Shown here in pieces: positions 1 to 64,000 of a stretch of 64,000 bases of DNA. The notes beneath the pieces were generated by a model. That model was not told the origin of the DNA, made no database searches, and saw only the letters and a program-made list of their open reading frames with translations. Numbering within the stretch: the stretch's first letter is position 1; each line of letters opens with the position of its first letter. Location: the NCBI GenBank assembly GCA_038229875.1, contig JBBROA010000004.1, positions 161-64,160 of the forward strand. The letters run 5' to 3'. The translations under genes were made by a program, and so were the position numbers. Origin of the DNA: Thermoanaerobaculia bacterium (GTDB taxonomy: Bacteria; Acidobacteriota; Thermoanaerobaculia; UBA5066; Gp7-AA6).

Positions 1-864
1 GCAAGCGATCTCGAAGTGCGTAAAGCCGTGGGCGAAGGGACGTCCGATCCAGGCCTCGAAGGCGGGTAGATCGTCGGGGACGAAGCCGCTCCCGGGCAGC
101 CAGGTCCTGTACAGCCAGTCGATCGCGCGCGCCTCGAGCTCGATGCCGCCGCTTACGACCACCTCGGCCACGCGCATCGGCGGGAACTCGAAGCGGCCGA
201 TCTCGCCCGCGGGCTCGACGTCGTCGACCACGAGCGCGACGTCGTACCGACAGTCCTTGAGGGCGACGATCTCGGGTTCCTCCCACATGTAGCCGAGCCA
301 CTGGCCGTCCGCGAGGCCGCGCTCGATCGCCCACGCGAGGAGTCGTTCACAGGCCGCTTGCGCGACACCCTCGCGGTAGGGATCGAGGACGCGGATGTAG
401 GCCACGGTGCGGGCGGGCAGGTCGCGAAGTTGCACCGCGAAGCCGTCGGGGTTCTGGCCCGCCGGCAGCGTCGTGAAACGATGACCTCCCTCCTGACTCG
501 ACAAGACGCGCTCGAACTCCCCGCGCCTGGAGTTGCGGAAGGTGTCGAGGTCGAACACGCTGGGCGCCGCCCCGTAGCGCTGCTTGAAGCTGCGCGAAAA
601 GTTGGAGGAGGAGGAAAAGCCGCAGTCCAAAGCCACGTCCGTCAACGAGCGCTTGGGCGCGTGGGACATCAGGTACAGCGCCCGCTCGAGCCGCTGCCGC
701 TTCACGAACTGGTTCAGCGTCTCCCCCAGGAGGGCCTTGAAGACGCGGTGGAAGTGGAAGGGGGAGAAGCAGGCCGCCTCGGACACCTCGTCCAGTCTCA
801 AGGGCTGAGCGAGGTTGCGCACGATGTGGTCGATCGCGCGGTTGACGCGCTCGACATAATCCAT
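1..864 (-). CDS. AraC-family transcriptional regulator with GyrI-like effector-binding domain (C-terminus runs off the window)
   Basis: Manual minus-strand translation from ATG at 864-862: MDYVERVNRAIDHIVRNL...FSPFHFHRVFK...NFSRSFKQRYG (AraC HTH), then a GyrI-like C-terminal half. Absent from the ORF track because it is open at the window edge. Confidence 0.85.
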   Translation of the reverse strand, partial: MDYVERVNRAIDHIVRNLAQPLRLDEVSEAACFSPFHFHRVFKALLGETLNQFVKRQRLERALYLMSHAPKRSLTDVALDCGFSSSSNFSRSFKQRYGAAPSVFDLDTFRNSRRGEFERVLSSQEGGHRFTTLPAGQNPDGFAVQLRDLPARTVAYIRVLDPYREGVAQAACERLLAWAIERGLADGQWLGYMWEEPEIVALKDCRYDVALVVDDVEPAGEIGRFEFPPMRVAEVVVSGGIELEARAIDWLYRTWLPGSGFVPDDLPAFEAWIGRPFAHGFTHFEIAC

Positions 865-979
865 GGAAACGGCGCTGTCGGTTTTTCGGTCGGTTCGCAA
901 GATATGGCAAGTTACTTTTGCGATTTTCGGGCATGTTAGCCCCGCGCGCGCTTACGCGGAAGCCGGGAGGAGGCACACG

Positions 980-1351
980 ATGAACATCCTGTTGTGGGTC
1001 CTGCAGGTCCTCGCCGCGCTCCTGTACGGAGCATCGGGCGTCATGAAGGTCTTCCTGTTCGACAAGGTAAGCCAGGGCGTCCGGTCTTTTGATGCGTTGC
1101 CGCGGCAGGCCTGGGTGGCCCTCGGCATCCTCGAGCTCGTCTGCGCGGTCGGGCTGTTCGTCCCGGCCGCCTTCCACTGGCACCCGAAGCTCACCGTGGT
1201 GGCCGCCACGGTTCTGGCGATCGAGAGCCTCGTGTTCATCGGGGTGCACGTCAAGTACCGCGAGATCACGCCCATCATCATGAGCGGCGTGCTGGGCCTC
1301 CTCATGGCGTTCATCGCGTACGGCCGCATGGTCTTAAAGCCGATCCTCTGA
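980..1351 (+). CDS. DoxX-like integral membrane protein
   Basis: ORF 863-1351; internal ATG at 980 preceded by GGAGGAGG. Four hydrophobic helices (MNILLWVLQVLAALLYGASG...). Divergent from the AraC gene. Confidence 0.7.
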   Translation: MNILLWVLQVLAALLYGASGVMKVFLFDKVSQGVRSFDALPRQAWVALGILELVCAVGLFVPAAFHWHPKLTVVAATVLAIESLVFIGVHVKYREITPIIMSGVLGLLMAFIAYGRMVLKPIL

Positions 1352-1447
1352 CCGGCTGACCCCGTCTGGCGGCCTCCCGATTGTGCGGAAGCCTGCCAGA
1401 TATGCTCGTACTACTCCTTTCCCGACCACCGCACATAGGAGGATCAC

Positions 1448-1834
1448 ATGAAGCGAGTCACTGGCATCGGCGGCATCTTTTTCAAGGCAAAGGATGCCTC
1501 TGCGCTGCAGGCCTGGTACAAGCGTCATCTCGGCATCGCTGTCCATGCGTGGGGCGGTGCCAAGTTCGACTGGACCGACTCGGATGGCAGGCCCACAGGC
1601 GGAACGACCGCCTGGCTCGTTGCTCCGGAGGAAAGCAAACAGTTTGCTCCAAGCGAAGCCTCGTTCATGGTCAACTACCGCGTTGAAGACCTTCACGCTC
1701 TGATCGCAGCGCTCAAAGCGGAAGGCTGCAACGTCCTCGACAAGATAGATGACTCTGAGTACGGCAAGTTTGGCTGGGTCATCGATCCTGAGGGAAACAA
1801 GGTCGAATTGTGGCAACCACCTGCGGGTCAGTGA
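1448..1834 (+). CDS. VOC (glyoxalase/bleomycin-resistance) family protein
   Basis: 128 aa; GIGGIFFKAKD...GWVIDPEGNKVELWQP is typical of small VOC-fold proteins. GGAGG sits upstream of the ATG. Confidence 0.85.
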   Translation: MKRVTGIGGIFFKAKDASALQAWYKRHLGIAVHAWGGAKFDWTDSDGRPTGGTTAWLVAPEESKQFAPSEASFMVNYRVEDLHALIAALKAEGCNVLDKIDDSEYGKFGWVIDPEGNKVELWQPPAGQ

Positions 1835-2111
1835 AATGCGCCTACGCTCCCTTCGGCAGTTCGGCGGCCTGAACCTTCGCGGCAGCCACCGACGGGCGTT
1901 CGGCCACCACACACACTCGATTGAATGCGACGAGACCAAGGGGATACGCAGTCCAGCCAGGGCCCTGGGTCCGAGCAACCACTCCACCTCAAGGAGGCTC
2001 CCCAGGCACGCGAGGAGCGCCGACCTCGCGAGCGGATGCTGAAGCAGCGAACGCGCTGATGGCCCCGACACGTAACAGCATGGTCGAAACTCGGCGGGGA
2101 AATTAGGTTCG

Positions 2112-2720
2112 ATGGGGACGGGAAGACTCGAGGCATTCAGTGACGGCGTGATGGCGATCATCATCACGATCATGGTGCTCGAGCTGAAGGTCCCGCACGG
2201 CGCCGATTTCGCGTCGCTTCGGCCGCTCATCCCGGTCCTCCTGAGCTACGTGCTCAGTTTCGTCTACATCGGGATCTACTGGAACAATCATCACCACATG
2301 CTCCACGCGACGCAGCGTGTCAGCGGCTCCATTCTGTGGGCGAATCTTCATCTTCTGTTCTGGCTGTCGTTGGTGCCGTTCGCGACCGGGTGGATGGGCG
2401 AAAACCATTTTGCGCCGGCGCCCACCGCTCTCTATGGGGTTCCTCTCCTCATGGCCGCGATCGCCTACTGGCTTCTTCAGCGCGCAATCCTCTCGCACCA
2501 GGGCAGCGGCTCGATCCTGGCGGAGGCGATCGGCAGGGACGTCAAGGGCAAGGTGTCTCCCGTCCTTTACGTGCTCGCGCTTTCTTTGGCGTTTGTCAGC
2601 CCATGGATCGCGAACGGCATCTACGTGGCGGTCGCGTTGATGTGGCTCGTTCCGGACCGACGCATCGAGAGAATGTTGCAGTCCACGGAGAAGCCTTCAG
2701 AACATCCACGACGAGGTTGA
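2112..2720 (+). CDS. TMEM175/DUF1211 family potassium-channel-like membrane protein
   Basis: N-terminal RLEAFSDGVMAIIITIMVLEL motif and a second repeat with YWNNHHH, characteristic of the TMEM175 family. Confidence 0.85.
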   Translation: MGTGRLEAFSDGVMAIIITIMVLELKVPHGADFASLRPLIPVLLSYVLSFVYIGIYWNNHHHMLHATQRVSGSILWANLHLLFWLSLVPFATGWMGENHFAPAPTALYGVPLLMAAIAYWLLQRAILSHQGSGSILAEAIGRDVKGKVSPVLYVLALSLAFVSPWIANGIYVAVALMWLVPDRRIERMLQSTEKPSEHPRRG

Positions 2721-3136
2721 GACGCTGGTCCGGTTCCGGGCCGCCCCGCTCACCGTCCGCGAAACCTTCGACCGGCTCTCGCATCGCCCCGCTGAGAGGA
2801 CCGCTGAGGAATCCGCTCGAACGCCAGAAGACCCTTGGATCGAGGTCCATCGCCCGCCCGTGGCAGGGGCGGTGCGTCCCGCCTTTCCTCAGCCCGCGAG
2901 ACGATCCAGCCCTGTGTACGCTTGTGTCGCGGGCTCGACGCGTGCCGCAGGTGTCGTGTGGCTGCGAGGTCGCCTGGGCGGCATGACGGCGATCAGCTAG
3001 CGAATACCCCGGGCGGCGCTGCCTGAGTCCTGCGCGCAAGAGTTGTTACGGCACGCTTGCGAAGACGACCGGCTGATGGTTTGAGCGTGGCGACCGCGGC
3101 GCAGAAGCCCCACGGCTCGCACAGAGCCCGCCTCGC

Positions 3137-3518
3137 ATGCACCTGTACTTTGCGTTCGCCGCGATCCTCGCTCTGTTGGTCGGGGTTGCGCACTCGGTGC
3201 TGGGCGAACGGAGGATCTTTCGGAATTTGCGGAGAGGAGGCCTCGCGCCGACGGAGGGGGGAACACTGCTGAGCGAGAGGCAGGTACGAATACTCTGGGC
3301 AAGCTGGCATGTGCTCACGGTTTTCGGTGGGAGATGGCGGCAATTCTCGTATGGCTCTCATTTCATTCATGGCTTCCAGCAGCACGGCCCCCCCGGAGCA
3401 GGCAATCGCAGTCTCCAGGCTCATCGGGTCGCTGCTGGTCTTCGTCGGAACCAGGGCAAAGCACCCCGGGTGGGTTGGTTTGCTCGGCGTCGCCGGGTTG
3501 GTCTGGTTCGGCCGGTAG
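3137..3518 (+). pseudogene. small 4-TM membrane protein, apparently disrupted by two frameshifts
   Basis: TM1-TM2 are in frame 3137 (MHLYFAFAAILALLVGVAHSVLGE...WASWHVLTVFG). A plausible continuation WEMAAILVWLSF lies in a second frame, and AIAVSRLIGSLLVFVG...GLLGVAGLVWFGR* in a third. The second switch coincides with a C7 run (3377-3383). Confidence 0.35.
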
Positions 3519-3543
3519 CGGCCTGCTGAACTCGTTCGGGCAG

Positions 3544-4515
3544 TTATCGCGAGCTCAGCCGCGTGCGGGCCTGATCGCCGCCAGCCTCCGCGGCGGCCGT
3601 GAGCAGCAGCCCGCGTTGAGACGAGCCGCGCAAGGCGTCGATCAGGTCGTCGACCACCGGTGAGCGATGCGCGGAAGGCGCGACCACGGCTCGCAACACC
3701 ACGCAGGGCAGCGCGGGACTGACGTGCACCTCGGCGAGCACGCTGTCTCGCAGCTCCGGCTCGACGGCGTGCTCCGGCAAAAGGCCGAGCGCCGTCCCTC
3801 CTGCCAGGATCCCGCGCTTCACACCCTCGATCGTGCCCATCGCCTGCATCCGCGGAGGCGGAACCCCGGCCGCCTCGAAATGATGCCGCAGCGTCTGATG
3901 GTAATTGCCCCCCGCGTCGCACATGTAAAAGTCGCAGCGGCGCAGGGCGTCCGCCGCGGCCATGCCACGCGCCAGCGGGTGAGTGGCGGCGCCGAGGATC
4001 AACAGGCGCGCCTTCGCCAGGATCGAGCCGGCGCCGGCCTCGGGCCCGGTCTCAGGCTCGAGCAACAGGCCGAGGTCGCTCTCGCCCGCGGCTACGCGCT
4101 CCCGGATTTCGCTGCAACTGCCGGTGACCACTTCCACGTGCACCGCCGGCCATCGGGCGCGAAGGGCGGCGAGTCGCGACGGGAGCACGTAGGCTCCGAT
4201 CGACTCGACGGCGGAGACCACCAGCGTGGCCTTGACGCGGGTCGACGCGTCAGCGAGCTCCCCGATGAGCTCGCTGCTCAGCGCGAACATGCGGCGCGCG
4301 TACCCGAGCAGGACCTCGCCAGACGACGTCAGCGCCGGCGCGCCCCTGGCCCCTTTGCGAAACAGGTCGACGCCGAGCGTGCGCTCGAGCGCGCTCAGCG
4401 TCTCGGAGACCGTCGACTGCGAGAGGCCGAGCTCTCGGGCCGCGCGCGTGTGGGTCCCGGCATCGACCACCGCCGCGAAGACCCGTAGGTGCCGTAGCTC
4501 CAGCTCGGTCTTCAC
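3544..4515 (-). CDS. LysR-family transcriptional regulator
   Basis: 323 aa; N-terminal LRHLRVFAAVVDAGTHTRAARELGLSQSTVSETLSALE HTH plus a LysR substrate-binding domain. Confidence 0.9.
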   Translation of the reverse strand: MKTELELRHLRVFAAVVDAGTHTRAARELGLSQSTVSETLSALERTLGVDLFRKGARGAPALTSSGEVLLGYARRMFALSSELIGELADASTRVKATLVVSAVESIGAYVLPSRLAALRARWPAVHVEVVTGSCSEIRERVAAGESDLGLLLEPETGPEAGAGSILAKARLLILGAATHPLARGMAAADALRRCDFYMCDAGGNYHQTLRHHFEAAGVPPPRMQAMGTIEGVKRGILAGGTALGLLPEHAVEPELRDSVLAEVHVSPALPCVVLRAVVAPSAHRSPVVDDLIDALRGSSQRGLLLTAAAEAGGDQARTRLSSR

Positions 4516-4553
4516 CGGGCGACGTTACCATCGGCCTCGCCAGCAGACAGCGT

Positions 4554-4574
4554 CCCATCGGCCTCGCCGATGGG
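4554..4574. promoter_or_regulatory. LTTR-type operator (ATC-N9-GAT inside the perfect palindrome CCCATCGG-N5-CCGATGGG)
   Basis: Lies in the divergent LysR/isochorismatase intergenic region. CATCGGCC half-sites recur at 4529, 4556 and 4578. Confidence 0.5.
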
Positions 4575-4622
4575 CGGCATCGGCCTTTTGGTGCGCGGGC
4601 GGCGCGCCCGTACGGTGGCGCC

Positions 4623-5216
4623 ATGCTCTCATTCGAATCGCACGCGCCCACTCTGCTGGTCGTCGATCTTCAGCTCGGTTTCGACGATCCGCGCTGGGGC
4701 CGGCGAAACAACCCGTTCCTGGAGGATCGTGCCTCCGACTTGTTACGCGCGTGGCGCACAGCCGGGCGCCCGGTCGTCCACGTGCGGCACATGTCGACGG
4801 ATCCATTGTCGCCGCTGCGGCCCGGTCAGCGCGGGAACGGCTTCAAGCCCGAGACGGCTCCCGGCGCCGGCGAGGCGGTGATCGAGAAGCGCGTCAACAG
4901 CGCCTTCATCGGGACGTCGCTCGACACCGATCTGCGGCGCGCCGGGTGCGCGGGGCTGGTGATCGTGGGACTCACCACGAATCACTGCGTCTCGACAACC
5001 GCGCGCATGGCCGGCAACCTGGGCTTCGCGACCTGGGTCGTGTCCGACGCAACGGCCACGTTCGATCGGGTTGGCCCCGACGGTGTCGAGTATCCCGCCG
5101 AGCAGGTGCACGCCATGGCGCTGTCGGACCTCCACGGCGAGTTCGCCACCGTGGTCGACACGGAGGCGGTGATCGGTGCGCTGCAGGTTCCCCGTTTCTC
5201 GAGGAGGGCGTCATGA
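4623..5216 (+). CDS. isochorismatase-family cysteine hydrolase
   Basis: LLVVDLQLGF...VIEKRVNSAF...LVIVGLTTNHCVSTTAR contains the D-K-C catalytic triad context of the isochorismatase family. Confidence 0.85.
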   Translation: MLSFESHAPTLLVVDLQLGFDDPRWGRRNNPFLEDRASDLLRAWRTAGRPVVHVRHMSTDPLSPLRPGQRGNGFKPETAPGAGEAVIEKRVNSAFIGTSLDTDLRRAGCAGLVIVGLTTNHCVSTTARMAGNLGFATWVVSDATATFDRVGPDGVEYPAEQVHAMALSDLHGEFATVVDTEAVIGALQVPRFSRRAS

Positions 5217-7279
5217 GGTTCGCGCGCATCGTGTTGGCCGTCGCGGCCGGGATCGCGCTTTTCGCGGGTGGCGCCCCGATTTCAGTCGCTGAAGAAGTTT
5301 GCCCGCCATCGGAGCAGGGCGCGGCGCCGAAAGGCATCGAGTCAAACGATTTGGATCGCGCCGCCGACCCGTGCACCGACTTCTACGCCTTTGCCAACGG
5401 CGGCTGGCGCGCCGCGAATCCCATCCCGGCGGGGAAATCGCGCTGGAGCCGGCGGTGGGCCGCTCGCGAGGCGAACCGGGAGCAGTTGAAGAATCTCCTC
5501 GAAGAGCTGGCCTCAAAAACGGATCGGCCCCGAGGAAGCGTCGAGCAGCAGCTCGGCGATCACTTCGCCGCGTGCATGAACGAGCCGGCGATCGACGCCG
5601 CGGGTGTGACCCCCCTGGCGCCGTTGCTCGCCGACATCGGCGGTGTCCGGGATCCCGCCGGCGTCCAGCGCATGATTCGGCGGCTGCATGAGCTGGCGGT
5701 CCCGGCTCCGTTCGTGGCAACGCGCGCGTTTGATTACCACGACCCTGCGAGCGTGGTCGTGAACATCGCCGCCGGCGGAATGGGGTTGCCTGATCGCGAC
5801 TCCTATCTGAAACCCGAGCCGCGCTTCGCCGAGGCGCGCGAGAAGTATCGGATGCACGTCGCCCGCGTTCTGACGCTCGCCGGAATGTCCGCCGTGCCGG
5901 CGCGGAAGGCCGCAGCCGGCATCCTCGGGCTCGAGACCCGCCTGGCCGAGGCGAGCCTGGAGCCCGCGGCGGCCGCCGATCCGGCCGCGACAGCGCACAA
6001 GCTGACCTTCGAGCAACTCTCGCAGCTCGCTCCGCGATTCGACTGGGAGAGGTACTTCGCAGAGGCCCGGCTTCCGCGGATCGATGTCAACGTTGCCGAG
6101 CCCGCGTTCGTCGAGCAACTGAACCGAGAGCTCGATGCGACGCCAGTGAAGGTGTGGAAGGCCTATCTGAAGTGGCACCTGCTCGAGTCGGCGGCGCCGT
6201 GGCTTTCGAAGCCCTTCGCCGACGAGTCCTTCGCCTTCCGCGACAAGTACCTGGGCGGCGCGGCCGCGGCAAAGCCCCGCGCGATGCGCTGTCTCGAATC
6301 GACGGAGGCATTGCTCGGAGAGCCCCTCGGCCGCGTGTACGCCGAGCGCTACTTTCCTCCCGCGGCGAAGGCAAAAGTTCAGGAGATGGTTCGTACCCTG
6401 GTCGCTGTTCTGAAGGAGGACCTCAGCGAGCTGAAGTGGATGTCCGACGCGACGAGGCAGGAGGCCCTCGCGAAAGTTCAGGCCTTTGAGGTGAAAGTGG
6501 GGTACCCCGACGCGTGGACCGACCACTCGGCGCTCGTCATTCGCCGTGACGCCTTCTGGGCCAACGTGGCCGCGGGCCGCCGCTTCGGAGTCGAGGCCGC
6601 GCGCCGACGCGTCGGGCAACGCACGAGCCGGGCGATCTGGGAACTGCCCCCGTCGTCACCCGACGCGTACATCGACATCCAGCTCGACCTGATGGCGTTG
6701 CCGGCCGGCTTTCTGCAGCCGCCAATGTTCGACCTCGTCGCATCGGACGCCGTGAATTACGGCGCGATGGGCGTCGGGATTGCGCACGACCTCACTCACG
6801 CGATCGACGCGCTCGGCGCCGACTTCGACTCGACGGGGCAGCCGCGGAAGTGGTGGACGGAGCCCGATCTCGACGCCTTCCAGAAGCTCGGCCAGTGTTC
6901 CGTCGATCAGTACGACGGCTACGACATCGAGCCCGGCGTTCACCTCCAGGGAAAGCAGGTCCTCGGCGAGGCGCTCGGCGACGCCGCCGGCGTGCGCCTG
7001 GCGTATCTGGCCCTCCAGCGTTCGATGCAGCGTCACCCGGTGCCTGTGATCGACGGCTTGAGCCCCGAACAGCAGTTCTTCATCGCGTGGGGCCAGTTCC
7101 GCGGCGCCGCCGAGAGCCTGGAGATGCAGCGTCAAATGGTCAAGACGGATACGCATCCGACCGCCAGGTACCGGGTGATCGGGCCGCTGTCGAATGCGCC
7201 GGAGTTCCAGAAGGCCTTCGCCTGCAAGGCCGGATCGGCCATGGTGAGGCCGCCCGAAAAGCGCTGCGCGGGTTGGTAG
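5213..7279 (+). CDS. M13-family (neprilysin/PepO-like) metallopeptidase, exported; zinc motif reads HDLTH
   Basis: ATG at 5213 overlaps the upstream stop (ATGA). Signal-like N-terminus; CTDFYAFANGGW, AHDLTHAID, GEALGDAAG and a C-terminal RCAGW are typical M13 landmarks. The upstream 4226-5212 part of the 1017-aa ORF is rejected. Confidence 0.9.
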   Translation: MRFARIVLAVAAGIALFAGGAPISVAEEVCPPSEQGAAPKGIESNDLDRAADPCTDFYAFANGGWRAANPIPAGKSRWSRRWAAREANREQLKNLLEELASKTDRPRGSVEQQLGDHFAACMNEPAIDAAGVTPLAPLLADIGGVRDPAGVQRMIRRLHELAVPAPFVATRAFDYHDPASVVVNIAAGGMGLPDRDSYLKPEPRFAEAREKYRMHVARVLTLAGMSAVPARKAAAGILGLETRLAEASLEPAAAADPAATAHKLTFEQLSQLAPRFDWERYFAEARLPRIDVNVAEPAFVEQLNRELDATPVKVWKAYLKWHLLESAAPWLSKPFADESFAFRDKYLGGAAAAKPRAMRCLESTEALLGEPLGRVYAERYFPPAAKAKVQEMVRTLVAVLKEDLSELKWMSDATRQEALAKVQAFEVKVGYPDAWTDHSALVIRRDAFWANVAAGRRFGVEAARRRVGQRTSRAIWELPPSSPDAYIDIQLDLMALPAGFLQPPMFDLVASDAVNYGAMGVGIAHDLTHAIDALGADFDSTGQPRKWWTEPDLDAFQKLGQCSVDQYDGYDIEPGVHLQGKQVLGEALGDAAGVRLAYLALQRSMQRHPVPVIDGLSPEQQFFIAWGQFRGAAESLEMQRQMVKTDTHPTARYRVIGPLSNAPEFQKAFACKAGSAMVRPPEKRCAGW

Positions 7280-7341
7280 TTGGTCTTCGCGCCGCGACGC
7301 GCGTACGAGGCCTCGCCATCACCACTCGTATCATCGAGCCG

Positions 7342-8325
7342 ATGCTCGCACGTACGGGCCACGAACGAGGAGTGCACACAGACAGCGGCGCGCAGCCCCG
7401 CTCGTCGAAGGACCCCGTCATCGACTGGCTCCTCGACGCCGACCCGTCGATCCGCTGGCAGGCCATGCGCGACTTGACCGACACGGCTCCCGAGATCGTC
7501 GCGGCCGAGCGGTCGCGCATCGCGGCGGAGGGATGGGGCCCACGGCTGCTCGATCAACAGCGACCCGACGGCCATTGGGGCGACGGGACCGCCACGCCGC
7601 TCTGGTGGTCGAACCTGTACACGCTGCTGTTCCTTCGCGATCTGGGGCTCGACCCGGCGAGCGAGCGGGCGCGAACCGCGATCGATCTCGTGCGCAGCAA
7701 CGTCACCTGGGGACCGGAGTTCGGAGACTCGCCCTTCTTCGAAGGTGAGGTCGAGCCATGCATCAACGGCCGCGTGGTCGCGCTCGGCGCGTACTTCGGC
7801 GACCGCAGCGCCCGGCTCGTGGATCGACTGCTGCGCGATCAGCTCGTGGATGGCGGCTGGAACTGCGAAGCGGAGCGCGGCTCCGTACGCTCGTCGTTCC
7901 ACACGACGATCTGTGTGCTCGAAGGTCTGCTCGCGTACGAGGAGGCGTTCGGCGCCACGTCTCCGGTAACCGCCGCGCGGGAGAGGGCGCAGGAGTACCT
8001 CCTCGAGCGCCGTCTGCTCCGGAGGTTGTCGAGCGGCGAAATCATCGATACGGCGTGGACGCAGTCAGCGTTTCCGACGCTCTGGCATTACGACGTGCTG
8101 CGCGCGCTCGACTATCTGCGGGCCGCCGGCGTGCAGCCGGATGCGCGAGTCGAGGAGGCCGTCGCGGCGGTGCGCGAGCGGCGGCAGAGCGACGGGCGCT
8201 GGCTGCTCGACGTGCGGCACCGCAACACCCTTCACGAGGAGATGGCGGGCCCGATCGGAGCGCCGAGTCGCTGGATCACGTTACGCGCGCTCCGGGTGCT
8301 GGACTGGTACGCGCGTCGGGACTGA
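7342..8325 (+). CDS. prenyltransferase/squalene-cyclase-like alpha/alpha-toroid repeat protein
   Basis: Repeated DG.W motifs (QRPDGHWGD, LVDGGWNCE, QSDGRWLLD). Internal ATG at 7342 of ORF 6850-8325. Confidence 0.6.
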   Translation: MLARTGHERGVHTDSGAQPRSSKDPVIDWLLDADPSIRWQAMRDLTDTAPEIVAAERSRIAAEGWGPRLLDQQRPDGHWGDGTATPLWWSNLYTLLFLRDLGLDPASERARTAIDLVRSNVTWGPEFGDSPFFEGEVEPCINGRVVALGAYFGDRSARLVDRLLRDQLVDGGWNCEAERGSVRSSFHTTICVLEGLLAYEEAFGATSPVTAARERAQEYLLERRLLRRLSSGEIIDTAWTQSAFPTLWHYDVLRALDYLRAAGVQPDARVEEAVAAVRERRQSDGRWLLDVRHRNTLHEEMAGPIGAPSRWITLRALRVLDWYARRD

Positions 8326-8376
8326 TACGGTGGCCGAACAGGCCGCAGTTTTCAGCAAGCCGGCCGGAGGTTCTCC

Positions 8377-8817
8377 ATGCGTGGCGAGAAAATCTACGAA
8401 TACGACCTCGACGTTACCGGCATGACGGATTACGGCGTGAGCCTGGAGGCGATTCTGTCGGCCACGCAGCCGGTCCCACCTCAGGGGGTTCGCATCGATA
8501 TCGCGTTTGAGGGTCGCGCCATTGGTCGCCTGACCGGGCGAGTGCGCGGCGTCGACTACCTGAGGATGCGCGCTGACGGGCGCGTCGATCTTGACATTCG
8601 GGCGACGATCGAGACTGAGGACGGGCAACGGATCGCGCTGTCTGCCGATGGCGTGGCCGTTCCACGCACAGCCGAGCCGATCGCGGACCTCTGGGAGAAC
8701 GTTCGCCTCGACACAGCAGGAAATGACTACGCCTGGGTCAACACGCGACAGGTCTGGGGCGTCGGGAACGTGAATTTCGCGACCGGGAAGATTCACATCG
8801 ACGCCTACATGCAGTAA
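8377..8817 (+). CDS. DUF3237-like beta-barrel protein
   Basis: 146 aa with the GVDYLRMRADGRVDLDIRATIETEDG...W pattern of the DUF3237 family. Call made by recollection only. Confidence 0.6.
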   Translation: MRGEKIYEYDLDVTGMTDYGVSLEAILSATQPVPPQGVRIDIAFEGRAIGRLTGRVRGVDYLRMRADGRVDLDIRATIETEDGQRIALSADGVAVPRTAEPIADLWENVRLDTAGNDYAWVNTRQVWGVGNVNFATGKIHIDAYMQ

Positions 8818-8858
8818 ACCTCTCTCTGAGCCCGGGACTTGGAGGATTCGAATCCAGT

Positions 8859-9593
8859 ATGTCCATAGAAATCGGACATGTAGAGGCGATCTTCCGATAT
8901 CCGGTGAAGTCGATGGGCGGCGAACGACTCGAGTCCGCCCGGCTGGGCTGGCACGGCCTCGATGGCGACAGGCGCCTCGCATTCCGGCGGCTGGATGACC
9001 GCGGCGGGTTCCCGTGGCTGTCGGCAAGCAGGCTTCCCGATCTGCTCCTGTTTGCTCCGCACCGCCTGGGAGACGGCACTCAGGGAGACCTTCCAACGCA
9101 CGTCCGCGCGCCGGGTGGCGAAGAGATGCCTGTCTTCGGGGAGGATCTCGCCACGGAAGTCGGGCGCCGTCACGGGGCTCCCGTCCAGATGATGCAGTTG
9201 AAACATGGCATGTTCGATGAAGCCAGCATCTCGGTGATCGCCTCAGAGACGGTGAGCGAGATCGGACGGCTCGCCGGGAGGAGCCCGGACGTGCGACGGT
9301 TCCGGCCGAATGTCGTGGTTCGCCTGCTGCGACCGGTTGCCTTCCAGGAGGACGAGTGGTTGAACGGTGTTCTCTCGTTCGGTGAGGGGGACGACGCGCC
9401 TGCCATTACCGTGACGATGCGGGACCTTCGATGCTCCATGGTGAACCTCGATCCCGACTCGGCAAGCTCTGCTCCGGAAGTGATGAAGGCGGTCGTTCGC
9501 GCGAACCAGAACAACGCGGGAATTTACGGCACGGTCACTCGCGTCGGCCGGCTGGCCGTCGGGCAGACAATGATTCTCCAGGCGCCGAATTAG
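8859..9593 (+). CDS. MOSC domain-containing protein
   Basis: N-terminal IFRYPVKSMGGE (MOSC_N beta-barrel) and C-terminal RFRPNVVV...CSMVNLDPD...GIYG MOSC core. Confidence 0.85.
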   Translation: MSIEIGHVEAIFRYPVKSMGGERLESARLGWHGLDGDRRLAFRRLDDRGGFPWLSASRLPDLLLFAPHRLGDGTQGDLPTHVRAPGGEEMPVFGEDLATEVGRRHGAPVQMMQLKHGMFDEASISVIASETVSEIGRLAGRSPDVRRFRPNVVVRLLRPVAFQEDEWLNGVLSFGEGDDAPAITVTMRDLRCSMVNLDPDSASSAPEVMKAVVRANQNNAGIYGTVTRVGRLAVGQTMILQAPN

Positions 9594-9706
9594 AAAGAGG
9601 TCGTGCTTGATCGATGTCCGCGACGCCGCTTTTGTCTCGTTCCGTTTCGCGACGGGGGAACGTCCTCGGGTAAAGGACTGATCGTGGTACGAGCCTGGGT
9701 CATTCC

Positions 9707-10087
9707 ATGAAGATGAAGCGGCTGATCCCGATGCTGCCCGTGAGAAACATGCCCGCGAGCGTCGAGTTCTATCGGAAGCTCGGCTTCAGCACTGAGAAAA
9801 GAAATGATAGCTGGCGGTGGGCAATGCTCTCCTTTGGCGAGTGCCGTCTGATGGTCGATGAATCCATAAACGTTCACCCGGACGCCCCTCGCACTTCCGT
9901 TCTCTACCTCTATCCGGATGACATTTCTGAGTTTCACCAGGAAGTTCGCAGAAACGGCCTCGTGGTGCCGGATCTGGAGGTCTCCTTTTACGGCATGACC
10001 GAATTACGGATCGACGACCCGGACGGGAATCGGCTGTGGATCGGGCAAGACGCTTCAGATGCGGCGCAGCCGCTGAGCAGGCGTTAG
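9707..10087 (+). CDS. VOC/glyoxalase family protein
   Basis: IPMLPVRNMPASVEFYRKLGF...YGMTELRIDDPDGNRLWIGQ. Confidence 0.8.
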   Translation: MKMKRLIPMLPVRNMPASVEFYRKLGFSTEKRNDSWRWAMLSFGECRLMVDESINVHPDAPRTSVLYLYPDDISEFHQEVRRNGLVVPDLEVSFYGMTELRIDDPDGNRLWIGQDASDAAQPLSRR

Positions 10088-10122
10088 GCCCGGTTGAGGC
10101 GCGTCGTCCGGCCCACTCTGGC

Positions 10123-10314
10123 ATGCAGATTCCCACCCTTCACACCGATCGACTGACGCTGGTTCCACCGTGCGCTGACAGCGAGCCTCTGACTCTCGAC
10201 GACGAGTTCTTCACCGACGCTGCGGCCTCTTCCGAATGTCAAATGACTCGGGGCCAGTCGCGATCTCCCGTCGGGCGCTGGTCGGACCCGGCTGGATGGA
10301 TGCGTGAAAAGTGA
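10123..10314 (+). pseudogene. possible N-terminal remnant of a RimJ/RimL-type GNAT acetyltransferase
   Basis: MQIPTLHTDRLTLVPP matches the usual GNAT N-terminus. The rest is unrelated low-complexity sequence. Confidence 0.3.
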
Positions 10315-10366
10315 GCGGAGATGATCCGCGTGCGATGCCAGGCGGGACGCATTCAGGGAAACCGCA

Positions 10367-10834
10367 TTGTTACGGATAGTCCAGGCCCTGACCGCGGACG
10401 ACGTGACGACCGTCCGAACACTTCTGCTTGAATACCAGAAGCTTCTCGGCATCGATCTCTCCTTCCAGGACTTCGAGGCCGAGGTGAATGGTCTGCCGGG
10501 TCCCTATGCTCCGCCCGGCGGCCGTCTCCTGCTCGCGACGCACGACGGTGTCGTTGTCGGATGCGTGGCTCTCCGCGCCGCCGCTCCGTCGCAATCGGAG
10601 ATGAAGCGCCTGTATGTGCGGCCGGCCGCGAGGGGACTTGGAGTCGGCAGGGCGCTCGTCTCTCAGGTCTTGAGCGAGGCCCGGGCAATAGGGTACTCGG
10701 AGATCGTGCTCGACACGCTGCCCTCCATGGTAGAAGCCCAGCGCCTCTACGAGCAGTTGGGCTTCCACGACGTCCCGGCCTATCGCCCGAATCCGGTCGT
10801 CGGGACGCGTTATCTCGCGAAATCCCTGCTCTGA
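10367..10834 (+). CDS. GNAT-family N-acetyltransferase
   Basis: TTG start. VVGCVALR...MKRLYVRPAARGLGVGRALV...LYEQLGF contains the acetyl-CoA motif A. Confidence 0.85.
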   Translation: MLRIVQALTADDVTTVRTLLLEYQKLLGIDLSFQDFEAEVNGLPGPYAPPGGRLLLATHDGVVVGCVALRAAAPSQSEMKRLYVRPAARGLGVGRALVSQVLSEARAIGYSEIVLDTLPSMVEAQRLYEQLGFHDVPAYRPNPVVGTRYLAKSLL

Positions 10835-11053
10835 CCTTTTGCGAGAGCTGGCGTGCGCGGCGCCGTAGCCGGTATCGTCAGGCCGAGGTCAAGGTGAATC
10901 TTCTTCTGCTGAAGCCGTACCGGACGCCGCTGTGAACTTGCACCGCTGCTCCACCAGGAGAGGCGGCCGGAGCTCGCGCGCCGGGCAACCCTCCCGCGGC
11001 CGTGTAAGTCCAGCCCCGGAGGCTCAACGTCGACCGAGTCCTCCATCGCGAGG

Positions 11054-11587
11054 TTGACTGTGCCGACCGCTCCTGATATCCGAACCTCAATCCTTGCGGC
11101 ATGGAAGACCAACAACCGGGTCACCGTTTTTCTCATCGAGAACCTGCCCTCACCGGTCTGGGGAGCGGCCGTTCCGGGCGCGCCGCGCCGCACAGTCCGC
11201 ATGATTGCCGGACACATGCATAACGCGCGGTGCATGTGGATCAAAATGGTCGGACAGGAGCACGGCGTTGCGGTGCCTGCCCGCGTCGATCGCAGGAGAG
11301 TCAGTCGAAAGGAGCTGGTGTCGGCGCTCGAGCGGAGCAGCCGTGGCATCAGCGACCTTTTGGGGCTGGGGTTCGACCGCGGCGGCAGCATCCCGATCCC
11401 ATCGACGTACGTCTGGCGCAACCTCCCCCTGGATGTCGGCCACGTTCTCACCTATTTGGTCGCGCATGAGGGCCATCACCGCGGGCAGATCGTCCTGCTC
11501 GCGCGCCAGCTGGGACATCGCCTTTCGGAATCGACCACGGGCGGCCTCTGGCAGTGGACGAAGCGCGCGAAAGAGGCTGGACGATGA
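11054..11587 (+). CDS. DinB-family protein
   Basis: RMIAGHMHNAR...YLVAHEGHHRGQIVLLARQLG shows the His-triad four-helix-bundle signature. Confidence 0.8.
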   Translation: MTVPTAPDIRTSILAAWKTNNRVTVFLIENLPSPVWGAAVPGAPRRTVRMIAGHMHNARCMWIKMVGQEHGVAVPARVDRRRVSRKELVSALERSSRGISDLLGLGFDRGGSIPIPSTYVWRNLPLDVGHVLTYLVAHEGHHRGQIVLLARQLGHRLSESTTGGLWQWTKRAKEAGR

Positions 11588-11638
11588 GTCCCCGAGCTGC
11601 GCCCGCAGCACGACCGCTGATCCTGGCCCGACCTTCTG

Positions 11639-12050
11639 ATGGTCATTCATGAGGCCAACGACTCGAAGCCCGCGCCGCCGGACCGGTTCCGTTACAGAGG
11701 CGGCCTCGTTCCATTTTCTGCTCCCCCGGAGCGGAAGAAGGCCGCCTCGTTTGCGGAGCTGGCAACCAACAGACCTTGCGCACGCGCTGGTCACCGAGTA
11801 CAGCTCCGGTACGGCGATCGGGTGGCATCGAGACAGGGGAGTCTTTGGCGACGTGATCGGCATTTCTCTTCGGTCGTCCTGCGTGTTCCGTCTTCGTCGC
11901 AAGGCCGGATCAACATGCGAACGTCATTCATTGACGGTTGAGCCCCGCTCCGCCTATCTGCTTCGCGGCGCCGCGCGAACCGAGTGGGAGCACAGCATTC
12001 CGGCCGTTCCGGCATTTCGGTACTCGGTCACCTTTCGGAGCCTCCGGTGA
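11639..12050 (+). pseudogene. AlkB-like 2OG/Fe(II) dioxygenase remnant (internal deletion plus frameshift)
   Basis: The C-terminal ALVTEYSSGTAIGWHRDRGVFGDVIGISL...EPRSAYLLRGAARTEWEHSIPAV..RYSVTFRSL is intact in frame 11649. The N-terminal PDRFRY...AASFAEL piece is in frame 11639, and about 75 aa of the expected core are missing. Confidence 0.55.
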
Positions 12051-12091
12051 ACGCGCGCCTTCCGGCTTCGATAGGCTTCCGCAGCGTGCGG

Positions 12092-12958
12092 ATGAGCGTT
12101 GGCGCTTTCCTGACTGTGTTCACAACGCTCAAAACCGGCCACGCCGCAGCCCCGCCTGTCACGCCGGGGTTGACGGCTCCGCCGGCCGCGTCTGCGCAGC
12201 CGGCGCCCGCACTCGAACCGGTCCTGCCCCACCAGACCTGGACGATCGACTCTCGGGTGCTGGGCGAGACCCGACGCATCTACGTTTACACGCCACCCGG
12301 CTATGACAGCGCCCGCAGCGCCCGATTTCCGGTGCTGTACATGCCCGACGGAGGAGTCGAAGAGGATTTTCCGCACGTCACGCGAGACGTCGATTCAGCC
12401 ATTCGGGCGGGCGAGATGCGTCCGGTGATCGTCGTCGGGATCGAGAACACGGAGCGACGCCGCGACATGACCGGACCGACCGGGGTCGAGGAAGACAGGA
12501 AGATCGCCCCGCGAGTGGGCGGCTCGAGCAATTTTCGAGCTTTCATCCGCGACGAGCTCATGCCGGTGGTCCGTGAGCGCGTGCGCGGCAACGGCCAGAC
12601 AGCCATCGTCGGCGAGTCGCTCGCGGGCCTGTTCGTTCTCGAGACGTTCTTCGAAGAACCGCGTCTCTTCGGCACCTGGATCGCCTTCAGTCCGAGTCTC
12701 TGGTGGAACGGACAGGCGCTCGTGCGCGGCGCCGAACGGCATTTGAAGGGGGAGCCGCGGCTGACCGGGACCCTCTATCTGGCAGTCGCCGGCGACGACG
12801 ACCGTGGAGATGCGGTCAAGGCGATGGCCGCGATCCTGCGCGCCGCGGCGCCAAAAGGTTTGAAGTGGTTTTACGAACCGCGACCCGATCTGACGCACAG
12901 TACGATTTACGGCGGGGCGTCGCCCGGGGCGTTTCGCAAGGTGTTTCCGCCGCGATGA
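12092..12958 (+). CDS. alpha/beta-hydrolase, putative-esterase (enterochelin-esterase-like) family, exported
   Basis: FPVLYMPDGG...IVGESLAGLF (GxSxG)...SPSLWW. Internal ATG at 12092 of ORF 11984-12958. Confidence 0.8.
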   Translation: MSVGAFLTVFTTLKTGHAAAPPVTPGLTAPPAASAQPAPALEPVLPHQTWTIDSRVLGETRRIYVYTPPGYDSARSARFPVLYMPDGGVEEDFPHVTRDVDSAIRAGEMRPVIVVGIENTERRRDMTGPTGVEEDRKIAPRVGGSSNFRAFIRDELMPVVRERVRGNGQTAIVGESLAGLFVLETFFEEPRLFGTWIAFSPSLWWNGQALVRGAERHLKGEPRLTGTLYLAVAGDDDRGDAVKAMAAILRAAAPKGLKWFYEPRPDLTHSTIYGGASPGAFRKVFPPR

Positions 12959-13168
12959 GAACCCGTCTCGACGCGCGAGGTCTTCGTGCTCGAGCGAATG
13001 CGGCAGGAGGACCGAGAGCCCGGGTCGTTTCGTCGATGACCGAGGGACGCCCAGTGATCGTGCGAGGGTAGATTAGGGCATGCGGTAGGGGCTGTCGAGC
13101 CGAGCGAGGAGGGCTTTCGTGTCTCCTTCCCTGAGGTTCGAGGGTCGGACGTCACGGTTCGACGGACC

Positions 13169-14155
13169 ATGAGAGCCGCCGTCTATACGAGGTACGGCCC
13201 TCCCGAAGTCCTCTCGATCGAGGAAGTCAAAAAGCCCGTTCCCCGGGACAATGAAGTCCTCGTGCGCGTTCATGGGGCGACGGTTTGCGCGGCGGATTGG
13301 AGAATGAGGAAAGCCGATCCGTTCCTCATCAGATTCATGAACGGCTTCCGGGCGCCAAAGATCCACATACTCGGGACGGAGTTCGCCGGAACGGTCGAGT
13401 CCACAGGGAAAACCGTGACCCGGTTCCGGGTGGGCGATCAGGTGTTTGGGTCGACCGGGTTCAAATTTGGCACGCATGCGGAATACGTCTGCGTGCCGGA
13501 GGATGGCTCCATCGCGGTCAAGCCGGTCAACATGCCGCTGGACGAAGCGGCGGCGATCCTGTTTGGCGGGGTGTCCGCGCTGCATTTCCTGCGGAAGGCA
13601 AAGGTCCAGGCGGGGCAGGAGGTCCTCATCTACGGAGCGTCCGGGAGTGTCGGGGTGTTCGCGGTTCAGCTCGCGAAGCACTTCGGGGCGCACGTCACAG
13701 CGGTGTGCAGCGCCGCCAATCTGGACATGGTGAAGTCTCTGGGCGCCGACGAGGTGGTCGACTACACCACGGAGGATTTCTCTAAAGCCGGCCGGGTCTA
13801 CGACGTCGTCTTCGACACGGTCGGCAAAAGCGGTTTCTCTCGCAGCCTGAAATGTCTCAAGCGAGGCGGCGCGTATGTCCTGGTCGGCGGGTCCGGGAGA
13901 CTCTCCTCCATTTTCGAGCTCGTCTTTCGAGGGATGTTCGTGTCACTCACGGGCGCTGCAAGAGTCATCAGCGGCGTGGCCCGCTCGGCCCCTGGCGATC
14001 AGTCGTTTCTGAAGGGACTGATCGAGGCGGGAAAGCTCAGAACGGTGATCGTGAGACGCTATCCACTCGACGAGATTGCCGAGGCGCACCGGCATGCGGA
14101 GGCGGGACACAAGAAGGGTCACGTCGTCGTACTCCTCGACCAGACGACCCGATGA
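13169..14155 (+). CDS. NAD(P)-dependent medium-chain dehydrogenase/quinone oxidoreductase
   Basis: MRAAVYTRYGPPEVL...GASGSVGVFAVQLAK Rossmann motif; 328 aa. Confidence 0.9.
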   Translation: MRAAVYTRYGPPEVLSIEEVKKPVPRDNEVLVRVHGATVCAADWRMRKADPFLIRFMNGFRAPKIHILGTEFAGTVESTGKTVTRFRVGDQVFGSTGFKFGTHAEYVCVPEDGSIAVKPVNMPLDEAAAILFGGVSALHFLRKAKVQAGQEVLIYGASGSVGVFAVQLAKHFGAHVTAVCSAANLDMVKSLGADEVVDYTTEDFSKAGRVYDVVFDTVGKSGFSRSLKCLKRGGAYVLVGGSGRLSSIFELVFRGMFVSLTGAARVISGVARSAPGDQSFLKGLIEAGKLRTVIVRRYPLDEIAEAHRHAEAGHKKGHVVVLLDQTTR

Positions 14156-14207
14156 CCTTCGCCGTCAGGGCGGAGCCCCTGTCGGACGCTGAGGAGACGA
14201 TGAACCC

Positions 14208-14651
14208 ATGAGGAATCCCGACACGGGTGCAGCGACTTTCCAGCCGCCGCAAATGGGCAGACCTCTCCTCACCGCCTCCGGCGCCGTGTTGGGGATTCTT
14301 GGCCTGGCATGTCTTTTCGCGCCGGACGAAGTGCTCGGACGGCTGGGTCAGCCAGCGGCGGCGCCGGGTGGTGTGCTGGCCCAGCTCTTCGGAGCCGCTC
14401 TCCTCGGACTCGCCCTTCTCGATTGGGTCTCGAGGCATTCGCCTCTAGGCGGAATCTATGCGCGACCCCTGGCGGTCGTGAATTTCGTCCATTTCGGGAT
14501 CGGGTCTCTGGTCCTGGGTCGACATCTTGCCGGCCATCGGCAGGGCTCCGGCGTCTTATGGGCGTTGCTGGCGATCTATGCCGTTCTGGGATCCGGATTC
14601 GCCTCGGCGCTGTTCCGGCGGCGGCGTGGCGATGCGCCTGGTTCCCGATAG
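14208..14651 (+). CDS. hypothetical integral membrane protein
   Basis: 147 aa, four hydrophobic helices, GC3-rich codon usage. No recognised family. Confidence 0.5.
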   Translation: MRNPDTGAATFQPPQMGRPLLTASGAVLGILGLACLFAPDEVLGRLGQPAAAPGGVLAQLFGAALLGLALLDWVSRHSPLGGIYARPLAVVNFVHFGIGSLVLGRHLAGHRQGSGVLWALLAIYAVLGSGFASALFRRRRGDAPGSR

Positions 14652-14825
14652 CCGAGTTCTTTGAGCAGCGGTTTGACCCCAGAACCACGCACGGGATGTG
14701 CCCGGTATTCTTTGCCGATCAGAGCCAGACGGGCGACGTAGTCTGTCTTCGCTTCGCGACCGTCGCCGCTGAGCCATTGCCGTCGGGTCTCGAGGACACT
14801 CATGTTGTGAACAGGGAGAAACGAA

Positions 14826-15149
14826 ATGACGACAATCGAAAAGGGCAGCGGGGTGCTGACGCTCATCAACGTGTTCACCGTCGAACCGGCGAAGCAGCAG
14901 GAGCTGGTGAGGCTCCTGATTGAAGCCACCGATAAAACGATGAAGCGGCTGCCGGGCTTTGTATCCGCCAACATTCATCGCAGCCTGGATGGAAAAAAGG
15001 TCGTGAATTACGCCCAGTGGGAAAGCATGGCGGCCTTCGAAGCCATGCGGAAAGACCCAGGGGCAGCTCCCCACATGCAGGCCGCCGCCGCGCTGGCTCA
15101 GTTCGAACCGATCCTGTGCGAGGTGTCGGATGTCATGAGCGCGCGCTAG
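14826..15149 (+). CDS. antibiotic-biosynthesis-monooxygenase (ABM) family protein
   Basis: 107 aa; LINVFTVEP...FVSANIHRSLDGKKVVNYAQWES..AF ferredoxin-like ABM pattern. Confidence 0.8.
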   Translation: MTTIEKGSGVLTLINVFTVEPAKQQELVRLLIEATDKTMKRLPGFVSANIHRSLDGKKVVNYAQWESMAAFEAMRKDPGAAPHMQAAAALAQFEPILCEVSDVMSAR

Positions 15150-15429
15150 GAGGATGTCCGAACGACCGCGGGCCCCGGTGTGGCGAGCGTCCAGGCGTTC
15201 GTCCCATACAAAGGGATCCCGGCGGGCGGAGGGGAGCTGATCGCGACGCGGAACCGGTTGACGTGGATCCTCCGGCAGCCAGCCGGCGCGTGGAAAATTC
15301 GTTCATGGGCAGAACTAGGCGCTTTTCGATTTCGGGACATGGAAGGTCATCCTTCAGGCGCCCGAAGCAGATCAAACGTCCTGACACGTACGAAGATGCG
15401 GCGGCTGATTTCGCGCGCGCCGCCGCGCG

Positions 15430-15915
15430 TCACTTTGCGGGCGGTGCCGCGGGAGGGAGCGGAGTCCTCGAGTACAAGCCGATCGGATGCCCGGCCGGAT
15501 CGAGGACGAGCCCGATGGCTCCGGTGCCGTCCGGGAGGTTGAACGGAAATCCGGGCGCGACGGTCCCCCCGAGGTCGGTTGCCTTTTTGCAGCTGCCCGG
15601 AAGGTCGGCGACCTGGACATAGACGACGCCGTTGAACGGGGTGATCTTGCCGTCTGCAGAGCGAATCGTCCCGATCGCTGTGCCGCCCGCGACGATCTCC
15701 GCCGCCTGGTCGGTGCCCTTCACCGGATTGAATTGCCAGCTGAAGAGCTTGCCGTAGAAGTCCTTCGATCGCGCGATGTCGGTCGTCGTGATATCGAACC
15801 ACGCGATCCGACCCGGTCCGACATCGGCGGGGAGACTCTTGCGCGCCTGTCCGGGCAGGTTGCCGGTCGCGAGGGTCAGAGTCAGGGTCGTCGCCGCGAG
15901 GATCGTGTACCGCAT
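15430..15915 (-). CDS. secreted VOC/glyoxalase family protein
   Basis: Signal peptide, then IAWFDITTTDIARSKDFYGKLFSW...GLVLDPAGHPIGLY. Confidence 0.8.
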   Translation of the reverse strand: MRYTILAATTLTLTLATGNLPGQARKSLPADVGPGRIAWFDITTTDIARSKDFYGKLFSWQFNPVKGTDQAAEIVAGGTAIGTIRSADGKITPFNGVVYVQVADLPGSCKKATDLGGTVAPGFPFNLPDGTGAIGLVLDPAGHPIGLYSRTPLPPAAPPAK

Positions 15916-16241
15916 CGTGTCCTCCTCAAATCAATGTATGAACGGCCGCTCCTGCCGCCTCTTCGGATTGCGTCAATCTATCGCCATTCGCGAGGCACGC
16001 CGGGCCGCAGGCATCGAGGAGGTGTGATGATTGGAAGGATGCAGTCCGGCGAGGACTCTGGCACCGCGTTCGTTCTCAGTCGAGTCCCGCTTCGGGCCGC
16101 CCTCCTGAGGTGAGTGATGCTCGATCGAATCCGCGACGGCCGCCGGCCAATCTGACTCCCGGCCCCGGCCACCGCCTCCGCGCACTTTGAGACCTCGCGG
16201 AATCGCAGAATCTATTATCTTGGCCGACTGGGAGGAGAGCC

Positions 16242-16778
16242 GTGGATTTTGAAATGGACGCCGCCCTGCCTGTTCTTCGGCGGACGCCCGCCGTTCTCCG
16301 CGCGCTGCTCCTCGATCTCCCGGACGCCTGGATCCGTGGCACCGAGGGCCCCGGAACGTGGAGCCCGTTCGACGTCGTCGGCCACCTGATCCACGCCGAT
16401 CGCACCAACTGGATGACCCGCGTTGAGCACCTGCTCCGTCACGGAGACTCGACTCCTTTCCCGCCGTTCGATCGCGAGGGGATGTTTGCCGCGTCGAAGG
16501 GGCTCTCGGTCGACGGGCTTCTGGACACCTTTGCCCGGCTGCGCCCCGAGAGCCTGGAGCGGCTCGCCGAGCTCAATCTGACGGAGGTTGACCTCGAGCG
16601 TCCCGGCAGGCATCCCGACTTCGGCCGGGTGACGCTGCGCCAGCTCCTCGCGACGTGGGTCGCCCATGATCTCGACCACCTCGCTCAGGTCGTTCGCGTC
16701 CTGGCGCGGCAGTACTCGACCGCCGTCGGTCCATGGCAGGCTTACCTGTCGGTTCTTCGGGAGAAACGGAGCTCATGA
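16242..16778 (+). CDS. DinB-family protein
   Basis: GTG start. WSPFDVVGHLIHAD...LLATWVAHDLDHLAQVVRVL. Confidence 0.8.
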   Translation: MDFEMDAALPVLRRTPAVLRALLLDLPDAWIRGTEGPGTWSPFDVVGHLIHADRTNWMTRVEHLLRHGDSTPFPPFDREGMFAASKGLSVDGLLDTFARLRPESLERLAELNLTEVDLERPGRHPDFGRVTLRQLLATWVAHDLDHLAQVVRVLARQYSTAVGPWQAYLSVLREKRSS

Positions 16779-16954
16779 AAGCCTACGTCGTGACGACCGG
16801 CGCGCTCTTCGCCATTTTGACGGTGGCGCACCTCGCCCGCATGGTCCAGGAACCGCACCTCGCCACGGATCCCTGGTATGTGAGCCTCACCGTCGCCGCG
16901 GCGCTGATGTGTCTCTGGGCCTGGCGCGTCCTGAGGGGTACGAGCAAGCAATGA
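16775..16954 (+). CDS. small two-helix membrane protein
   Basis: The ATG at 16775 overlaps the upstream stop (ATGA), and its own stop overlaps the next ATG. MKAYVVTTGALFAILTVAHLARM... Confidence 0.5.
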   Translation: MKAYVVTTGALFAILTVAHLARMVQEPHLATDPWYVSLTVAAALMCLWAWRVLRGTSKQ

Positions 16955-17493
16955 GGACCGGCTCTCCTGAACGCACGGAGCAGATGAAACGCCTCTCCGA
17001 TACTGTCGAGATCCGGCTCGCGGCGATCGCCGACGCGGGCGCGTTCGCGCGGATCTACAACTTCTATGTCGGGGAGACCATCGTCACGTTCGAGGAAGAG
17101 CCGGTGACGGATGCCGACATGGCCGATCGTCTCGAAGAAGTCCGAAAGGCAGCCCTTCCCTGGCTCGCGGCGGAGCACGGCGGCCAGGTCGTCGGATACG
17201 CCTGTGCTACGAAATGGAAGTCGCGCCGCGGATATCGGTTCTCGGCGGAGGTGAGCGTCTATCTCGACCACGACCGGGGCGGCCGCGGTATCGGATCGCT
17301 TCTGTACGCGCGGCTTCTCGAGATCCTGCAGGGGCAGGGATACCACGCGGCAATGGGCGGAGTCGCCCTGCCGAACGAGGCGAGCGTGGCGCTCCACGAG
17401 AAATTCGGGTTTGAAAAGGTCGCGCATTTTCGCGACGTCGGATTCAAGTTCGGCCAATGGATCGACGTCGCGTACTGGGAGAAGGTCCTGTGA
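16951..17493 (+). CDS. GNAT acetyltransferase, phosphinothricin-acetyltransferase-like
   Basis: IRLAAIADAGAFARIYNFYV...TFEEEPV...RGGRGIGSLLYARLLE...HEKFGFEKV. Confidence 0.85.
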   Translation: MRTGSPERTEQMKRLSDTVEIRLAAIADAGAFARIYNFYVGETIVTFEEEPVTDADMADRLEEVRKAALPWLAAEHGGQVVGYACATKWKSRRGYRFSAEVSVYLDHDRGGRGIGSLLYARLLEILQGQGYHAAMGGVALPNEASVALHEKFGFEKVAHFRDVGFKFGQWIDVAYWEKVL

Positions 17494-17530
17494 TCATGAT
17501 TGGGCTACTTCTCAACGGGATCCGCTCTGC

Positions 17531-18160
17531 ATGACGCGCTCCCTGGAGTCCCTCGAGAGGCTCATCGAGGGGAACCGGCGGTTCGCCTCCGGCGCCCCGG
17601 AGTCGGCGAATCGACTGGGTCAGGACCGCCGGTTCGAGTTGATCGACAACCAGGAGCCGTTCGCGATCATCCTCGGGTGCTCCGACTCCCGCGTGCCCGC
17701 CGAGATCGTGTTCGACCAGGGCCTCGGAGATCTCTTCGTGATCCGCGTCGCCGGCAACATCGTGGCGTCGTCTCAGGTGGGCAGCGTGGAGTTCGCCGCG
17801 GAGCGGTTCGGCACTCGTCTCGTGGTCGTTCTGGGGCACTCGAAGTGCGGGGCGGTCCTGGCGACCCTCGAAGACCTTCGCGACACGGACCCGTCACACT
17901 CGCGGCACCTTCGCGCGATCGTCGATCGGGTCCGGCCGCCCGTGGAAAAACTTCTCGCGGAGCGTGGACAGTGGGATCCCGAGGAGCTCGTCCGCCGCGC
18001 GGTGCGCGCCAACATCGAGGCGTCGACGGACCAACTGAGGCACGGCTCGCCTTTGCTCGAGAAGCTCATCCGCGACGACGGTCTGCTGGTCGTCGGGGCC
18101 GAATACGCGCTGCACACGGGCCTCGTCGAGTTCTTTTCCGAGGGCGGGGACACGCTCTGA
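17531..18160 (+). CDS. beta-class carbonic anhydrase
   Basis: GNRRFASG..., GCSDSRVPAE and VLGHSKCGAV zinc-ligand motifs. Internal ATG at 17531. Confidence 0.9.
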   Translation: MTRSLESLERLIEGNRRFASGAPESANRLGQDRRFELIDNQEPFAIILGCSDSRVPAEIVFDQGLGDLFVIRVAGNIVASSQVGSVEFAAERFGTRLVVVLGHSKCGAVLATLEDLRDTDPSHSRHLRAIVDRVRPPVEKLLAERGQWDPEELVRRAVRANIEASTDQLRHGSPLLEKLIRDDGLLVVGAEYALHTGLVEFFSEGGDTL

Positions 18161-18241
18161 CGTTGCGCACTCCGCTGGCGCGATCTCCCTGAAATATGCT
18201 CGGTTCCAAATCCGTACGATGTCAAAGAGGGAAGGGCATCC

Positions 18242-18730
18242 ATGCCTCGACGCGCTCAGTCACTCGCCGACCGGATCGAAGAAGGGGCCGTGGCTCTGGC
18301 CTCCTTCGCCGAAGGTGTCTCCGATTCGGAGTGGCGGACGCCCATGGCGAACGGTCAGGACCGGCGCCCGGTTGGCGTCGTCGTGCACCACGTCGCCAGC
18401 GTTTACCCGATCGAGATCGATCTCGCGAAGACGATCGCCGGAGGGAAGGCCGTGACCGACGTCACCTGGGAGGCCGTCGCCGACATGAACGCCGGACACG
18501 CCAGGGACCAGGCGGCGGCCGCGACGGCGGAGACGCTCGAGCTGCTGCGCCGAAACAGCCGTCAGGCCGCGGACGCGGTCCGGGCCTTGACCGACGACGA
18601 GCTCGACCGCGCGGCCCCGTTTTCGCTCGCGTTCGGGGCGCCGGTCACCTCCCAGTTCGTCATCGAGGACCACGCCCTGCGGCACAGCTGGCACCACCTC
18701 GCCCGCATCCGCGCCGCGCTCCGCCGATAA
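18242..18730 (+). CDS. DinB-family protein
   Basis: VVVHHVASVY...VIEDHALRHSWHHLARI. Confidence 0.75.
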   Translation: MPRRAQSLADRIEEGAVALASFAEGVSDSEWRTPMANGQDRRPVGVVVHHVASVYPIEIDLAKTIAGGKAVTDVTWEAVADMNAGHARDQAAAATAETLELLRRNSRQAADAVRALTDDELDRAAPFSLAFGAPVTSQFVIEDHALRHSWHHLARIRAALRR

Positions 18731-18838
18731 CTGCGCCCGGGTCAGTCCCTGGCCCTCGCGGGCGAGTGCGGCGGGGGGTTTGGGGAGCCTCAGGGTCCGC
18801 TCGCGTTAGAATCATCGTTCCAATTCTGGAGGAGAACC

Positions 18839-19714
18839 ATGTCGCTTCTGGTCAAGTTCAACTTGATCTTGATCCTGTGTGTCGCCATCGCCCTCGTACC
18901 CGCTCACCTCATCACGCAGGACCTTCTTCAAAAGAACGCCCGATCCCAGGTCGTTCAGCACGCCCGCCTGATGATGCAGACCGCCCTCGCGACGCGGGGC
19001 TACACGAACAAGCAGATCAAGCCGCTGCTCGCCGGGCGATTGAGCGAAGAGTTCCTGCCGCAGACCATTCCGGCGTATTCCGCGACGGAGATCTTCAACA
19101 CGATCCGGGAGACGCACCCCGAGTACATGTACAAAGAGGCGACACTCAACCCGACCAATCCGCGCGACCGGACGGTCGACTGGGAAGCTGACGTGGTCAA
19201 CGCCTTCCGGGCGGACACCAAGCTCCCGGAGATCATCGGCGAGCGGGACGCGCCTCTCGGGCGCGCGCTCTATCTGGCCCGGCCGATTACGATCACCGAT
19301 CCCGGGTGCCTGTCCTGCCACACGAGTCCCGAGATGACTCCCGCCTCGGTCGTCAGGAGATACGGGACGGCCGGCGGATACGGATGGAAGCTGCACGAGA
19401 TCATCGGCGCGCAGATCGTGTCCGTCCCGATGGCGGTCCCTCTCAACATGGCGCAGCAGGCGCATCGCGCGATGCTGGCGTCGCTCGTGGGAATCTTCGC
19501 GTTCATCCTCGTGCTATTGAACCTCCTGCTCTGGTTCTTCATCATTCGCCCGATCCGGCGGTTGTCGCAGATGGCGGACGCGGTCTCGATGGGCAACCTC
19601 GAAGCGCCCGAAGTTTCGTTCAGAAACCAGGACGAGGTCGGCGTCCTCGCGGGATCGTTCAACCGGATGCGTATCAGTCTCGTGAAGGCCCTGAAAATGC
19701 TCGAAGAGGAGTAG
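18839..19714 (+). CDS. membrane sensor: DUF3365 (Tll0287-like, CxxCH heme-c) periplasmic domain + TM + HAMP, with no output domain
   Basis: N-terminal TM; IPAYSATEIF, NPTNPRDRTVDWEA and CLSCH heme-binding motif; second TM followed by HAMP (IIRPIRRLSQMADAVSMGNL...EVGVLAGSFNRM). The ORF ends right after HAMP. Confidence 0.8.
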   Translation: MSLLVKFNLILILCVAIALVPAHLITQDLLQKNARSQVVQHARLMMQTALATRGYTNKQIKPLLAGRLSEEFLPQTIPAYSATEIFNTIRETHPEYMYKEATLNPTNPRDRTVDWEADVVNAFRADTKLPEIIGERDAPLGRALYLARPITITDPGCLSCHTSPEMTPASVVRRYGTAGGYGWKLHEIIGAQIVSVPMAVPLNMAQQAHRAMLASLVGIFAFILVLLNLLLWFFIIRPIRRLSQMADAVSMGNLEAPEVSFRNQDEVGVLAGSFNRMRISLVKALKMLEEE

Positions 19715-19739
19715 GCAGGGTGTTTTATACGGGCGGCGT

Positions 19740-20984
<1,245 letters not shown>

Positions 20985-21316
20985 GTTCGTTCGACCGAAA
21001 GGCAGTCGCGATTTTTTCTTGCCTCCGCCCCTTCGCCCCAGGTCGAGCCTGCGGCCGATTCCGCAAATCTGGCCCTCGACGGAAGCGGCGGTGCGTCCGT
21101 CGGGCCTGACGTCGCAAGCACCCGGACGGTGACCGCGACCGGGACCGCCACGGCGACGCCCTTCGACCACACCGATCCTCTCGGCGACGGGCAATCCGAC
21201 GACGACCCTCAAGATGACCGTCACGCCGAGGTGACGCTGACGGCCGGTCGGGTCGGGCCGGCGACACAGGAACCGATCATCGGTAGACTGCGCGCCATCA
21301 GAAAGGGGACAACCCC

Positions 21317-21763
21317 ATGAGAGACAGATCCGGGAACGGACGGCCGGTTGACCCGGCGTGGGTGGCGCGCTGGAAGTCGTGGGCCCCGCAGATGTTGAGC
21401 GTGCTTCGGATCGTCTCCGCGTTCGTCTTCATGGTGTACGGGTCCTCCAAGCTCTTCGCGATTCCCGCCGCCGTCATGCCCGGCGGCGGTACCGCGCCGC
21501 TCAATTCCATTCCGGGTTTCGCGGGAGCGCTGGAGCTCGTCGGCGGCGTCCTGCTCTTCTTCGGACTGTTCACGCGCCCCGTCGCGTTCCTGTTGTCGGG
21601 GCAGATGGCGGTCGCGTACTTCATGGGGCATGCGCCGAAGGGACTGTGGCCCGCCTTGAACGGGGGAGCGCCCGCGGTGCTCTTCTGCTTCGTGTGGCTC
21701 TACGTCTCCGTCGCGGGACCGGGACCATGGAGCCTCGACGCCCTGCGTGAACGAAGCCGATGA
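21317..21763 (+). CDS. DoxX-family membrane protein
   Basis: LSVLRIVSAFVFMVYGSSKLF...GALELVGGVLLFFGLFTRPVAFLLSGQMAVAYF. Confidence 0.8.
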   Translation: MRDRSGNGRPVDPAWVARWKSWAPQMLSVLRIVSAFVFMVYGSSKLFAIPAAVMPGGGTAPLNSIPGFAGALELVGGVLLFFGLFTRPVAFLLSGQMAVAYFMGHAPKGLWPALNGGAPAVLFCFVWLYVSVAGPGPWSLDALRERSR

Positions 21764-22206
21764 TCGTGCGGGCGGTCTCGGCGGAAGATCGGAAGCAGTG
21801 GGAGCCGCTGTGGGCCGGGTACAACTTGTTCTACGGACGAACGCTCCCGGAACAGATCACGGACGTCACCTGGGCCCGGTTTCTCCACCCCGACGAGCCG
21901 GTCCACGCGCTGGTCGCCGAAGGGGACGGCGCGCTCGTCGGCCTCGCCCACTACCTGTTCCACCGCAGCACGATCCTGATTTCTCCGATCTGCTATCTCC
22001 AGGACCTCTTCACCGCGGAGAGCGCCCGCGGTCAGGGGGTAGGACGCGCCCTGATCGAGGGCGTTTATCAGCGCGCGAAAGAGGGCGGGGCGGCGCGCGT
22101 GTATTGGCACACCCAGGAGACGAATGCGACCGCGATCAAGCTGTATGCCAGCATCGCCGAGCGCTCCGGATTCATCGTGTACCGCAAGATTTTCGAATCC
22201 CTTTGA
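21760..22206 (+). CDS. GNAT-family N-acetyltransferase
   Basis: ATGA overlap with the doxX stop. LQDLFTAESARGQGVGRALIEGVY. Confidence 0.85.
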   Translation: MIVRAVSAEDRKQWEPLWAGYNLFYGRTLPEQITDVTWARFLHPDEPVHALVAEGDGALVGLAHYLFHRSTILISPICYLQDLFTAESARGQGVGRALIEGVYQRAKEGGAARVYWHTQETNATAIKLYASIAERSGFIVYRKIFESL

Positions 22207-22321
22207 CGATTTGAAGGTTTGACGATTTGACGGATGACGAGCCGGCCAGATGCGCGGTGCGCGGTGCGTGGTTGTTCCCGCGCGAACGCATCCGTGACAT
22301 CGTTCCCGGCGGGAGGCCGCC

Positions 22322-22879
22322 ATGACAACCGTTCGGATCCGTTCCGCGCGTGCTCTCGCCGCCGCGGGTATTTTCGCCGGGGAGTGCTTGATGGCGTCGG
22401 CGTCGGCGTCGGCGCAGTCTGCGTCCGGAGCTACGGTCTCCCCCGCCGCACCGGTCCGGAAGGGAGCAGTCGTGAACACGAAAGCCACGGGAACCTTCGA
22501 CGTGAAGCTCGAGCCGCAGCCGGCGGATGAGAAGGCGGGAGGCTCGGCGATCGGACGGCTGACCATCGAGAAGACGTTTCACGGCGGCCTCGAAGGTGCC
22601 AGCCGCGGACAGATGCTCGCGGCGAGCACGGCCACTTCCGGTTCGGCGGGGTACGTCGCGATCGAGCAGGTGACGGGAATGCTGGACGGACGCGCCGGGA
22701 CGTTCGCCCTCCAGCACAGCGGCACGATGACCCGCGGCGCTCCGGAGCTCACCGTCACCGTGGTGCCGGATTCCGGCACGGGACAGCTCATCGGGCTCGC
22801 GGGAAAGATGACGATCCGGATCACGGACGGGAAACACTTTTACGAGCTCGAGTACACGCTTCCGCAGCCGCCCGTCTAG
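22322..22879 (+). CDS. DUF3224-like protein with signal peptide
   Basis: ATGTFDVKLEPQP...IEKTFHGGLEGASRGQML...GYVAIEQVTG...LQHSG pattern. Confidence 0.7.
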   Translation: MTTVRIRSARALAAAGIFAGECLMASASASAQSASGATVSPAAPVRKGAVVNTKATGTFDVKLEPQPADEKAGGSAIGRLTIEKTFHGGLEGASRGQMLAASTATSGSAGYVAIEQVTGMLDGRAGTFALQHSGTMTRGAPELTVTVVPDSGTGQLIGLAGKMTIRITDGKHFYELEYTLPQPPV

Positions 22880-22882
22880 ATC

Positions 22883-23506
22883 TTGGGGGAACGCGCTCCG
22901 CGGATCGATCTCTCCCTCTTTGGCGGGATCGACATCTATCTCTTCGACCAGGTGCTGCGCGGGCGAATCCCGCCTTCGATGTCGCTGCTCGACGCCGGTT
23001 GCGGCCCCGGCCGGAATCTCGTGTTTTTCCTGAGCCAGGGGTACGAGGTGTCGGCGCTCGATCCGGACGCCGCGGCCGTCGCGTCGGCGCGGCGGCTGTT
23101 CGAGACGCTCGCGCCGGAGCTTCCCGCCTCGAACCTCCGGCAGGAGTCGGTTGAGTCGAGCAGCTTTCCGGACGAAGCAGCCCACGTCGTGATCAGCAGC
23201 GCGGTCCTCCACTTCGCGCGCGACGAGCGCCACTTCCGCGGGATGCTCGACGGAAGCTGGCGCCTCGTCCGGCGCGGCGGGTTCCTGTTCTGCCGGCTCG
23301 CCTCTTCCATTGGGATGGAGTCGCGTGTCGCGCCGCTGCCCGGCGGCCGGTTCCGGCTGCCGGACGGCAGCGCCCGCTATCTTGTCGACGAGAGGGGCCT
23401 CCTCGATCTGACGGCCGAGCTCGGAGGACGGCTTCTCGATCCCCTGAAGACGACGGTGGTGCAGGATCAGCGCTGCATGACCACCTGGGTGGTGGAAAAG
23501 CCGTGA
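22883..23506 (+). CDS. class I SAM-dependent methyltransferase
   Basis: LLDAGCGPGRN motif I, VVISSAVLHF, RLVRRGGFL. TTG start. Confidence 0.8.
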   Translation: MGERAPRIDLSLFGGIDIYLFDQVLRGRIPPSMSLLDAGCGPGRNLVFFLSQGYEVSALDPDAAAVASARRLFETLAPELPASNLRQESVESSSFPDEAAHVVISSAVLHFARDERHFRGMLDGSWRLVRRGGFLFCRLASSIGMESRVAPLPGGRFRLPDGSARYLVDERGLLDLTAELGGRLLDPLKTTVVQDQRCMTTWVVEKP

Positions 23507-23557
23507 CGGCGGCAGCCGCGGATTGCACGCTTGTCCTGCTTTTCATACGCTGGCCCC

Positions 23558-24010
23558 ATGCAGACACTCTTTAATCCCGCGGGGCGGCAGCCCATCCTCG
23601 ACCGGCTCGCGCGTCTGTCACCGACCGCGTCGAGGCAGTGGGGAAAGATGGACGCGGGCCAGATGCTGGCGCATTGTTCGAAGGCCCTCTCCGTCGCGAT
23701 CGGGGACGAGACTCGGAAACAGGCGCTGATAGGCAGGATCCTGTCTCCGTTCGTGAAGGCTTCGATCCTCGGTGAAAAACCGTTCAGCCGGAATTCCCCG
23801 ACCGATCCCACTTTCGTCATGACGGGGAGCAGCAAGGACTTCGAGCAGGAGAAGCGGCGGCTGACCGAATTGATCGATCGCTTCGCCGCGGCCGGGCCCG
23901 AGCAGGCGGGACGGCAGGTGCACTCATTTTTCGGAAAGCTGGCCGGCAACGACTGGGGTGTGCTGATGCTCAAGCATCTCGATCACCACCTGCGGCAGTT
24001 CGGGGCCTGA
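23558..24010 (+). CDS. DUF1569 (DinB-like) protein
   Basis: RQWGKMDAGQMLAHCS...HSFFGKL..NDWGVLMLKHLDHHLRQFG. Confidence 0.7.
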   Translation: MQTLFNPAGRQPILDRLARLSPTASRQWGKMDAGQMLAHCSKALSVAIGDETRKQALIGRILSPFVKASILGEKPFSRNSPTDPTFVMTGSSKDFEQEKRRLTELIDRFAAAGPEQAGRQVHSFFGKLAGNDWGVLMLKHLDHHLRQFGA

Positions 24011-24024
24011 CGAACGGAAACCGC

Positions 24025-24417
24025 GTGAGGGCGACCCGACGGCCTGGCGGGACAGGCGGGGCAGGCGGGGCAGCCCGGCCGGAGGACGGCTACACGAAGA
24101 TCTACCGGGTGGTTGCTCGGATTCCGCCGGGGCGCGTCGCCACGTACGGGCAGGTGGCGGTCCTCGCGGGCGTCCCGGGACAGGCGCGGCTCGTCGGTTA
24201 CGCCCTCCATGCCCTCGACGAAGGGAACCGGCTGCCCTGGCATCGCGTCATCAACGCTCAGGGGCGGATCAGTCCGCGTTCCGGAAGCGACGTTCCCATG
24301 CATGTGGTTCAGCGGCGGCGGCTGGAGCGCGAGCGCGTGACTTTCGACGACGCCGGCCGGATCCCGCTCGAGAGATTCCGGTGGAAAGGGCGATCGGGGC
24401 GATCGGGCCGACGATGA
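24025..24417 (+). CDS. MGMT-family DNA-binding protein, alkyltransferase-like (ATL): active-site Cys replaced by Trp
   Basis: IPPGRVATYGQVA...LPWHRVINAQG. The PCHRV acceptor motif reads PWHRV. Confidence 0.8.
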   Translation: MRATRRPGGTGGAGGAARPEDGYTKIYRVVARIPPGRVATYGQVAVLAGVPGQARLVGYALHALDEGNRLPWHRVINAQGRISPRSGSDVPMHVVQRRRLERERVTFDDAGRIPLERFRWKGRSGRSGRR

Positions 24418-24971
24418 TCGTTTTCGAGACCGAGCGCCTGGTGCTCCGCCGTGTGACGGAGGAGGACGCGCCGTTCATCCTGGAGCTCTTGAACGACCCC
24501 GACTGGCTCCGATACATCGGCGACAGGAAAGTGCGGACGCTCGAAGACGCCCGCGGCTACATCCAGACGGGGCCGATGGCGATGTATGCCCGGCATGGCT
24601 TGGGCCTCTACCTGACGGAATTGAAGGACGGGGGTGCGCCGATCGGACTGTGCGGGCTGCTCCGCCGCGACGGGCTCGCCGATCCGGACATTGGCTTCGC
24701 GTTTCTGCCGGCGTTTCGAGGACGGGGATACGCGTCCGAAGCCGCCGCGGCGACGCTCGAGTACGCGAAGAACACGCTGAGCCTCAAGAAGGTGGTGGCG
24801 ATTACGTCGCCCGACAACGGGAGATCCGGGCGGTTGCTCGACAAGCTCGGAATGCGATTCGAACGCATGATCCGCCTCGCCCCGGAAGCGGACGAAGTGA
24901 AGCTGTTCTCTCCGGCCGTTCGGGCGGCGGAGTCAACGACACCAGCGCACGCGCGCAAGGAGCAGAGATGA
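24414..24971 (+). CDS. GNAT (RimJ/RimL-type) N-acetyltransferase
   Basis: ATGA overlap. FETERLVLRRVTEEDAPFILELLNDP...RGRGYASEA. Confidence 0.85.
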   Translation: MIVFETERLVLRRVTEEDAPFILELLNDPDWLRYIGDRKVRTLEDARGYIQTGPMAMYARHGLGLYLTELKDGGAPIGLCGLLRRDGLADPDIGFAFLPAFRGRGYASEAAAATLEYAKNTLSLKKVVAITSPDNGRSGRLLDKLGMRFERMIRLAPEADEVKLFSPAVRAAESTTPAHARKEQR

Positions 24972-25453
24972 AGAATCGGACTGTGCCAAGGAGGATCGTC
25001 CTGGCCGGCGTGTCGATCCTGGTCGCCGCGTGCGCAATGTCCGCGGAAGAGACGCGGCCGGCGCGCCGCAGCAAGGAAAAGGCGATCCGCGAGCTCATGG
25101 CGATCACGGGCGCATCCAACATGGGCCGCCAGGTCATGGAGCAAATGCGGCCCGCCCTCCTCCAAGCGGTCCCCGGAATTCCGGATTCGTTCTGGGACGA
25201 GTTCATGTCGGAGGTTCGGATGGACGAGCTGACGGACCTGGTGGTGCCGATCTACGCGAAGTACTTCACCTCCGACGAGCTCGAGCAGCTGATCGCGTTC
25301 AACAAGACGCCGCTCGGCCGGAAGGTGATCGCGACCATGCCGTCTCTGATGAAGGAGTCGATGGCGGCCGGGCAGGCCTGGGGGCGCGCGCTCGGCGAAC
25401 GTGCTTACCGCAAAGCGCAGGAGAGGGCCCCGAAGCCGGAGTCCGGCCGCTGA
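24968..25453 (+). CDS. DUF2059-like exported protein
   Basis: ATGA overlap. Signal/lipoprotein-like N-terminus. PIYAKYFTSDELEQLIAFNKTPLGRKV. Confidence 0.7.
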   Translation: MKNRTVPRRIVLAGVSILVAACAMSAEETRPARRSKEKAIRELMAITGASNMGRQVMEQMRPALLQAVPGIPDSFWDEFMSEVRMDELTDLVVPIYAKYFTSDELEQLIAFNKTPLGRKVIATMPSLMKESMAAGQAWGRALGERAYRKAQERAPKPESGR

Positions 25454-25484
25454 AAGGTCGCGGCACTGCTGCCCGCGTGAAGCC

Positions 25485-25745
25485 ATGGGGCTGATCCTGT
25501 TTTCCTGCCGCGGCGGCGCGATCGCGCTGCCGGCCCGCGGGCCGGCGCTCGTCGGCCGCGAGGATGGCGGAAATCTCATCGTCAATCCTCTCCGGCCGGT
25601 GTGGGAAAGAAGCGAGCTCGAGGCAGACGAGCTGGCCGCCTGGACCTTCCTCGTCGCCGCCACGACGCGCGCGATCGCGAGAGCGGAGAGTGCCGTCGGT
25701 CCGCGGGCTCCCGCTAGACTCTCAACGCGATGCTTCAACTCATGA
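25485..25745 (+). CDS. hypothetical protein (possibly truncated)
   Basis: 87-aa ORF from the internal ATG; GGNLIVNPLRPVWERSELEADELAAWTFLVAAT. No family recognised. The C-terminus looks non-native. Confidence 0.25.
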   Translation: MGLILFSCRGGAIALPARGPALVGREDGGNLIVNPLRPVWERSELEADELAAWTFLVAATTRAIARAESAVGPRAPARLSTRCFNS

Positions 25746-25802
25746 CTCTCAATTCTCGACGCTCGACGCAGAACGCTCAACCTTCTTCCCCCCGGAGGTC
25801 CC

Positions 25803-26233
25803 TTGAAGCCCGTCTTCCTCGCGTTCATCCTCGCTGGCGCCGCCGCATTCGCCGGCGCCGCCGAACCGGCCGCCGCCAATGAAGAGCAGGCGATTCGCGC
25901 GGTCGTCGGCGACTACCTTCATGGCCTGAAGTTCAACGACGTCGCTGGCCTGCAGCGCGCGTTCTGGTCCGGCGCGAATCTCTTCTGGGTGAAGAAGTCG
26001 GGGAGCTCGGGCAGCTGACCCAGGCCGACTGGTACAAGGGCTTCGCCGCGAGCGCCGGGAAAGAAGAGGCGGGCGATCTGCGCATTGTCGCGATCGACAT
26101 TGCCGGAAACGCGGCGTCGGTGAAGGTCCAGGAGGATTATGAAAAGTCGCGATACATCGACTACCTCTCGCTCCTGAAGGTTGGTGGCGGGTGGAAGATT
26201 GTCGCCAAGATCTATACGGTGGAGCCGCGTTGA
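25803..26233 (+). pseudogene. NTF2-fold (putative lumazine-binding-like) exported protein, split by a 1-nt frameshift in a G run
   Basis: Frame 1 (MKPVFLAF...FWVKKSG) stops at 26016-26018. The continuation ELGQLTQADWYKGFAASAGKEE...SRYIDYLSLLKVGGGWKIVAKIYTVEPR* is in the +1 frame. One extra G in GGGG (26000-26003) would restore the gene. Confidence 0.6.
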
Positions 26234-26300
26234 GGGCGGGACCCGCGGCGCCGGCGCTCGTCTGCCTCCAGCCGTGTCACGGCGAGAAGAAAGAGAGATC

Positions 26301-26768
26301 ATGCCGGATCTGATCCACGATCGCCTGAAGAGTCGAAGGATCGAGCTGCCGTCGCCGAGCGCACCGGGGGCGAATTACGTCCCGTACGTTCGGTCCGGGA
26401 ATCTCGTTTTCCTGACGGGTCAGCTCTCGCAATGGAACGGCGAGAGGCGGTTCGTGGGAAAGCTCGGGAGGGAATTCGGTGTCCCGGAAGGTCAGCAGGC
26501 GGCGCGGCTCTGCGCCTTGAACCTCCTGGCCCATCTCGATTCCGCGCTGGGAGGCGACCTCGACCGCGTCCGGCGTTGCGTGAAGGTCGCCGGCTTCGTG
26601 AACTCGACGCCCGACTTCACCGCGCAATCTCAGGTGATCAATGGCGCGTCGGATCTCATTCTCGAGGTGTTCGAGGAGGCCGGCCGTCACGCGCGGATGG
26701 CGGTGGGCGTCGTCGCACTGCCCTATGACGTCGCGGTCGAAGTGGAAGCGATCTTCGAGGTGAGCTGA
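26301..26768 (+). CDS. RidA/YjgF family protein
   Basis: YVPYVRSGNLVFLTGQLS...VKVAGFVNSTPDF...ARMAVGVVALPYDVAVEVEAIFEV. Confidence 0.85.
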   Translation: MPDLIHDRLKSRRIELPSPSAPGANYVPYVRSGNLVFLTGQLSQWNGERRFVGKLGREFGVPEGQQAARLCALNLLAHLDSALGGDLDRVRRCVKVAGFVNSTPDFTAQSQVINGASDLILEVFEEAGRHARMAVGVVALPYDVAVEVEAIFEVS

Positions 26769-26841
26769 GGAGGATCCTTCCATACCGTGGGAGACGAATC
26801 GGGTTTCGGCGTCTCGGAGGGCGAGGGCGTTTGATACGCTC

Positions 26842-28089
26842 TCATCCCCTCGATCCCAGCCCCGCGGCCCTCCCGGTGGCCCAGGCCCACTGGAAATTGT
26901 AGCCGCCGATCGGACCGAAGGCGTCGAGTGCCTCTCCGCAGAGGTAGAGGCCGGGGCACCGGCGGCTCTCCATCGTGCGGGGATCGACCTCGGCCAGGCT
27001 GACGCCGCCGCCGGTGACCTCCGCCTTCGCGTACCCCTCGTGGCCGGTCCACGGCAGGTCGCCGCGCGTCAGGTGCTCCACGAGGCGGAGCCGCTCCTCG
27101 CGCAGGAGCCGCGACAACGGACGCGCGGGATCGACGCCCGCCCACTGCACGATCGCGGCCGCCAGCCGTTCCGGCATCGCGCCGCGGAGGGCGCCGGCGA
27201 CCGTGCGCGAGCCTTCCGGCCGCGGCCGGAGCGCGGCGATCCATTCGGGTTCCCCTCGCGAGGTCCACTGAACGGAGAGCCGCGCGGGAGCGGCTTCGCC
27301 GAGAGAGCGCACCGCGACGTGCGAAACGTCCAGGATCGAAGGTCCGCTGTATCCCTGGTGGGTAAAGAGGAACCCACCCGTGGCGGCCGCGCTCCGTGCT
27401 CCGCCGCGCGCGGCCACGGTCACGGAAAGAGAGACGCCCGCGAGACTCGAGAACACGGACGGCGCGGCGGTCAGAGGCGTCAGCGCCGGGTAGGTCGGGT
27501 GAATCACGTGGCCGAGCCGGCGAAGGATCTCGAGCCCCGCTCCGTCGCTGCCTGACTTCGGGACCGAAATGCCTCCGGTCGCCACGATGACCGCGTCCGC
27601 TTCGAGGGGAGGCCCCGAGTCCCGCTCGACTCTCCAGCGAGCCGCCCCGCGGGAGAGGTCGGTCACCAGGGTGTTCGTCAGGATCTCGACGCCGCGCCGA
27701 CGCGCCAGATCGAAGAGGCGGTCTCGCACGTCGCGGGCACGAGAAGACGCCGGAAAGAGCTTGCCGGATTTCTTTTCTTCGGAAAGCGGAATGCCGGCTT
27801 CGCTCTCGAAGAATTGGATCTGCTCCGAGAGCGGCCAGGAACGCAGCATCTTTCGCAGGGTGTTCCTTGAAGAATCAGTCACGAACCTCGACTCGTCCGG
27901 GCGGGACGGGAGGATGTTGCAACGGCCGCCGCCGCTGATGACGATCTTGCGGCCTCCGTCGGGAGTCCGCTCGAGCAGGAGGGTTTCGACACCTTCCGCG
28001 GCGGCGAAGATCGCGGCCATGGTGCCGGCGGCTCCCGCCCCGACCACGACGACGCGCCGTCTTCCTCCTCCTGGCATCCGCCGAAACAT
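26842..28089 (-). CDS. HI0933/BaiN-like NAD(P)/FAD-dependent oxidoreductase
   Basis: [14 protein letters not shown] dinucleotide motif, GGGRCN, ...[24 protein letters not shown]-terminus. Confidence 0.9.
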
Positions 28090-28155
28090 ATCCGGACCGA
28101 AAAAGTCCCCCGAAACTTTCCCCGCCCCCGGGCGTCAGACCCCCAGAGGTGCCGG

Positions 28156-30552
28156 ATGAACCGCCTTGGCCGTGACCTGCGCTCCGCGATCCGTACACTC
28201 CGGAAGAGCCCGGGTTTCACCGCGGTCGTCGTGGTGGTGCTCGGCCTCGGCATCGGCGCGAATACCGCGATCTTCAGCCTCGTGGACGCGGTCCTCCTGA
28301 GGCGGCTCCCGTATCCCGAGCCCGACCGGCTGCTGCTCCTGCCCGCGCGACACCAGCCCGAGGACATGGGCGCTGAGGTGTCTCTCGCGAACTTCCTCGA
28401 CTGGCGGCGGGAGAGCCGGTCGTTCGAGCAGCTCGGCGCCTGGGCGCCGGCCTCGTTCGATTTCACGGCCGGATCGGCCGAGCGCGTCCAGGGCGCGCGG
28501 ATCACTCCCGCGGGCCTCTCGGCGCCCGGGATCAAGCCGCTGCTCGGGCGGACCTTTCTTCCCGAAGAGGAGGGACCGGATTCGCGCGTCGCGGTCGTCA
28601 GCTTCGGCTTCTGGCGGAGCCGCTTTGGAGGCGATCCTTCGATCCTCGGGAGGGTCATCCGCCTTTCCGGCTTCGAGTACCCGATCGTCGGCGTGATGCC
28701 TCCCCAATTCGCGTTCCCGAGCGCCGATATCCAGGTCTGGACGCCGCTGCGCATGACCGAGCAGCGCGTGCGGGACCGGCAGAGCCGGTATCTCTACGCG
28801 GTTGGACGCCTGAAGAGCGGCGTCTCCCTCCGCGCGGCGCAATCGGACATGGATCTCGTCACGGGGGCGCTCGCGCGCGAGCACCCCGACCTCAACCGCA
28901 ACTGGGGAGTCCGGCTCCTTCCGATCCGCGAGTCCCTCATCGGAAAAGTCCGGCCGGTTCTCCTTCTCCTGCTGGCCACCGTCCTCCTGGTCCTGGCGAT
29001 CGCGTGCGCGAACATCGCGAACCTCCAGCTCGCCCGCGCCGCTTCGCGGCGGCGCGAGATCGCGATCCGCTCCGCGATCGGCGCTTCGGCGGGCGACGTC
29101 CTCCGGCAGCTGGTGCTCGAGGGCGCCGTCCTGTCGCTTGGCGGCGGCGCTCTCGGGCTCCTTTTCACGCGAGCGAGCCTCGGCATTCTCGCGGCGTGGA
29201 GCGCGCCGGGGGCGGAGAACGTGCGGATCGACGCGCGGGTCCTCTTCTTTACGTTGGCGGTCTCGCTCGTGACGGGGATTGTCTTCGGACTGGTTCCGGC
29301 CCGAGCGGCGCTCCGCCCGGACCTTCTGGACGTCCTCCGCGAGCAGGGACGCGGCGCGTCCTCGGGAGTCGGGCAGAACCGATTCCGGCGGCTTCTGACG
29401 GGTGGGCAGGTCGCGACCGCTCTCGTGCTCCTGATTGGCGCAGCCCTTCTCCTCTCGAGCCTGGCGCGACTTCAGAGAGTCGAGTCAGGTTTCAATCCGA
29501 AGGGTCTGTCGACCATCGAGGTCGTGCTGTCGTCGCCGCGGTACTCCGACCTGGAACGGCGCGCCGCGTTCGTCCGCCAGCTCGTCGACGGCGCGGGGCG
29601 GATTCCGGGAGTGACATCCGCCGCGGCGGTCGGGCAGCTGCCGTTCGGCGGCAGCAACAGCACCGAAAGTTACTGGATCGAGGGACAACCCCGGCCCCCC
29701 CTCGGCGCTGCCCCGGAAGCGGGACTTCGGGAAGTGACGCCGGGTTTTTTCCGCACGCTGGAGATTCCGGTGGTGGAGGGCCGCGATTTTTCCGTGTACG
29801 ACACCGCGCGGTCGGCCGCGGTCGTGCTCGTGAACAGAACGTTCGCGCGGCGGTACTGGCCGCGGGCGAGCGCGGTCGGACACCGGATCGTGCTGTCCGA
29901 CGCGGCCCGCGTTTCGCGGGAGATCGTCGGGGTGGTCGCGGACATCCGGCACACGGCTCTCGAGGCGCCCACCGTCCCAGAGATCTACGTTTCCTTCGAG
30001 CAGAACGGCGGCGACGACGTGGCGCTCGTCGCCCGGTCGCGCGAGGGGAGCGCCGGGGTTGCCGCGAGGCTGCGCGCCGTCGTCGCCGCGCTCGATCCCG
30101 AGCAGCCGGTGTTTCACGTCCGCACGATGGAGACCCTGCTCGCGGATTCCACCGCGCGTTCGAGGCGAACGACCGCCCTCGTCGGAGGCTTTGCCGCGCT
30201 CGCGCTCGTTCTCGCCGTGCTCGGCGTGTACAGCGTCATTTCCTTCTCGGTCGCCCGGCGTGGGAGGGAGTTCGCGATCCGGCTCGCCCTCGGAGGCAGC
30301 CGCCGCGACGTGCTGACGCTCGTCCTCGCGGAGGGAATGGGAGTGGCCCTCGCGGGCATCGGGGTGGGACTCGTTGTCGCCTGGGCCGCGACTCGGGCAC
30401 TCGCGAGCCAGTTGTTCGAAGTTCGCGCCGACGATCCCGGGATCTTCGCCGCGACCGCCGCGATCCTGGGGGCCGTGGCGCTTGTCGCGTGCCTCGTCCC
30501 CGCCTGGCGAGCGTCGCGCGTCGATCCCGTTGCCGCGCTGCGCGCGGAATGA
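28156..30552 (+). CDS. ADOP-family duplicated orphan permease (two MacB-like periplasmic + FtsX modules)
   Basis: [35 protein letters not shown]-terminus and duplicated FtsX-type 4-TM units. No adjacent ATPase. Confidence 0.9.
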
Positions 30553-30729
30553 CCGGCGGCCGGAGCTGCCTGGAGCGTGACGGCCTGACACGTTCCGGCC
30601 TTCCGGAGTGAAGCCTGGAAACGCTTGACGCGGCGTGCGGCGCGGCCCGTCTCACACCCGCGATCGGAAATCTTCTTCCAGGGTCCGGCCGAACTTTCGG
30701 CTCGCGAGCCCGTAAGCCTCTCGAGAACG

Positions 30730-32760
30730 ATGTGGATGAAACGCCTGGCCCTCGCGGCGGTGACGGCGGCTCTCCTGCCGCTGTCCGGAGACGCGCTCCC
30801 GGCGGGCGCTTCGAGGATCGCCGGGACCCGCCCGGCTGACCCCCTCGCGGCGGAAATCGAGCGCTGGGCCGCGGTCCTCGAGAAGAGCCCCGCGACCGAC
30901 GAGATCTCGGCGGACGCCAGAAAGAACGGAGTCCCGGCGCTCGAGCGCGCGCGCCAGGCGCTCCGCGATGGCCGCCGCCTCCTCGCGCTCCAGCGGCTCG
31001 GGAGCGCGCGGATGCAGATCGAGGCCGTGGAGTATCTCGAGAAACGGCCGGCCGGTCAGCGCAGGGACGTGACGCTCTTCGAGGCGGAGTGGAAGCGCGT
31101 CGGCAGGTCGATTGAGGCAGACCTAGCGCCTCCCGCGCCGGACCGGTTCGCGAGCGTGCGCTCCGCCGCCATTCGCGCAATCGCGGAATCGACATTCGGA
31201 CAGGTGCGTCCCCATTACGAGGCGAGCCTGGACTACGGTCGGAGCACGACGCCTGACAGCGGCCTGATCTATCTGGGGACCGCGTTGTCGCAGCGCGAGT
31301 TCGCGGCGTTCTGCCGGACCCTTCCACCGGAACGGGCCGGGCAGGCGCCCCGGATGCGCAGCCTGGCTCCGGAGCTCGATCGATTCGAGGCGCGGCTTCT
31401 CGCGGCATACCGGCCGCCCGCCTCGATCGACCGCCACACCGATTTCATCATCAGCAGCGCCTCCCTGAAAGACGCGAGAGAGCTCGACGCGGCCGGACTC
31501 CGGTACGGGGCGCTGCTCCGCTACCTGCAGGCGGCTCAGCGCTTCGGCACGCTCGGGCCGCCTGAAACAGACCTCGCGGCGCTCAAGACGCGTCTGGCGG
31601 AGATCCAGTCGGCGCTGGCGGCGAGCGCGTCGGACGAGAGCGTCGGCCGTCTCTTCGTCGAAGCGGCCCAGGCGGACCTCTCGACGGAAGGCTCTACGGG
31701 CGTCGCGGCATCCGCAATCGTGCGTGACGTTCTGCCGCTCTACACCGCCGCTCTTCAGCCCCCGCCGCCTGTCGCGGCTCGCCTGAGCCCCGAAGCCGTC
31801 GTCACGGTGACCCTGGTCCGCTGGCCCTACACGTGAAACCTGTCCGACCCGGCAAGTTTGCTGGCACAGAGCGTGGTGGCGGGGTTCGGAGGAAAGGCGC
31901 GCTTCGTGTCGGAAAATTACGGGGACTCCGCGCTGGCGAAAAGATTCGGCGTGACGCGGTACCCCGCGATCTTCGTCGACGACGTTCTCGCCGCGACGCC
32001 GAAGGACTTCGGCTTCTACGGCAAGGGGGAAGGCGAGGGCGGCGGGCGCTACACTCCGTTGAAGAGCCCGGAAGCCCACGAGCGTTTCCGGTCCGATCTG
32101 ACGAAGATGGTCGATCTCGTTTTGGCCGGAAAGAAGGACGCCGCGCGCGCGCAGGCGCCCGCCCCCGAGGCCGCGGAGATTCCGTCACTTCCGGCTCTCT
32201 CGCTCACCGATCTCGACGGAAAAAAGCTCTCGCGCGAGGATCTCGCCGGGCGCGTGGTCTTAGTCGAGTTCTGGGCGACCTGGTGCCCGCCGTGCCGCGG
32301 CACCCTCGAGTGGCTCGGGGAGCTAGCGAAACGCCACGGCGACAGGGTCGCGGTCGTCGCCGTCGCTGTCGAGTCCGACGAGGCGAAGGTGAAAAAGCTA
32401 GCCGGCGACCTGCGCCTCCCGTTCTTCTGGACGATGGGAACCCCGGACCTCGCCCGGAGTCTCGGCGACGTGAGCGGGCTTCCGACGCTCTTCGTTTTCG
32501 ACCCGAACGGGAAGACGTCCGGGGTGTTCTTCGGGGCGCCGCCGGATCTGCATGAACGGGCCGAGCGGGCGGTAGAGGTTGCCGTCGCTGCCGTCGCCTC
32601 CGCTCACTCCGGGACGTGCCGTTCGCTGCCGCGAACGGCACCGGCGAGCGGCTCGCCTGTTGGCTCGACCGCTCGCCTCGTCCCTGCGTTCGCTGCGGCT
32701 CCCGCCCCGAGAGGCTCCTCCGTCCCTTCGGTCAGGAGACTCCTTTCGGGGCGAGCTTAG
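30730..32760 (+). CDS. candidate selenoprotein: exported protein with an unknown N-domain, a thioredoxin-fold domain carrying U-N-L-S at the CxxC position (UGA 31834-31836), and a TlpA-like WCPPC domain
   Basis: ORFs 30625-31836 and 31858-32760 share one frame and are separated only by one TGA. Beta1 (VTVTLVRW) lies before the TGA. The rest of the fold (GFGGKARFVSENY..ALAKRFGVTRYPAIFV) lies after it. A conventional reading gives two ORFs and splits the fold. Confidence 0.5.
31840..31869 (+). promoter_or_regulatory. SECIS-like stem-loop 3' of the in-frame UGA
   Basis: Upper stem CCGGCA/UGCUGG (31849-54/31859-64), loop AGUU, lower stem CUGU/ACAG. Counting the U of UGA as 1, the loop G and U are at positions 23 and 24. 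Confidence 0.45.
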
Positions 32761-32826
32761 CCACCAGCTCGCCGGAAGCGCAGCTCCGCCCCCTCTCCCC
32801 GCGGGATTGTATGGACAGGGAGAGGG
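32703..32826. repeat. composite GC-rich structured repeat, copy 1 (long bulged hairpin + conserved linker + CCCTCTCCC/GGGAGAGGG palindrome)
   Basis: Hairpin 32703-32718/32735-32753; GAAGCGCAGCTC at 32775; palindrome arms 32791-32799/32818-32826. Homologous to 59711-59810. Confidence 0.7.
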
Positions 32827-32912
32827 TTGGGGTGATGGGCGCAGAAGGTGACAGCCGTACCGGTTGCGGTTTGCAGCGTTTCCCGGCTCGTTCGTTCCTG
32901 GCGTGGTGTTAA

Positions 32913-33515
32913 GTGGAGGGCATGTTCAGAGAAGGAACGGATGAGCGGGCGGGGGAAGATTTTCCGCAGTCGCCCCCGGTCAGCATCCGGCCCTATCGTG
33001 TCGACGACGCGGAGCGCGTCTTCGAGGCGGTGCGGGAATCGATTGCGGAAATTTCGCCGTGGATGCCCTGGTGCCATCCCGGGTATGCCATCGAGGAGAC
33101 TCGGAATTGGATTGCGCATTGCGGCGTCGTTTGGCGCGACGGGCGCGAGTTCAACTTCGTGATCGAGGATCGAGCCGGCGCTTTTCTCGGCGCCTGCGGC
33201 TTGAATCAGATACGGAGGGGAGACCGGCTGGCGAACCTCGGGTACTGGGTCCGGACTTCAGCGTCCGGGCGCGGGGTGGCGACTGCGGGCGTGCGCTGCC
33301 TGGCGGATTTTGCGTTTGGTGCGGCGGGGCTCGAGCGGCTGGAGATCATTGCGGCGGTAGGGAACGTCGCGAGTCAGCGCGTTGCCGAAAAATGCGGCGC
33401 GCGGCGGGAGGGGCTCGTGGCGGATCGGCTGTTTCTGCGCGGGGTGCGCCATCCGGCGGTGGTGCTTGTCCTGGAGAGAGGATCCCGGCCGGTGACCCGG
33501 ACGGGTGGCGAGTAG
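32913..33515 (+). CDS. GNAT (RimJ/RimL-type) N-acetyltransferase
   Basis: IRPYRVDDAERVFEAV...NLGYWVRTSASGRGVATA...NVASQRVAEKCGARREG. Confidence 0.8.
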   Translation: MEGMFREGTDERAGEDFPQSPPVSIRPYRVDDAERVFEAVRESIAEISPWMPWCHPGYAIEETRNWIAHCGVVWRDGREFNFVIEDRAGAFLGACGLNQIRRGDRLANLGYWVRTSASGRGVATAGVRCLADFAFGAAGLERLEIIAAVGNVASQRVAEKCGARREGLVADRLFLRGVRHPAVVLVLERGSRPVTRTGGE

Positions 33516-33537
33516 AGAACGCGGAATCGTCCTAGAA

Positions 33538-34239
33538 TTGCGGCGACTTTGCGGAGCGGCCATTCGAAAAATCATCTGCTTCCTGGCGTTGAGCGCCGAC
33601 GGGTACATCGCCCGCGCCGACGGAGACGTCGCGTGGCTGGACCGGCCCGGAACCGCGGGAGACTACGGGATGGCGAAGTTCTACGCTTCCGTGGACACCG
33701 TTCTTCTCGGCCGCAAGACCTGGGAGCTCGGAAAGAAGCTCGGTCAGACTTCGTTTCCCGGCAAGAAGAACTTCGTATTTTCGAGGACGCTCGAACCCTC
33801 CCGGGAGAGCGTGGGCGAGGTCGAGGTCGTGCGCGAAGACCCCGGCGAGTTCGCCTCGCGCCTGAAAAAAAAGAAGGGAAAGAGCATCTGGATGGTTGGC
33901 GGCGCGGGGCTGATTGCCTCTTTCCTCGATGCGGGCCAGATCGACGAGCTGATCCTTCATGTCATTCCGATCCTTCTCGGCGAGGGAATCCCGCTGATCG
34001 AGCCCCGGAGGCGGGACGTGCCGCTCGAGCTCGTCTCGTCGCGCGCCTACGAGGATGGAAGCGTCCAGCTGCACTATTCCGTGAGGCCCGCCATCGCCGG
34101 GCCGGACGCCGTGAGTCCGGCCCGGGCCGCGGGAGCCGTGAGGCGGGCCGGGGCCGCGGAAGCCGCGCAGCTGGCCGGGGCCGCCGAAGCCGCGCCCCGG
34201 GTCCCCGATCGAGTGCGTTCGCGCGCCAGGAAACGCTGA
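33538..34239 (+). CDS. dihydrofolate-reductase-family (RibD C-terminal domain) protein with a repetitive Ala/Gly/Arg tail
   Basis: RKIICFLALSADGYIA...VDTVLLGRKTWE...IWMVGGAGLI...DELILHVIPILLGEGIPL. Start uncertain (TTG 33538). The tail is encoded by degenerate 27-30-nt repeats at 34081-34200. Confidence 0.75.
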   Translation: MRRLCGAAIRKIICFLALSADGYIARADGDVAWLDRPGTAGDYGMAKFYASVDTVLLGRKTWELGKKLGQTSFPGKKNFVFSRTLEPSRESVGEVEVVREDPGEFASRLKKKKGKSIWMVGGAGLIASFLDAGQIDELILHVIPILLGEGIPLIEPRRRDVPLELVSSRAYEDGSVQLHYSVRPAIAGPDAVSPARAAGAVRRAGAAEAAQLAGAAEAAPRVPDRVRSRARKR

Positions 34240-34272
34240 AGCTGACCCGAGCGCGCCACAAAGGAGAGACGC

Positions 34273-34680
34273 ATGCCGCTCGTGCGCATCGACGTGATCG
34301 AAGGACGGACCCGCCGCGAGCTCGACGCGATCGCGGACGGCGTCCACCAGGCGCTCGTCGCTTCGATCGGGATCCCGGCGGAGGACCGCTTCCAGGTGAT
34401 CTCGGAGCATCCTCCCGGATCGCTGGTCTTCGATGCCGGGTACCTCGGGATCAAACGCACCCGGGGCGTCGTCTTCATCCAGGTGACGATCTCCTCCGGG
34501 CGCTCGCTCGATCAGAAGCGGGCGCTTTACGCCGCGATCGCCGGGAACCTCTCGGCGAGCGCCGCCGTGCGGCCGGAGGACGTCCTCGTCAGCGTCGTGG
34601 AAGTTTCCCGGGAGAACTGGTCCTTCGGAAACGGCGCGGCCCAGTACGCCCCGCAAGTACCGGGCGCGGTGCGGTCGTGA
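34273..34680 (+). CDS. tautomerase-family protein (long 4-OT-like)
   Basis: MPLVRIDVIEGRT... N-terminal Pro after Met; 135 aa. Confidence 0.8.
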   Translation: MPLVRIDVIEGRTRRELDAIADGVHQALVASIGIPAEDRFQVISEHPPGSLVFDAGYLGIKRTRGVVFIQVTISSGRSLDQKRALYAAIAGNLSASAAVRPEDVLVSVVEVSRENWSFGNGAAQYAPQVPGAVRS

Positions 34681-35198
34681 CGGATCTCTCCTGGAGGTCG
34701 CCGAAGACGCGGGTCGGCGAAAGCGCGATTCAGGGCCGCGGGCTCTTTGCAGTCGAGCCGATCCCGGTGGGGGAGATCGTCGCGGTCAAGGGAGGAGCGA
34801 TCTTCGGACGCGCGGAGCTGGATGCGCTCGCGCCGCGGCTCGGGCCCGCGGAGATACAGGTCGCGGAGGGCCTGTTCATCGGCCCGGTGCTCGAAGAGGA
34901 TCGCGAGGGCGGCATGATCTTCAGCAATCACTCCTGCGAGCCGAACGTCGGCGTCGCCGGACAGATCATCTTCGTGGCCATGCGCGACATCGAGGCGGGT
35001 GAAGAGCTGACGCACGACTGGGCGATGACCGACGACGACACCTACGAAATGATCTGCCGCTGCGGTTCGGCTTCTTGCCGGAAAGTGGTGACGGGCCAGG
35101 ACTGGCGACGCCAGGACCTCCAGGAAAAATACGGCGACCACATGTCCTGGTACCTGCGGGAGAAATGGAAGCGCGCGATCGCGCCGGGACGTGGCTGA
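34677..35198 (+). CDS. SET-domain protein (putative lysine methyltransferase) with post-SET Cys cluster
   Basis: GTG overlaps the upstream stop (GTGA). GRGLFA, NHSCEPN, GEELTHDW, CRCGSASCRK. Confidence 0.85.
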   Translation: MTDLSWRSPKTRVGESAIQGRGLFAVEPIPVGEIVAVKGGAIFGRAELDALAPRLGPAEIQVAEGLFIGPVLEEDREGGMIFSNHSCEPNVGVAGQIIFVAMRDIEAGEELTHDWAMTDDDTYEMICRCGSASCRKVVTGQDWRRQDLQEKYGDHMSWYLREKWKRAIAPGRG

Positions 35199-35202
35199 CG
35201 AT

Positions 35203-35242
35203 CCGGCTGTCCGGCTGTCCGGCTGTCCGACGGTCCGACTGT
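35203..35242. repeat. tandem octanucleotide repeat (CCGGCTGT x3, then CCGACGGT and CCGACTGT)
   Basis: Read directly in the intergenic region between the SET gene and the next CDS. Confidence 0.9.
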
Positions 35243-35260
35243 TCTAGAATCACCCCGCCC

Positions 35261-35800
35261 ATGCTCCGCCGCTCACCGTCACGCCCCTGGAAAGCCGCCG
35301 CTGCCGCTCTGCTCGCGGCGGGCGTTCTCTGCGCGCAGGACTTCACCGAGTGGGTCCTCTTTTCGCCGCCGAAGGCTCGATTTTCCGTCCGCCTTCCCGG
35401 CACTCCGTCGCAACAGGTGGACGCGGCGACGGGAACGCACAGTTTCGAGCTGCGCTCGGGCGATCAGCGGACGATGGTCTCGTGGACGGATCTCCCGAAA
35501 CCTGCCCGCGGGCAGAAAGCCGCGAAACCCGAGCAGGTGCTCGAAGAGACGCGCGACCGCTTCCTGAAGCTCCTACCGGACTCGAAGCTGATCTCCTCCG
35601 GCCCCGCGACCGTCGGGGGATCTCCCGGGATCGTCTGGGTCCTCGAGACGAATCCGGAAAACCGCGGAGCACTCCGGATGAAGGGCGCCGCGGCCGTCTC
35701 GAAGGGGCGCGTCTTCACGCTCGGCCGCATGGCCGGCCGGTACGGCTTCGACGAGGACGCGGCAGACCGCTGGATGGCGACCTTTCAGATCCTGAAATAA
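35261..35800 (+). CDS. hypothetical exported protein
   Basis: Signal peptide (MLRRSPSRPWKAAAAALLAAGVLCAQ). No recognised family. Confidence 0.55.
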   Translation: MLRRSPSRPWKAAAAALLAAGVLCAQDFTEWVLFSPPKARFSVRLPGTPSQQVDAATGTHSFELRSGDQRTMVSWTDLPKPARGQKAAKPEQVLEETRDRFLKLLPDSKLISSGPATVGGSPGIVWVLETNPENRGALRMKGAAAVSKGRVFTLGRMAGRYGFDEDAADRWMATFQILK

Positions 35801-35868
35801 GACGGCGAACGAGCGACCCCGCGCGGTCTCGGCGCTCTACCGCTCTACCAGTCCGCGGAGATGAACGG

Positions 35869-36225
35869 ATGATCGACGTGGTGCTGAAACGTTTCGAAGC
35901 TCCCGATGAGACGCGGACGTTCGCGAAAAGCCGCTTCGAGACCGTGCGGCTCGGGGGAATGACGATCGGCCGCGCGACGTACGAACCCGGCTGGAAGTGG
36001 TCGGAGCACGTCGGCCGCGACCTCGGCCAGTCTCGATGTGCGGTGGGCCACGTCGGCATGGTCGTCTCAGGCGCGGCGGTCGCCGCGTTCGAGAACGGCC
36101 AGGTGACCGATCTTCGGGCCGGAAGTCTGTTCGCGATCCCCGCGATCCCGCACGACAGCTGGGTCGTCGGATCCGAGCCGTACGTCTCGCTGCATTTTCT
36201 GGGTGCGGAGACGTACACGCGCTGA
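35869..36225 (+). CDS. cupin-domain protein
   Basis: 118 aa; GGMTIGRATYEPGWKWSEH...GHVGMVVSG...HDSWVVG beta-barrel pattern. Confidence 0.75.
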   Translation: MIDVVLKRFEAPDETRTFAKSRFETVRLGGMTIGRATYEPGWKWSEHVGRDLGQSRCAVGHVGMVVSGAAVAAFENGQVTDLRAGSLFAIPAIPHDSWVVGSEPYVSLHFLGAETYTR

Positions 36226-36307
36226 ATGGGTTTCAAGGGTAAGAGGCCCGGTGTGAGGCGTCCGTGAGGCGTCCGTAAGCCGGTCTGAGAAGCGGAGGCA
36301 CGACGAC

Positions 36308-36793
36308 ATGACCGAATCCGACGGCGTCCGCGAGCTCCTTCGCCATGCCGTGGCGACGCTCGCGTACCGGGGCGGGAAAGCCGTGCGTGGCGCGCCTGCG
36401 GGTTTCTCCGCCTTTCGACCGCAGGAGGGGACGCGCACGCCGGGGGACATCCTCGCTCACATCGGAGACCTCCTCGACTGGTCCGTTTCCCTGCTGGGCG
36501 GAGAGCGCGTCTGGAAGGAGACGCCGCCGGCGGCCTGGGACTCGGACGTGCAGAGGTTCTTCCGGGGGCTCGCGGAGCTCGATCGCGTACTCACCTCGAC
36601 GGACTTCGCGGGTTGTCCCGCGGAGAAGCTATTTCAGGGTCCCGTCGCCGACGCCCTCACGCACGTCGGCCAGATCGTGATATTGCGCCGCCTCGCGGGG
36701 AGTCCGATGCGCTCCGAGAGCTATTTCAAAGCGGACATCGCCGTGGGCCGCATCGGTCCCGAACAGACCCCTCCGCGTCTCGAGTTCGACTGA
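36308..36793 (+). CDS. DinB-like four-helix-bundle protein
   Basis: DILAHIGDLLDW ... VADALTHVGQIVILRR His-containing helices. Family assignment tentative. Confidence 0.55.
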   Translation: MTESDGVRELLRHAVATLAYRGGKAVRGAPAGFSAFRPQEGTRTPGDILAHIGDLLDWSVSLLGGERVWKETPPAAWDSDVQRFFRGLAELDRVLTSTDFAGCPAEKLFQGPVADALTHVGQIVILRRLAGSPMRSESYFKADIAVGRIGPEQTPPRLEFD

Positions 36794-36863
36794 CGGATTT
36801 CTCCCGGCTCCGCCGCTGTTCTTCCCTCTGAAATAATCGAAAGACAGGAAGCCGGAGCAACCC

Positions 36864-37556
36864 ATGGCGGAAACGGATCTCGAGCTCTTCGAGGCGGTGA
36901 AGTCCGGCCGTCAGGCCGAGGTGGAAGCGCTGCTCGACTTGGACCGGCGGCTTCTCGCGGCGCGAGTCCCCAACGGTCCTTCGGCGATATTGCTCGCGGC
37001 CTACTACCGGCATCCCGAGGTCGCCGAAGTCTTCGTCGCGCGCGGCGCGGCGCTCGACGTGTTCGAAGCGTCCGCGTTCGGAAAGGTCGATCTCCTCCGG
37101 CGGTTGCTCGAGGAGGACCCGTCCCGGGTGAATGCCTGGTCCCCGGACGGCTTCTTCCCGCTCGGGCTCGCGGCGTTCTTCGGCCACCCCGAGGCCGTTC
37201 GGATTCTCCTCGCGGCGGGCGCGGACGTGTCGGCGACCGCGAAGAACGCGATGCGCGTGCAGTCGCTGCACGCGGCCGCCGCTTCCCACAATCCGGTCTC
37301 GGTCCGTCTGCTCCTCGAGGCGGGCGCCGATCCAAACGCGGTTCAGCAGGCCGGCTATGTCGCCCTCCACGAGGCGGCGGGCGAAGGGGACATCGCGCTC
37401 GTGCAGTTACTGGTGGCGCACGGCGCTCGGACGGACGCCCGCGCCGAGGATGGAAGAACGGCTGCGGAGATGGCGCGGGCAAAGGGGCATGCCGCCGTGG
37501 CGGAGTTGCTGGAGTCGCGACCGCGAATCGCGAATCGCGAATCGCGAATCGGATGA
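36864..37556 (+). CDS. ankyrin-repeat protein
   Basis: Repeated G..PL..AA..GH.E.V..LL..GAD units. The 3' end is encoded by a heptanucleotide tandem repeat. Confidence 0.85.
   Translation: MAETDLELFEAVKSGRQAEVEALLDLDRRLLAARVPNGPSAILLAAYYRHPEVAEVFVARGAALDVFEASAFGKVDLLRRLLEEDPSRVNAWSPDGFFPLGLAAFFGHPEAVRILLAAGADVSATAKNAMRVQSLHAAAASHNPVSVRLLLEAGADPNAVQQAGYVALHEAAGEGDIALVQLLVAHGARTDARAEDGRTAAEMARAKGHAAVAELLESRPRIANRESRIG
37522..37549. repeat. tandem heptanucleotide repeat (CGCGAAT x4) at the 3' end of the ankyrin gene
   Basis: Read directly. Encodes ...RIANRESRIG* and ends 5 nt before the stop codon. Confidence 0.9.
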
Positions 37557-37584
37557 TGGCGGTCATCGTGACGGACGATCATTG

Positions 37585-37953
37585 ATGACGGCGCTTCCGG
37601 CCCCGCGTCCGTCCGCGATGTCGGCGCTCTTCGCCGGCCGCGATCCCGCGATCTTCACTCTCTTCGAGCTGCTCGAGAACCTCGTTCGTCGAAGCGGACC
37701 CTTCAAGGTCGTGGCAGACAAGTCCCGGATCGTCTTCGAAGCCCGGCGGCCTTTCCTGATCGTCTCTCCCCGTCAGATGCATCTGATCGGACAGCTCGTC
37801 CTCGACCGCCGGCTGCCCCATCCGCGGTTCCAGAAGATCGGCACGACTCCGGAAGGCCGCGTCGCGCACCACTTCTGCCTGGAGCGCCCCGACGAGCTCG
37901 ACGCGCAGTTCGAGGAGTGGATCCGCGAGGCCTACGCCATCGGAAGCGCGTGA
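37585..37953 (+). CDS. DUF5655-like protein
   Basis: 122 aa from the internal ATG; FELLENLVRRSGPFKVVADKSRIVFEARRPF...EEWIREAY. Family call tentative. Confidence 0.6.
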   Translation: MTALPAPRPSAMSALFAGRDPAIFTLFELLENLVRRSGPFKVVADKSRIVFEARRPFLIVSPRQMHLIGQLVLDRRLPHPRFQKIGTTPEGRVAHHFCLERPDELDAQFEEWIREAYAIGSA

Positions 37954-38034
37954 CGTCGCCGCTTTGCTTCGCCCCGTAACGGCCGTCTGAATCCCGCCTC
38001 GCAGGCGCGCTCTATTTGCGGAGGAGGTGCGGCA

Positions 38035-38517
38035 ATGACGGACTTCGATCGTCTCTTCTCCTACGAGCACTGGGCCAATCGCGAGGCGCTCGCGTCGGTT
38101 CGAGCCGCAGGCTCTCCTCCAGAGAAGGCCCGGAAGATCCTCGGGCACCTCGTCGGAACGGGCCGCCTCTGGTTGTCGCGCATCGAAGGGACGGAGAAGC
38201 CCGCGATCTGGCCCGACCTTTCGGTCGACGAGTGCGCGGCGGGTTTCGACGACCTCGCCGTCCGGTGGGCCGCGCTTCTGAGCCGGCCGACGCCGGAAGA
38301 TCTGTCGCGCGTCGCGACCTACACGAACAGCAAGGGAGAGCCGTGGTCGAGTTCCGTGTCTGACATCCTGACGCACGTCGTTTTTCATTCCGCGTACCAC
38401 CGCGGCCAGATCGCGACCGTGATGCGCGAGGCGGGATTCGAGCCCGCGTACACGGACTTCATCGAGGCGGCGCGGCGGGGGAGGCTTGACCGGACCCGGA
38501 CTTCGCCGTCTGCGTAG
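38035..38517 (+). CDS. DinB-family (damage-inducible DinB-like) protein
   Basis: LFSYEHWANREAL...ILTHVVFHSAYHRGQIATVMR. Confidence 0.85.
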   Translation: MTDFDRLFSYEHWANREALASVRAAGSPPEKARKILGHLVGTGRLWLSRIEGTEKPAIWPDLSVDECAAGFDDLAVRWAALLSRPTPEDLSRVATYTNSKGEPWSSSVSDILTHVVFHSAYHRGQIATVMREAGFEPAYTDFIEAARRGRLDRTRTSPSA

Positions 38518-38601
38518 GGAGACCGGCGGCTCGCCCCCTGGACACATTTAAGGCGGAAGGTTTGCCCCAGGGGCGCGAGGCGTAGCCGCCGCTTCACCCA
38601 A

Positions 38602-38626
38602 CCCTCTCCCGGGCACGGGGAGAGGG
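38602..38626. repeat. REP-like palindrome CCCTCTCCC-N-GGGGAGAGGG preceded by TCACCCAA
   Basis: The same arm sequences occur at 32791-32826 (opposite orientation) and 49765-49790. It abuts the transposon target duplication. Confidence 0.7.
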
Positions 38627-38634
38627 ATAGACCG

Positions 38635-38652
38635 GGTAGTGGTCTAGTTTGA
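38635..38652. repeat. terminal inverted repeat (one end), flanked by target duplication ATAGACCG at 38627-38634
   Basis: Exact reverse complement of 42111-42128. Confidence 0.9.
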
Positions 38653-38653
38653 G

Positions 38654-40138
38654 CTAGGCGAGCTTGCGGGCGAGCTGTTCCTCAAGGATTTCGGTCACGG
38701 TCAAGGGGATGATGATCCTGCCCGAACGACGGAAGAAGCCATCGACTTCTTTCAGCGCGTCAGACGTGAAATCGAAGGCCACGAAGAAGCCCTTCTTCCT
38801 TTCCTCTCGGATCATGGCGGCCTCGAAGCTGTCTATGTCTGGCCGTCCCGCCCGATCCTTCTGCTTCACCTGGATGGGATACCAGTCGTCCATGAAGCCG
38901 AGTCCTGCCGTCTCGCCGTCCCGGACCTCGCTGGCCTTCTTCGGAGTGGCCGAGACGGGGAAAACTCGACCGTCAATCCCCATGTCTCCGACTTGAGCCT
39001 TGTTCGGGATTCCGCCGAGCGCGATGACCGCCCAGTTCTCAAACTCAAATGGCGGGATTTTGCGGAGCTGCGACTCGCTCCACGGCAGATCACGCACGAC
39101 GAAGCCGCGTCCGGCCTTCCAGAGTTTCTCGTCCTCGCGCAAGGTAGTCTGATCGCGAAGCCTCTTCGCCATGACGCGGCAGGCGGTCGGGGAAACGTCG
39201 ATCCCGATCCACTGCCGCTTGAGGTTCTCCGCCGCAAGTAGGGCGGTCCCACAACCGCAGAAGGCGTCGAGCACAACGTCATTCTCGTTTGTGCTCGCCC
39301 GGACGATCCGGTCGAGAAGTGCGAGCGGCTTTTGTGTCGGGTAGCCGAGACGTTCCGCCGCCTGTGAGTTGATCGGAGGGATGTCAGTCCAGATCGAATC
39401 GATTGATTTTCCCTCCTGCTCGTCAAGGAATCGCTTAAAGCGCGGAACGGCCCCCGGTCGAGGTTGCACGATCAGGCCTTTCTCATACGCCTCCTGCATC
39501 CGCTCTCTCGTCCAGCGCCAGACGCGGGTAACGCCGAGGAATTCGTAGGTTAGGTTGGGGCGGTCAGCCGCCGGATTGAGAAGACTCGTGAGTTGATACC
39601 GCCGATCTTCGGCATCGCGTAACGAGTATTTCGCGTCGGTCTTGTTATCCAAGTTGGCGGCGTCGTACCTGATGTAGGGTCTGTTGAAGGTTAGCTCGGC
39701 TCCGCCGCCGTAATAGAAGATCGAGTCGTGATTGTTTGGAAAGCCGGTATACGCGAGCCCCTTCGAGAGGTTGCGCCGCCAGATGATCTCGGTGTGAAAC
39801 TGGTTCTCCCCAAAAATCTGGTCGAGCATGACCTTGACGTAGTGGCTCGCGTGCCAGTCACAGTGGTAGTAAAACGAGCCGGTCGGTTTCAGCACGCGGG
39901 CCAGCTCGACGCAGCGCGGGCGCATGTAGTCGATGTAAGCGCGCGTCGGTTCGTGGCGATCCTCGAACGCGCGTTTCTATTTGGTCTCGCCCCAGAAGAC
40001 TTCGTAATTGCGGTTGGAGTTGAACGGCGGGTCGATGTAGACCAGATCGACGCAGCCGTCTGGGAGCTTCCGAAGCTGATCGAGGCAGTCCCCGCAGTAG
40101 ATGACGCGGGTATCAACGAGAGCAGAGCGTCTGGTCAA
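38654..40138 (-). pseudogene. beta-class (DPPF...FxGxG order) N4/N6 DNA methyltransferase fused to a C-terminal Mrr/PD-(D/E)xK-like nuclease domain, interrupted by an in-frame TAG
   Basis: Manual translation upstream of ORF 38654-39925: (TTG 40138) TRRSALVDTRVIYCGDCLDQLRKLPDGCVDLVYIDPPFNSNRNYEVFWGETK*KRAFEDRHEPTRAYIDYMRP... The TAG is at 39979-39977. VLDAFCGCGT motif I. Tail contains GDMGIDG...IQVKQK. Confidence 0.7.
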
Positions 40139-40161
40139 GATCTGGTCGGCAGTCTAGCAAA

Positions 40162-41022
40162 TCAGGCCGTCCTAGCTAATGGCGTCCGCTCGGCCAGCGA
40201 GACTAAATCCTCGACGCTCCAAAGGGTTTTGCTCAACCCTGCTGCCATCGCGGGGGAGCATCGGAGCGTCTTGTGCATCCGGCAGAAGTTGTAGTGCGTG
40301 AACTGAATCGCGAGCGCGAAGCAGTGATTCTCGAACTTCTTCGAGAAGCCATTCGTTAGGCGGGTGAAGCGCCGGTTGCCCATGCGGATCGTCAGGTTCG
40401 CCCGCTCAACGAAGCTGGTCGAAATGTTCTGGTCCCTGGGCGCGCCGAGAACCGGGATCTTTTCCAGTCCCACCAACCGCCCTGGCGAATAACGGGTTTC
40501 TGGCTGCCCGTCGTTTCCACAAGGACCGTAAGTCTTCAACAACACGCCGTAGTCAATTCCCCGCGTCGGAAACTTCTCGATGATCGCAGAGAGATACGCC
40601 GAGCGCCCGTCCGTCGTAAGTTGGACGCGGCCCGCGAGCCGTTCCGCAAGGTCGCCGATGAAGACGCGGGCATCATCGAGCGTCCGCTGTCCGACGTGCC
40701 AGGAGATCATCAGCTTGGAATCCGCGTCGAGCGCCGTCCACGTCCAGATGGAGCCAACGTCGCGGCGGGCGCGCATTTCGGCGGGAAGGTTCCGGTCCTT
40801 CGCGTAGCAGAAGGACCAAAGCTCATCGCATTGAACCTTCTCCGAGTTGACCTGTCTAACCGTCGAATCGTGGTAAGCGAGGCAGGCTGAGCCAACATCG
40901 CTAAGGAGTTTCAGGACCGTCATTTTCGCAACGCCCGTCATACGGCACGTCGCGTTGATCGACGTGCCCTCGACAAGAGCGGCGATCACCTGGGCGCGTT
41001 GTTCAGTGCTCAGCTTGTTCAT
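40162..41022 (-). CDS. IS1-family transposase (single-ORF type)
   Basis: N-terminal HTH (EQRAQVIAALVEGTSINATCRMTGV), CDELWSFCYAK, WTWTALDADSKL, QLTTDG, ERANLTIRMGNRRFTRLTNGFSKK...HYNFCRMHKTL. Confidence 0.75.
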   Translation of the reverse strand: MNKLSTEQRAQVIAALVEGTSINATCRMTGVAKMTVLKLLSDVGSACLAYHDSTVRQVNSEKVQCDELWSFCYAKDRNLPAEMRARRDVGSIWTWTALDADSKLMISWHVGQRTLDDARVFIGDLAERLAGRVQLTTDGRSAYLSAIIEKFPTRGIDYGVLLKTYGPCGNDGQPETRYSPGRLVGLEKIPVLGAPRDQNISTSFVERANLTIRMGNRRFTRLTNGFSKKFENHCFALAIQFTHYNFCRMHKTLRCSPAMAAGLSKTLWSVEDLVSLAERTPLARTA

Positions 41023-41028
41023 GGGAAT

Positions 41029-41057
41029 AGTATGCTTGAGCGGTCAAGTATAGTCAA
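41029..41057 (-). promoter_or_regulatory. putative sigma70-type promoter of the transposase (TTGACT-17-CATACT). The predicted start site coincides with the ATG, so the mRNA would be leaderless.
   Basis: The -35 is at 41057-41052 and the -10 at 41034-41029, 6 nt before the ATG at 41022. No Shine-Dalgarno sequence. Confidence 0.35.
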
Positions 41058-41208
41058 GTAGAATGTCGGGGCCGAGAGACGGAGCGCGCCTGGCAAGGGA
41101 CAACGCTCCGGCCCTCTGGAAAAAACCCCTTCTTGATCTTGGGGGCGGGCGAGGTAGAATATGGATGAAGCCGTGCTCGGGTCGCGTAGTGGCCTCCTGG
41201 GCTCGGGT

Positions 41209-41279
41209 TGGTGGAGCTAGTCGGAGTCGAACCGACCGGAATCGGGTCCAGAAGCCTCTTCCGGCAACCTGCTAGCCCC
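41209..41279 (-). ncRNA. tRNA-Ala/tmRNA-like minihelix: acceptor stem with G3:U70, canonical T-arm, A73 and encoded CCA, but no D or anticodon arm
   Basis: Minus-strand RNA: GGGGCUA-GCAGGUUG-[CCGGAAG AGG CUUCUGG]-ACCCGAUUCCG-[GUCGG UUCGACU CCGAC]-UAGCUCC-A-CCA; 71 nt. Confidence 0.45.
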
Positions 41280-41292
41280 GCTTAGTTCTCAA

Positions 41293-41334
41293 AGAGGAGT
41301 CGAGGCGGTCTTGACCGGCAGCCTCGACTCCTCT
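41293..41334. terminator. 14-bp perfect hairpin (AGAGGAGTCGAGGC / GCCTCGACTCCTCT), T-run on the plus strand, immediately 3' of the minus-strand HARE-HTH gene
   Basis: Read directly. CCTTTTTG follows on the plus strand. On the minus strand only UUU follows before the tRNA-like element. Confidence 0.6.
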
Positions 41335-41348
41335 TCCTTTTTGATTGG

Positions 41349-41756
41349 CTATTGCCTCCTCTGATCCAACAGGCCAAACGTGCTCGGCGCAGGTCGGTAG
41401 AAAATCCTCTTCAGCTTGACGTACCTGGACAGGCCGCCTACGAGCGTGTTTTTCTTGGTCCGGTGACCTCCGGCCTCTAGCCGTTTGAGAATCTCTTGGA
41501 TCTTGAGCGGCCTTCCGGCCTCCCGCAAGATCGCGACGGTCAGGCCGATGCCGGAAGTGGGGACGATCTCTCGGCCATCCCGAGAGAGCTCGATGGCGGG
41601 CGCGGCCTTTTCTTGGGTCTTTCTCGAAACTGCGGGCACTTGGCCGCTCGCCGCCCCTCGGTCGGTCAATTCCCCGCGGGCTTCATCCAGTTCTTTTTGA
41701 AGCTGCGCTATCTGCGCCTTCTTGTGGCGAATAAGATCGATCAAAGTCTCTGACAT
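41349..41756 (-). CDS. coiled-coil + HARE-HTH-like winged-helix protein
   Basis: N-terminal heptad-like helix (LIRHKKAQIAQLQKELDEARGEL). The C-terminal LTVAILREAGRPLKIQEILKRLEAGGHRTKKNTLVGGLSRYVK....STFGLLD resembles the HARE-HTH module. Confidence 0.55.
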   Translation of the reverse strand: MSETLIDLIRHKKAQIAQLQKELDEARGELTDRGAASGQVPAVSRKTQEKAAPAIELSRDGREIVPTSGIGLTVAILREAGRPLKIQEILKRLEAGGHRTKKNTLVGGLSRYVKLKRIFYRPAPSTFGLLDQRRQ

Positions 41757-41818
41757 GCAACTACTCTATGCCCTCTGCGATCCGAGCGCAAGAGCTACTG
41801 CATCGAAACTGTGATCGG

Positions 41819-42061
41819 CTACGAACTGTTGGGTTTACGGAGTTTAGCCCAGCGTGTGCGAGCGGCGTCCTTCGCTATTTCTCTTTTTCGCTCAGTTGAA
41901 AGGGCTGCCGCACGCGCCTTTCCACCCTTTAGCCCCCCCAGCCGCCCAAGAGCTACGGCTGCCGGATTCTTCTCGGGGAGTGCGTCGCGCGTCACGCTGT
42001 CTAAGATACGTTTCGCGGCCTGATTCTCGTCCTCTGGGGGCGTCCTTGACCGCTTAGGCAT
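41819..42061 (-). CDS. small basic protein with GGxKGGKARAxxLSxExRxEIAxxAAxxRW motif
   Basis: 80 aa from the ATG at 42061 (the ORF track offers a TTG at 42097). The motif is common in phage and plasmid small ORFs. Confidence 0.5.
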   Translation of the reverse strand: MPKRSRTPPEDENQAAKRILDSVTRDALPEKNPAAVALGRLGGLKGGKARAAALSTERKREIAKDAARTRWAKLRKPNSS

Positions 42062-42110
42062 GGCCTCACGGTAGCACCGGGGCGGGAGCTGGGGCAAGGG
42101 GGCCGACAGG

Positions 42111-42128
42111 TCAAACTAGACCACTACC
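42111..42128. repeat. terminal inverted repeat (other end), flanked by target duplication ATAGACCG at 42129-42136
   Basis: Exact reverse complement of 38635-38652. Confidence 0.9.
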
Positions 42129-42136
42129 ATAGACCG

Positions 42137-42165
42137 TTGACTTACGCCCCTTTTACGCCATAAGT
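42137..42165 (+). promoter_or_regulatory. putative sigma70-type promoter of dnaE2 (TTGACT-17-ATAAGT). The -35 box directly abuts the transposon target duplication.
   Basis: TTGACT at 42137-42142 and ATAAGT at 42160-42165. The spacer contains the direct repeat TTACGCC x2. The GTG of the long ORF is at 42172. Confidence 0.4.
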
Positions 42166-42171
42166 TCAGGT

Positions 42172-45100
42172 GTGGACAAGCACAAGCGCTCCCGTCCCTC
42201 CGACTCCCCGCCGGACGGCCCTCCGTCGCGGGACCTCGTGGGCCCGCTGGTCGGGCAGATCGTCGCGGCGGGCGCGCGCAAGGAAGGTCTCCGGCGCCGG
42301 GACTGGCGGCCCTCCCCCGCTCCTGGCCCGCGCCCATACGCCGAGCTTCGCGCCGCCTCGGCGTTCTCCTTCTTAGACGGTGCGTCGCTTCCTGAAGACC
42401 TCGTCGAGGAGGCCGCCCGCTGCGGGCTTCCCGCTGCCGCGCTGATCGACACGAACGGGGTTTACGGCGCTCCTCGTTTCTACAAGGCCGCGAAGGCTGC
42501 CGGCGTCCGCGCGTTGGTCGGCGCCGAGGTTGTGCTCGACCGGCCACGTCCCGCGACCGTGACCGCGTCCCGCCGCCCAATCAGGACAGTCCGGACAGCC
42601 CGGACATCTCCGGCGCCGGCGGGAGAGCCGGCCCGCCTGACCGTTTTAGTCGAGAGCCGCGCCGGGTATCGCAACCTCTGCCGCCTCCTGACGGCGGGAG
42701 CGCTCGGGAAGAACAAGGGCGAGGCGTTCGTCTCCGGCGCGGCGGTTTCCGAGCACGCGGAGGGACTGCACGTCCTTTCGGGAGGAGACGAGGGGCCGGT
42801 CGCGCGCGCGCTCGCCGCGGGAGGTTTCGACGCCGCGCGCGCGGAGCTCGAGCGCTGGAGCGCGATCTTTCCGGGGCGCTTTCACGTCGAGCTCCAGCGC
42901 CACGGCCTGCGCGAGGAGGAGCATCGCAATCACGCGCTCGTGTCCCTGGCCCACACGCTCGGGCTCCCGATCGTCGCGACGAATGGAGTGCGATACGCGC
43001 GCCGCCGCGACAAGGAACTGCACGACGTCTTCACCTGCATCCGAAACAAGACGACTCTGGACGCGGCCGGCAGGCTCCTCGCGGCGCAGCGGGGGCGTCA
43101 CGTGAAACACGCGCGCGAGATGGCGGCGATCTTCGCGGACATCCCGGAAGCGCTCGACCACGCGTGGGAGCTCGCGGGTTCTCTCGACTTCACGCTCGCG
43201 GACCTCGGCTACAGGTTTCCGGAGTACCCGCTGCCTCCGGGCGAGACCCCGCAGTCCTTTTTGAGGCAGGTCTCCTGGAACGGGGCGCGCGGGCGGTTCC
43301 GGCCCCTGACGGCGCGGGCGCAGGCTCAGATCGAGCGGGAGCTCGCGATGATCGAGAAGCTCGACCTCGCCGGCTATTTCCTGATCGTGTGGGACATCGT
43401 GCAGTTCTGCCTGCGGGAAAAGATCCTCGTCCAGGGGCGCGGATCCGCGGCGAACAGCGCGGTCTGTTACGCCCTCTCGATCACCGCGGTCGATCCCGTC
43501 AAGATGGAGCTGCTCTTCGAGCGCTTTCTCTCCGAGGAGCGAGGCGAGTGGCCGGACATCGACCTCGACCTCCCCTCGGGGGACCAGCGCGAGCGCGTGA
43601 TCCAGCACGTCTACGAGAAGTACGGGCCGCACGGCGCCGCGATGACGGCGAACGTCATCACGTACCGCGACCGCTCGGCCGCGCGCGAGGTCGGGAAGGC
43701 GCTCGGGTATTCGGCGGAGCAGGTAGACCGGCTCTCCAAGCAGCTCGCGACGTGGAACTTCGGGGAGATTCGCAGCCCCTTAGAAGAGCTGTCGGGAGAA
43801 GTCGCCGCCGCGGGACTCGACCCGGACGACGTGCGGACCCGCCACTTCCTGCGGCTGTTTCTCCAGATACAGAATCTGCCGCGGCACCTCGGCCAGCACT
43901 CCGGCGGAATGGTCGTCGCGGCGGGACGGCTCGACGAAGTGGTGCCGCTCGAGCCCGCGTCGATGCCGGGCCGCGTCGTCGTGCAGTGGGACAAGGATGA
44001 CTGCGCGGACCTCGGGATCGTCAAGGTGGATCTGCTGGGGCTCGGGATGCTCGCCGCGCTCGAGGAGGCAATCCCGATGATCCGGACGCACGAAAGGATC
44101 GAGGTGGATCTCGCGCACCTGCCGGCCGACGATCCCGAGGTGTACCGGATGATGAACGAGGCGGACACCGTCGGGGTCTTCCAGGTGGAGAGCCGCGCGC
44201 AGATGGCGTCGCTTCCGAAGAACGCGCCGCGCAAGTTCTACGACCTCGTCGTCCAGGTCGCGATCATCCGGCCCGGCCCGATCGTCGGCGGGATGGTGCA
44301 TCCGTTCTTCGACCGCCGGCAGGGAAAGGCGCCGGTCGAGTACGCGCACCCGTGCCTCGAGCCGATCTTAAAGCGCACGCTGGGAGTTCCGCTCTTCCAG
44401 GAGCAGCTGCTGCGGATCGCGATGGTCGCGGCGGGCTTCACCGGCGGCGAGGCCGAGGAGCTGCGCCGCGCGATGGGGTTCAAGCGATCGATGGAGAAGA
44501 TGGAGTCGATCGAGGCGCGCCTGCGCTCGGGGATGGCGGAGCGCGGGATCGACGGGCCGGCCCAGGACCAGATTGTGAAGTCGATCACGTCGTTCGCGCT
44601 CTACGGGTTTCCGGAGTCGCACGCGGCGAGCTTCGCCCTGATCGCGTACGCGAGCGCGTACATCAAGGCCCGGCATCCCGCCGCGTTCTACACCTCCCTC
44701 TTGAACGCGTGGCCGATGGGCTTCTATCACCCGGCGACCCTCGTCAAGGACGCGCAGCGGCACGGCACCCCGGCGTTTCCCATCGACGTGACGCGCTCGG
44801 GATGGAAGTGCCGGTGGGAGGCGGGAGGGGTGCGGATCGGCATGCGATTCGTGCAGGGACTGCGCGAGGCAACCGGAAAGCGGATCGAGGCGGAGCAGGA
44901 GAAGGCGCCGTTGGCGGGCGTCGAGGACCTCGCGCGCCGCTGCACGCTCCGTTCGGACGAGCTCGACCGGCTCGCGCAGGCAGGTGCGCTGGCATCTTTC
45001 GGGCGGGGCCGCCGGGCGGCGCTGTGGCAGGTCGCGAAAGTGGCGCGGCCGGCGGGAGAGCTCTTCGCCTATCTTCCCGCCGACGATCCCTCGCCTCTCC

Positions 45101-45516
45101 GGGAGATGTCCGCGGTGCAGGAGACCGCCGCCGACTATCGGGCGACATCGATGACAACGGGCCCGCATCTCGTGCAGCACTGGCGCGAGCGGCTGTCCGC
45201 GCAGGGGATCTTCTCCGCCGCGGAATTGAAGGCGATGCCCGACGGGCGCCGCGTGAAGACGGCGGGAGCGGTGATCGTCCGGCAGCGGCCCGGGACCGCA
45301 AAGGGATTCGTGTTTCTGACGCTCGAGGACGAGACCGGCATGTGCCAGGCGATCGTGCGGCCGGATCTCTTCAAGGAGCAGCGCGCGATCATCGTCGGGT
45401 CGGGGTCCCTGATCGTCGAAGGCCGGCTTCAGAACGACGGCACGCTCTCGGTGCGGGCGGAAAAGTTCTGGCCTCTCCAGGAAGTCGAGACGGTCCCGAG
45501 TCACGACTTCCGATAA
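42172..45516 (+). CDS. dnaE2: error-prone DNA polymerase III alpha-subunit paralog DnaE2 (ImuC)
   Basis: PYAELRAASAFSFLDGAS PHP N-terminus, polymerase core, and a C-terminal OB fold ending ...LSVRAEKFWPL. Size is about 1060-1110 aa. The true start is uncertain. Confidence 0.85.
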   Translation: MDKHKRSRPSDSPPDGPPSRDLVGPLVGQIVAAGARKEGLRRRDWRPSPAPGPRPYAELRAASAFSFLDGASLPEDLVEEAARCGLPAAALIDTNGVYGAPRFYKAAKAAGVRALVGAEVVLDRPRPATVTASRRPIRTVRTARTSPAPAGEPARLTVLVESRAGYRNLCRLLTAGALGKNKGEAFVSGAAVSEHAEGLHVLSGGDEGPVARALAAGGFDAARAELERWSAIFPGRFHVELQRHGLREEEHRNHALVSLAHTLGLPIVATNGVRYARRRDKELHDVFTCIRNKTTLDAAGRLLAAQRGRHVKHAREMAAIFADIPEALDHAWELAGSLDFTLADLGYRFPEYPLPPGETPQSFLRQVSWNGARGRFRPLTARAQAQIERELAMIEKLDLAGYFLIVWDIVQFCLREKILVQGRGSAANSAVCYALSITAVDPVKMELLFERFLSEERGEWPDIDLDLPSGDQRERVIQHVYEKYGPHGAAMTANVITYRDRSAAREVGKALGYSAEQVDRLSKQLATWNFGEIRSPLEELSGEVAAAGLDPDDVRTRHFLRLFLQIQNLPRHLGQHSGGMVVAAGRLDEVVPLEPASMPGRVVVQWDKDDCADLGIVKVDLLGLGMLAALEEAIPMIRTHERIEVDLAHLPADDPEVYRMMNEADTVGVFQVESRAQMASLPKNAPRKFYDLVVQVAIIRPGPIVGGMVHPFFDRRQGKAPVEYAHPCLEPILKRTLGVPLFQEQLLRIAMVAAGFTGGEAEELRRAMGFKRSMEKMESIEARLRSGMAERGIDGPAQDQIVKSITSFALYGFPESHAASFALIAYASAYIKARHPAAFYTSLLNAWPMGFYHPATLVKDAQRHGTPAFPIDVTRSGWKCRWEAGGVRIGMRFVQGLREATGKRIEAEQEKAPLAGVEDLARRCTLRSDELDRLAQAGALASFGRGRRAALWQVAKVARPAGELFAYLPADDPSPLREMSAVQETAADYRATSMTTGPHLVQHWRERLSAQGIFSAAELKAMPDGRRVKTAGAVIVRQRPGTAKGFVFLTLEDETGMCQAIVRPDLFKEQRAIIVGSGSLIVEGRLQNDGTLSVRAEKFWPLQEVETVPSHDFR

Positions 45517-45658
45517 CGGTCCCGGCGCTTTACGAGCGCGGTCTTCCTCCGCGCCGGCACGCGCGGCGCGGCGTGCATAATGAGCGCATCAGAGAAAATC
45601 TGACGAACGTCCGTCCGAACGGAACATTTCTGCTTCCCGGGATCCCGCCCTGCCGCCC

Positions 45659-48031
45659 GTGACCCTGGACGAGCAGCCGCCGATCTCCGGACGCGGACGC
45701 CTCCGCCGCGCCGCACCCGGAATTCTGTTCGCGGCCCTGGTGATCGCGGTCTGGTCGAACCCGCTCTTCACCGGGCGGAACTTCACCGGCCGCGATCTTC
45801 TCGCCTACAACCTGCCGATGGAAAAGGTGATCCACGACGCGTGGGCGTCGGGCCACCTTCCGCTCTGGAACCCCTGGATCTCGGGAGGCCGGCCGCTGCT
45901 GCCGAACCCGAATTCGGGCGCCGCGTATCCCGTGCGGATCATCCTGTCGGTCCTCTCGTTTCCGCTCGCGATGCGGCTCTACCCGCTGGTGCACTGGACG
46001 GCGGCGGGTCTCGGCGTGCTGGCGCTTTTGCGCGCGCTCGCGATCGGACGAAGAGCCGCGTGGCTCGGCGCTGTCACGTACGCGTTCTCCGGCGTCTCGA
46101 TCTCCCAGGCGTTCTATCCGCACATCCAGCCCGGGTTCGCGCTGCTTCCGTGGATCGTGTGGGCCGTCCTGCGGCGCCGCAGCCTGGGGGCATGGGGCAC
46201 GCTGCTGCTGGCGTTTTTTTTCGGCGTCGACATCCTCGCCGGCGACGTCTTCACATGTGGGATGGCCTTCGCGGCGGGCCTTCTGTGGATCTTCACGGAG
46301 ACGCCTCGCGCCGAACGCGCGAAGGAGGCACTGGCGCTGACGGGATCCGCGGCGCTCGGCGCGATGCTCGCCCTACCTCAGATCGTCGCGACCGCCCTCT
46401 GGATTCCGCTCACCAATCGCGCGGTCGTCGGGATGACTCTGTCGGAGGCGACTCGCTTCTCGATCTCGCCCTGGCGGCTCCTCGAGTTTCTCGTGCCCTA
46501 TCCCTTCGGCCCGACGTGGCAGCTCGACCCGGATACGACGTGGGCGACGCGGGTCTTTCACGGAAAGTCGATCGGACTCTTCTCGACGCTGTTTGTCGGA
46601 GGACTCGCGCCTCTCGCCGTCTTCCGTCTGCGCGCCGCGAAGAGTCCCGGTCTGCGCTTTGCGCGCTGGATGCTCGCCGGCGGGATCGCGCTCGCGGTGC
46701 TCCCGAGTCTCCTCCCGGACAGCTGGCTCGCGAGCCAGTCGCCTCTCGCGCTGCGCAACCCCGAAAAGCTCGCGGTGGCGGCCGTGCTCGCGCTGGCGAT
46801 CTTCGCGGCGCGCGGATTCGAGTCCTTCGCCGAGTCTCCGCCCTCCCGGCGCCTGAGCCTCGGCCTCGGCGGCCTCTTCGCCGGCGCGGCGCTCGCGTGC
46901 GTCCTATTTCCGGGGCCGGCCGGCCGATGGGCGGGCGGGGAAGTCCCCGCGTTGTCTCGGCTCGCCGCGCGGTCGCTGCCCGGCGCGATCGCCGAAGCCG
47001 GAGTGCTCTGGATGGCGACCGTCATCGCGCTCGACGGCGCCCGGTCCCGATCGCGTGTCATCGGGTTGCTGTGCGTCCTGCTGCTCGCGCTCGTTCCGAT
47101 CGTCCCCAACGCGAGGATCCCGGAGCTCTCCAAGCCCGAGGAGGCGCTGGCGCCGACACCGTTTGCGATGCGGCTGGCACAGTGGGATCGGCACGGTGCG
47201 TTCCGGGTGCTCGGCGAGGCGATGTTCCGGCGCCGGACGCCCCGATCGGCGGGGAAAGTCATGTCCACTCTCGAAGTCCTCGAGTTTCCCAGGCGGGAAT
47301 GGATCCAGCACACCGGAGCGCTGTGGAGCCGCGGAACGGTCTTAAACGGCGACTTCGACGCGGGCGACCTCTCGCGCGTCGAGAGCCTGCGCCGGCTGAC
47401 GACCTCCTCGGCCGGCATTGCGAGCTCCGCCGCGTTTTTCGGAAACGTGTCCCTGCGGTGGGGAGTCCGGGCTCGTGCGCAGGAGCCCGTCGCCGGGTAT
47501 CGCCGGATCGGCGGAGATCCGGTGCAGGACTGGGACGAGCATCAGAGGTCCTACCCGGACGTCCGTCTTGCGATGCGCTGGAGGGAGGAGCCGGGGTCCG
47601 TCCAGGCGCTCGGAAGGCTGGCGGCGCTCGAACCCGGAGAGCTTCTGCTCGAGACGGGGCGCTCGACCGCGGGGACGGCGAGGCCGGGAACACTTCGCCT
47701 CATCGAGAAGCGTCCCGGGCGGATGCGGCTCGAGAGCATTGCTCCCGAGCCCACATGGCTCTTCGTCCTGCGCGACTACTGGCCGTATCGGACCGTCGAG
47801 GTCGACGGACAGCCGGTGGAGGTTGCCCCCGCTTACCTCGCGTTCTCCGCGGTCCCGGTGCCCGCGGGCAGGCATACTCTCGACTGGCGGGAAGAACTGC
47901 CGGGCCTCGCGGTCTCGGCGTGGGGACCGGTCGTGTTCCTGGGAGTGTCGGCCGCTCTCGTGCGGCGGCGGCGGCTCCTACCGCGCGAGCCAGGTGATCA
48001 CGAAGAGCACCGTCGCGCCGGCGCCGAGTAG
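45659..48031 (+). CDS. YfhO-like polytopic membrane protein (putative glycosyl-transfer related)
   Basis: GTG start. DLLAYNLPMEKVIHDAWASGHLPLWNPWISGGRPLLPNPNSGAAYP, more than 10 TM helices, large C-terminal extracytoplasmic domain. Confidence 0.65.
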   Translation: MTLDEQPPISGRGRLRRAAPGILFAALVIAVWSNPLFTGRNFTGRDLLAYNLPMEKVIHDAWASGHLPLWNPWISGGRPLLPNPNSGAAYPVRIILSVLSFPLAMRLYPLVHWTAAGLGVLALLRALAIGRRAAWLGAVTYAFSGVSISQAFYPHIQPGFALLPWIVWAVLRRRSLGAWGTLLLAFFFGVDILAGDVFTCGMAFAAGLLWIFTETPRAERAKEALALTGSAALGAMLALPQIVATALWIPLTNRAVVGMTLSEATRFSISPWRLLEFLVPYPFGPTWQLDPDTTWATRVFHGKSIGLFSTLFVGGLAPLAVFRLRAAKSPGLRFARWMLAGGIALAVLPSLLPDSWLASQSPLALRNPEKLAVAAVLALAIFAARGFESFAESPPSRRLSLGLGGLFAGAALACVLFPGPAGRWAGGEVPALSRLAARSLPGAIAEAGVLWMATVIALDGARSRSRVIGLLCVLLLALVPIVPNARIPELSKPEEALAPTPFAMRLAQWDRHGAFRVLGEAMFRRRTPRSAGKVMSTLEVLEFPRREWIQHTGALWSRGTVLNGDFDAGDLSRVESLRRLTTSSAGIASSAAFFGNVSLRWGVRARAQEPVAGYRRIGGDPVQDWDEHQRSYPDVRLAMRWREEPGSVQALGRLAALEPGELLLETGRSTAGTARPGTLRLIEKRPGRMRLESIAPEPTWLFVLRDYWPYRTVEVDGQPVEVAPAYLAFSAVPVPAGRHTLDWREELPGLAVSAWGPVVFLGVSAALVRRRRLLPREPGDHEEHRRAGAE

Positions 48032-48565
48032 GAGAGACGCGAACCACACCGGGCGGTTGCGCGTCAGCGCGGCGACAGCGCCGAGAGCGATCGAGACCTG
48101 GAAGAGCGCGACGGCGTTCGCGAACCCGTGGTGCCGGTGGAGCAGGTGGTCGGCCTCCGCGGACTTCTGGTCGCGCTCCTTCTCCTTCTCCTTCGCCTTC
48201 TGCTGGATTTCCGCCTGCTCGCCCTTGTACCGCTTCTCGTTTGCGCCGTACTCGGCGGGAGCCTCTTTTCCGATTGCCAGCCACGCGGTTCGCGAGGCCT
48301 CCGCGACCGCGGCCTTGATCCCTTTCGCCTGGTAGTACGCCCACTGGTCCGACGCCTCCGCCTGCAGCCGCGTGGCCTCCGTCTTTAAGACCAGCGCCAC
48401 GTTGACCGTGGCGCCCGCGCGCAGCGCCGCGATCGCGGCAATCGCCGCAAACAGCGCGGTCGAGAGGGCGATCGTCCTCAAAAACCCGCCACCTTCCCGC
48501 TCGACCTCCTCGTGGATCGCCTCCGTGAGCCTCTCCGTCTCGATCTCCGGTCCTTCAGGCATCAC
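47978..48565 (-). CDS. DUF4337-like membrane protein
   Basis: 195 aa. Central helical region (QWAYYQAKGIKAA) flanked by two TM helices. Convergent 54-nt overlap with the YfhO-like gene. TATAAT (48602-48597) and GGGAGG lie upstream. Confidence 0.7.
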   Translation of the reverse strand: MMPEGPEIETERLTEAIHEEVEREGGGFLRTIALSTALFAAIAAIAALRAGATVNVALVLKTEATRLQAEASDQWAYYQAKGIKAAVAEASRTAWLAIGKEAPAEYGANEKRYKGEQAEIQQKAKEKEKERDQKSAEADHLLHRHHGFANAVALFQVSIALGAVAALTRNRPVWFASLLLGAGATVLFVITWLAR

Positions 48566-48657
48566 GCCTCCCTCGATCTATTGGGGTCAGGTCTTTATTA
48601 TACACTATGACGCCGCCGGATCGCTTTCCGCCGCCGGCATAATGACCGGAGGCTACG

Positions 48658-49647
48658 TTACCTGACACGCGCGGCAATCTCGCGGGCCTCGAGGATTCCA
48701 GGATCAATGCGCAGCGCCTGGCCGGCCTCGCGCCGAGCGGCCTCGCGGTCGCCGCGCCGTTCCGCGATCTGTGCCAGCCTTGCGTGCGCTAGCGCGACGG
48801 AGGGCTCCGGATCTTTCGGGGGCGGCCCCGCGAGATACCGCTGCAGGCACGCTTCTCCGCGGTCGAGCTGCCGGCCGGAGAGGGCGGCGATGCGTCCGAT
48901 TTCATAGAGCGGCACGGCGTCCCGCGGAAAGGCGTCGAGGAGCCGGTCCATGCTGCGAGACGCGCCGTCCCAGTCCCGGCGATCGATCGCGCTGCGCTCC
49001 ATCCAGATGTAGGGCTCACGGCTCGACGGCGACTCCGCGATCGCCTTCCGGTATTCCGCCGCCGCGGAGTCCCAGAGCCTCTGCTGCTCGTAGACCCGCG
49101 CCATCGCGCGATGCCCGCGGAGCGGGTCGCGCCGGCGCACCTCTTCGGCTTCACTCTTTGCCCGCGCGACGCTCCCGCCCATGAAACCCGGGGCGCGCAG
49201 ATAGAACTCGATCAGACCGGTCCGCGCCTCCATATTCTCGGGATCGAGGTCGACGGCCCGCTGGAACGCCCGCCGGATCCGCGCCGCAAGCGAAGCACGC
49301 GTCAACATGCTCCCGCGGATCGCCTGCTGCGCCAGAGCCCGGCCGAGCCAGTACGAGTGCGCGGTGCTCTTCGGATCGAGGGCGCACGCCTTCTCGAGCC
49401 ACTGGACGGCGCGCTCGGATTCGTTTTCCTCGAAGAAGACGCGGCCGAGAAAGTCCGCCGCGCGCGCGTCCGAGGGGTCCTCGCGGAGTGCCGCTTCGAG
49501 CGAGGCGCGAGCGGCGGGATAGTGCTGAGCGAGGAAGTGGCGGACGCCGGCTTCGGTCGAGGGAACTTCGGCCCGCGAGTCGGAGGCGCAAAACGAGAGA
49601 GTGAGGAGAAGCGCTGCTCTGCGCGAGGCAGGGGCGAAGGAAGGCAT
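48658..49647 (-). CDS. exported TPR-repeat protein
   Basis: Internal ATG at 49647 (MPSFAPASRRAALLLTLSF signal), then multiple TPR-like A..Y/W..G.A repeats. The upstream part of the 515-aa ORF is rejected. Confidence 0.75.
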   Translation of the reverse strand: MPSFAPASRRAALLLTLSFCASDSRAEVPSTEAGVRHFLAQHYPAARASLEAALREDPSDARAADFLGRVFFEENESERAVQWLEKACALDPKSTAHSYWLGRALAQQAIRGSMLTRASLAARIRRAFQRAVDLDPENMEARTGLIEFYLRAPGFMGGSVARAKSEAEEVRRRDPLRGHRAMARVYEQQRLWDSAAAEYRKAIAESPSSREPYIWMERSAIDRRDWDGASRSMDRLLDAFPRDAVPLYEIGRIAALSGRQLDRGEACLQRYLAGPPPKDPEPSVALAHARLAQIAERRGDREAARREAGQALRIDPGILEAREIAARVR

Positions 49648-49764
49648 CGTTTCGAGGCAACACCGCTGGCTGACGGGAATTCCATCCAGACGTCCGGGCT
49701 CAGGGTTGTTCAAGCTGGATATCGAAAGCTTCCCGGTTGCAGCAGGGCGACTTCCCGTTACCCT

Positions 49765-49790
49765 ACCCCTCTCCCCGGGGCGCGGAGAGG
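49765..49790. repeat. REP-like palindrome CCCCTCTCCCC-N-GGAGAGGG preceded by TTACCCTA
   Basis: Intergenic, between the TPR gene and the efflux operon. Same family as 38602-38626. Confidence 0.65.
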
Positions 49791-49864
49791 GAAAAGAGAA
49801 ATTTGCGGGTCGCGGGTTGGACGGGATCGGACAGCGGACGGGGCGTGCGGGGCGGCGGCCGTCC

Positions 49865-50575
49865 TCAGGCCACCTCGGCGGACGGGACGTCGCGCAAGAT
49901 GCGGCCGTCCCGCACTTCGACGACGCGGCTCGCCCGGCGCGCGAGCGACATGTCGTGCGTGATGACGACGAGAGTTTTCCCCTGCGACCAGAGCTCGGCG
50001 AAGAGCTGCATGATGTCGCCGCCCGCGGTCGTATCGAGGTTCCCGGTGGGCTCGTCGGCGAGGATGACGTCGGGCTGCATCGCGAGGGCGCGGGCGATCG
50101 CGACCCGCTGCATCTGGCCTCCCGAAAGCTCCGTCGGCTTGTGCTCCATGCGGTCGCCGAGCCCGACGCGGCCCAGAAGGTCCGTGACCCTCTGTTTTCT
50201 TTCACGAACGCCGACCCCTCCGAAGACGAGCGGCATCTCGACGTTTTCGAACGCGGAGATCTGCGGCAGGAGATTGAATCCCTGGAACACGAATCCGACG
50301 CGGCGGTTGCGCACGTCCGCGAGCGCGTCGCGATCGAGCTTCGAAACGTCCTCGCCGCCGAGCCGGTACTGGCCGTCCGTCGGAGTGTCGAGGCAGCCGA
50401 TCAGGTTCATCAGCGTCGATTTGCCCGACCCGGACGGCCCGACAATCGCCACGAACTCTCCGGGGCTGACGGAAAGATCGATGCCCTTCAAGGCCTCGAC
50501 CTTGATCTTCCCGGTGACGTAGACCTTCCGGATGCCCTGCATGTGGATGAATTGTCCGGAGCACTGATCGCTCAC
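49865..50575 (-). CDS. ABC transporter ATP-binding protein (MacB/LolD/DevA type)
   Basis: GPSGSGKST Walker A, LSGGQMQRVAIARAL signature, ILADEPTGNLD Walker B. Confidence 0.9.
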   Translation of the reverse strand: MSDQCSGQFIHMQGIRKVYVTGKIKVEALKGIDLSVSPGEFVAIVGPSGSGKSTLMNLIGCLDTPTDGQYRLGGEDVSKLDRDALADVRNRRVGFVFQGFNLLPQISAFENVEMPLVFGGVGVRERKQRVTDLLGRVGLGDRMEHKPTELSGGQMQRVAIARALAMQPDVILADEPTGNLDTTAGGDIMQLFAELWSQGKTLVVITHDMSLARRASRVVEVRDGRILRDVPSAEVA

Positions 50576-50594
50576 GTCTATTCCGATTTCCTGC

Positions 50595-51851
50595 TCATTC
50601 GTACCTCAGCGTCGCCGCGGGGTCGATCGCCGCGGCGCGGCGCGCGGGGAAGAAGCCGGCGAGCAGCCCCGCGGTCCCGAGAATCGCCACGGTCGCCGCG
50701 CCGATCGGCCACGACAGCGTCGGCTTCCCGAGAAACTCCATCACCTTCATGTCTTCCAGGGGAAGCAGTGCGAGCACGGTGACGATCAGGATCGCGATGA
50801 CCCCTCCCGCGAGCCCGCCGAGAAGCGTGTAGATCAGGCCCTCGAGCACGAACGGGCCGGTGATCCAGCCCCGCCGCGCGCCGAGCGCCATCTTCACGCC
50901 GATCTCCCGGGTGCGCTCCTTCACGACCGCATACATGATGTTCGCCACCCCGACGCACCCGATGATCAGCGTGAGCGCGCCGATGATCCCGAAGAACATT
51001 TCCATCCCCAGAAAAATCTTCGCGGAGATGCGCTGGCCCTTTACGGTGTTCCAGGTGCCGAAGACGCGCTCGTCTTTCGGATCGTACGAGTAGCGCGCGG
51101 CAAAAAACTGATTCATGCGCTGAAGCGCCGACTCCATGTCGTCCTCGTTCTCCACGTGGAGGACGACCACGTTCAGCTTGTCCCGGCCGAAGAGCGCACG
51201 AAACGTCGTGATCGGAATCACCGCATGGTCTTTGTCCTGGCCGCCGTACGCGCTCGTCTGCGTCTTGCGCTGCATGACCCCGATCACGGTGAACGGAGAG
51301 CTGTTGACGAGGACGGTCTTGCCGACGGGATTCTCTTTGCCGACGAGGTCTTCGGCGAGCTCGTAGCCGAGGAACACCACGCGCCGCTTCTGCTCTTCGT
51401 CCTGCGGTCCGAGGAACCTTCCACCAGGGATTGGATAGTGCTTGCGGGGATCGCCGTAGACCCAGTTCGGTCCGATCACGCGGGCGTTGACCGTCTTGCG
51501 CGCGTATTGCATGAGGGTCCGGCTGCTGCTCATCTCGCCCCAGACCTGGACGTCCGGCATGCGCTGCTGCAGGAGCGGGATGTCGTCGATGCGCGGCTTG
51601 ACTCCCCGCCCTTCCGGAAGACCCTTCCAGACTTTCGATGTCTCTCCCGGCCAGTTGATTGCCAGATTTGTCCCCATCGCCTGCTCGTTCCGTGCGAACT
51701 GCCGCTTCAGACCCTCGCCGAAAGCGAGCAGCAGCAGGATCGTCACAGTGCCCCAGGCGATCGAGGCGATCGTCAGGAACGCGCGCTTCTTCTGGAGTCG
51801 CGCCGACCCCAGGAAGAGGTGGAGGATGATCGACAGGTCGTTGCGGCTCAT
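50595..51851 (-). CDS. ABC transporter permease (MacB_PCD + FtsX)
   Basis: N-terminal TM, periplasmic core domain, C-terminal FtsX 3-TM block (RTREIGVKMALGARR). Confidence 0.85.
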   Translation of the reverse strand: MSRNDLSIILHLFLGSARLQKKRAFLTIASIAWGTVTILLLLAFGEGLKRQFARNEQAMGTNLAINWPGETSKVWKGLPEGRGVKPRIDDIPLLQQRMPDVQVWGEMSSSRTLMQYARKTVNARVIGPNWVYGDPRKHYPIPGGRFLGPQDEEQKRRVVFLGYELAEDLVGKENPVGKTVLVNSSPFTVIGVMQRKTQTSAYGGQDKDHAVIPITTFRALFGRDKLNVVVLHVENEDDMESALQRMNQFFAARYSYDPKDERVFGTWNTVKGQRISAKIFLGMEMFFGIIGALTLIIGCVGVANIMYAVVKERTREIGVKMALGARRGWITGPFVLEGLIYTLLGGLAGGVIAILIVTVLALLPLEDMKVMEFLGKPTLSWPIGAATVAILGTAGLLAGFFPARRAAAIDPAATLRYE

Positions 51852-51861
51852 CGGCGGCGCA

Positions 51862-53085
51862 TCACAGCTTCATCGCCACGACAGGGTCCAGTCGCGAGGC
51901 TTCCCTGGCAGGGAAATATCCCGCGAGGAGCCCCGTCGCTCCGAGGACGACCGCCGTCAGGGCGGCGACCGACAATGAGATCTCCGGGTCTCCGACGAAC
52001 TCCGTGGCGCCGAGCTTCGGGACGGCAAAGCAGATCGCGAAAGAGATCGCGAACCCGATCGCGCCGCCGAGCGCCGTAATGAGGATGGTCTCGAGGAGAA
52101 ACTGCCGCAGGATCCACCTCTGCCGCGCGCCGAGGGCCATCTTGATCCCGATCTCCTTCGTTCTCTCTTCGACGACGACGTTCATGATGTTGGACACGCC
52201 GATTCCGCCGACCACCAGCGTGAAGCACCCGACGATTCCGAGAAAGAGCCGGAAGGACAGGAAAAACACGTCGAGAAACTTGAACTGCTCCGCGGTGTCC
52301 CAGACGGACAGCGCTTCTTTGTCTTTGGGGTCGAACCGCAGAGCACGTGCGAGACTGGCGCGCACCGCGGCCGTCACCGCTTCCGATTGCGCGGGCGATA
52401 CGGGCTGGTAGATGAAGTTGTTGACGTACCTGGTCCCGGTCAGTGCCCGGAACGTCGACCCGGGCATGTACGCGCGGCCCTCGTCGCGGCTGTTGTAGCT
52501 CGAGTTCTGGACCTTCTCCTGAAGGACGCCGACGATCAGGAAGGGCGAGCCGGCGAAGATCACGGTCTTTCCCACCGCCGGAGCCTTCCCGAAGACGTCT
52601 TTGGCGATCTTGTCGCCGAGGAAGAGCACGCGGCGGTTCTCGCGCACATCAATCGGGTTGATGAACCGGCCGCCGGCATGCGGGATCAGATTGCGCATCG
52701 GCCCGAAGGACGAGTCGACGCCGGAGACGTCCACCGCGACTGTCTTCATCCCGTAGTGCAGCTTGAGCGTCTCGTTGTACTCGCTGGAGATCGCGACGAT
52801 CCCGGGCGTCTGGCGCCGCACCGCCTCGATGTGCTCCTCGCGCACACGGATCCGGCGTCCGCGGCCGAGCCCCTCGAAGGGGATCGAAGTCAGGGCGGGC
52901 CACGCGATCGCGATGCGATCTCCGAGCCCTGCCGAGTTCTTGATGATCTGCTTGTGCAGGCCCTGCCCGAAAGCGAGGAGCAGCGTCACCGCGACCGTCC
53001 CCCAGACAATCCCGAACACGGTCAGAAACGTGCGCAGCTTCTGGCTGCGCACGTCCCGGATCAGCTGGCGGAGGGTGTCGGTCAT
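51862..53085 (-). CDS. ABC transporter permease (MacB_PCD + FtsX), paralog of the downstream permease
   Basis: Same architecture (RTKEIGIKMALGARQ). Confidence 0.85.
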   Translation of the reverse strand: MTDTLRQLIRDVRSQKLRTFLTVFGIVWGTVAVTLLLAFGQGLHKQIIKNSAGLGDRIAIAWPALTSIPFEGLGRGRRIRVREEHIEAVRRQTPGIVAISSEYNETLKLHYGMKTVAVDVSGVDSSFGPMRNLIPHAGGRFINPIDVRENRRVLFLGDKIAKDVFGKAPAVGKTVIFAGSPFLIVGVLQEKVQNSSYNSRDEGRAYMPGSTFRALTGTRYVNNFIYQPVSPAQSEAVTAAVRASLARALRFDPKDKEALSVWDTAEQFKFLDVFFLSFRLFLGIVGCFTLVVGGIGVSNIMNVVVEERTKEIGIKMALGARQRWILRQFLLETILITALGGAIGFAISFAICFAVPKLGATEFVGDPEISLSVAALTAVVLGATGLLAGYFPAREASRLDPVVAMKL

Positions 53086-53109
53086 CTGGCTGCCCGCTGA
53101 TAGCTTTTC

Positions 53110-54219
53110 TCAGCTGATCTTCTTGGGCGGCCGCTCGACCACCTTAGAGCCCTTCTGGAGCCCGGAGGCGACCTCGACGTTCATGCCGTCGGAGATCCCG
53201 AGCTTGATCTCGGTTTTCTTCGGATCCGCCTTCGGGTCTCCGCCGGGAAGCTCGACGAACGCTTTTTTCCCGCCATCCTCGAAGATGACGACGCGCTCCG
53301 GCAGCACCAGGACGTCCTTCTTCTCGCGAACGATCAGATCCGCATTGGCGGAGTAGCCGGCCCGGAGAACGATCTTCGTCGAGGGGTCGAGCTCGATCTC
53401 GACGTCGAAAAGCGTCGCACCTTCCTTCTGCTGCGCCTGCGGCGCGATTCGGGCGACCCGCCCGGTGACGACGTCGGTGGGGAGCGCGCCGACCTTGATG
53501 CGCGCGGGAAGTCCCACGCGGAGCTTGCCGACGTCGATCTCGTCGACGGTTCCCTTGAAAATGAGGTCGCGCATGTCCGCGATCGTCGCGAGCTCCGTCC
53601 CGGGCTGGTACGAGGTGAGCGGGGTGATCGGATCGCCGGGATTCACGACGCGGGTCAGGATCGTGCCCGCGGCGGGAGCGCGAATGACCGACTCGATCGT
53701 GACTTTCTCGGTGGAGACGCGGCCCTTCCGCGTGAGGTCCCGGCCCTGTTCGGCGCGCGCGACTGCGATCTTCGCCAGCTCGAACGCCTCTCTCTTCGAG
53801 TCCATGTCGGATTTCGGCAGCACGCCGGACTTCGAGAGCTCGATCGCGCGCTCGTAGTCCGCCTTCGCGCGAACATAGGACACGGCGGCCGAGTCGACGC
53901 TGCGGTCGACGTCGGTGAGCTCCTGGGGTGTCGGGTCCGGCCCGATCTCGAAGAGGGCGTCACCCGCTTTGACCGAGTCGCCGACGTTGACCATGCACTT
54001 CTTGACGATGCCCGAGATCTTCGATTTGACCTGGAACTTCTGGCGGGGCTGGATCTGGCCGACCGCAATGGCCTTTTCCGTGATGGATCCCTTTTCGACC
54101 GTGACCAGTTTGTTTCCCTGCTGGTCCCCCTTGCTCGACCGGGCCCAGGCGTAGACCCCGCCGGCGAGGGTGACCAAGACCACCAGCCAGAACAGGGTTT
54201 TGAAGAGTTTTCGCATCAC
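53110..54219 (-). CDS. efflux periplasmic adaptor (HlyD/MacA/DevB family)
   Basis: N-terminal TM, lipoyl-like GIVKKCMVNVGDSVKAGDALFEI, coiled-coil hairpin, beta-barrel. Confidence 0.85.
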   Translation of the reverse strand: MMRKLFKTLFWLVVLVTLAGGVYAWARSSKGDQQGNKLVTVEKGSITEKAIAVGQIQPRQKFQVKSKISGIVKKCMVNVGDSVKAGDALFEIGPDPTPQELTDVDRSVDSAAVSYVRAKADYERAIELSKSGVLPKSDMDSKREAFELAKIAVARAEQGRDLTRKGRVSTEKVTIESVIRAPAAGTILTRVVNPGDPITPLTSYQPGTELATIADMRDLIFKGTVDEIDVGKLRVGLPARIKVGALPTDVVTGRVARIAPQAQQKEGATLFDVEIELDPSTKIVLRAGYSANADLIVREKKDVLVLPERVVIFEDGGKKAFVELPGGDPKADPKKTEIKLGISDGMNVEVASGLQKGSKVVERPPKKIS

Positions 54220-54370
54220 GGACCCCCGAAAGGTAAAGCGAAGCCGACGGCTCTCAACCCTCTTTTACGCGCCGTCCCGGCGGAAGTTCCCCTGTTCTCT
54301 TGGACGTTGGCCGGGCCTTTTCGTTAGGCTCCCTTCGAGGCGGGGTAAGCTTTTCCAAAGGGGTCCTCCC

Positions 54371-54979
54371 ATGTCCAGCCGCGACTATCGCCTCGTGACG
54401 AACTGGCGGGTGTACGGAACCGCCGAGGAGATCTTTCGGGTCCTGGAGTCCCCCTCGGAGCTCCCGCGCTGGTGGCCGAGCGTGTATCTCGCCGTGCAGG
54501 ACCTCGAGCCGGGGAGCGCGGATGGCGTCGGACGGGAGGTCGCGCTCGTCACCCGCGGATGGCTGCCGTACACCCTGGCTTGGGTCCTGCGGGTCACCCG
54601 AGTGCGTCGGCCTCTCGAGCTCGCGATCGAGGCCGAAGGAGACTTAGACGGCGCCGGCGTCTGGACCCTGGAGCCCGCCGGGGCGTGGACCTGGGTCACG
54701 TTCGAATGGACCGTCACCGCGCGCAATCCGCTGCTGCACGCCCTCTCGCCCGTCCTTTCCCCGGCGCTCGCAGCGAACCACCGCTGGGCGATGGCGCGCG
54801 GAGAGGAGAGCCTCGCGCTCGAGCTCGCGCGGCGGCGGGCGGCGGACTCCTCCGCGCGTGAGCGCGTTCCCGCTCCGCCCGCCCGGGCGCGCGCGTCCGG
54901 AATCATCCTCGCGGGCGTGGCCGCCGGAGTGTTCGCCCTCGCCGCCGGCCTCGTTCGCGGACGCCGGCGCCGCGCGTAG
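54371..54979 (+). CDS. SRPBCC (polyketide-cyclase/START-like) protein with C-terminal TM anchor
   Basis: Internal ATG at 54371. SELPRWWPSVYL...W.W.F.W pattern. Hydrophobic tail ILAGVAAGVFALAAGLV. Confidence 0.7.
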   Translation: MSSRDYRLVTNWRVYGTAEEIFRVLESPSELPRWWPSVYLAVQDLEPGSADGVGREVALVTRGWLPYTLAWVLRVTRVRRPLELAIEAEGDLDGAGVWTLEPAGAWTWVTFEWTVTARNPLLHALSPVLSPALAANHRWAMARGEESLALELARRRAADSSARERVPAPPARARASGIILAGVAAGVFALAAGLVRGRRRRA

Positions 54980-55082
54980 GTGAGCCACCCCCGCCAGGGT
55001 GACCCCGGAGAGACGTCCTGAACGAAGCGGCGCGCACGAGACGTTCCGGTGAGTCGCGCCCGCTCTTCGACGCGGCGCCTGC

Positions 55083-56516
55083 ATGGTCCCTCGAAGCACG
55101 GCTCCGCCGCCGAGCGGCCGCGCGCCCGCCGCTGCGATGAAGCCCGCGGCGCTCCGGCGCGGGATCGGCCCGTTCGACGCCACGGCGCTCGTCGTCGGCT
55201 CGATGATCGGATCCGGGATCTTCATCGTTTCCGCCGAGAGCGCGCGCGTGCTCGGCTCCGCCGGCTGGCTTCTCGCGGCGTGGGGCATCGCGGGACTCCT
55301 GACGCTCGTCGCGGCTCTCTCCTGCTCGGAGCTGGCGGCCATGCTTCCGAAAGCGGGGGGCCAGTACGTGTTCTTTCGTGAGGCGTACGGTCCTCTCGTC
55401 GGCTTCCTTTTCGGATGGGCCCTGTTTCTCGTCATCCAGTCGGGCACGATCGCCGCGGTGTCTGTCGCGTTCGCTAAGTTCCTGGGGGTCCTGTGGCCGG
55501 CGATTTCCGCTGAACCGCCGCTCTTCACGGCGGGTCCGCTCCGCGTCACCGCGGCGCAGGCGGTTGCCCTGGCGGTGATCGCGATTCTCACGGCGACGAA
55601 CGCGAGCGGTCTGCGCGCCGGGACCGGCACCCAGAACGTCTTCACCGCGGCGAAGCTTGCCGCCCTCCTCGCGCTGACGGGGCTCGGCCTCTTTCTCGGC
55701 ACCTCCGGGGCCGCCCTTCGCGCGCCCGGATTCTGGACGGCCGTCACTCCGGGCGGCCACGCACTGACCGGTTTTGCGCTCGTCGCCGCGCTGGGGACGG
55801 CGATGGTCGGGCCGCTCTTCTCGCAGTCCGCCTGGAACAACGTCACGTTCGCGGGCGAAGAGATTCGCAACCCGGAACGAACCCTTCCCCGAGCGCTTCT
55901 GATCGGTTGCCTGATCGTGACGGCAGCGTACGTGATGGCGAACGTGGCGTACGAAAACGTCCTGCCGCTTTCAGGGATCCAGCATGCGCCCGCGGATCGC
56001 GTCGGCACCGCGGCGGCGATGGCGATGTTCGGGCCGGGCGCCGCCGCGGCGACGGCCGCCGCGATCATGATCTCGACGTTCGGTTGCGTGAACGGGCTGA
56101 TTCTCTCGGGCGCGCGCGTCACGTTCGCCATGGCGCGGGACGGCCTTTTTTTTCGCCGCCTCGCGACCGTCAACCGCGCTTCGGTGCCCGCGAGCGCCCT
56201 GGTGGCGCAGGGGATCTGGTCCGGCGTCCTCGTGCTCTCCGGTGATTACGGAAAGCTCCTGAAGTACGTCATCTCCGTCGACATCCTGTTTTACGTGATG
56301 CTCGTGCTCGCGGTCATCGTGCTCCGCCGGCGCCGGCCGGACCTGCCGCGGCCTTTCCGGGCGCCCGGCTACCCGTTCCTCCCGCTCGCCTACGCGGCCG
56401 CCGGCGTCCTGCTGATCGTGATCCTGTTCGCCGGGAGCCCCGCGACGACGTGGCCGGGTTACGCGATCGTGGCGAGCGGGATCCCGGTGTACTTTCTCTG
56501 GCGGCCGCAACGGTGA
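55083..56516 (+). CDS. APC-superfamily amino-acid permease
   Basis: GSMIGSGIF, 12 TM helices. Alternative start at ATG 55137. Confidence 0.85.
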   Translation: MVPRSTAPPPSGRAPAAAMKPAALRRGIGPFDATALVVGSMIGSGIFIVSAESARVLGSAGWLLAAWGIAGLLTLVAALSCSELAAMLPKAGGQYVFFREAYGPLVGFLFGWALFLVIQSGTIAAVSVAFAKFLGVLWPAISAEPPLFTAGPLRVTAAQAVALAVIAILTATNASGLRAGTGTQNVFTAAKLAALLALTGLGLFLGTSGAALRAPGFWTAVTPGGHALTGFALVAALGTAMVGPLFSQSAWNNVTFAGEEIRNPERTLPRALLIGCLIVTAAYVMANVAYENVLPLSGIQHAPADRVGTAAAMAMFGPGAAAATAAAIMISTFGCVNGLILSGARVTFAMARDGLFFRRLATVNRASVPASALVAQGIWSGVLVLSGDYGKLLKYVISVDILFYVMLVLAVIVLRRRRPDLPRPFRAPGYPFLPLAYAAAGVLLIVILFAGSPATTWPGYAIVASGIPVYFLWRPQR

Positions 56517-58096
56517 CTCGCCTCCGGGTGCGGCACGTTTCGGACGGAGCGCTTCTCGTCGAATTCCCGGACGCCTCGGACGAAGATGCGAACCGGTCCG
56601 CCGTCGCGCTCGCGGGATGGCTTTCCTCCCGGCCCTCGCGGCCGGATGACGCGGTGCCGGGCGCGCGCACGCTGTTCTGCGCCTTCGACCCCGGCCGGAT
56701 CTCTCCTGAAGATTTCGAGCGTGAAATCGAAGCGGCGTCCGTAGCGCCCGCAGAGGCCGCGTGGGCTTCGGCGGGGCGCGAGCACGTGATCGACGTCGCT
56801 TACGGCGGGCCGGACCTGGACGGCGTCGCGCGGCGCGCCGGGTTGACGGCCGAAGAGGTCTGCGCCCGACACGCCGGCTCGGACTACCGCGTCGCGTTCC
56901 TCGGGTTCGCTCCCGGCTTTGCGTACCTGACCGGCCTTCCCCTGCAGCTCGCGGCCCCCCGGCTGTCGACGCCCCGTCCGCGCGTTCCCGCGGGAAGCGT
57001 CGCCCTCGCGGGCCGGTACTCCGGGATCTACCCGGCGGAGAGCCCGGGCGGATGGAACCTGATCGGGCGTGCGAACCTGCGCCTGTTCGACCCCGACCGG
57101 GACCCCACCGCACTTCTCGCCCCGGGAGACCGCGTGCGTTTTCGCCGGAGGCGGGCGGACGAGATCGCTCCGCCGGGAGCCCCGGTGTCCGCAGTGTCCC
57201 GCGGGAAGGAGGGCGCCGGAGCTCCGCTCTTCCGGGTTCTCTCCCCGGGGCTCTGGTCAGCGGCGGTCGGGGCGCCGTTTCGCGGACGTGGCGCGTCGGG
57301 TCTGCCTCCCTCCGGAGCGGTGGACCCGGCGCTCCTGGCTTTCGGAAACGCGCTGCTGGGCAACCCTGCGGGCGCCGCGGCGGTCGAGCTCGCCGTGGCC
57401 GGACCCGAGCTGGAAGCTCTCGAGGACACGCGGGTGGCGATCGCGGGCGGCGGCAGCGACGCGGCGATCGACGGCCGGCCGTATCCCGCCGGCGTGTCCG
57501 TGGACTTGAGGAGGGGGCAACGCCTCGCCCTGGGAGCGGTGCGGCGCGGAGTCCGGGCCTACCTCTGCGTCGCGGGCGGTTTCGAGCCGCCGGCCGCGCT
57601 CGACATCCCGTCGAGGCTCTCGCCCGGGGACCTGCTGTTCGGGGCGCATCCGGCGATGTGCGTCGAGAGCGGCTCCGAACCGACCGTACCCGCACCCGAT
57701 TTTCCTCAGGACCCGGTGGTACGCATCGTGCTGGGACCGCAGGAAGACTGGTTTGCCGACGAGGGGGTCGCCGCCTTGCTGAATTCCCCGTTTCGCGTTT
57801 CCTCGACCAGCGACCGCCGCGGCATTCGGCTCGAGGGGCCTCGACTGGCGTTTCGAGGAGAGTCGGAGATCCCGCCGGAAGGAACGGCGCTCGGCGCAAT
57901 CCAGGTCCCGGGGGACGGGCAGCCGATCGTTCTGGGGCCAGACCGCCCCGTGACGGGCGGCTACCCGAAGATTGCGACGGTGGTCTCCGCGGACTTCCGC
58001 CTGGTCGCGCAGACGCGCCCGGGGACATCCCTGCGGTTTCGCGCCGTTTCCATGGCTGACGCCCTGGCGGCGAGGCGTAGGATGGCGCGGACGTGA
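56513..58096 (+). CDS. fused 5-oxoprolinase subunits PxpB-PxpC (KipI-KipA / allophanate-hydrolase subunits 1+2)
   Basis: GTG overlaps the permease stop (GTGA). FLGFAPGFAYL...SPGGWNLIG (PxpB part), then SDRRGIRLEG...GAIQVP.DGQPIVL..DRPVTGGYPKIA (PxpC part). Confidence 0.85.
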   Translation: MTRLRVRHVSDGALLVEFPDASDEDANRSAVALAGWLSSRPSRPDDAVPGARTLFCAFDPGRISPEDFEREIEAASVAPAEAAWASAGREHVIDVAYGGPDLDGVARRAGLTAEEVCARHAGSDYRVAFLGFAPGFAYLTGLPLQLAAPRLSTPRPRVPAGSVALAGRYSGIYPAESPGGWNLIGRANLRLFDPDRDPTALLAPGDRVRFRRRRADEIAPPGAPVSAVSRGKEGAGAPLFRVLSPGLWSAAVGAPFRGRGASGLPPSGAVDPALLAFGNALLGNPAGAAAVELAVAGPELEALEDTRVAIAGGGSDAAIDGRPYPAGVSVDLRRGQRLALGAVRRGVRAYLCVAGGFEPPAALDIPSRLSPGDLLFGAHPAMCVESGSEPTVPAPDFPQDPVVRIVLGPQEDWFADEGVAALLNSPFRVSSTSDRRGIRLEGPRLAFRGESEIPPEGTALGAIQVPGDGQPIVLGPDRPVTGGYPKIATVVSADFRLVAQTRPGTSLRFRAVSMADALAARRRMART

Positions 58097-58878
58097 GCAT
58101 CGATCTGAACGCCGACGTCGGCGAAGGTCTGGACGACTCCGCCCTCCTGCCCTTCCTGACCTCCGCGAACGTCGCCTGCGGCCTCCACGCCGGAGACCCT
58201 TTCTCAATCGACGAGACGGTGGCCGCGGCGCTGTCCCACGGAGTCCGCGTCGGCGCGCATCCCGGCTATCCCGATCGCGCAAACTTCGGCCGGCTGCGCG
58301 TCGAGATGTCGGCGGACGCCATCGAAGCGCTCGTCCTCTACCAGATCTCGGCGCTCGACGGCTTCGTGCGCTCGCGCGGCGGGACGCTCACGCACGTCAA
58401 GCCGCACGGCGCGCTCTACCATGCGGCGGCGGAATTTCCGGACGTCGCGCGCGCGATCGCTGAAGGCGTGCGCCGGCTCCGGCCGAGCCTGCTGCTCTTC
58501 GGGCCGCCCGGCTCTCTGCTGATGGAAGCGGGACGCGAGGCCGGACTTCCCGTCGCCGCCGAGGCATTCGCGGACCGCCGGTATCTTCCGGACGGAACCC
58601 TCGTCCCCCGCACGGAGCGGGGCGCGCTCATTTCCTCGCCCGACGAGGCCGCCGAGCAGGCGCTCAGTCTGGCGCGGGACGGCCGAGTGACCACCAGCGA
58701 GGGAACGACGATTTCCGTCCGAGCCGACACACTCTGCATTCATGGCGACACGCCGGGCGCGCCCGAGTTTGCTCGCCGCATTCATGAGCGTTTCCGGGAA
58801 GAGGGGATCCGGATCGCACCGCTCGAAGTCACCCCTTCCCGGGACCGGCGCGCTCAGGCGGCGGCCCCTCTGCATTGA
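58093..58878 (+). CDS. pxpA: 5-oxoprolinase subunit PxpA (LamB/YcsF family)
   Basis: GTGA overlap. IDLNADVGEG...ANVACGLHAGDP...VKPHGALY...CIHGDTPGA. Confidence 0.9.
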   Translation: MSIDLNADVGEGLDDSALLPFLTSANVACGLHAGDPFSIDETVAAALSHGVRVGAHPGYPDRANFGRLRVEMSADAIEALVLYQISALDGFVRSRGGTLTHVKPHGALYHAAAEFPDVARAIAEGVRRLRPSLLLFGPPGSLLMEAGREAGLPVAAEAFADRRYLPDGTLVPRTERGALISSPDEAAEQALSLARDGRVTTSEGTTISVRADTLCIHGDTPGAPEFARRIHERFREEGIRIAPLEVTPSRDRRAQAAAPLH

Positions 58879-58886
58879 GGTCGAAC

Positions 58887-59372
58887 ATGTGGAACTCGAA
58901 ACGTCTCCCCGAACAGGAAGAAGAGGCGGCGCCCGGAGTCTTCGCGCGCTTGAAGGACGCCTTTGCCGCAACGAAGGGACTCATCGCCACGCGCGTCGAG
59001 ATTTTCCAGGAGGAAGTGTCGGAGAAGGGAAGTCTCGCCGGCCGCGGCGCCATGGCGCTTGGCATCGCGCTCGTCGTCGGCTGGCTCGCGATGCTCCTCT
59101 TCACGGCGCTCGTCGCGGTGCTGCTCGCGAAGCTGTTCGATAGCGTCTGGATCGGAATCCTGGTCGCATTCGTGATCTATGCCGCGGGCGCCGGCGCGGC
59201 CGCGTTTGTCGGCATCCAGGCGCTCCGGAAGCTCAGTCCCTTCAAGTTCCCCGCGACCTCGGAAGGTCTGAAAGAGGACTGGGCGGCGATTCGTGATTCG
59301 GTCCGTGCCCCGGTGAGCGTCGAGGAAGACGAAAACGATCTCGAGGCGCGGTTCCGCGCGGGCTCGGAATGA
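58887..59372 (+). CDS. YqjE/DUF1469 (phage-holin-3_6-like) membrane protein
   Basis: Amphipathic N-terminus (LIATRVEIFQEE) followed by two TM helices. Confidence 0.65.
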   Translation: MWNSKRLPEQEEEAAPGVFARLKDAFAATKGLIATRVEIFQEEVSEKGSLAGRGAMALGIALVVGWLAMLLFTALVAVLLAKLFDSVWIGILVAFVIYAAGAGAAAFVGIQALRKLSPFKFPATSEGLKEDWAAIRDSVRAPVSVEEDENDLEARFRAGSE

Positions 59373-59689
59373 GCACGCCGCGGGAAGGCGCGAAGAAGGA
59401 TCACCAGAAGGGTCGAACGGCGCGCCTGACCGAGCTCGCCGCCCGCGGAGCCATGGAACGCCAGCGCCTGGCCGGGGCGGTTCTCGATGTCGCCGGTGAC
59501 GTGCGGAGGCACCGCGTCCGCTGGAAGGTCGCTGGCATGGCGGCGACCAGCGTCGCGACGGCGGGGACCCTCGCGTGGAAGCTCTTCGGCAAGTCCTCTC
59601 CCGCGGCGAAGATCGGGAAGGCGGCCTCGGCGACGTCGATCGTCCTCGGACTCGGGAAGGCGTTCCTGCGGATCCGCCGGTTTTTGTAA
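59369..59689 (+). CDS. YqjK-like small protein
   Basis: ATGA overlap with the upstream gene. RLTELAARGAMERQRLA..., one hydrophobic segment. Confidence 0.5.
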   Translation: MSTPREGAKKDHQKGRTARLTELAARGAMERQRLAGAVLDVAGDVRRHRVRWKVAGMAATSVATAGTLAWKLFGKSSPAAKIGKAASATSIVLGLGKAFLRIRRFL

Positions 59690-59710
59690 CGTCGCCTTCG
59701 CTCACGCTCC

Positions 59711-59810
59711 CGCAGCGGGGAGGCTCCTCTTTCCCTCTGATCAGGAGACTCCCGCTGCGAGCGTACCCACCCTCGTAATTGAAGCGCAGCTCTGCCCCTC
59801 GCCCCTCGCC
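59711..59810. repeat. composite GC-rich structured repeat, copy 2
   Basis: Hairpin 59711-59727/59744-59759, and GAAGCGCAGCTC at 59781, the same 22-nt spacing from the hairpin as in copy 1. Confidence 0.7.
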
Positions 59811-60003
59811 CGGGAAGCGTTCAGCCCGAACCAGTGGTGGACAGGTTGTTCGGGGACATGGTGAACACATGGACGGTGAAAGACGGAGCCAGGAGGGGTG
59901 GATTTGCGACCCGGGTGATAAACGTCCTGCAAAGGTGACCTCTCTCGGTGACATATCTCGTGGTCAGCTTGGACGAAGTGCTTTGTTTTCAGCACGTCTG
60001 GCA

Positions 60004-60018
60004 TGGCAGCGACGTTGC
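60004..60018 (+). promoter_or_regulatory. sigma54 -24/-12 promoter (TGGCAG-N5-TTGC)
   Basis: GG-N10-GC spacing is exact. The GC lies 46 nt before the ATG at 60064, identical to the paralog. Confidence 0.55.
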
Positions 60019-60034
60019 GATATCCCCTGGTGTC

Positions 60035-60051
60035 CCGCGGATGATCCGCGG
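60035..60051 (+). promoter_or_regulatory. conserved 17-nt palindrome CCGCGGA-N3-TCCGCGG abutting the AGGAGG Shine-Dalgarno sequence
   Basis: The same arms occur at 60811-60827 upstream of the paralog. Only the 3-nt loop differs. Confidence 0.5.
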
Positions 60052-60063
60052 AGGAGGTCTTCG

Positions 60064-60618
60064 ATGACAAAAGGATTTCGCATCGCGCTCGCGACCGCCG
60101 CAGTGGCGGCCGGGGTCGCTTTCGCGGGCGCGTCGCCCGCGCAGGCTCAGGTTCGGATCGGCGGCTCCTTCCCGCTTCCGCACGGGCGCATCTCGATTGG
60201 CATCGGAGCCCCCGAGTTCGCCATCGGGACTTACGTTCCGAACGGGTATGACGTCTACGAAGGGGACGATGGCGGCTACGGTTTCGAGTACGAGAATCGG
60301 TGGGTTCCTGTCCGGCAGTACAGCGACCGCTGGGTCATCTGCGAGCCTTCTCAGGCGTACGGGTACGGCGCTTACGGGTATGGCGGTGGATACAGCAGCT
60401 TCGGGTACTCCGGGGGATACAACCGGTACTACGGGCGGCCGAGCTACGGATATCGCCAGGACTTCGGCTATCGCCACGGTTACCGCCAGGACTTTCGCGA
60501 TCGCGACCATGGTCGGTTTGAGCGACGGGAGTGGGACGGCCGGCGCGGCAGCCGGGACCGTGACGACCGTCGCTCGGATCGTGATGGGCGCCGGGACGGA
60601 AACCGCCACGGACACTGA
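60064..60618 (+). CDS. secreted protein: conserved N-domain + Tyr/Gly-rich + Arg/Asp-rich low-complexity tail
   Basis: Signal peptide MTKGFRIALATAAVAAGVAFAGASPAQAQ; GSFPLPHGRISIGIG.P.F..GTYVP; NRWVPVRQYSDRWVIC; then GYGAYGYGGGYSSFGYSGGY...RDRDDRRSDRDGRRD. Confidence 0.7.
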   Translation: MTKGFRIALATAAVAAGVAFAGASPAQAQVRIGGSFPLPHGRISIGIGAPEFAIGTYVPNGYDVYEGDDGGYGFEYENRWVPVRQYSDRWVICEPSQAYGYGAYGYGGGYSSFGYSGGYNRYYGRPSYGYRQDFGYRHGYRQDFRDRDHGRFERREWDGRRGSRDRDDRRSDRDGRRDGNRHGH

Positions 60619-60641
60619 CCTCGACAACAATCTCCTCGTTG

Positions 60642-60668
60642 ACCGCCCCGCAAGGGGCGGTTTTTTTT
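60642..60668 (+). terminator. rho-independent terminator (ACCGCCCC GCAA GGGGCGGT + T8)
   Basis: Read directly, 24 nt after the stop codon. Confidence 0.85.
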
Positions 60669-60778
60669 GGGTTTCATCCGGGCAAGAGCGTCCCCATTTT
60701 GTTGTTTCTGCTCTCCGGTGGAGACGCGGGCGCCGCGTCCCAAATCGGTAACTCGTTTGATTCGAATGGGGAAGCATC

Positions 60779-60793
60779 TGGCATTTCCATTGC
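60779..60793 (+). promoter_or_regulatory. sigma54 -24/-12 promoter (TGGCAT-N5-TTGC)
   Basis: Exact consensus spacing. The GC lies 46 nt before the ATG at 60839. Confidence 0.6.
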
Positions 60794-60810
60794 CTCTACA
60801 AAGGAGTGAC

Positions 60811-60827
60811 CCGCGGACGGTCCGCGG
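60811..60827 (+). promoter_or_regulatory. conserved palindrome CCGCGGA-N3-TCCGCGG abutting AGGAGG
   Basis: Paralogous to 60035-60051. Confidence 0.5.
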
Positions 60828-60838
60828 AGGAGGTCAAA

Positions 60839-61309
60839 ATGAAAAATGGTTTTCGCATCGCTCTCGGGACGGCGGCCCTGGCCGCCGGGCTGGCTGTTGC
60901 CGCCCCGACCCCGGCCGGCGCGCAGGTCGCCTTCCGCGGATCGTTCCCGGCGCCTCACGGACGAGTCTCGGTCCGCTTTGGCGATCCCTTCTTTCGCGTT
61001 GGCACCTACGTGCCATCGCAATACCGGGTGATCCGCCATGCCCGCTACGGGCGCGGGTTTTACTACCGATCCCGCTGGATCCCGGTTCGGTCCTACGGAC
61101 GCCGCTGGGTCGTCTGCGACGCGCCCGCGGATTACGCGTCGGACTACTCGTACTCGGATGGCTTCTACGGCGACCCGTCCTACGACCGCGACGTGTATTA
61201 CGAACCCTACGTCTCCACCTACCGCCCCTACGTCTACTCGCGGCCGTACGCCTATTACGGGCATAGCTGGGGTCACGGCTGGGGTCGTCACGGCGGCTGG
61301 CGCCACTGA
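60839..61309 (+). CDS. secreted paralog of 60064-60618 with a Tyr/Pro/Asp-rich tail
   Basis: MKNGFRIALGTAALAAGLAVAAPTPAGAQ; GSFPAPHGRVSVRFGDPFFRVGTYVP; SRWIPVRSYGRRWVVC; tail YSYSDGFYGDPSYDRDVYYEPYVSTYRPYVYSRPYAYYGHSWGHGWG. Confidence 0.7.
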   Translation: MKNGFRIALGTAALAAGLAVAAPTPAGAQVAFRGSFPAPHGRVSVRFGDPFFRVGTYVPSQYRVIRHARYGRGFYYRSRWIPVRSYGRRWVVCDAPADYASDYSYSDGFYGDPSYDRDVYYEPYVSTYRPYVYSRPYAYYGHSWGHGWGRHGGWRH

Positions 61310-61337
61310 CATTCGCGTTTCCCGATCTCCTCTTTTA

Positions 61338-61366
61338 ACCGCCCCGACAAGGGGCGGTCTTTTTTT
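61338..61366 (+). terminator. rho-independent terminator (ACCGCCCC GACAA GGGGCGGT + CT7)
   Basis: Same stem sequence as the terminator at 60642-60668. Confidence 0.85.
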
Positions 61367-61451
61367 GAGAACGATCATCGGCACGGGGACGGTCTGCCCT
61401 CACCGGGGTGGTGAATAAGCTCGCAGGTTCCGTAGTGAGCGGAGGCGACCG

Positions 61452-62288
61452 TTACGGCGCCTCGGGCAGCAGCTGCGACATCCGCAGGGCGATGGCCGCA
61501 TAGCCCTTTCGATTCGGGTGGAAGCGGTCCGCCGCGAGCCGATCCGGTCTGCCCTCGAAGAGGTCGAATGTGGGGACCAGGAGGATCGCCGGGAAGGAAA
61601 GCGCCGTCTCTTCGATCACGGTGTTCCAGCCCAGAATGACGGAGGCCCCCAGGCGGCCGGCCGGACCGGCGTCCCCGAACGGGTCGTACAGCCCCAGAAG
61701 GAAGATCGGGACGGAGGGGCTGGCCCGGCGCAGGTCCGTCAAGATCGCGCGCAGGTTTTCGGCGTAGCGGCGGCGCGCCGTGGACACGTCCTCGATCGCG
61801 CCGGCCGCAGCGTCAGGTCCGCGCGGGACCGCGTGCGAGAGGTCGTTGCCGCCGATGGAGATCAGGATCAGATCCGCGGAGGCCGCGAGGGAGCGTACGT
61901 TCGCGCTGGCGACCAGGTCGCGGAGCTCGGCGGACTCTGCCCCGTTGACGGAGAGGTTAGCGATCTCGCCGGGCGCGCGTTTCTTCATCGTGTCGAGGAC
62001 GTCGGAGCCGAAGCCCCGGCCCGACTCGTCGCCTGTCCCGCGCGCGAGCGAGTCCCCGAGGACGAGCAGCAACCTCCTGGTCGAGGTGCGCACCGCGGCG
62101 TGGGCGGCCTGGGGCGGCGGGGGGGGCGTGCCGATTGGCGCCCCCAGAGCTCCGCGCAGCGCGAGCCAGAAGCCGCCCGCGAAGAGAATCGTGGCGCCCG
62201 CGGCGATCACGCCGGGAAGGCGCCACAGCCAGAAGCGAGAAGTTCCAATCACGATCGAGAGAGTAACGGAGTGGCGAAGCTTGTCCAC
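61452..62288 (-). CDS. SGNH/GDSL-family hydrolase with N-terminal TM anchor
   Basis: LVLGDSLARGTGD (block I), ISIGGNDL (block III region), DRFHPN (block V). Start uncertain (GTG 62288). The longer 388-aa ORF would run antisense into the ABC gene. Confidence 0.75.
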   Translation of the reverse strand: MDKLRHSVTLSIVIGTSRFWLWRLPGVIAAGATILFAGGFWLALRGALGAPIGTPPPPPQAAHAAVRTSTRRLLLVLGDSLARGTGDESGRGFGSDVLDTMKKRAPGEIANLSVNGAESAELRDLVASANVRSLAASADLILISIGGNDLSHAVPRGPDAAAGAIEDVSTARRRYAENLRAILTDLRRASPSVPIFLLGLYDPFGDAGPAGRLGASVILGWNTVIEETALSFPAILLVPTFDLFEGRPDRLAADRFHPNRKGYAAIALRMSQLLPEAP

Positions 62289-62370
62289 CTCGAGTTCCGT
62301 GGCGCGCTCCGCGGGACGACCGCTGGACAGCCGGTCGGTCCGCGGGCGGCCCTGTGAGAAAGTCTCGATC

Positions 62371-63291
62371 GTGCGGGAAGTGGTCTTGTCGGCGGAAAAC
62401 CTGACGAAGAGTTTCGGCAAACGCGTGGCGGTGGCCGGCGTTTCCTTCGAAGTTCTCGCCGGAGAAGTGTTCGGTTTTCTCGGGCCGAACGGCGCGGGCA
62501 AGACGACCACGATTCGCATGCTCGTGGGTCTCGCGCGGCCGGACGCCGGCTCGATCCGGATCCGGGGACTCGACCTCGCGCACGATTTCCAGAAGGCGAT
62601 GTCGCACGTCGGGTGCATCGTCGAGTCGCCGGATCTCTACAAGTACTTGACCGGGCGCGAAAACCTTCTGCACTTCGCCCGCATGCTCCCCGAGGAAGCG
62701 TCGGGGCGGATTCCGGAGATCGCACGGCTCGTCTCGCTCGACGAGCGGCTGGACGACCGGGTCTCGACCTACTCGCTCGGGATGCGTCAGCGTCTGGGCA
62801 TCGCCCAGGCGCTTCTCGGAAACCCGGACCTCCTGATCCTGGACGAGCCCGCCAACGGGCTCGATCCCGCCGGGATCCGGGAGATTCGCCGCCTCGTTCG
62901 ATCGCTCGCGGAAGAGCGGGGAATCGGCGTTTTCGTGTCGTCGCACCTCCTCGCCGAGGTCGAGCTGATGTGCGACCGCGTTGCGATCATCCACCGCGGG
63001 CGGACGCTCGCGACCGGCCCCGTCCGCGAGTTGCTCGACCGTCCGCGCGGCCCGCATCGGTTTACCGTGCGCCCCGTCGATCGGGCTCTCTCGGTTCTGG
63101 GTCCGTTCGCGGAAAGCGGCGCGGCGGAAGTGGAAGGCGAGGAGGCGGTTGCCGTGAACCTCTCCCGGGAAAAGGTTCCGGAAGCGGTGCGCGCGCTCGA
63201 CGCCGCGGGCGTCGAAGTGTTCGGAATCGAGCGCCCCGCGTCTTCGCTCGAGGAGGTTTTTCTGGAAGTGACCGGAGGAGAAACGGTATGA
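62371..63291 (+). CDS. ABC transporter ATP-binding protein (ABC-2/bacitracin-type exporter)
   Basis: GPNGAGKTTT Walker A, YSLGMRQRLGIAQAL signature, LILDEPANGLD Walker B. GTG start within ORF 61780-63291. Confidence 0.85.
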   Translation: MREVVLSAENLTKSFGKRVAVAGVSFEVLAGEVFGFLGPNGAGKTTTIRMLVGLARPDAGSIRIRGLDLAHDFQKAMSHVGCIVESPDLYKYLTGRENLLHFARMLPEEASGRIPEIARLVSLDERLDDRVSTYSLGMRQRLGIAQALLGNPDLLILDEPANGLDPAGIREIRRLVRSLAEERGIGVFVSSHLLAEVELMCDRVAIIHRGRTLATGPVRELLDRPRGPHRFTVRPVDRALSVLGPFAESGAAEVEGEEAVAVNLSREKVPEAVRALDAAGVEVFGIERPASSLEEVFLEVTGGETV

Positions 63292-63313
63292 CGTCCCGCC
63301 TCCCGCGGAATTT

Positions 63314-63346
63314 CTGCGATGGGTCTGCGATGAGCCTGCGATGAGA
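63314..63346. repeat. three tandem 11-nt units CTGCGATGRGN spanning the permease start codon
   Basis: CTGCGATGGGT / CTGCGATGAGC / CTGCGATGAGA. Each carries an ATG, and the last ATG (63341) starts the permease. Confidence 0.9.
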
Positions 63347-64000
63347 GTGTTGCCGCTCGTCGAAAACGAAATGCTGAAACTCTGGAAACGGCGGCGCTTC
63401 CGGCTGGTTCTCCTCATCTTAGTCGGCTTGATCGGAACGATCGTCTTCGCGCAGGTGCAGACGCGCGAGAAGTTCGGCTCGAAAAAGGACTGGCGCATCG
63501 ACACTCAGGAGCGCGTGGCCCGAATGCGCAACTGGGTCCGCCAGGGAAGGATGCCCGACTCGCAGAAGAACTGGACGAGGTTCGAGATCGACAGGCTCCA
63601 GTACCACCTCGACCGCAACATCGACCCGGAGGCGGTGTCGGGCCCTCTCTTTACGCGCGGCTTCGCGAACGCGTCGAGTTATCTGCTGCTGCATCTCCTC
63701 GCGATCGTCTTCGCGGCCGACGTCGTTTCCTCGGAGTTCTCGCAGGGCACGATCAAGCTGCTCCTGACCCGCCCGATCTCGAGGAGCCGGGTGCTGGGCT
63801 CGAAGCTCGTCGCGCTCCTCCTCGCCATCGGGCTGACCGTCTTAGTCGGCGGGTGTGTCGCGTACCTCTTCGGCGGGATGGCCTACGGGTTCCGGGGGTG
63901 GGGGGCGCCCGTCCTGACGGGTTTCCGGCAGATCGCGGGCACGTTCGACACGTCGTCGGTTCGCGCGGTGCCGCTGTGGGAGGACGTCATCGCGGTCTTC
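63341..64000 (+). CDS. ABC-2-type transporter permease (3' end beyond the window)
   Basis: MRVLPLVENEMLKLWKRRRF...FAADVVSSEFSQGTIKLLLTRPISR, typical ABC-2 permease N-terminus. Open to the window end. Confidence 0.8.
   Translation, partial: MRVLPLVENEMLKLWKRRRFRLVLLILVGLIGTIVFAQVQTREKFGSKKDWRIDTQERVARMRNWVRQGRMPDSQKNWTRFEIDRLQYHLDRNIDPEAVSGPLFTRGFANASSYLLLHLLAIVFAADVVSSEFSQGTIKLLLTRPISRSRVLGSKLVALLLAIGLTVLVGGCVAYLFGGMAYGFRGWGAPVLTGFRQIAGTFDTSSVRAVPLWEDVIAVF

Follow-up and report, generated by a model that had tools for sequence, protein, structure and literature searches.

The in-frame TGA codon at positions 31834-31836 of the 64-kb stretch of bacterial DNA analyzed here (hereinafter, the window) is, with strong support, a selenocysteine (Sec) codon located inside a single gene for an exported redox protein of 676 residues. 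On this reading, the gene founds a family of selenoproteins that occurs commonly among the Acidobacteriota of soils, and, judged against NCBIfam 20.0, Pfam and the open literature, the family appears to be new. Very probably, the region 30730-32760 is to be read as one Sec-recoded gene whose exported product consists of four parts and may contain a fused redox relay (Table 1). Public annotation has two genes at the locus, one called 'hypothetical protein' and the other 'TlpA disulfide reductase family protein/ResA', and the gene is carried in such a split form ('hypothetical protein' plus 'TlpA family protein') in 193 GTDB species representatives and 456 metagenome stretches. Recognition of the read-through gene fixes this annotation and adds one more family to the prokaryotic selenoproteome.

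Table 1. Features of the selenoprotein locus (positions in the window)
Feature	Position	Strand	Remarks
Complete read-through gene	30730..32760	+	676 residues; Sec at residue 369; ends with TAG 32758-60
Sec-type signal peptide (predicted)	30730..30810	+	MWMKRLALAAVTAALLPLSGDALPAGA; read from sequence; cleavage site approximate; no lipobox Cys
N-terminal all-alpha domain, family-specific	30832..31749	+	residues ~35-340
Atypical thioredoxin-like domain (predicted)	31795..32139	+	residues ~356-470; R-W-P-Y-T-U-N-L-S-D-P; invariant R-Y-P (cis-Pro-like) loop
UGA as Sec, residue 369	31834..31836	+	TGA in every copy (82 from genomes, 82 from metagenomes); Cys in four homologs
Hairpin, lower stem	31840..31869	+	CUGU 31840-43 with ACAG 31866-69
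SECIS upper stem-loop (predicted)	31849..31864	+	bases 16-31 from the U of UGA; CCGGCA/UGCUGG; loop A22-G23-U24-U25
TlpA/ResA/CcmG-type thioredoxin domain	32188..32544	+	residues 487-605; WCPPC 32281-32295; C519 and C522 at 32284-32295
Low-complexity C-terminal extension	32593..32757	+	~55 residues; missing in most homologs; post-Sec length 307 here vs 251

As claimed in an earlier note on this DNA, the ORFs 30625-31836 and 31858-32760 share a frame and are separated by a single stop, TGA 31834-31836; after read-through, the junction consists of VTVTLVRWPYT, the recoded codon and NLSDPASLLAQSVVAGFGGKARFVSENYGDSALAKRFGVTRYPAIFVDD. The likely start is ATG 30730 (MWMKRLALAAV..., resembling a signal peptide), with an alternative at ATG 30736, which is used by the public gene call. 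Other claims of that note on the layout of the locus also hold: the downstream ORF has no credible start, with gene callers beginning it at scattered internal V or M codons; TGA elsewhere serves as an ordinary stop, as in the upstream MacB-like gene (TGA 30550-52); and a classical TlpA-like domain follows UGA, with FWATWCPPC at 32269-32295 and a match to Pfam Redoxin (1.5e-16, 61 bits against a cut-off of 26.6), that to AhpC-TSA (9e-13) being above the cut-off as well. In a tblastn search, matches at 160 loci span query residues ~1-612 in a single frame.

For comparative analysis, 164 DNA copies of the gene were fetched (the window, 80 species genomes and 80 metagenome contigs; 82 copies genome-derived and 82 metagenome-derived). 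The column corresponding to 31834-31836 is TGA in all 164 copies and never TAA or TAG, whereas the true 3' stops of 81 family genes are a mixture of TAG (44), TGA (28) and TAA (9). The conservation of the protein sequence runs in frame across TGA, and the next 14 codons are nearly invariant, the peptide directly after TGA being N-[LIV]-S-D-P-A-[SG]-L-L-A-Q-S-V-V...ENYGDS.LAKRFGVTRYPAIFV; no conserved start for the downstream part was found among the homologs compared. Homologs with TGA or with Cys at this column in an uninterrupted frame, for which the earlier note had suggested looking, both exist: in addition to the TGA copies, Cys occupies the column in four rare full-length homologs (P0002, P0007, P0245 and P0348), all of the C-x-x-S type, with the motif WP[YF]xC-x-L-S-DP. 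The Cys codon of P0002 and P0007 (loci L081 and L082) is TGC, P0245 is a form from Armatimonadota, and P0348 is a protein of 430 residues that stops short of the CPPC domain. Sec is the usual form and Cys the rare one, which argues that selenium confers a true catalytic benefit here.

The recoding of UGA by a SelB-type SECIS hairpin that begins 15 nt downstream is strongly supported as a prediction from sequence. The stem-loop 3' of UGA that had been described in the earlier note (CUGU/ACAG, CCGGCA/UGCUGG and AGUU, with G23/U24) was confirmed. Taken alone, the hairpin of the window is no better than expected by chance in GC-rich DNA (z = -0.48, with 64 of 200 shuffles folding equally well). 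Across the family, the hairpin is far beyond chance because TGA is present in 164 of 164 copies, rare codons are fixed, and a base pair in the loop covaries. The upper helix (16-21/26-31) is 99.8% paired, and G23 and U24 (31856-57 in the window) are invariant among the 82 genome copies. Among the distinct sequences, the cross-loop pair 22-25 is G-C 42 times and A-U 36 times, without a single mismatch, and requires at least nine switches on a neighbor-joining tree. Codon +6 is GCA in all 82 genes, compared with 3.6% of the codons for the same amino acid in the rest of the genes; codon +7 is GGT or AGT, again in 82 of 82 (5.7% and 2.3%, respectively, elsewhere in the genes); and codon +8 is TTG in 39 of 82 (3.7% of the codons for this amino acid elsewhere in the genes). 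The two Cys forms that were examined at the DNA level have lost this RNA signature, with GCT in one and GCG-AGC in the other. The lower stem is poorly conserved, so that most homologs pair a shifted CUCU/AGAG, and the lower helix is 81% paired in a variable register; variant loops were detected in six of the 82 metagenome copies (6/164 overall), five of them with CGGGAU and one with GCUC. At gathering thresholds, no Rfam family matched the window, and a permissive Rfam scan of 31780-31930 gave one chance match only; to our knowledge, Rfam includes no bacterial SECIS model. At the protein level, the perfectly covarying 22:25 pair forces a choice between Gly and Ser.

The N-termini of the homologs are equivalent to that of the window protein: the n-region is basic, the core is hydrophobic, and the end resembles A-x-A. 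The N-terminal alpha-helical domain has no matches in Pfam or NCBIfam. It is confidently modeled by AlphaFold2 from an alignment of 65 sequences (pLDDT 90.5, pTM 0.86, 16 helices), yet the predicted structure has no similar structure in the PDB, the best Foldseek match having an E of 0.37 and TM not exceeding 0.27.

The assignment of the Sec domain to the thioredoxin-like fold is consistent with a medium-confidence model but weak. Of the claims in the earlier note, the thioredoxin fold agrees with the topology of the model and with the placement of U at the N-terminus of alpha1, but support from sequence profiles is not significant. The structure was modeled with AlphaFold2 on the Cys homolog P0002, yielding b1(359-365)-C369-a1(375-385)-b2(391-397)-a2-b3(414-417)-b4(420-423)-a3(448-466), with pLDDT of ~67-85 for residues 359-466 and below 50 for the active-site loop 368-372; the Sec position is predicted to lie after beta1, at the start of alpha1. 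The proposed correspondence of U to the first Cys and of Ser to the second one is echoed by the hhalign register with E. coli TrxA, in which U falls on C32, S falls on C35, and the invariant R-Y-P, located just before beta3, falls on the G-I-P76 (cis-Pro76) loop, but with a probability of only 2%. The Sec domain has no match in Pfam or NCBIfam, and its comparison with the TlpA domain of the same protein using hhalign is not significant (13%). In a PDB profile search, the best thioredoxin has an E of 0.2 and the best match overall, endoplasmin, an E of 0.07; 9 of the 25 weak matches are thioredoxin-fold proteins. A Foldseek search with the full-length model is silent on this middle domain because only matches to the TlpA domain were reported. 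That domain itself is similar to ResA and thiol:disulfide interchange proteins (Foldseek E of 1e-7, TMt 0.8-0.86), and scores below the NCBIfam equivalog cut-offs for the ResA subfamily (63.6 vs 170 bits), TlpA (60.1 vs 230) and DsbE (37 vs 123). Within the C-terminal extension, GTGCCGTTCGC at 32616-26 and GCGAACGGCAC at 32631-41 form a perfect inverted repeat of 11 bp.

No selA, selB, selD or tRNA-Sec was found within the 64-kb window and 2.1 Mb of flanks at the 160 loci. ARAGORN detected no tRNA at all in the window and 13 tRNAs in the flanks, none of them for Sec, and tblastn with E. coli SelA, SelB and SelD produced no match in the window or the flanks. The search covered the window and the flanks, and the Sec machinery is presumed to be encoded in the source genomes. 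Use of Sec is documented in Acidobacteriota (PMC1794560, PMC12013277, PMC13582414); literature searches found nothing specific on this family or on Sec use in Thermoanaerobaculia. A search of the window and the first 82 fetched loci (L001-L082) for other selenoprotein genes (sites where an in-frame TGA flanked on either side by coding periodicity goes together with a GU-loop hairpin), with a filter that recovers only ~60% of the known family sites, found only sites of this family. The gene neighborhood is not conserved and indicates no partner; recurrent neighbors are unrelated and include MacB-like permeases, a metallo-beta-lactamase-like protein, histidine kinases, fumarase and SdhA.

If TGA were a genuine terminator, the locus would hold two genes, the first for a 'hypothetical protein' of 368 residues and the second for a TlpA-like protein with a start of its own, and the hairpin would be an intercistronic element or an attenuator. 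This is how the public gene calls split the locus, and the lack of Sec machinery in the window and flanks fits such a layout, but it is difficult to reconcile with TGA in every copy against mixed true stops, with the frame that is always kept into 14 nearly invariant codons, with the absence of a conserved downstream start among the homologs, and with the existence of Cys homologs that form a single ORF. Furthermore, no terminator or promoter consensus was found between the two halves, and termination would cut the modeled domain between beta1 and alpha1. This interpretation is effectively refuted by the comparative data and is barely credible. Read-through of UGA by a route other than Sec, be it hairpin-stimulated near-cognate suppression with Trp, Cys or Arg or a lineage-specific recoding, is very improbable as well. 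It could draw on the same absence of Sec genes in the window and flanks and on the lack of the bulged U17 of E. coli in the hairpin; against it, the apical hairpin is, base for base, that of a proven SelB-binding SECIS, with identical spacing and fixed G23/U24, the column is Cys in homologs without TGA, a classic Sec/Cys pair, UGA is predicted to fall where a thioredoxin-like fold has its redox residue, and the phylum is known to use Sec. The chance that the locus is a pseudogene or a sequencing or assembly error is practically nil: the sequence comes from one MAG contig, and its C-terminal tail is atypical, but TGA, the frame and the hairpin recur in 160 independent assemblies from many projects, which refutes this explanation.

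A different question is whether, in a genuine selenoprotein, the Sec domain functions independently of CPPC, for instance as a stand-alone peroxidase or isomerase, or whether the protein as a whole helps to assemble cytochrome c or copper centers in the manner of CcmG/TlpA or is an oxyanion reductase with ArsC-like C-x-x-S chemistry. We consider this unlikely. Glutathione peroxidase (GPx), with its U-x-x-T motif, works without an intramolecular partner, and ccmA/ccmB/ccmC-like genes are found at a distance of 2-4 kb from the Cys form of Armatimonadota. The U-x-x-S motif is also present in a Sec arsenate reductase and in a Prx-like family (PMC13188914). Nevertheless, the ccm linkage was seen once, the neighborhoods of the Sec forms are not conserved, the Sec domain has no Pfam match to ArsC, GPx or Prx, and the Sec and CPPC domains are fused in all full-length copies recovered but one (P0348).

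Under the reading that we prefer, a single Sec-containing gene with a fused relay, the protein would be exported to the periplasm, in agreement with the signal-peptide-like N-termini across the family, and the alpha domain would recognize the substrate. Sec369 could act as the attacking nucleophile on an oxidized substrate, such as a disulfide, a sulfenate or a peroxide, giving rise to an Se-S or Se-OH intermediate. This intermediate would be resolved by the fused CPPC domain because the second position of the motif is Ser, and CPPC would, in turn, be re-reduced by a membrane electron shuttle of the CcdA/DsbD type. Upon failed Sec insertion, termination at UGA would release a second, truncated product of 368 residues. 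A tentative possibility, which we hold with clearly less confidence than the gene structure, is that this family is the extracytoplasmic selenoenzyme characteristic of soil Acidobacteriota and represents a new type of enzyme, in which a previously unseen alpha-helical substrate module would feed a lone selenolate (U-x-x-S) that a TlpA-type dithiol recycles in cis. If so, the periplasmic redox chemistry of a dominant soil phylum would depend directly on the supply of selenium. The family itself implies that a redox function outside the cytoplasm depends on selenium in Acidobacteriota, which dominate in soil but have rarely been cultured.

The hairpin has a close counterpart in the SECIS of E. 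coli fdhF, the sequence of which was confirmed in 5,419 genomes. The geometry attributed to fdhF in the earlier note is borne out: the distance between UGA and the hairpin is the same, G23 and U24 are in the loop, and bases 19-28 (GCAGGUCUGC, that is, GCA-GGU-CUG-C) are identical between fdhF and the commoner variant of the family. Both fdhF and the family read A-G-L at +6 to +8 because the hairpin is in frame within the coding sequence. The differences are that the bulged U17 of fdhF is replaced in the family by a continuous 6-bp helix with G.U or A-U at 18-29, that ~40% of the family copies have A22/U25 (loop AGUU) instead of the fdhF-like G22/C25, that the lower stem is variable, and that a few metagenome copies have the CGGGAU hexaloop; the likeness is at the sequence level, and binding of SelB is predicted. 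For the study of SECIS recognition, the family offers a clean data set from nature, in which a 10-nt core identical to that of fdhF is embedded within a different stem.

Among known families, no match was found in NCBIfam 20.0, Pfam or the 2026 list of 119 selenoprotein families (PMC13188914), and within that scope the selenoprotein is new, as the earlier note had proposed. The NCBIfam selenoprotein models hit the CPPC domain only, below threshold (WAxxUGC_long, NF041054, 26.9 vs 300; TsoB, 10.8 vs 805). None of the families in PMC13188914 joins a U-x-x-S thioredoxin-like domain that lacks a model to a TlpA domain, the UxxS Prx-like family having been compared by description. The Sec-type TlpA/Redoxin families on that list share with the new family the membership in the thioredoxin superfamily, the presence of Sec in place of the N-terminal active-site Cys and the mis-splitting of the genes in annotation. 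In those families, however, Sec is inside the TlpA/Redoxin domain itself, whereas here the TlpA domain retains a normal CPPC, and Sec is in a separate domain of the U-x-x-S type, without a Pfam match, behind a novel alpha domain of 330 residues.

The arrangement predicted here, with a single Sec or Cys nucleophile beginning alpha1, is also shared with GPx (UxxT), Sec-ArsC (UxxS), the Prx-like cd02970 (UxxS) and monothiol CxxS proteins of the thioredoxin fold, in which Ser or Thr at the position of the resolving Cys implies an external or separate resolving thiol; these proteins show no detectable sequence relationship to the family, in which the dithiol that probably resolves the intermediate is part of the same chain. 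An extracytoplasmic CxxC module of the TlpA type re-reduces an adjoining redox partner in Neisseria PilB (Trx-MsrA-MsrB), in pneumococcal Etrx-MsrAB and in TlpA-ScoI, and the Foldseek matches of the model include Etrx2 and the TlpA-ScoI complex. In these systems, the partner is Msr or Sco, whereas in the present family, the partner in the proposed relay would be a Sec-containing thioredoxin-like domain together with the alpha domain.

Comparison across related sequences strongly supports local recoding of the in-frame UGA as selenocysteine (Sec369) by an fdhF-type SECIS, which would yield a single multi-domain product. The two ORFs that the earlier note had placed in the same frame, 30625-31836 and 31858-32760, are present exactly as described, the peptide across their junction reads ...VTVTLVRWPYT-*-NLSDPASLLAQSVV..., and the second, classical TlpA-like motif, FWATWCPPC, lies downstream at 32269-32295. 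Elsewhere in the window TGA is an ordinary stop, as at the end of the upstream permease gene.

Features of the selenoprotein gene and its surroundings in the window
Feature	Position	Strand	Remarks
MacB-like/FtsX permease	28156-30552	+	MacB_PCD plus FtsX; 798 residues; directly upstream of the selenoprotein gene
Start codon ATG	30730	+	followed by signal-peptide-like MWMKRLALAAVTAALLPLSGDALPAG
Open frame	30730 to TGA 31834-36 to TAG 32758-60	+	one frame throughout
TlpA/ResA/CcmG-type C-terminal domain	residues 487-605		Pfam Redoxin, 1.5e-16; Foldseek
GNAT acetyltransferase	32913-33515	+	downstream
RibD_C/DHFR-like reductase	33505-34239	+	downstream
SET-domain protein	end 35198	+	downstream

The family was found in 193 GTDB species genomes and 456 metagenome stretches, the best 80 of each being used for the DNA comparison, and by record title most of the fetched loci are Acidobacteriota (Thermoanaerobaculia, Polarisedimenticolia, Vicinamibacteria and Holophagales). 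Six loci (L047, L067, L069, L070, L078 and L079) come from MAGs labelled Eisenbacteria, Verrucomicrobiia, Kofleriaceae or 'delta proteobacterium', which could reflect horizontal transfer or errors of binning or labelling. One locus, L032, has tandem gene copies, with TGA sites at L032:148 and L032:1934 (spacing 1786 nt), and in four proteins of ∼545-552 residues (P0247, P0283, P0337 and P0350) a single ORF joins the post-Sec half to the alpha-helical N-terminal domain of the next copy. Together these cases point to tandem arrays or multi-module fusions.

Searching 5.8 billion proteins with the read-through sequence yielded 947 relatives, nearly all of ∼365 residues and with the C-terminal end ...VTLVRWPYT; the two full-length ones, P0002 and P0007, read WPYT-C-NLSDPA and WPYS-C-NLSDPAS, respectively. 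Two further, more divergent Cys forms, which share C-S-L-S-D-P, came from an exhaustive search of 1.84 billion cluster representatives: P0245 (599 residues, from an Armatimonadota MAG, publicly annotated as TlpA family protein) and P0348 (430 residues). At the UGA column, which the earlier note had singled out, homologs thus have either Cys, in these four proteins, or TGA, in all 164 DNA copies (TAA or TAG in 0 of 164), the Sec forms being far more numerous. The true 3' stops of the family genes are mixed (TAG 44, TGA 28, TAA 9). The frame across the TGA is kept in every fetched copy, and the residues beyond it are near-invariant (N-[LIV]-S-D-P-A-[SG]-L-L-A-Q-S-V-V...E-N-Y-G-D-S-x-L-A-K-R-F-G-V-T-R-Y-P-A-I-F-V). 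The universal TGA, the kept frame and this downstream conservation therefore rule out that the TGA is a true terminator, that the gene is a pseudogene or that the assembly is at fault. A separately initiated downstream gene had been doubted for want of a credible start, and indeed public calls of the C-terminal halves, named 'TlpA disulfide reductase family protein', 'ResA' or 'thiol-disulfide isomerase', begin at scattered internal V/M codons, none of them conserved.

The stem-loop directly 3' of the UGA, CCGGCA-AGUU-UGCUGG, was located at 31849-31864, with the loop G and U as bases 23 and 24 when the U of UGA is base 1. Taken singly, this hairpin is unremarkable for GC-rich DNA (z = -0.48), so the case for a SECIS depends on comparison with other sequences. 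Rfam has no match in the region. In the set of 82 copies from genomes, pairing in helix 16-21/26-31 reaches 99.8%, and pair 22/25 is never mismatched, being G-C in 42 distinct sequences and A-U in 36; a neighbour-joining tree of the proteins requires at least nine switches of this pair. Each switch exchanges GGU (Gly) for AGU (Ser) at +7, coupled with a synonymous CUG to UUG change in the next Leu codon, a coupling that follows from RNA pairing and for which selection at the protein level fails to account. Codon choice likewise points to an RNA-level constraint: GCA (Ala) at +6 and GGT or AGT at +7 occur in 82 of 82 copies and TTG (Leu) at +8 in 39 of 82, compared with 3.6% (GCA), 5.7% (GGT), 2.3% (AGT) and 3.7% (TTG) of the respective amino acid's codons elsewhere in the same genes. 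These RNA features are gone in both Cys forms examined as DNA (GCA-GCT in L081, GCG-AGC in L082). Five metagenome copies (L108, L120, L133, L138 and L139) have a variant, CCAGC-CGGGAU-GCUGG at +16 to +31 from the TGA, that encodes DPAGMLAQ and retains G23, with G instead of U at position 24; another, L149:2140, has the loop GCUC found in the Cys form L081, yet retains the TGA.

The C-terminal domain resembles ResA and thiol:disulfide interchange proteins (Foldseek E ∼1e-7, TM 0.8-0.86) and scores below NCBIfam equivalog cut-offs. The Sec-containing domain has no Pfam or NCBIfam match. The claim that U occupies the first-Cys position of a thioredoxin fold holds for the topology, in that the AlphaFold2 model of the Cys homolog P0002 has the order beta1-[Cys]-alpha1-beta2-alpha2-beta3-beta4-alpha3, with an invariant R-Y-P just before beta3, but not for profile searches with the domain, none of which was significant; hhalign gives a weak match to E. 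coli TrxA, whose gap-free extension aligns U with C32, Ser with C35, W-4 with W28 and the Pro with P76. A thioredoxin-like fold is thus likely, albeit not proven. The N-terminal domain (residues ∼35-340) is all-helical in a high-confidence model (pLDDT 90.5); it matches no family model and has no structural neighbour in PDB (best E 0.37). Sec369, Cys519 and Cys522 are the only conserved redox-capable residues, and the Ser of U-x-x-S is retained in the Cys forms too. The window copy and its closest relative, L001, have a low-complexity C-terminal extension (32593-32757 in the window) that most homologs lack, with post-Sec lengths of 307 and 276 residues, respectively, compared with the usual 251. 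The window extension holds a perfect 11-bp inverted repeat (GTGCCGTTCGC, 32616-26, with GCGAACGGCAC, 32631-41), and looks like the result of a lost stop codon, with translation reading into a former 3' hairpin.

The signal peptide would direct export of the protein, in which Sec369 may be the nucleophile; its Se-S or Se-OH intermediate would be resolved by the fused CPPC domain, itself presumably re-reduced by a CcdA/DsbD-type system. TlpA-ScoI, ResA, CcmG and Trx-Msr fusions are the models for this last step, and the Foldseek neighbours of the C-terminal domain suggest the same analogy. Gene neighbourhoods around the family show no conservation, and the arrangement with the three downstream genes is common only to the closest relatives. 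Paralogous permeases near family genes in 15 loci probably recur because they are abundant in Acidobacteriota. The sole suggestive neighbourhood, a single case, is that of the Armatimonadota Cys form (L163; GCA_018268315.1, JAFDWU010000002.1, 11669-13615), with ccmA/ccmB/ccmC-like cytochrome c maturation genes 2-4 kb away. A TonB/ExbBD/TonB-receptor cluster adjoins the same gene, and the L082 Cys form likewise has a TonB-dependent receptor nearby. Neither tRNA-Sec nor selA, selB or selD was found within the 64-kb window or 2.1 Mb of flanking DNA. Sec use has been reported for other Acidobacteriota (PMC1794560, PMC12013277, PMC13582414); no report for Thermoanaerobaculia was found in the literature.

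NCBIfam 20.0, including NCBI's selenoprotein models, gives only sub-threshold matches confined to the CPPC domain, no entry among the 119 prokaryotic selenoprotein families inventoried in 2026 (PMC13188914) matches the family in architecture or motif context, the papers on deep-Sep and BSepDB are silent on it, and public annotation splits the gene in two. We therefore rate it, relative to these sources, as a new family of a familiar type, bacterial selenoproteins with a thioredoxin fold, unusual in the excess of Sec over Cys forms, the inferred exported location and the N-terminal domain without a known relative. The fdhF-like geometry proposed in the earlier note stands in its spacing, in G23/U24 and in bases 19-28 (GCAGGUCUGC), which in the commoner family variant are identical to those of E. 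coli fdhF (sequence 3' of the UGA verified in 5,419 genomes) at an equal distance from the UGA, so that both proteins have A-G-L at +6 to +8. Unlike fdhF, the family hairpin is devoid of the bulged U17, and its pair 18-29 is G.U or A-U.

Follow-up and report, generated by a model that had tools for sequence, protein, structure and literature searches.

The question raised by this locus was whether the segment bounded by inverted repeats upstream of a polymerase gene is one mobile element or several neighbours, to which family it belongs, and what its landing site and the RNA encoded within it signify. Judged from its sequence, positions 38635-42128 of the window (the whole 64-kb stretch of DNA that was analyzed) are one intact transposable element of 3,494 bp, belonging to an IS1-related clade that is large and mostly environmental. 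The best explanation overall, an intact IS1-related element with composite anatomy, inserted next to an operator and carrying a selected tRNA-like RNA, is considered highly probable. The coordinates of its features are given in Table 1.

Table 1. Features of the element and of the adjoining operator in the window
Feature	Position	Strand	Remarks
Left target-site duplication copy	38627..38634	.	8 bp, ATAGACCG; abuts element end
Terminal inverted repeat at transposase/methylase end (functional IRR)	38635..38652	+	GGTAGTGGTCTAGTTTGA
Beta-class N4/N6 DNA methyltransferase with C-terminal Mrr-like domain	38654..40138	-	Variable cargo; profile search
Degenerate ancestral right-end relic	40144..40164	-	TGATTTGCTAGACTGCCGACC; directly after transposase stop codon
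Single-ORF DDE transposase	40162..41022	-	286 aa, N-terminal HTH; distant IS1-family relative
Promoter-like site	41029..41057	-	TTGACT-17-CATACT, ending 7 nt before transposase ATG; predicted
Conserved tRNA-like RNA	41209..41279	-	Covariation across relatives
Perfect 15-bp hairpin	41292..41335	-	Between HARE-HTH ORF and tRNA-like RNA
135-aa ORF	41349..41756	-	Sub-threshold HARE-HTH/winged-helix match; specific to window copy
Small basic protein	41819..42061	-	Start MPKRSR, motif KNPAAVALGRLGGLKGGKARA..LS...R.EIAK.AA..RW; family-wide accessory gene
Terminal inverted repeat at accessory-gene end (IRL)	42111..42128	-	Exact reverse complement of 38635-38652
Right target-site duplication copy	42129..42136	.	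8 bp, ATAGACCG; abuts element end
SOS-type promoter/operator of dnaE2, outside element	42137..42165	+	TTGACT, CTTACGCC and TTTACGCC 11 bp apart, then ATAAGT

The boundaries of the element were sharply defined. Matches to the 18-bp end with up to three mismatches were confined to the two termini in the 64-kb window (0.00 expected from shuffled sequences), and the duplicated octamer was present in exactly two copies, both adjoining element ends. Both ends start with GGTAGTG, which fits the GGnnnTG terminus of IS1, and the 8-bp duplication falls within the 8-9 bp of that family. The GC content was 0.58 to 0.62 inside the element and 0.66 to 0.72 in the flanks, and every internal gene listed was located on the minus strand. 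The preliminary description had reported the perfect inverted ends, the duplication, their agreement with IS1, the lower GC content and the common strand, and all of these were borne out. Its proposal that the 3.5-kb unit transposed in its entirety was likewise upheld, since it is the outer ends that the duplication borders; the composite order also recurs in a diverged copy, L165. An empty site was sought in the same species and none was found; the contig of one relative stops at the site, and a second relative carries a different family member in the same intergenic gap.

Further copies with the same ends (at most one mismatch), each at an unrelated site and with an 8-bp duplication of its own, were found in L002 (CGTTTTGG), L003 (TGAACCGG), L037 (GGGCCATC), and L038 (CGGGCGCC). 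L165 (duplication TCCCGGAG, again at an unrelated site) has the same ends with one end only seen, and the same end sequence bounds the element of L163. The search thereby showed the 18-bp repeats to be true termini in four independent full insertions and one single-end copy, and the preliminary description withstood the refutation test that it had set with regard to other copies. Ten further elements had related ends (GGTAsTG...) with 8-bp duplications, and a perfect 8-bp duplication was present in 15 of the 15 related elements for which both ends were seen. All 16 delimited elements measured 2.0 to 4.6 kb, so that the earlier statement that large IS1 members with passenger genes are rare did not hold in this clade, where large size is the rule. 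The ground plan of the clade comprises the left end, the small basic protein, a variable ORF, the tRNA-like RNA, the transposase, and the right end. The approximately 2.4 kb previously regarded as passenger DNA was therefore only partly that: the methylase is variable cargo and the HARE-HTH gene is specific to this copy, but the small basic ORF, like the tRNA-like RNA, is a conserved part of the family.

The window transposase has kept each of the 61 columns that 117 homologues conserve at ≥97%, D66, D138, and E206 among them. Its sole NCBIfam match was transpos_IS1 (51.6 bits, cut-off 100), the Pfam model DDE_Tnp_IS1 scored 19.4 bits (cut-off 24.1), and IS1 models were the only transposase models matched in Pfam and NCBIfam at E ≤ 0.01. 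At least 7642 homologues were found, many with PF03400 and the name "IS1 family transposase", annotated relatives at 50% identity were named IS1 family, and the deeper relative L027 starts with an InsA-like CxxC...CxxC finger. The single ORF described earlier is intact, and its assignment as a distant IS1-family relative is drawn from the sub-threshold profile matches together with the names of homologues. Within the promoter-like site in front of the gene, a conserved palindrome CTTGAGCGGTCAAG (41035-41048) was located, and L002 and L003 have this block unchanged.

The IS1 family is defined by a length of 740-1180 bp, an 8-9-bp duplication, GGnnnTG ends, and a DDE transposase (ISfinder as tabulated in PMC10425158). 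The classical IS1 group, with 740-1180 bp and two frameshift-joined ORFs, was excluded because the element has 3,494 bp, one 286-aa transposase ORF, and at least three further genes. The element shares with the family its termini, the duplication length, the sole, though sub-threshold, transposase profile matches, and the homologue names. In contrast to the family, it reaches 3.5 kb (2.0 to 4.6 kb in the clade), three to four times the classical IS1, its single ORF has no frameshift, and the window copy is without the InsA zinc finger. In addition, the element encodes a conserved small protein and a tRNA-like RNA and has a sequence-specific target. Single-ORF members and long ones (ISMhu11-type) form further IS1 subgroups in ISfinder.

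The methylase segment accounts for the composite anatomy. An N6_N4 methylase domain was detected in its product with E = 2e-37, and the part taken as a nuclease gave a sub-threshold Mrr_cat match only (18.8 bits, cut-off 21). The frame is interrupted by a TAG at 39977-39979, where the orthologues in L002 and L165 encode Glu; on account of this stop codon the window copy is a pseudogene. From the methyltransferase-nuclease fusion named in the preliminary description, the methylase domain was thus retained, but the nuclease was not, and the frame is broken. A type II restriction-modification system was rejected, given the in-frame TAG, the Mrr_cat score below the cut-off, and no separate endonuclease gene. 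In L002, L003, L037, and L038 the functional end sits exactly at the place of the old-end relic, which is also present in L165. The order transposase, relic, methylase was found in that copy as well; because this order recurs at 78.5% identity next to another duplication, the composite is taken to be old and to be mobilized whole. An additional segment, bringing the methylase and a perfect end of its own, was joined outside the old right end, which was left as a relic; this longer composite now transposes in its entirety, and the nonsense mutation killed the methylase later.

Among the accessory ORFs, the 135-aa product scored 23.7 bits against the HARE-HTH profile (cut-off 25.9), so that the HARE-HTH-like gene reported earlier is present as an ORF, but its domain match is sub-threshold. 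It fills the variable ORF slot, which is empty in L165 and occupied by an unrelated 150-181-aa ORF in L002, L003, L037, L038, and L040. The small basic protein had at least 7979 homologues, all named "hypothetical", and no match in Pfam or PDB. Homologous hairpins with changed stems were found in L002 and L003, and the 15-bp hairpin is probably a terminator or the 3' end of the upstream gene.

Two readings of this anatomy compete with that of a single IS1-related composite. The segment could be a pair of adjoining units, namely a core insertion sequence of 2 kb and a separate methylase fragment with a stray end, as suggested by the relic directly behind the transposase stop codon, by the methylase gene, which lies in three different places and varies in orientation among L002, L038, and the window, and by stacked or nested family members in L163, L038, and L013. 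However, the duplication flanks the outer ends and not the relic, the relic is without the terminal CACTACC, and the same composite order stands beside another duplication in L165; this reading describes the origin of the composite rather than its present state and is unlikely. Membership in the IS6/IS26 family, with movement by cointegrate formation, would agree with GGnnnTG ends and an 8-bp duplication, which are common to IS6/IS26 and IS1 (PMC6807381), and with the precomputed PF13610 (IS240-type DDE) that several homologues carry beside PF03400. Yet the window protein itself matched IS1 models only at E ≤ 0.01, with no PF13610, and both the IS1 names of the 50%-identity relatives and the InsA-like finger of L027 speak for IS1, which leaves IS6/IS26 decidedly unlikely.

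The tRNA-like RNA combines a 7-bp acceptor stem that includes the pair G3:U70 with A73, an encoded CCA, and a canonical T-arm; a D-stem is missing, and a long arm is capped by the loop Y-U-CUG-G-A. In the alignment of relatives 100% of the cells were paired, 10 of the 19 pairs had changed on both sides, compensatory changes were present in three helices, and 0 of 500 shuffles matched this. G3:U70 was invariant in 7 of 7 window-type sequences, was also present in L025 and L027, and was never "repaired" to G-C; position 73 was A in the window-type RNAs and L025, and G in L027. Thirteen elements from unrelated genomic sites carry the RNA in the same position and on the same strand, upstream of their transposase genes. 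In deeper relatives this place is taken by tRNA-like genes with a full cloverleaf, and the RNAs of L014, L027, L040, and L008 pass the Rfam tRNA cut-off of 29 with 46.7-67.7 bits. The "anticodons" vary by clade (CUG/UUG, ACU, GCU, UAU, and UGG), whereas most retain the alanine identity pair. The window RNA was called neither by ARAGORN, as tRNA or tmRNA, nor by Rfam at the gathering score. It was accordingly rejected as a tRNA (RF00005) and as a tmRNA (RF00023), its sole Rfam match being a weak one to the tmRNA 3' half (16.8 bits, cut-off 47). Weak Rfam matches were also obtained for L003, to tmRNA, and L039, to mascRNA. The covariation nevertheless marks the RNA noted in the preliminary description as a real conserved structure, and on this comparative evidence it is taken to be under selection.

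The gene beside the element (42172-45516) encodes an error-prone DNA polymerase (NF004225, 1232 bits), dnaE2, and its promoter was left intact by the insertion. The operator in this promoter has the direct-repeat form CTTACGCC-N3-TTTACGCC, with the unit YTTACGCC and an 11-bp period; it occurs once in the 64-kb window and, among 40 loci, solely beside these elements. The duplication was located exactly 4 bp from the first operator unit in nine full elements (window, L002, L003, L037, L038, L040, L008, L163, and L165), which were inserted in either orientation and had unrelated duplication sequences. In L163, three elements were stacked in one 8-bp target, each separated by GGGGTCCG, and 24-33-bp end-to-end element relics adjoined further boxes. 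Relatives at 33-59% transposase identity (L164, L009, L020, L027, and others) were not beside the motif, so that targeting is a trait of the subclade, whose insertion is non-random, at 4 bp from a direct-repeat operator.

In 120 metagenome loci, the genes downstream of the motif were imuA-like (46), XRE-type HTH (21), dnaE2 (12), and lexA (7), and also radical SAM genes; in L163, recA is its neighbour. In soil bacteria the operator overlaps the -35/spacer region of the lexA, recA, imuA, and dnaE2 promoters, and because the motif marks these promoters it is regarded as an SOS-type box. From this regulon, the YTTACGCC direct repeats are read as the candidate LexA box of these bacteria; an XRE-type regulator, frequent downstream, could be an alternative binder of the motif. 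The LexA box of Alphaproteobacteria and Acidobacterium is a direct repeat, GTTC-N7-GTTC. Direct-repeat-binding LexA proteins are documented, including those with the Balneolaeota box TTACACATATTTTWTACATA (PMC7739468). The candidate box resembles such boxes in its spacing of about one helical turn and its position upstream of lexA, recA, translesion polymerase, and radical SAM genes, and differs from them in the repeat unit.

Two further readings would give the RNA no role and the landing site no preference. The tRNA-like piece might be inert debris, a tmRNA or tRNA fragment captured from an integration site, in line with its single weak Rfam match, its failure to be called by ARAGORN, and the elements of L009, L013, L016, and L017, in which no such RNA was found. 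Its constant place and strand in 13 elements at unrelated sites, the double-sided changes under complete pairing with a G3:U70 that never becomes G-C, and the presence of the 5' acceptor strand, which an att-site fragment would lack, argue for selection instead and make debris improbable. Similarly, the elements beside dnaE2 (window, L003, L165, and L162) could descend from one ancient, vertically inherited insertion, with no target preference and no recent event, as a family member occupies the gap upstream of this gene in four related genomes. Against such inheritance, the duplications ATAGACCG, TGAACCGG, and TCCCGGAG are wholly different and each pair that was seen is perfect, L162 has a different orientation, the same 4-bp offset is kept at other genes, recA and a radical SAM gene among them, and L163 records three successive insertions in one target; repeated targeted insertion is preferred, and common descent is very improbable.

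By analogy with the chemistry of the family, the transposase would bind the 18-bp ends, cut the target with an 8-bp stagger, and join the ends to it, which would generate the duplication. The target may be recognized by the transposase, an accessory protein, or the repressor-DNA complex. Other site-specific systems are the DDE transposon Tn7 (attTn7/TnsD pathway) and the repeat-homing insertion sequences IS1397/ISKpn1 in REP/BIME and IS4321/IS5075 in Tn21 ends. The fixed distance from an intact recognized sequence and the harmless site in many genomes are common to these and to the subclade. Unlike in Tn7, no TnsD-like targeting protein was identifiable in the window element, and unlike in both groups the landmark is a regulatory operator array instead of a gene end or repeat palindrome, and both orientations are used.

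Our best guess is that enzymes of tRNA metabolism (RNase P, RNase Z, CCA-adding enzyme, and alanyl-tRNA synthetase) handle the RNA, so that the transcript might be cleaved or marked at a point separating the accessory genes from the transposase gene. A simple model of co-transcript processing is weakened because the predicted transposase promoter lies downstream of the RNA. G3:U70 with A73, the T-arm UUCGANU, and the reduced D region are shared with the tmRNA domain (RF00023), mascRNA (RF01684), and phage tRNAs, whereas, in contrast to tmRNA, the window RNA has no mRNA-like domain or tag and lies inside an insertion sequence, not at a chromosomal tRNA/tmRNA locus. Rfam 15 and the searchable literature yielded no counterpart of such an RNA, structured like a tRNA, bearing the alanine identity pair, and conserved within an insertion sequence. 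That this widespread IS1-related clade has acquired site-specific homing to LexA/SOS operators and depends on an alanine-identity tRNA-like RNA in its life cycle is a tentative and rather doubtful proposal. The element would then recognize the direct-repeat array, either as such or with the repressor bound, and insert at a distance of 4 bp, and the RNA might serve, for example, transcript processing or the coupling of transposase expression to tRNA-handling enzymes.

As an insertion sequence the element is routine, and its interest lies in the landing site and the tRNA-like RNA. To our knowledge, few DDE insertion sequences have exact sequence-defined landing sites. Nine elements and further relics at one operator offset, with repeated insertions in one 8-bp target, offer a natural system for the study of how a transposase is aimed. 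The element adjoins host genes for mutagenesis and repair (dnaE2 and recA), and the YTTACGCC direct repeats supply a candidate SOS box for a poorly studied group of Acidobacteriota. If the homing proposal is true, the clade would represent a DDE insertion sequence that combines homing to regulatory sites with a dedicated structured RNA.

The two 18-bp repeats that the preliminary description took for the ends of a transposon, GGTAGTGGTCTAGTTTGA at 38635-38652 and its exact reverse complement at 42111-42128, were the only matches to this end with up to three mismatches in the 64-kb window; shuffled sequence gave none, and no further copy of the element was found in the window by this search. 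The octamer ATAGACCG occurred exactly twice in 64 kb, abutting the outer side of both ends, and GC content was 0.58 to 0.62 within the element versus 0.66 to 0.72 outside. The inverted ends, abutting direct repeats, lower internal GC, and minus-strand genes described earlier were all borne out. Related elements were found through close homologues of the transposase and inspected on their own contigs. Ends identical to these 18 bp, or differing from them at one position, delimited elements at unrelated sites on contigs L002, L003, L037, L038, L163, and (left end only) L165, each with its own perfect 8-bp duplication (see the table). Such independent copies were the decisive test named in the preliminary description, and they indicate that the repeats are true element termini. 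In more distant relatives (33 to 60% transposase identity), the ends took the form GGTAsTG and the duplications measured 8 bp, and a metagenome contig of 1.1 kb (L001) was identical and spanned the transposase region only.

Features of the window and of related contigs
Feature	Location	Positions	Strand	Sequence or score
DinB-family gene (flank)	window	38035-38517		
Methylase ORF	window	38654-40138	minus	
Transposase, 286 aa	window	40162-41022	minus	
135-aa ORF, sub-threshold HARE-HTH match	window	41349-41756	minus	
Small basic ORF	window	41819-42097	minus	
dnaE2 promoter/operator	window	42137-42165		TTGACT, repeats CTTACGCC and TTTACGCC 11 bp apart, then ATAAGT
Error-prone DNA polymerase DnaE2 (flank)	window	42172-45516		NF004225, 1232 bits
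Reconstructed empty site of the window insertion	window			GGGGAGAGGGATAGACCGTTGACTTACGCC
Element	L002	4181-7877		duplication CGTTTTGG
Element	L003	5154-7876		duplication TGAACCGG
Element	L037	517-3393		duplication GGGCCATC
Element	L038	128-4719		duplication CGGGCGCC
Element	L163	1595-4710		duplication GGGGTCCG
Element, left end only	L165	3636		duplication TCCCGGAG
Cloverleaf, anticodon ACU	L014			67.7 bits, Rfam tRNA
Cloverleaf, anticodon ACU, G3:U70	L027			53.1 bits, Rfam tRNA
Cloverleaf, anticodon UGG	L040			50.8 bits, Rfam tRNA
Cloverleaf, anticodon GCU	L008			46.7 bits, Rfam tRNA
Cloverleaf, anticodon ACU, HicAB between it and the transposase gene	L163			ARAGORN call, no Rfam score
Extra cloverleaf	L037	1384-1458	opposite transposase gene	
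Extra cloverleaf	L038	2820-2894	opposite transposase gene	
Extra cloverleaf	L020	4746-4820	opposite transposase gene	

Core and cargo were separated by comparing the elements with one another. Of the genes originally described as passengers, the methylase is cargo and the HARE-HTH-like gene was found in the window copy only among the elements compared, whereas the small basic ORF does not fit that description, recurring at the left end of at least 10 elements (window, L002, L003, L037, L038, L040, L009, L013, L017, and L162). The small basic protein had at least 7979 homologues, none with a name, and no Pfam or PDB match; for it and the 135- to 181-aa ORFs, profile searches of Pfam, NCBIfam, PHROGs, PADLOC, and PDB returned nothing informative. 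The slot between its gene and the transposase gene, where the HARE-HTH-like gene lies, varied, holding an unrelated 150- to 181-aa ORF in L002, L003, L037, L038, and L040 and HicAB in L163, and being empty in L165. The methylase, carried by the window element, L002, L038, and L165, had no fixed place: in the window and L165 it lay downstream of the transposase gene, L002 had it inverted at the left end, and L038 had it after the small ORF. An in-frame TAG at 39977-39979 of the window methylase replaced the GAG (Glu) of the L002 and L165 orthologues, and the next start codon falls past the DPPF motif of the catalytic site, which leaves this copy with an inactive cargo methylase.

The right end overlapped the transposase stop codon in L002, L003, L037, and L038. 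At that same place the window element had a degenerate relic, TGATTTGCTAGACTGCCGACC (40144-40164), with the functional end 1.5 kb further, past the methylase. The same relic in the same order recurred in L165 at 78.5% identity, which indicates that this composite is of old standing and has been mobilized as a whole on more than one occasion. The finding proved real, and the reading of the 3.5-kb unit as a transposon was right in outline, given its ends and duplication and the composite order seen again in L165.

The only transposase models matched by the window protein were those of IS1 (NCBIfam transpos_IS1, 51.6 bits; Pfam DDE_Tnp_IS1, 19.4 bits), both scores lying below the curated cutoffs; the proposed single-ORF, IS1-like transposase agrees with the models matched, but not at curated strength. 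At least 7642 homologues were found, many with PF03400 and many labeled "IS1 family transposase" in JGI or NCBI, as were plasmid relatives at approximately 50% identity; no element name was given in plasmid record H2 (52.9% identity), the closest annotated one examined. In an alignment of 117 homologues, the window transposase kept all 61 of the 61 columns conserved at ≥97%, including D66, D138, and E206, and its gene looks functional. GGnnnTG ends with an 8- to 9-bp duplication are tabulated IS1 features (PMC10425158). Such ends and duplications are shared with IS6/IS26 (PMC6807381), and membership of IS6/IS26 instead of IS1 is a minor alternative, against which stand the model matches of the protein, to IS1 only. 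Within the IS1 family, the element differs from classical IS1 in its size and in lacking the two-ORF frameshift layout. The expectation that IS1 members above about 1.2 kb with passenger genes are rare did not hold in this group, in which all 16 delimited elements measured 2.0 to 4.6 kb. The element would add a new member to a long and abundant branch of the IS1 family for which no description was found in the literature searched.

In the flank alignment, every insertion of the subclade adjoined (TTGA)CTTRCGC-N5-TTDCGCC, located outside the element, in which YTTACGCC units are repeated directly every 11 bp; the window operator has the form CTTACGCC-N3-TTTACGCC. From the end of the duplication to the first repeat the distance was always exactly 4 bp (window, L002, L003, L037, L038, L040, L008, L163, and L165), in either element orientation and with unrelated duplication sequences. 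The motif occurred once in the 64-kb window and, in the 40 loci compared, only beside these elements. Three family elements lay in tandem by the recA box of L163 (1595-5500), each parted by the same 8 bp, GGGGTCCG, one 8-bp target having been hit three times; L038 had a tandem left end, and in L013 an old right-end relic adjoined the duplication. A family member was present upstream of dnaE2 in the window, L003, L165, and L162. A single insertion inherited at this place is ruled out by the differing duplications or orientations, which argue for independent hits. The more distant relatives L164, L009, L020, and L027 were not beside the motif, and fixed-offset homing is on this evidence a trait of the subclade.

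Pairing of the conserved apical loop of the tRNA-like RNA with 7 nt of the end (GGTCTAG, one wobble) was considered by eye for RNA-guided targeting and rejected, as it fails in L040, L025, and L014. In L014 (5013-5121), a distant member of 4.3 kb with the same end sequence was inserted close to a host tRNA-Ser gene, about 10 nt from its 3′ end, and not at an SOS-type box, and the L017 and L025 insertions lay just upstream of TTGAC-type -35 hexamers. The middle element of the L163 tandem was only 766 bp long, and the first carried the toxin-antitoxin genes HicA/HicB together with a tRNA-like cloverleaf gene (ACU).

Metagenome contigs scanned for TTGACTTACGC-N5-TTACGCC gave at least 120 loci. 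The motif was promoter-like at these, with TTGACT, a 17-nt repeat-bearing spacer, and TAnnnT, and no transposase was found at the matches listed. The first downstream gene at the listed loci was ImuA/RecA-like (at least 46), an XRE-type HTH protein (at least 21), DnaE2 (at least 12), or LexA itself, with Peptidase_S24 and LexA_DNA_bind domains (at least 7), radical SAM proteins and others forming the remaining groups. Beside family elements, the motif neighbored recA in L163 and a PA0069-family radical SAM gene in L002. Such a gene set downstream of one motif is the pattern by which SOS boxes are recognized. Direct-repeat-binding LexA proteins that control similarly composed regulons have been described (PMC7739468), and together with the gene groups they make the motif a candidate SOS operator of these Acidobacteriota. 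Nothing specific on SOS-box-targeted insertion or on a TTACGCC motif was found in the literature. Four of the matches listed, among at least 120 loci, had, next to the box, either a stray end or end-to-end relics of 24 to 33 bp. Mini elements of 24 to 33 bp with the left end fused directly to the right end were seen in L060/L072 (about 41 nt upstream of the motif), L140, where the mini element is bordered by its own duplication, and L106. These lie by SOS-type boxes, recur independently, and may have arisen by deletion or be products of excision.

The closest host relative was a Thermoanaerobaculia (Acidobacteriota) genome bin, and the flanking DinB protein clustered with proteins of Acidobacteriota bins. 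Perfect ends, a perfect duplication, and lower GC are consistent with an insertion of recent date; with divergence as large as that of the window and L165 elements (78% identity), it would be rare for both 8-bp copies to stay unchanged. The search for the empty site suggested in the preliminary description was run and yielded none of the same species on the dinB-side flank of two relatives at 84 to 94% identity, in that contig L161 stops 21 nt past dinB and L162, with 84% identical dinB-side synteny, is occupied by a different family member (3139-4244) in the same dinB-dnaE2 gap in opposite orientation. The L162 element has the end GGTAGTGGGTCAGTTTGAAAA and a small ORF followed by a different methylase. 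Empty boxes among the at least 120 listed metagenome loci were only in more distant organisms. On the dinB side, a hairpin at 38603-38626, CCCTCTCCC-N6-GGGAGAGGG, ends directly at the duplication, which would place the insertion between a terminator-like stem and the dnaE2 promoter.

The structured RNA of the window element (41279-41209, minus strand; GGGGCUAGCAGGUUGCCGGAAGAGGCUUCUGGACCCGAUUCCGGUCGGUUCGACUCCGACUAGCUCCACCA) has a fold made up of an acceptor stem of 7 bp (with G3:U70, A73, and CCA), a linker keeping GG, a 5- to 6-bp helix with two more G-C pairs and the loop cap Y-U-CUG-G-A, and a canonical T-arm. It gave no ARAGORN call and no Rfam match at gathering score, the best, weak match being to the 3′ half of tmRNA. 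A covariance model from five copies matched L039 and L165 at the corresponding position and on the same strand, and gave a weaker match in L025. Over seven sequences, 133 of 133 cells were paired and 10 of 19 pairs changed on both sides, in an alignment fitted to the model, which favors structure; the raw sequences show the compensations plainly as well. None of 500 shuffles reached that covariation, slid partners lowered pairing to 35 to 57%, and G3:U70 was invariant while stem positions 4, 6, and 7 changed.

In deeper relatives, a full cloverleaf preceded the transposase gene on its own strand, scoring above the Rfam tRNA cutoff in L014, L027, L040, and L008. The extra cloverleafs of L037, L038, and L020 scored 53 to 57 bits for Rfam tRNA, with anticodon loops differing between homologous copies (AGC versus CGC), and no cloverleaf or tRNA-like gene was found in L009, L013, L016, and L017. 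Recoding to alanine was rejected, as codons matching the anticodons did not fall at the alanines of homologues, CAG coinciding with Gln and ATA with Ile or Val; the odd AGT positions of L008 and L027 have the appearance of decay. A promoter was predicted between the tRNA-like RNA and the transposase ATG. The palindrome CTTGAGCGGTCAAG (41035-41048) lies within it, and a 10-base part of the palindrome, AGCGGTCAAG, is found again in inverted form where the small basic ORF starts (start codon; 42045-42061). Both sites are invariant in L002 and L003; they could be an operator pair or a long-range RNA pairing. Literature searches on tRNA-like RNAs in insertion sequences or IS1 elements with passenger genes found nothing specific. 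With low confidence, the RNA may serve as a handle for tRNA-processing and charging enzymes. What would raise this family above the routine, as read from sequence, is the homing at a fixed offset to SOS-type operators together with the conserved tRNA-like RNA.
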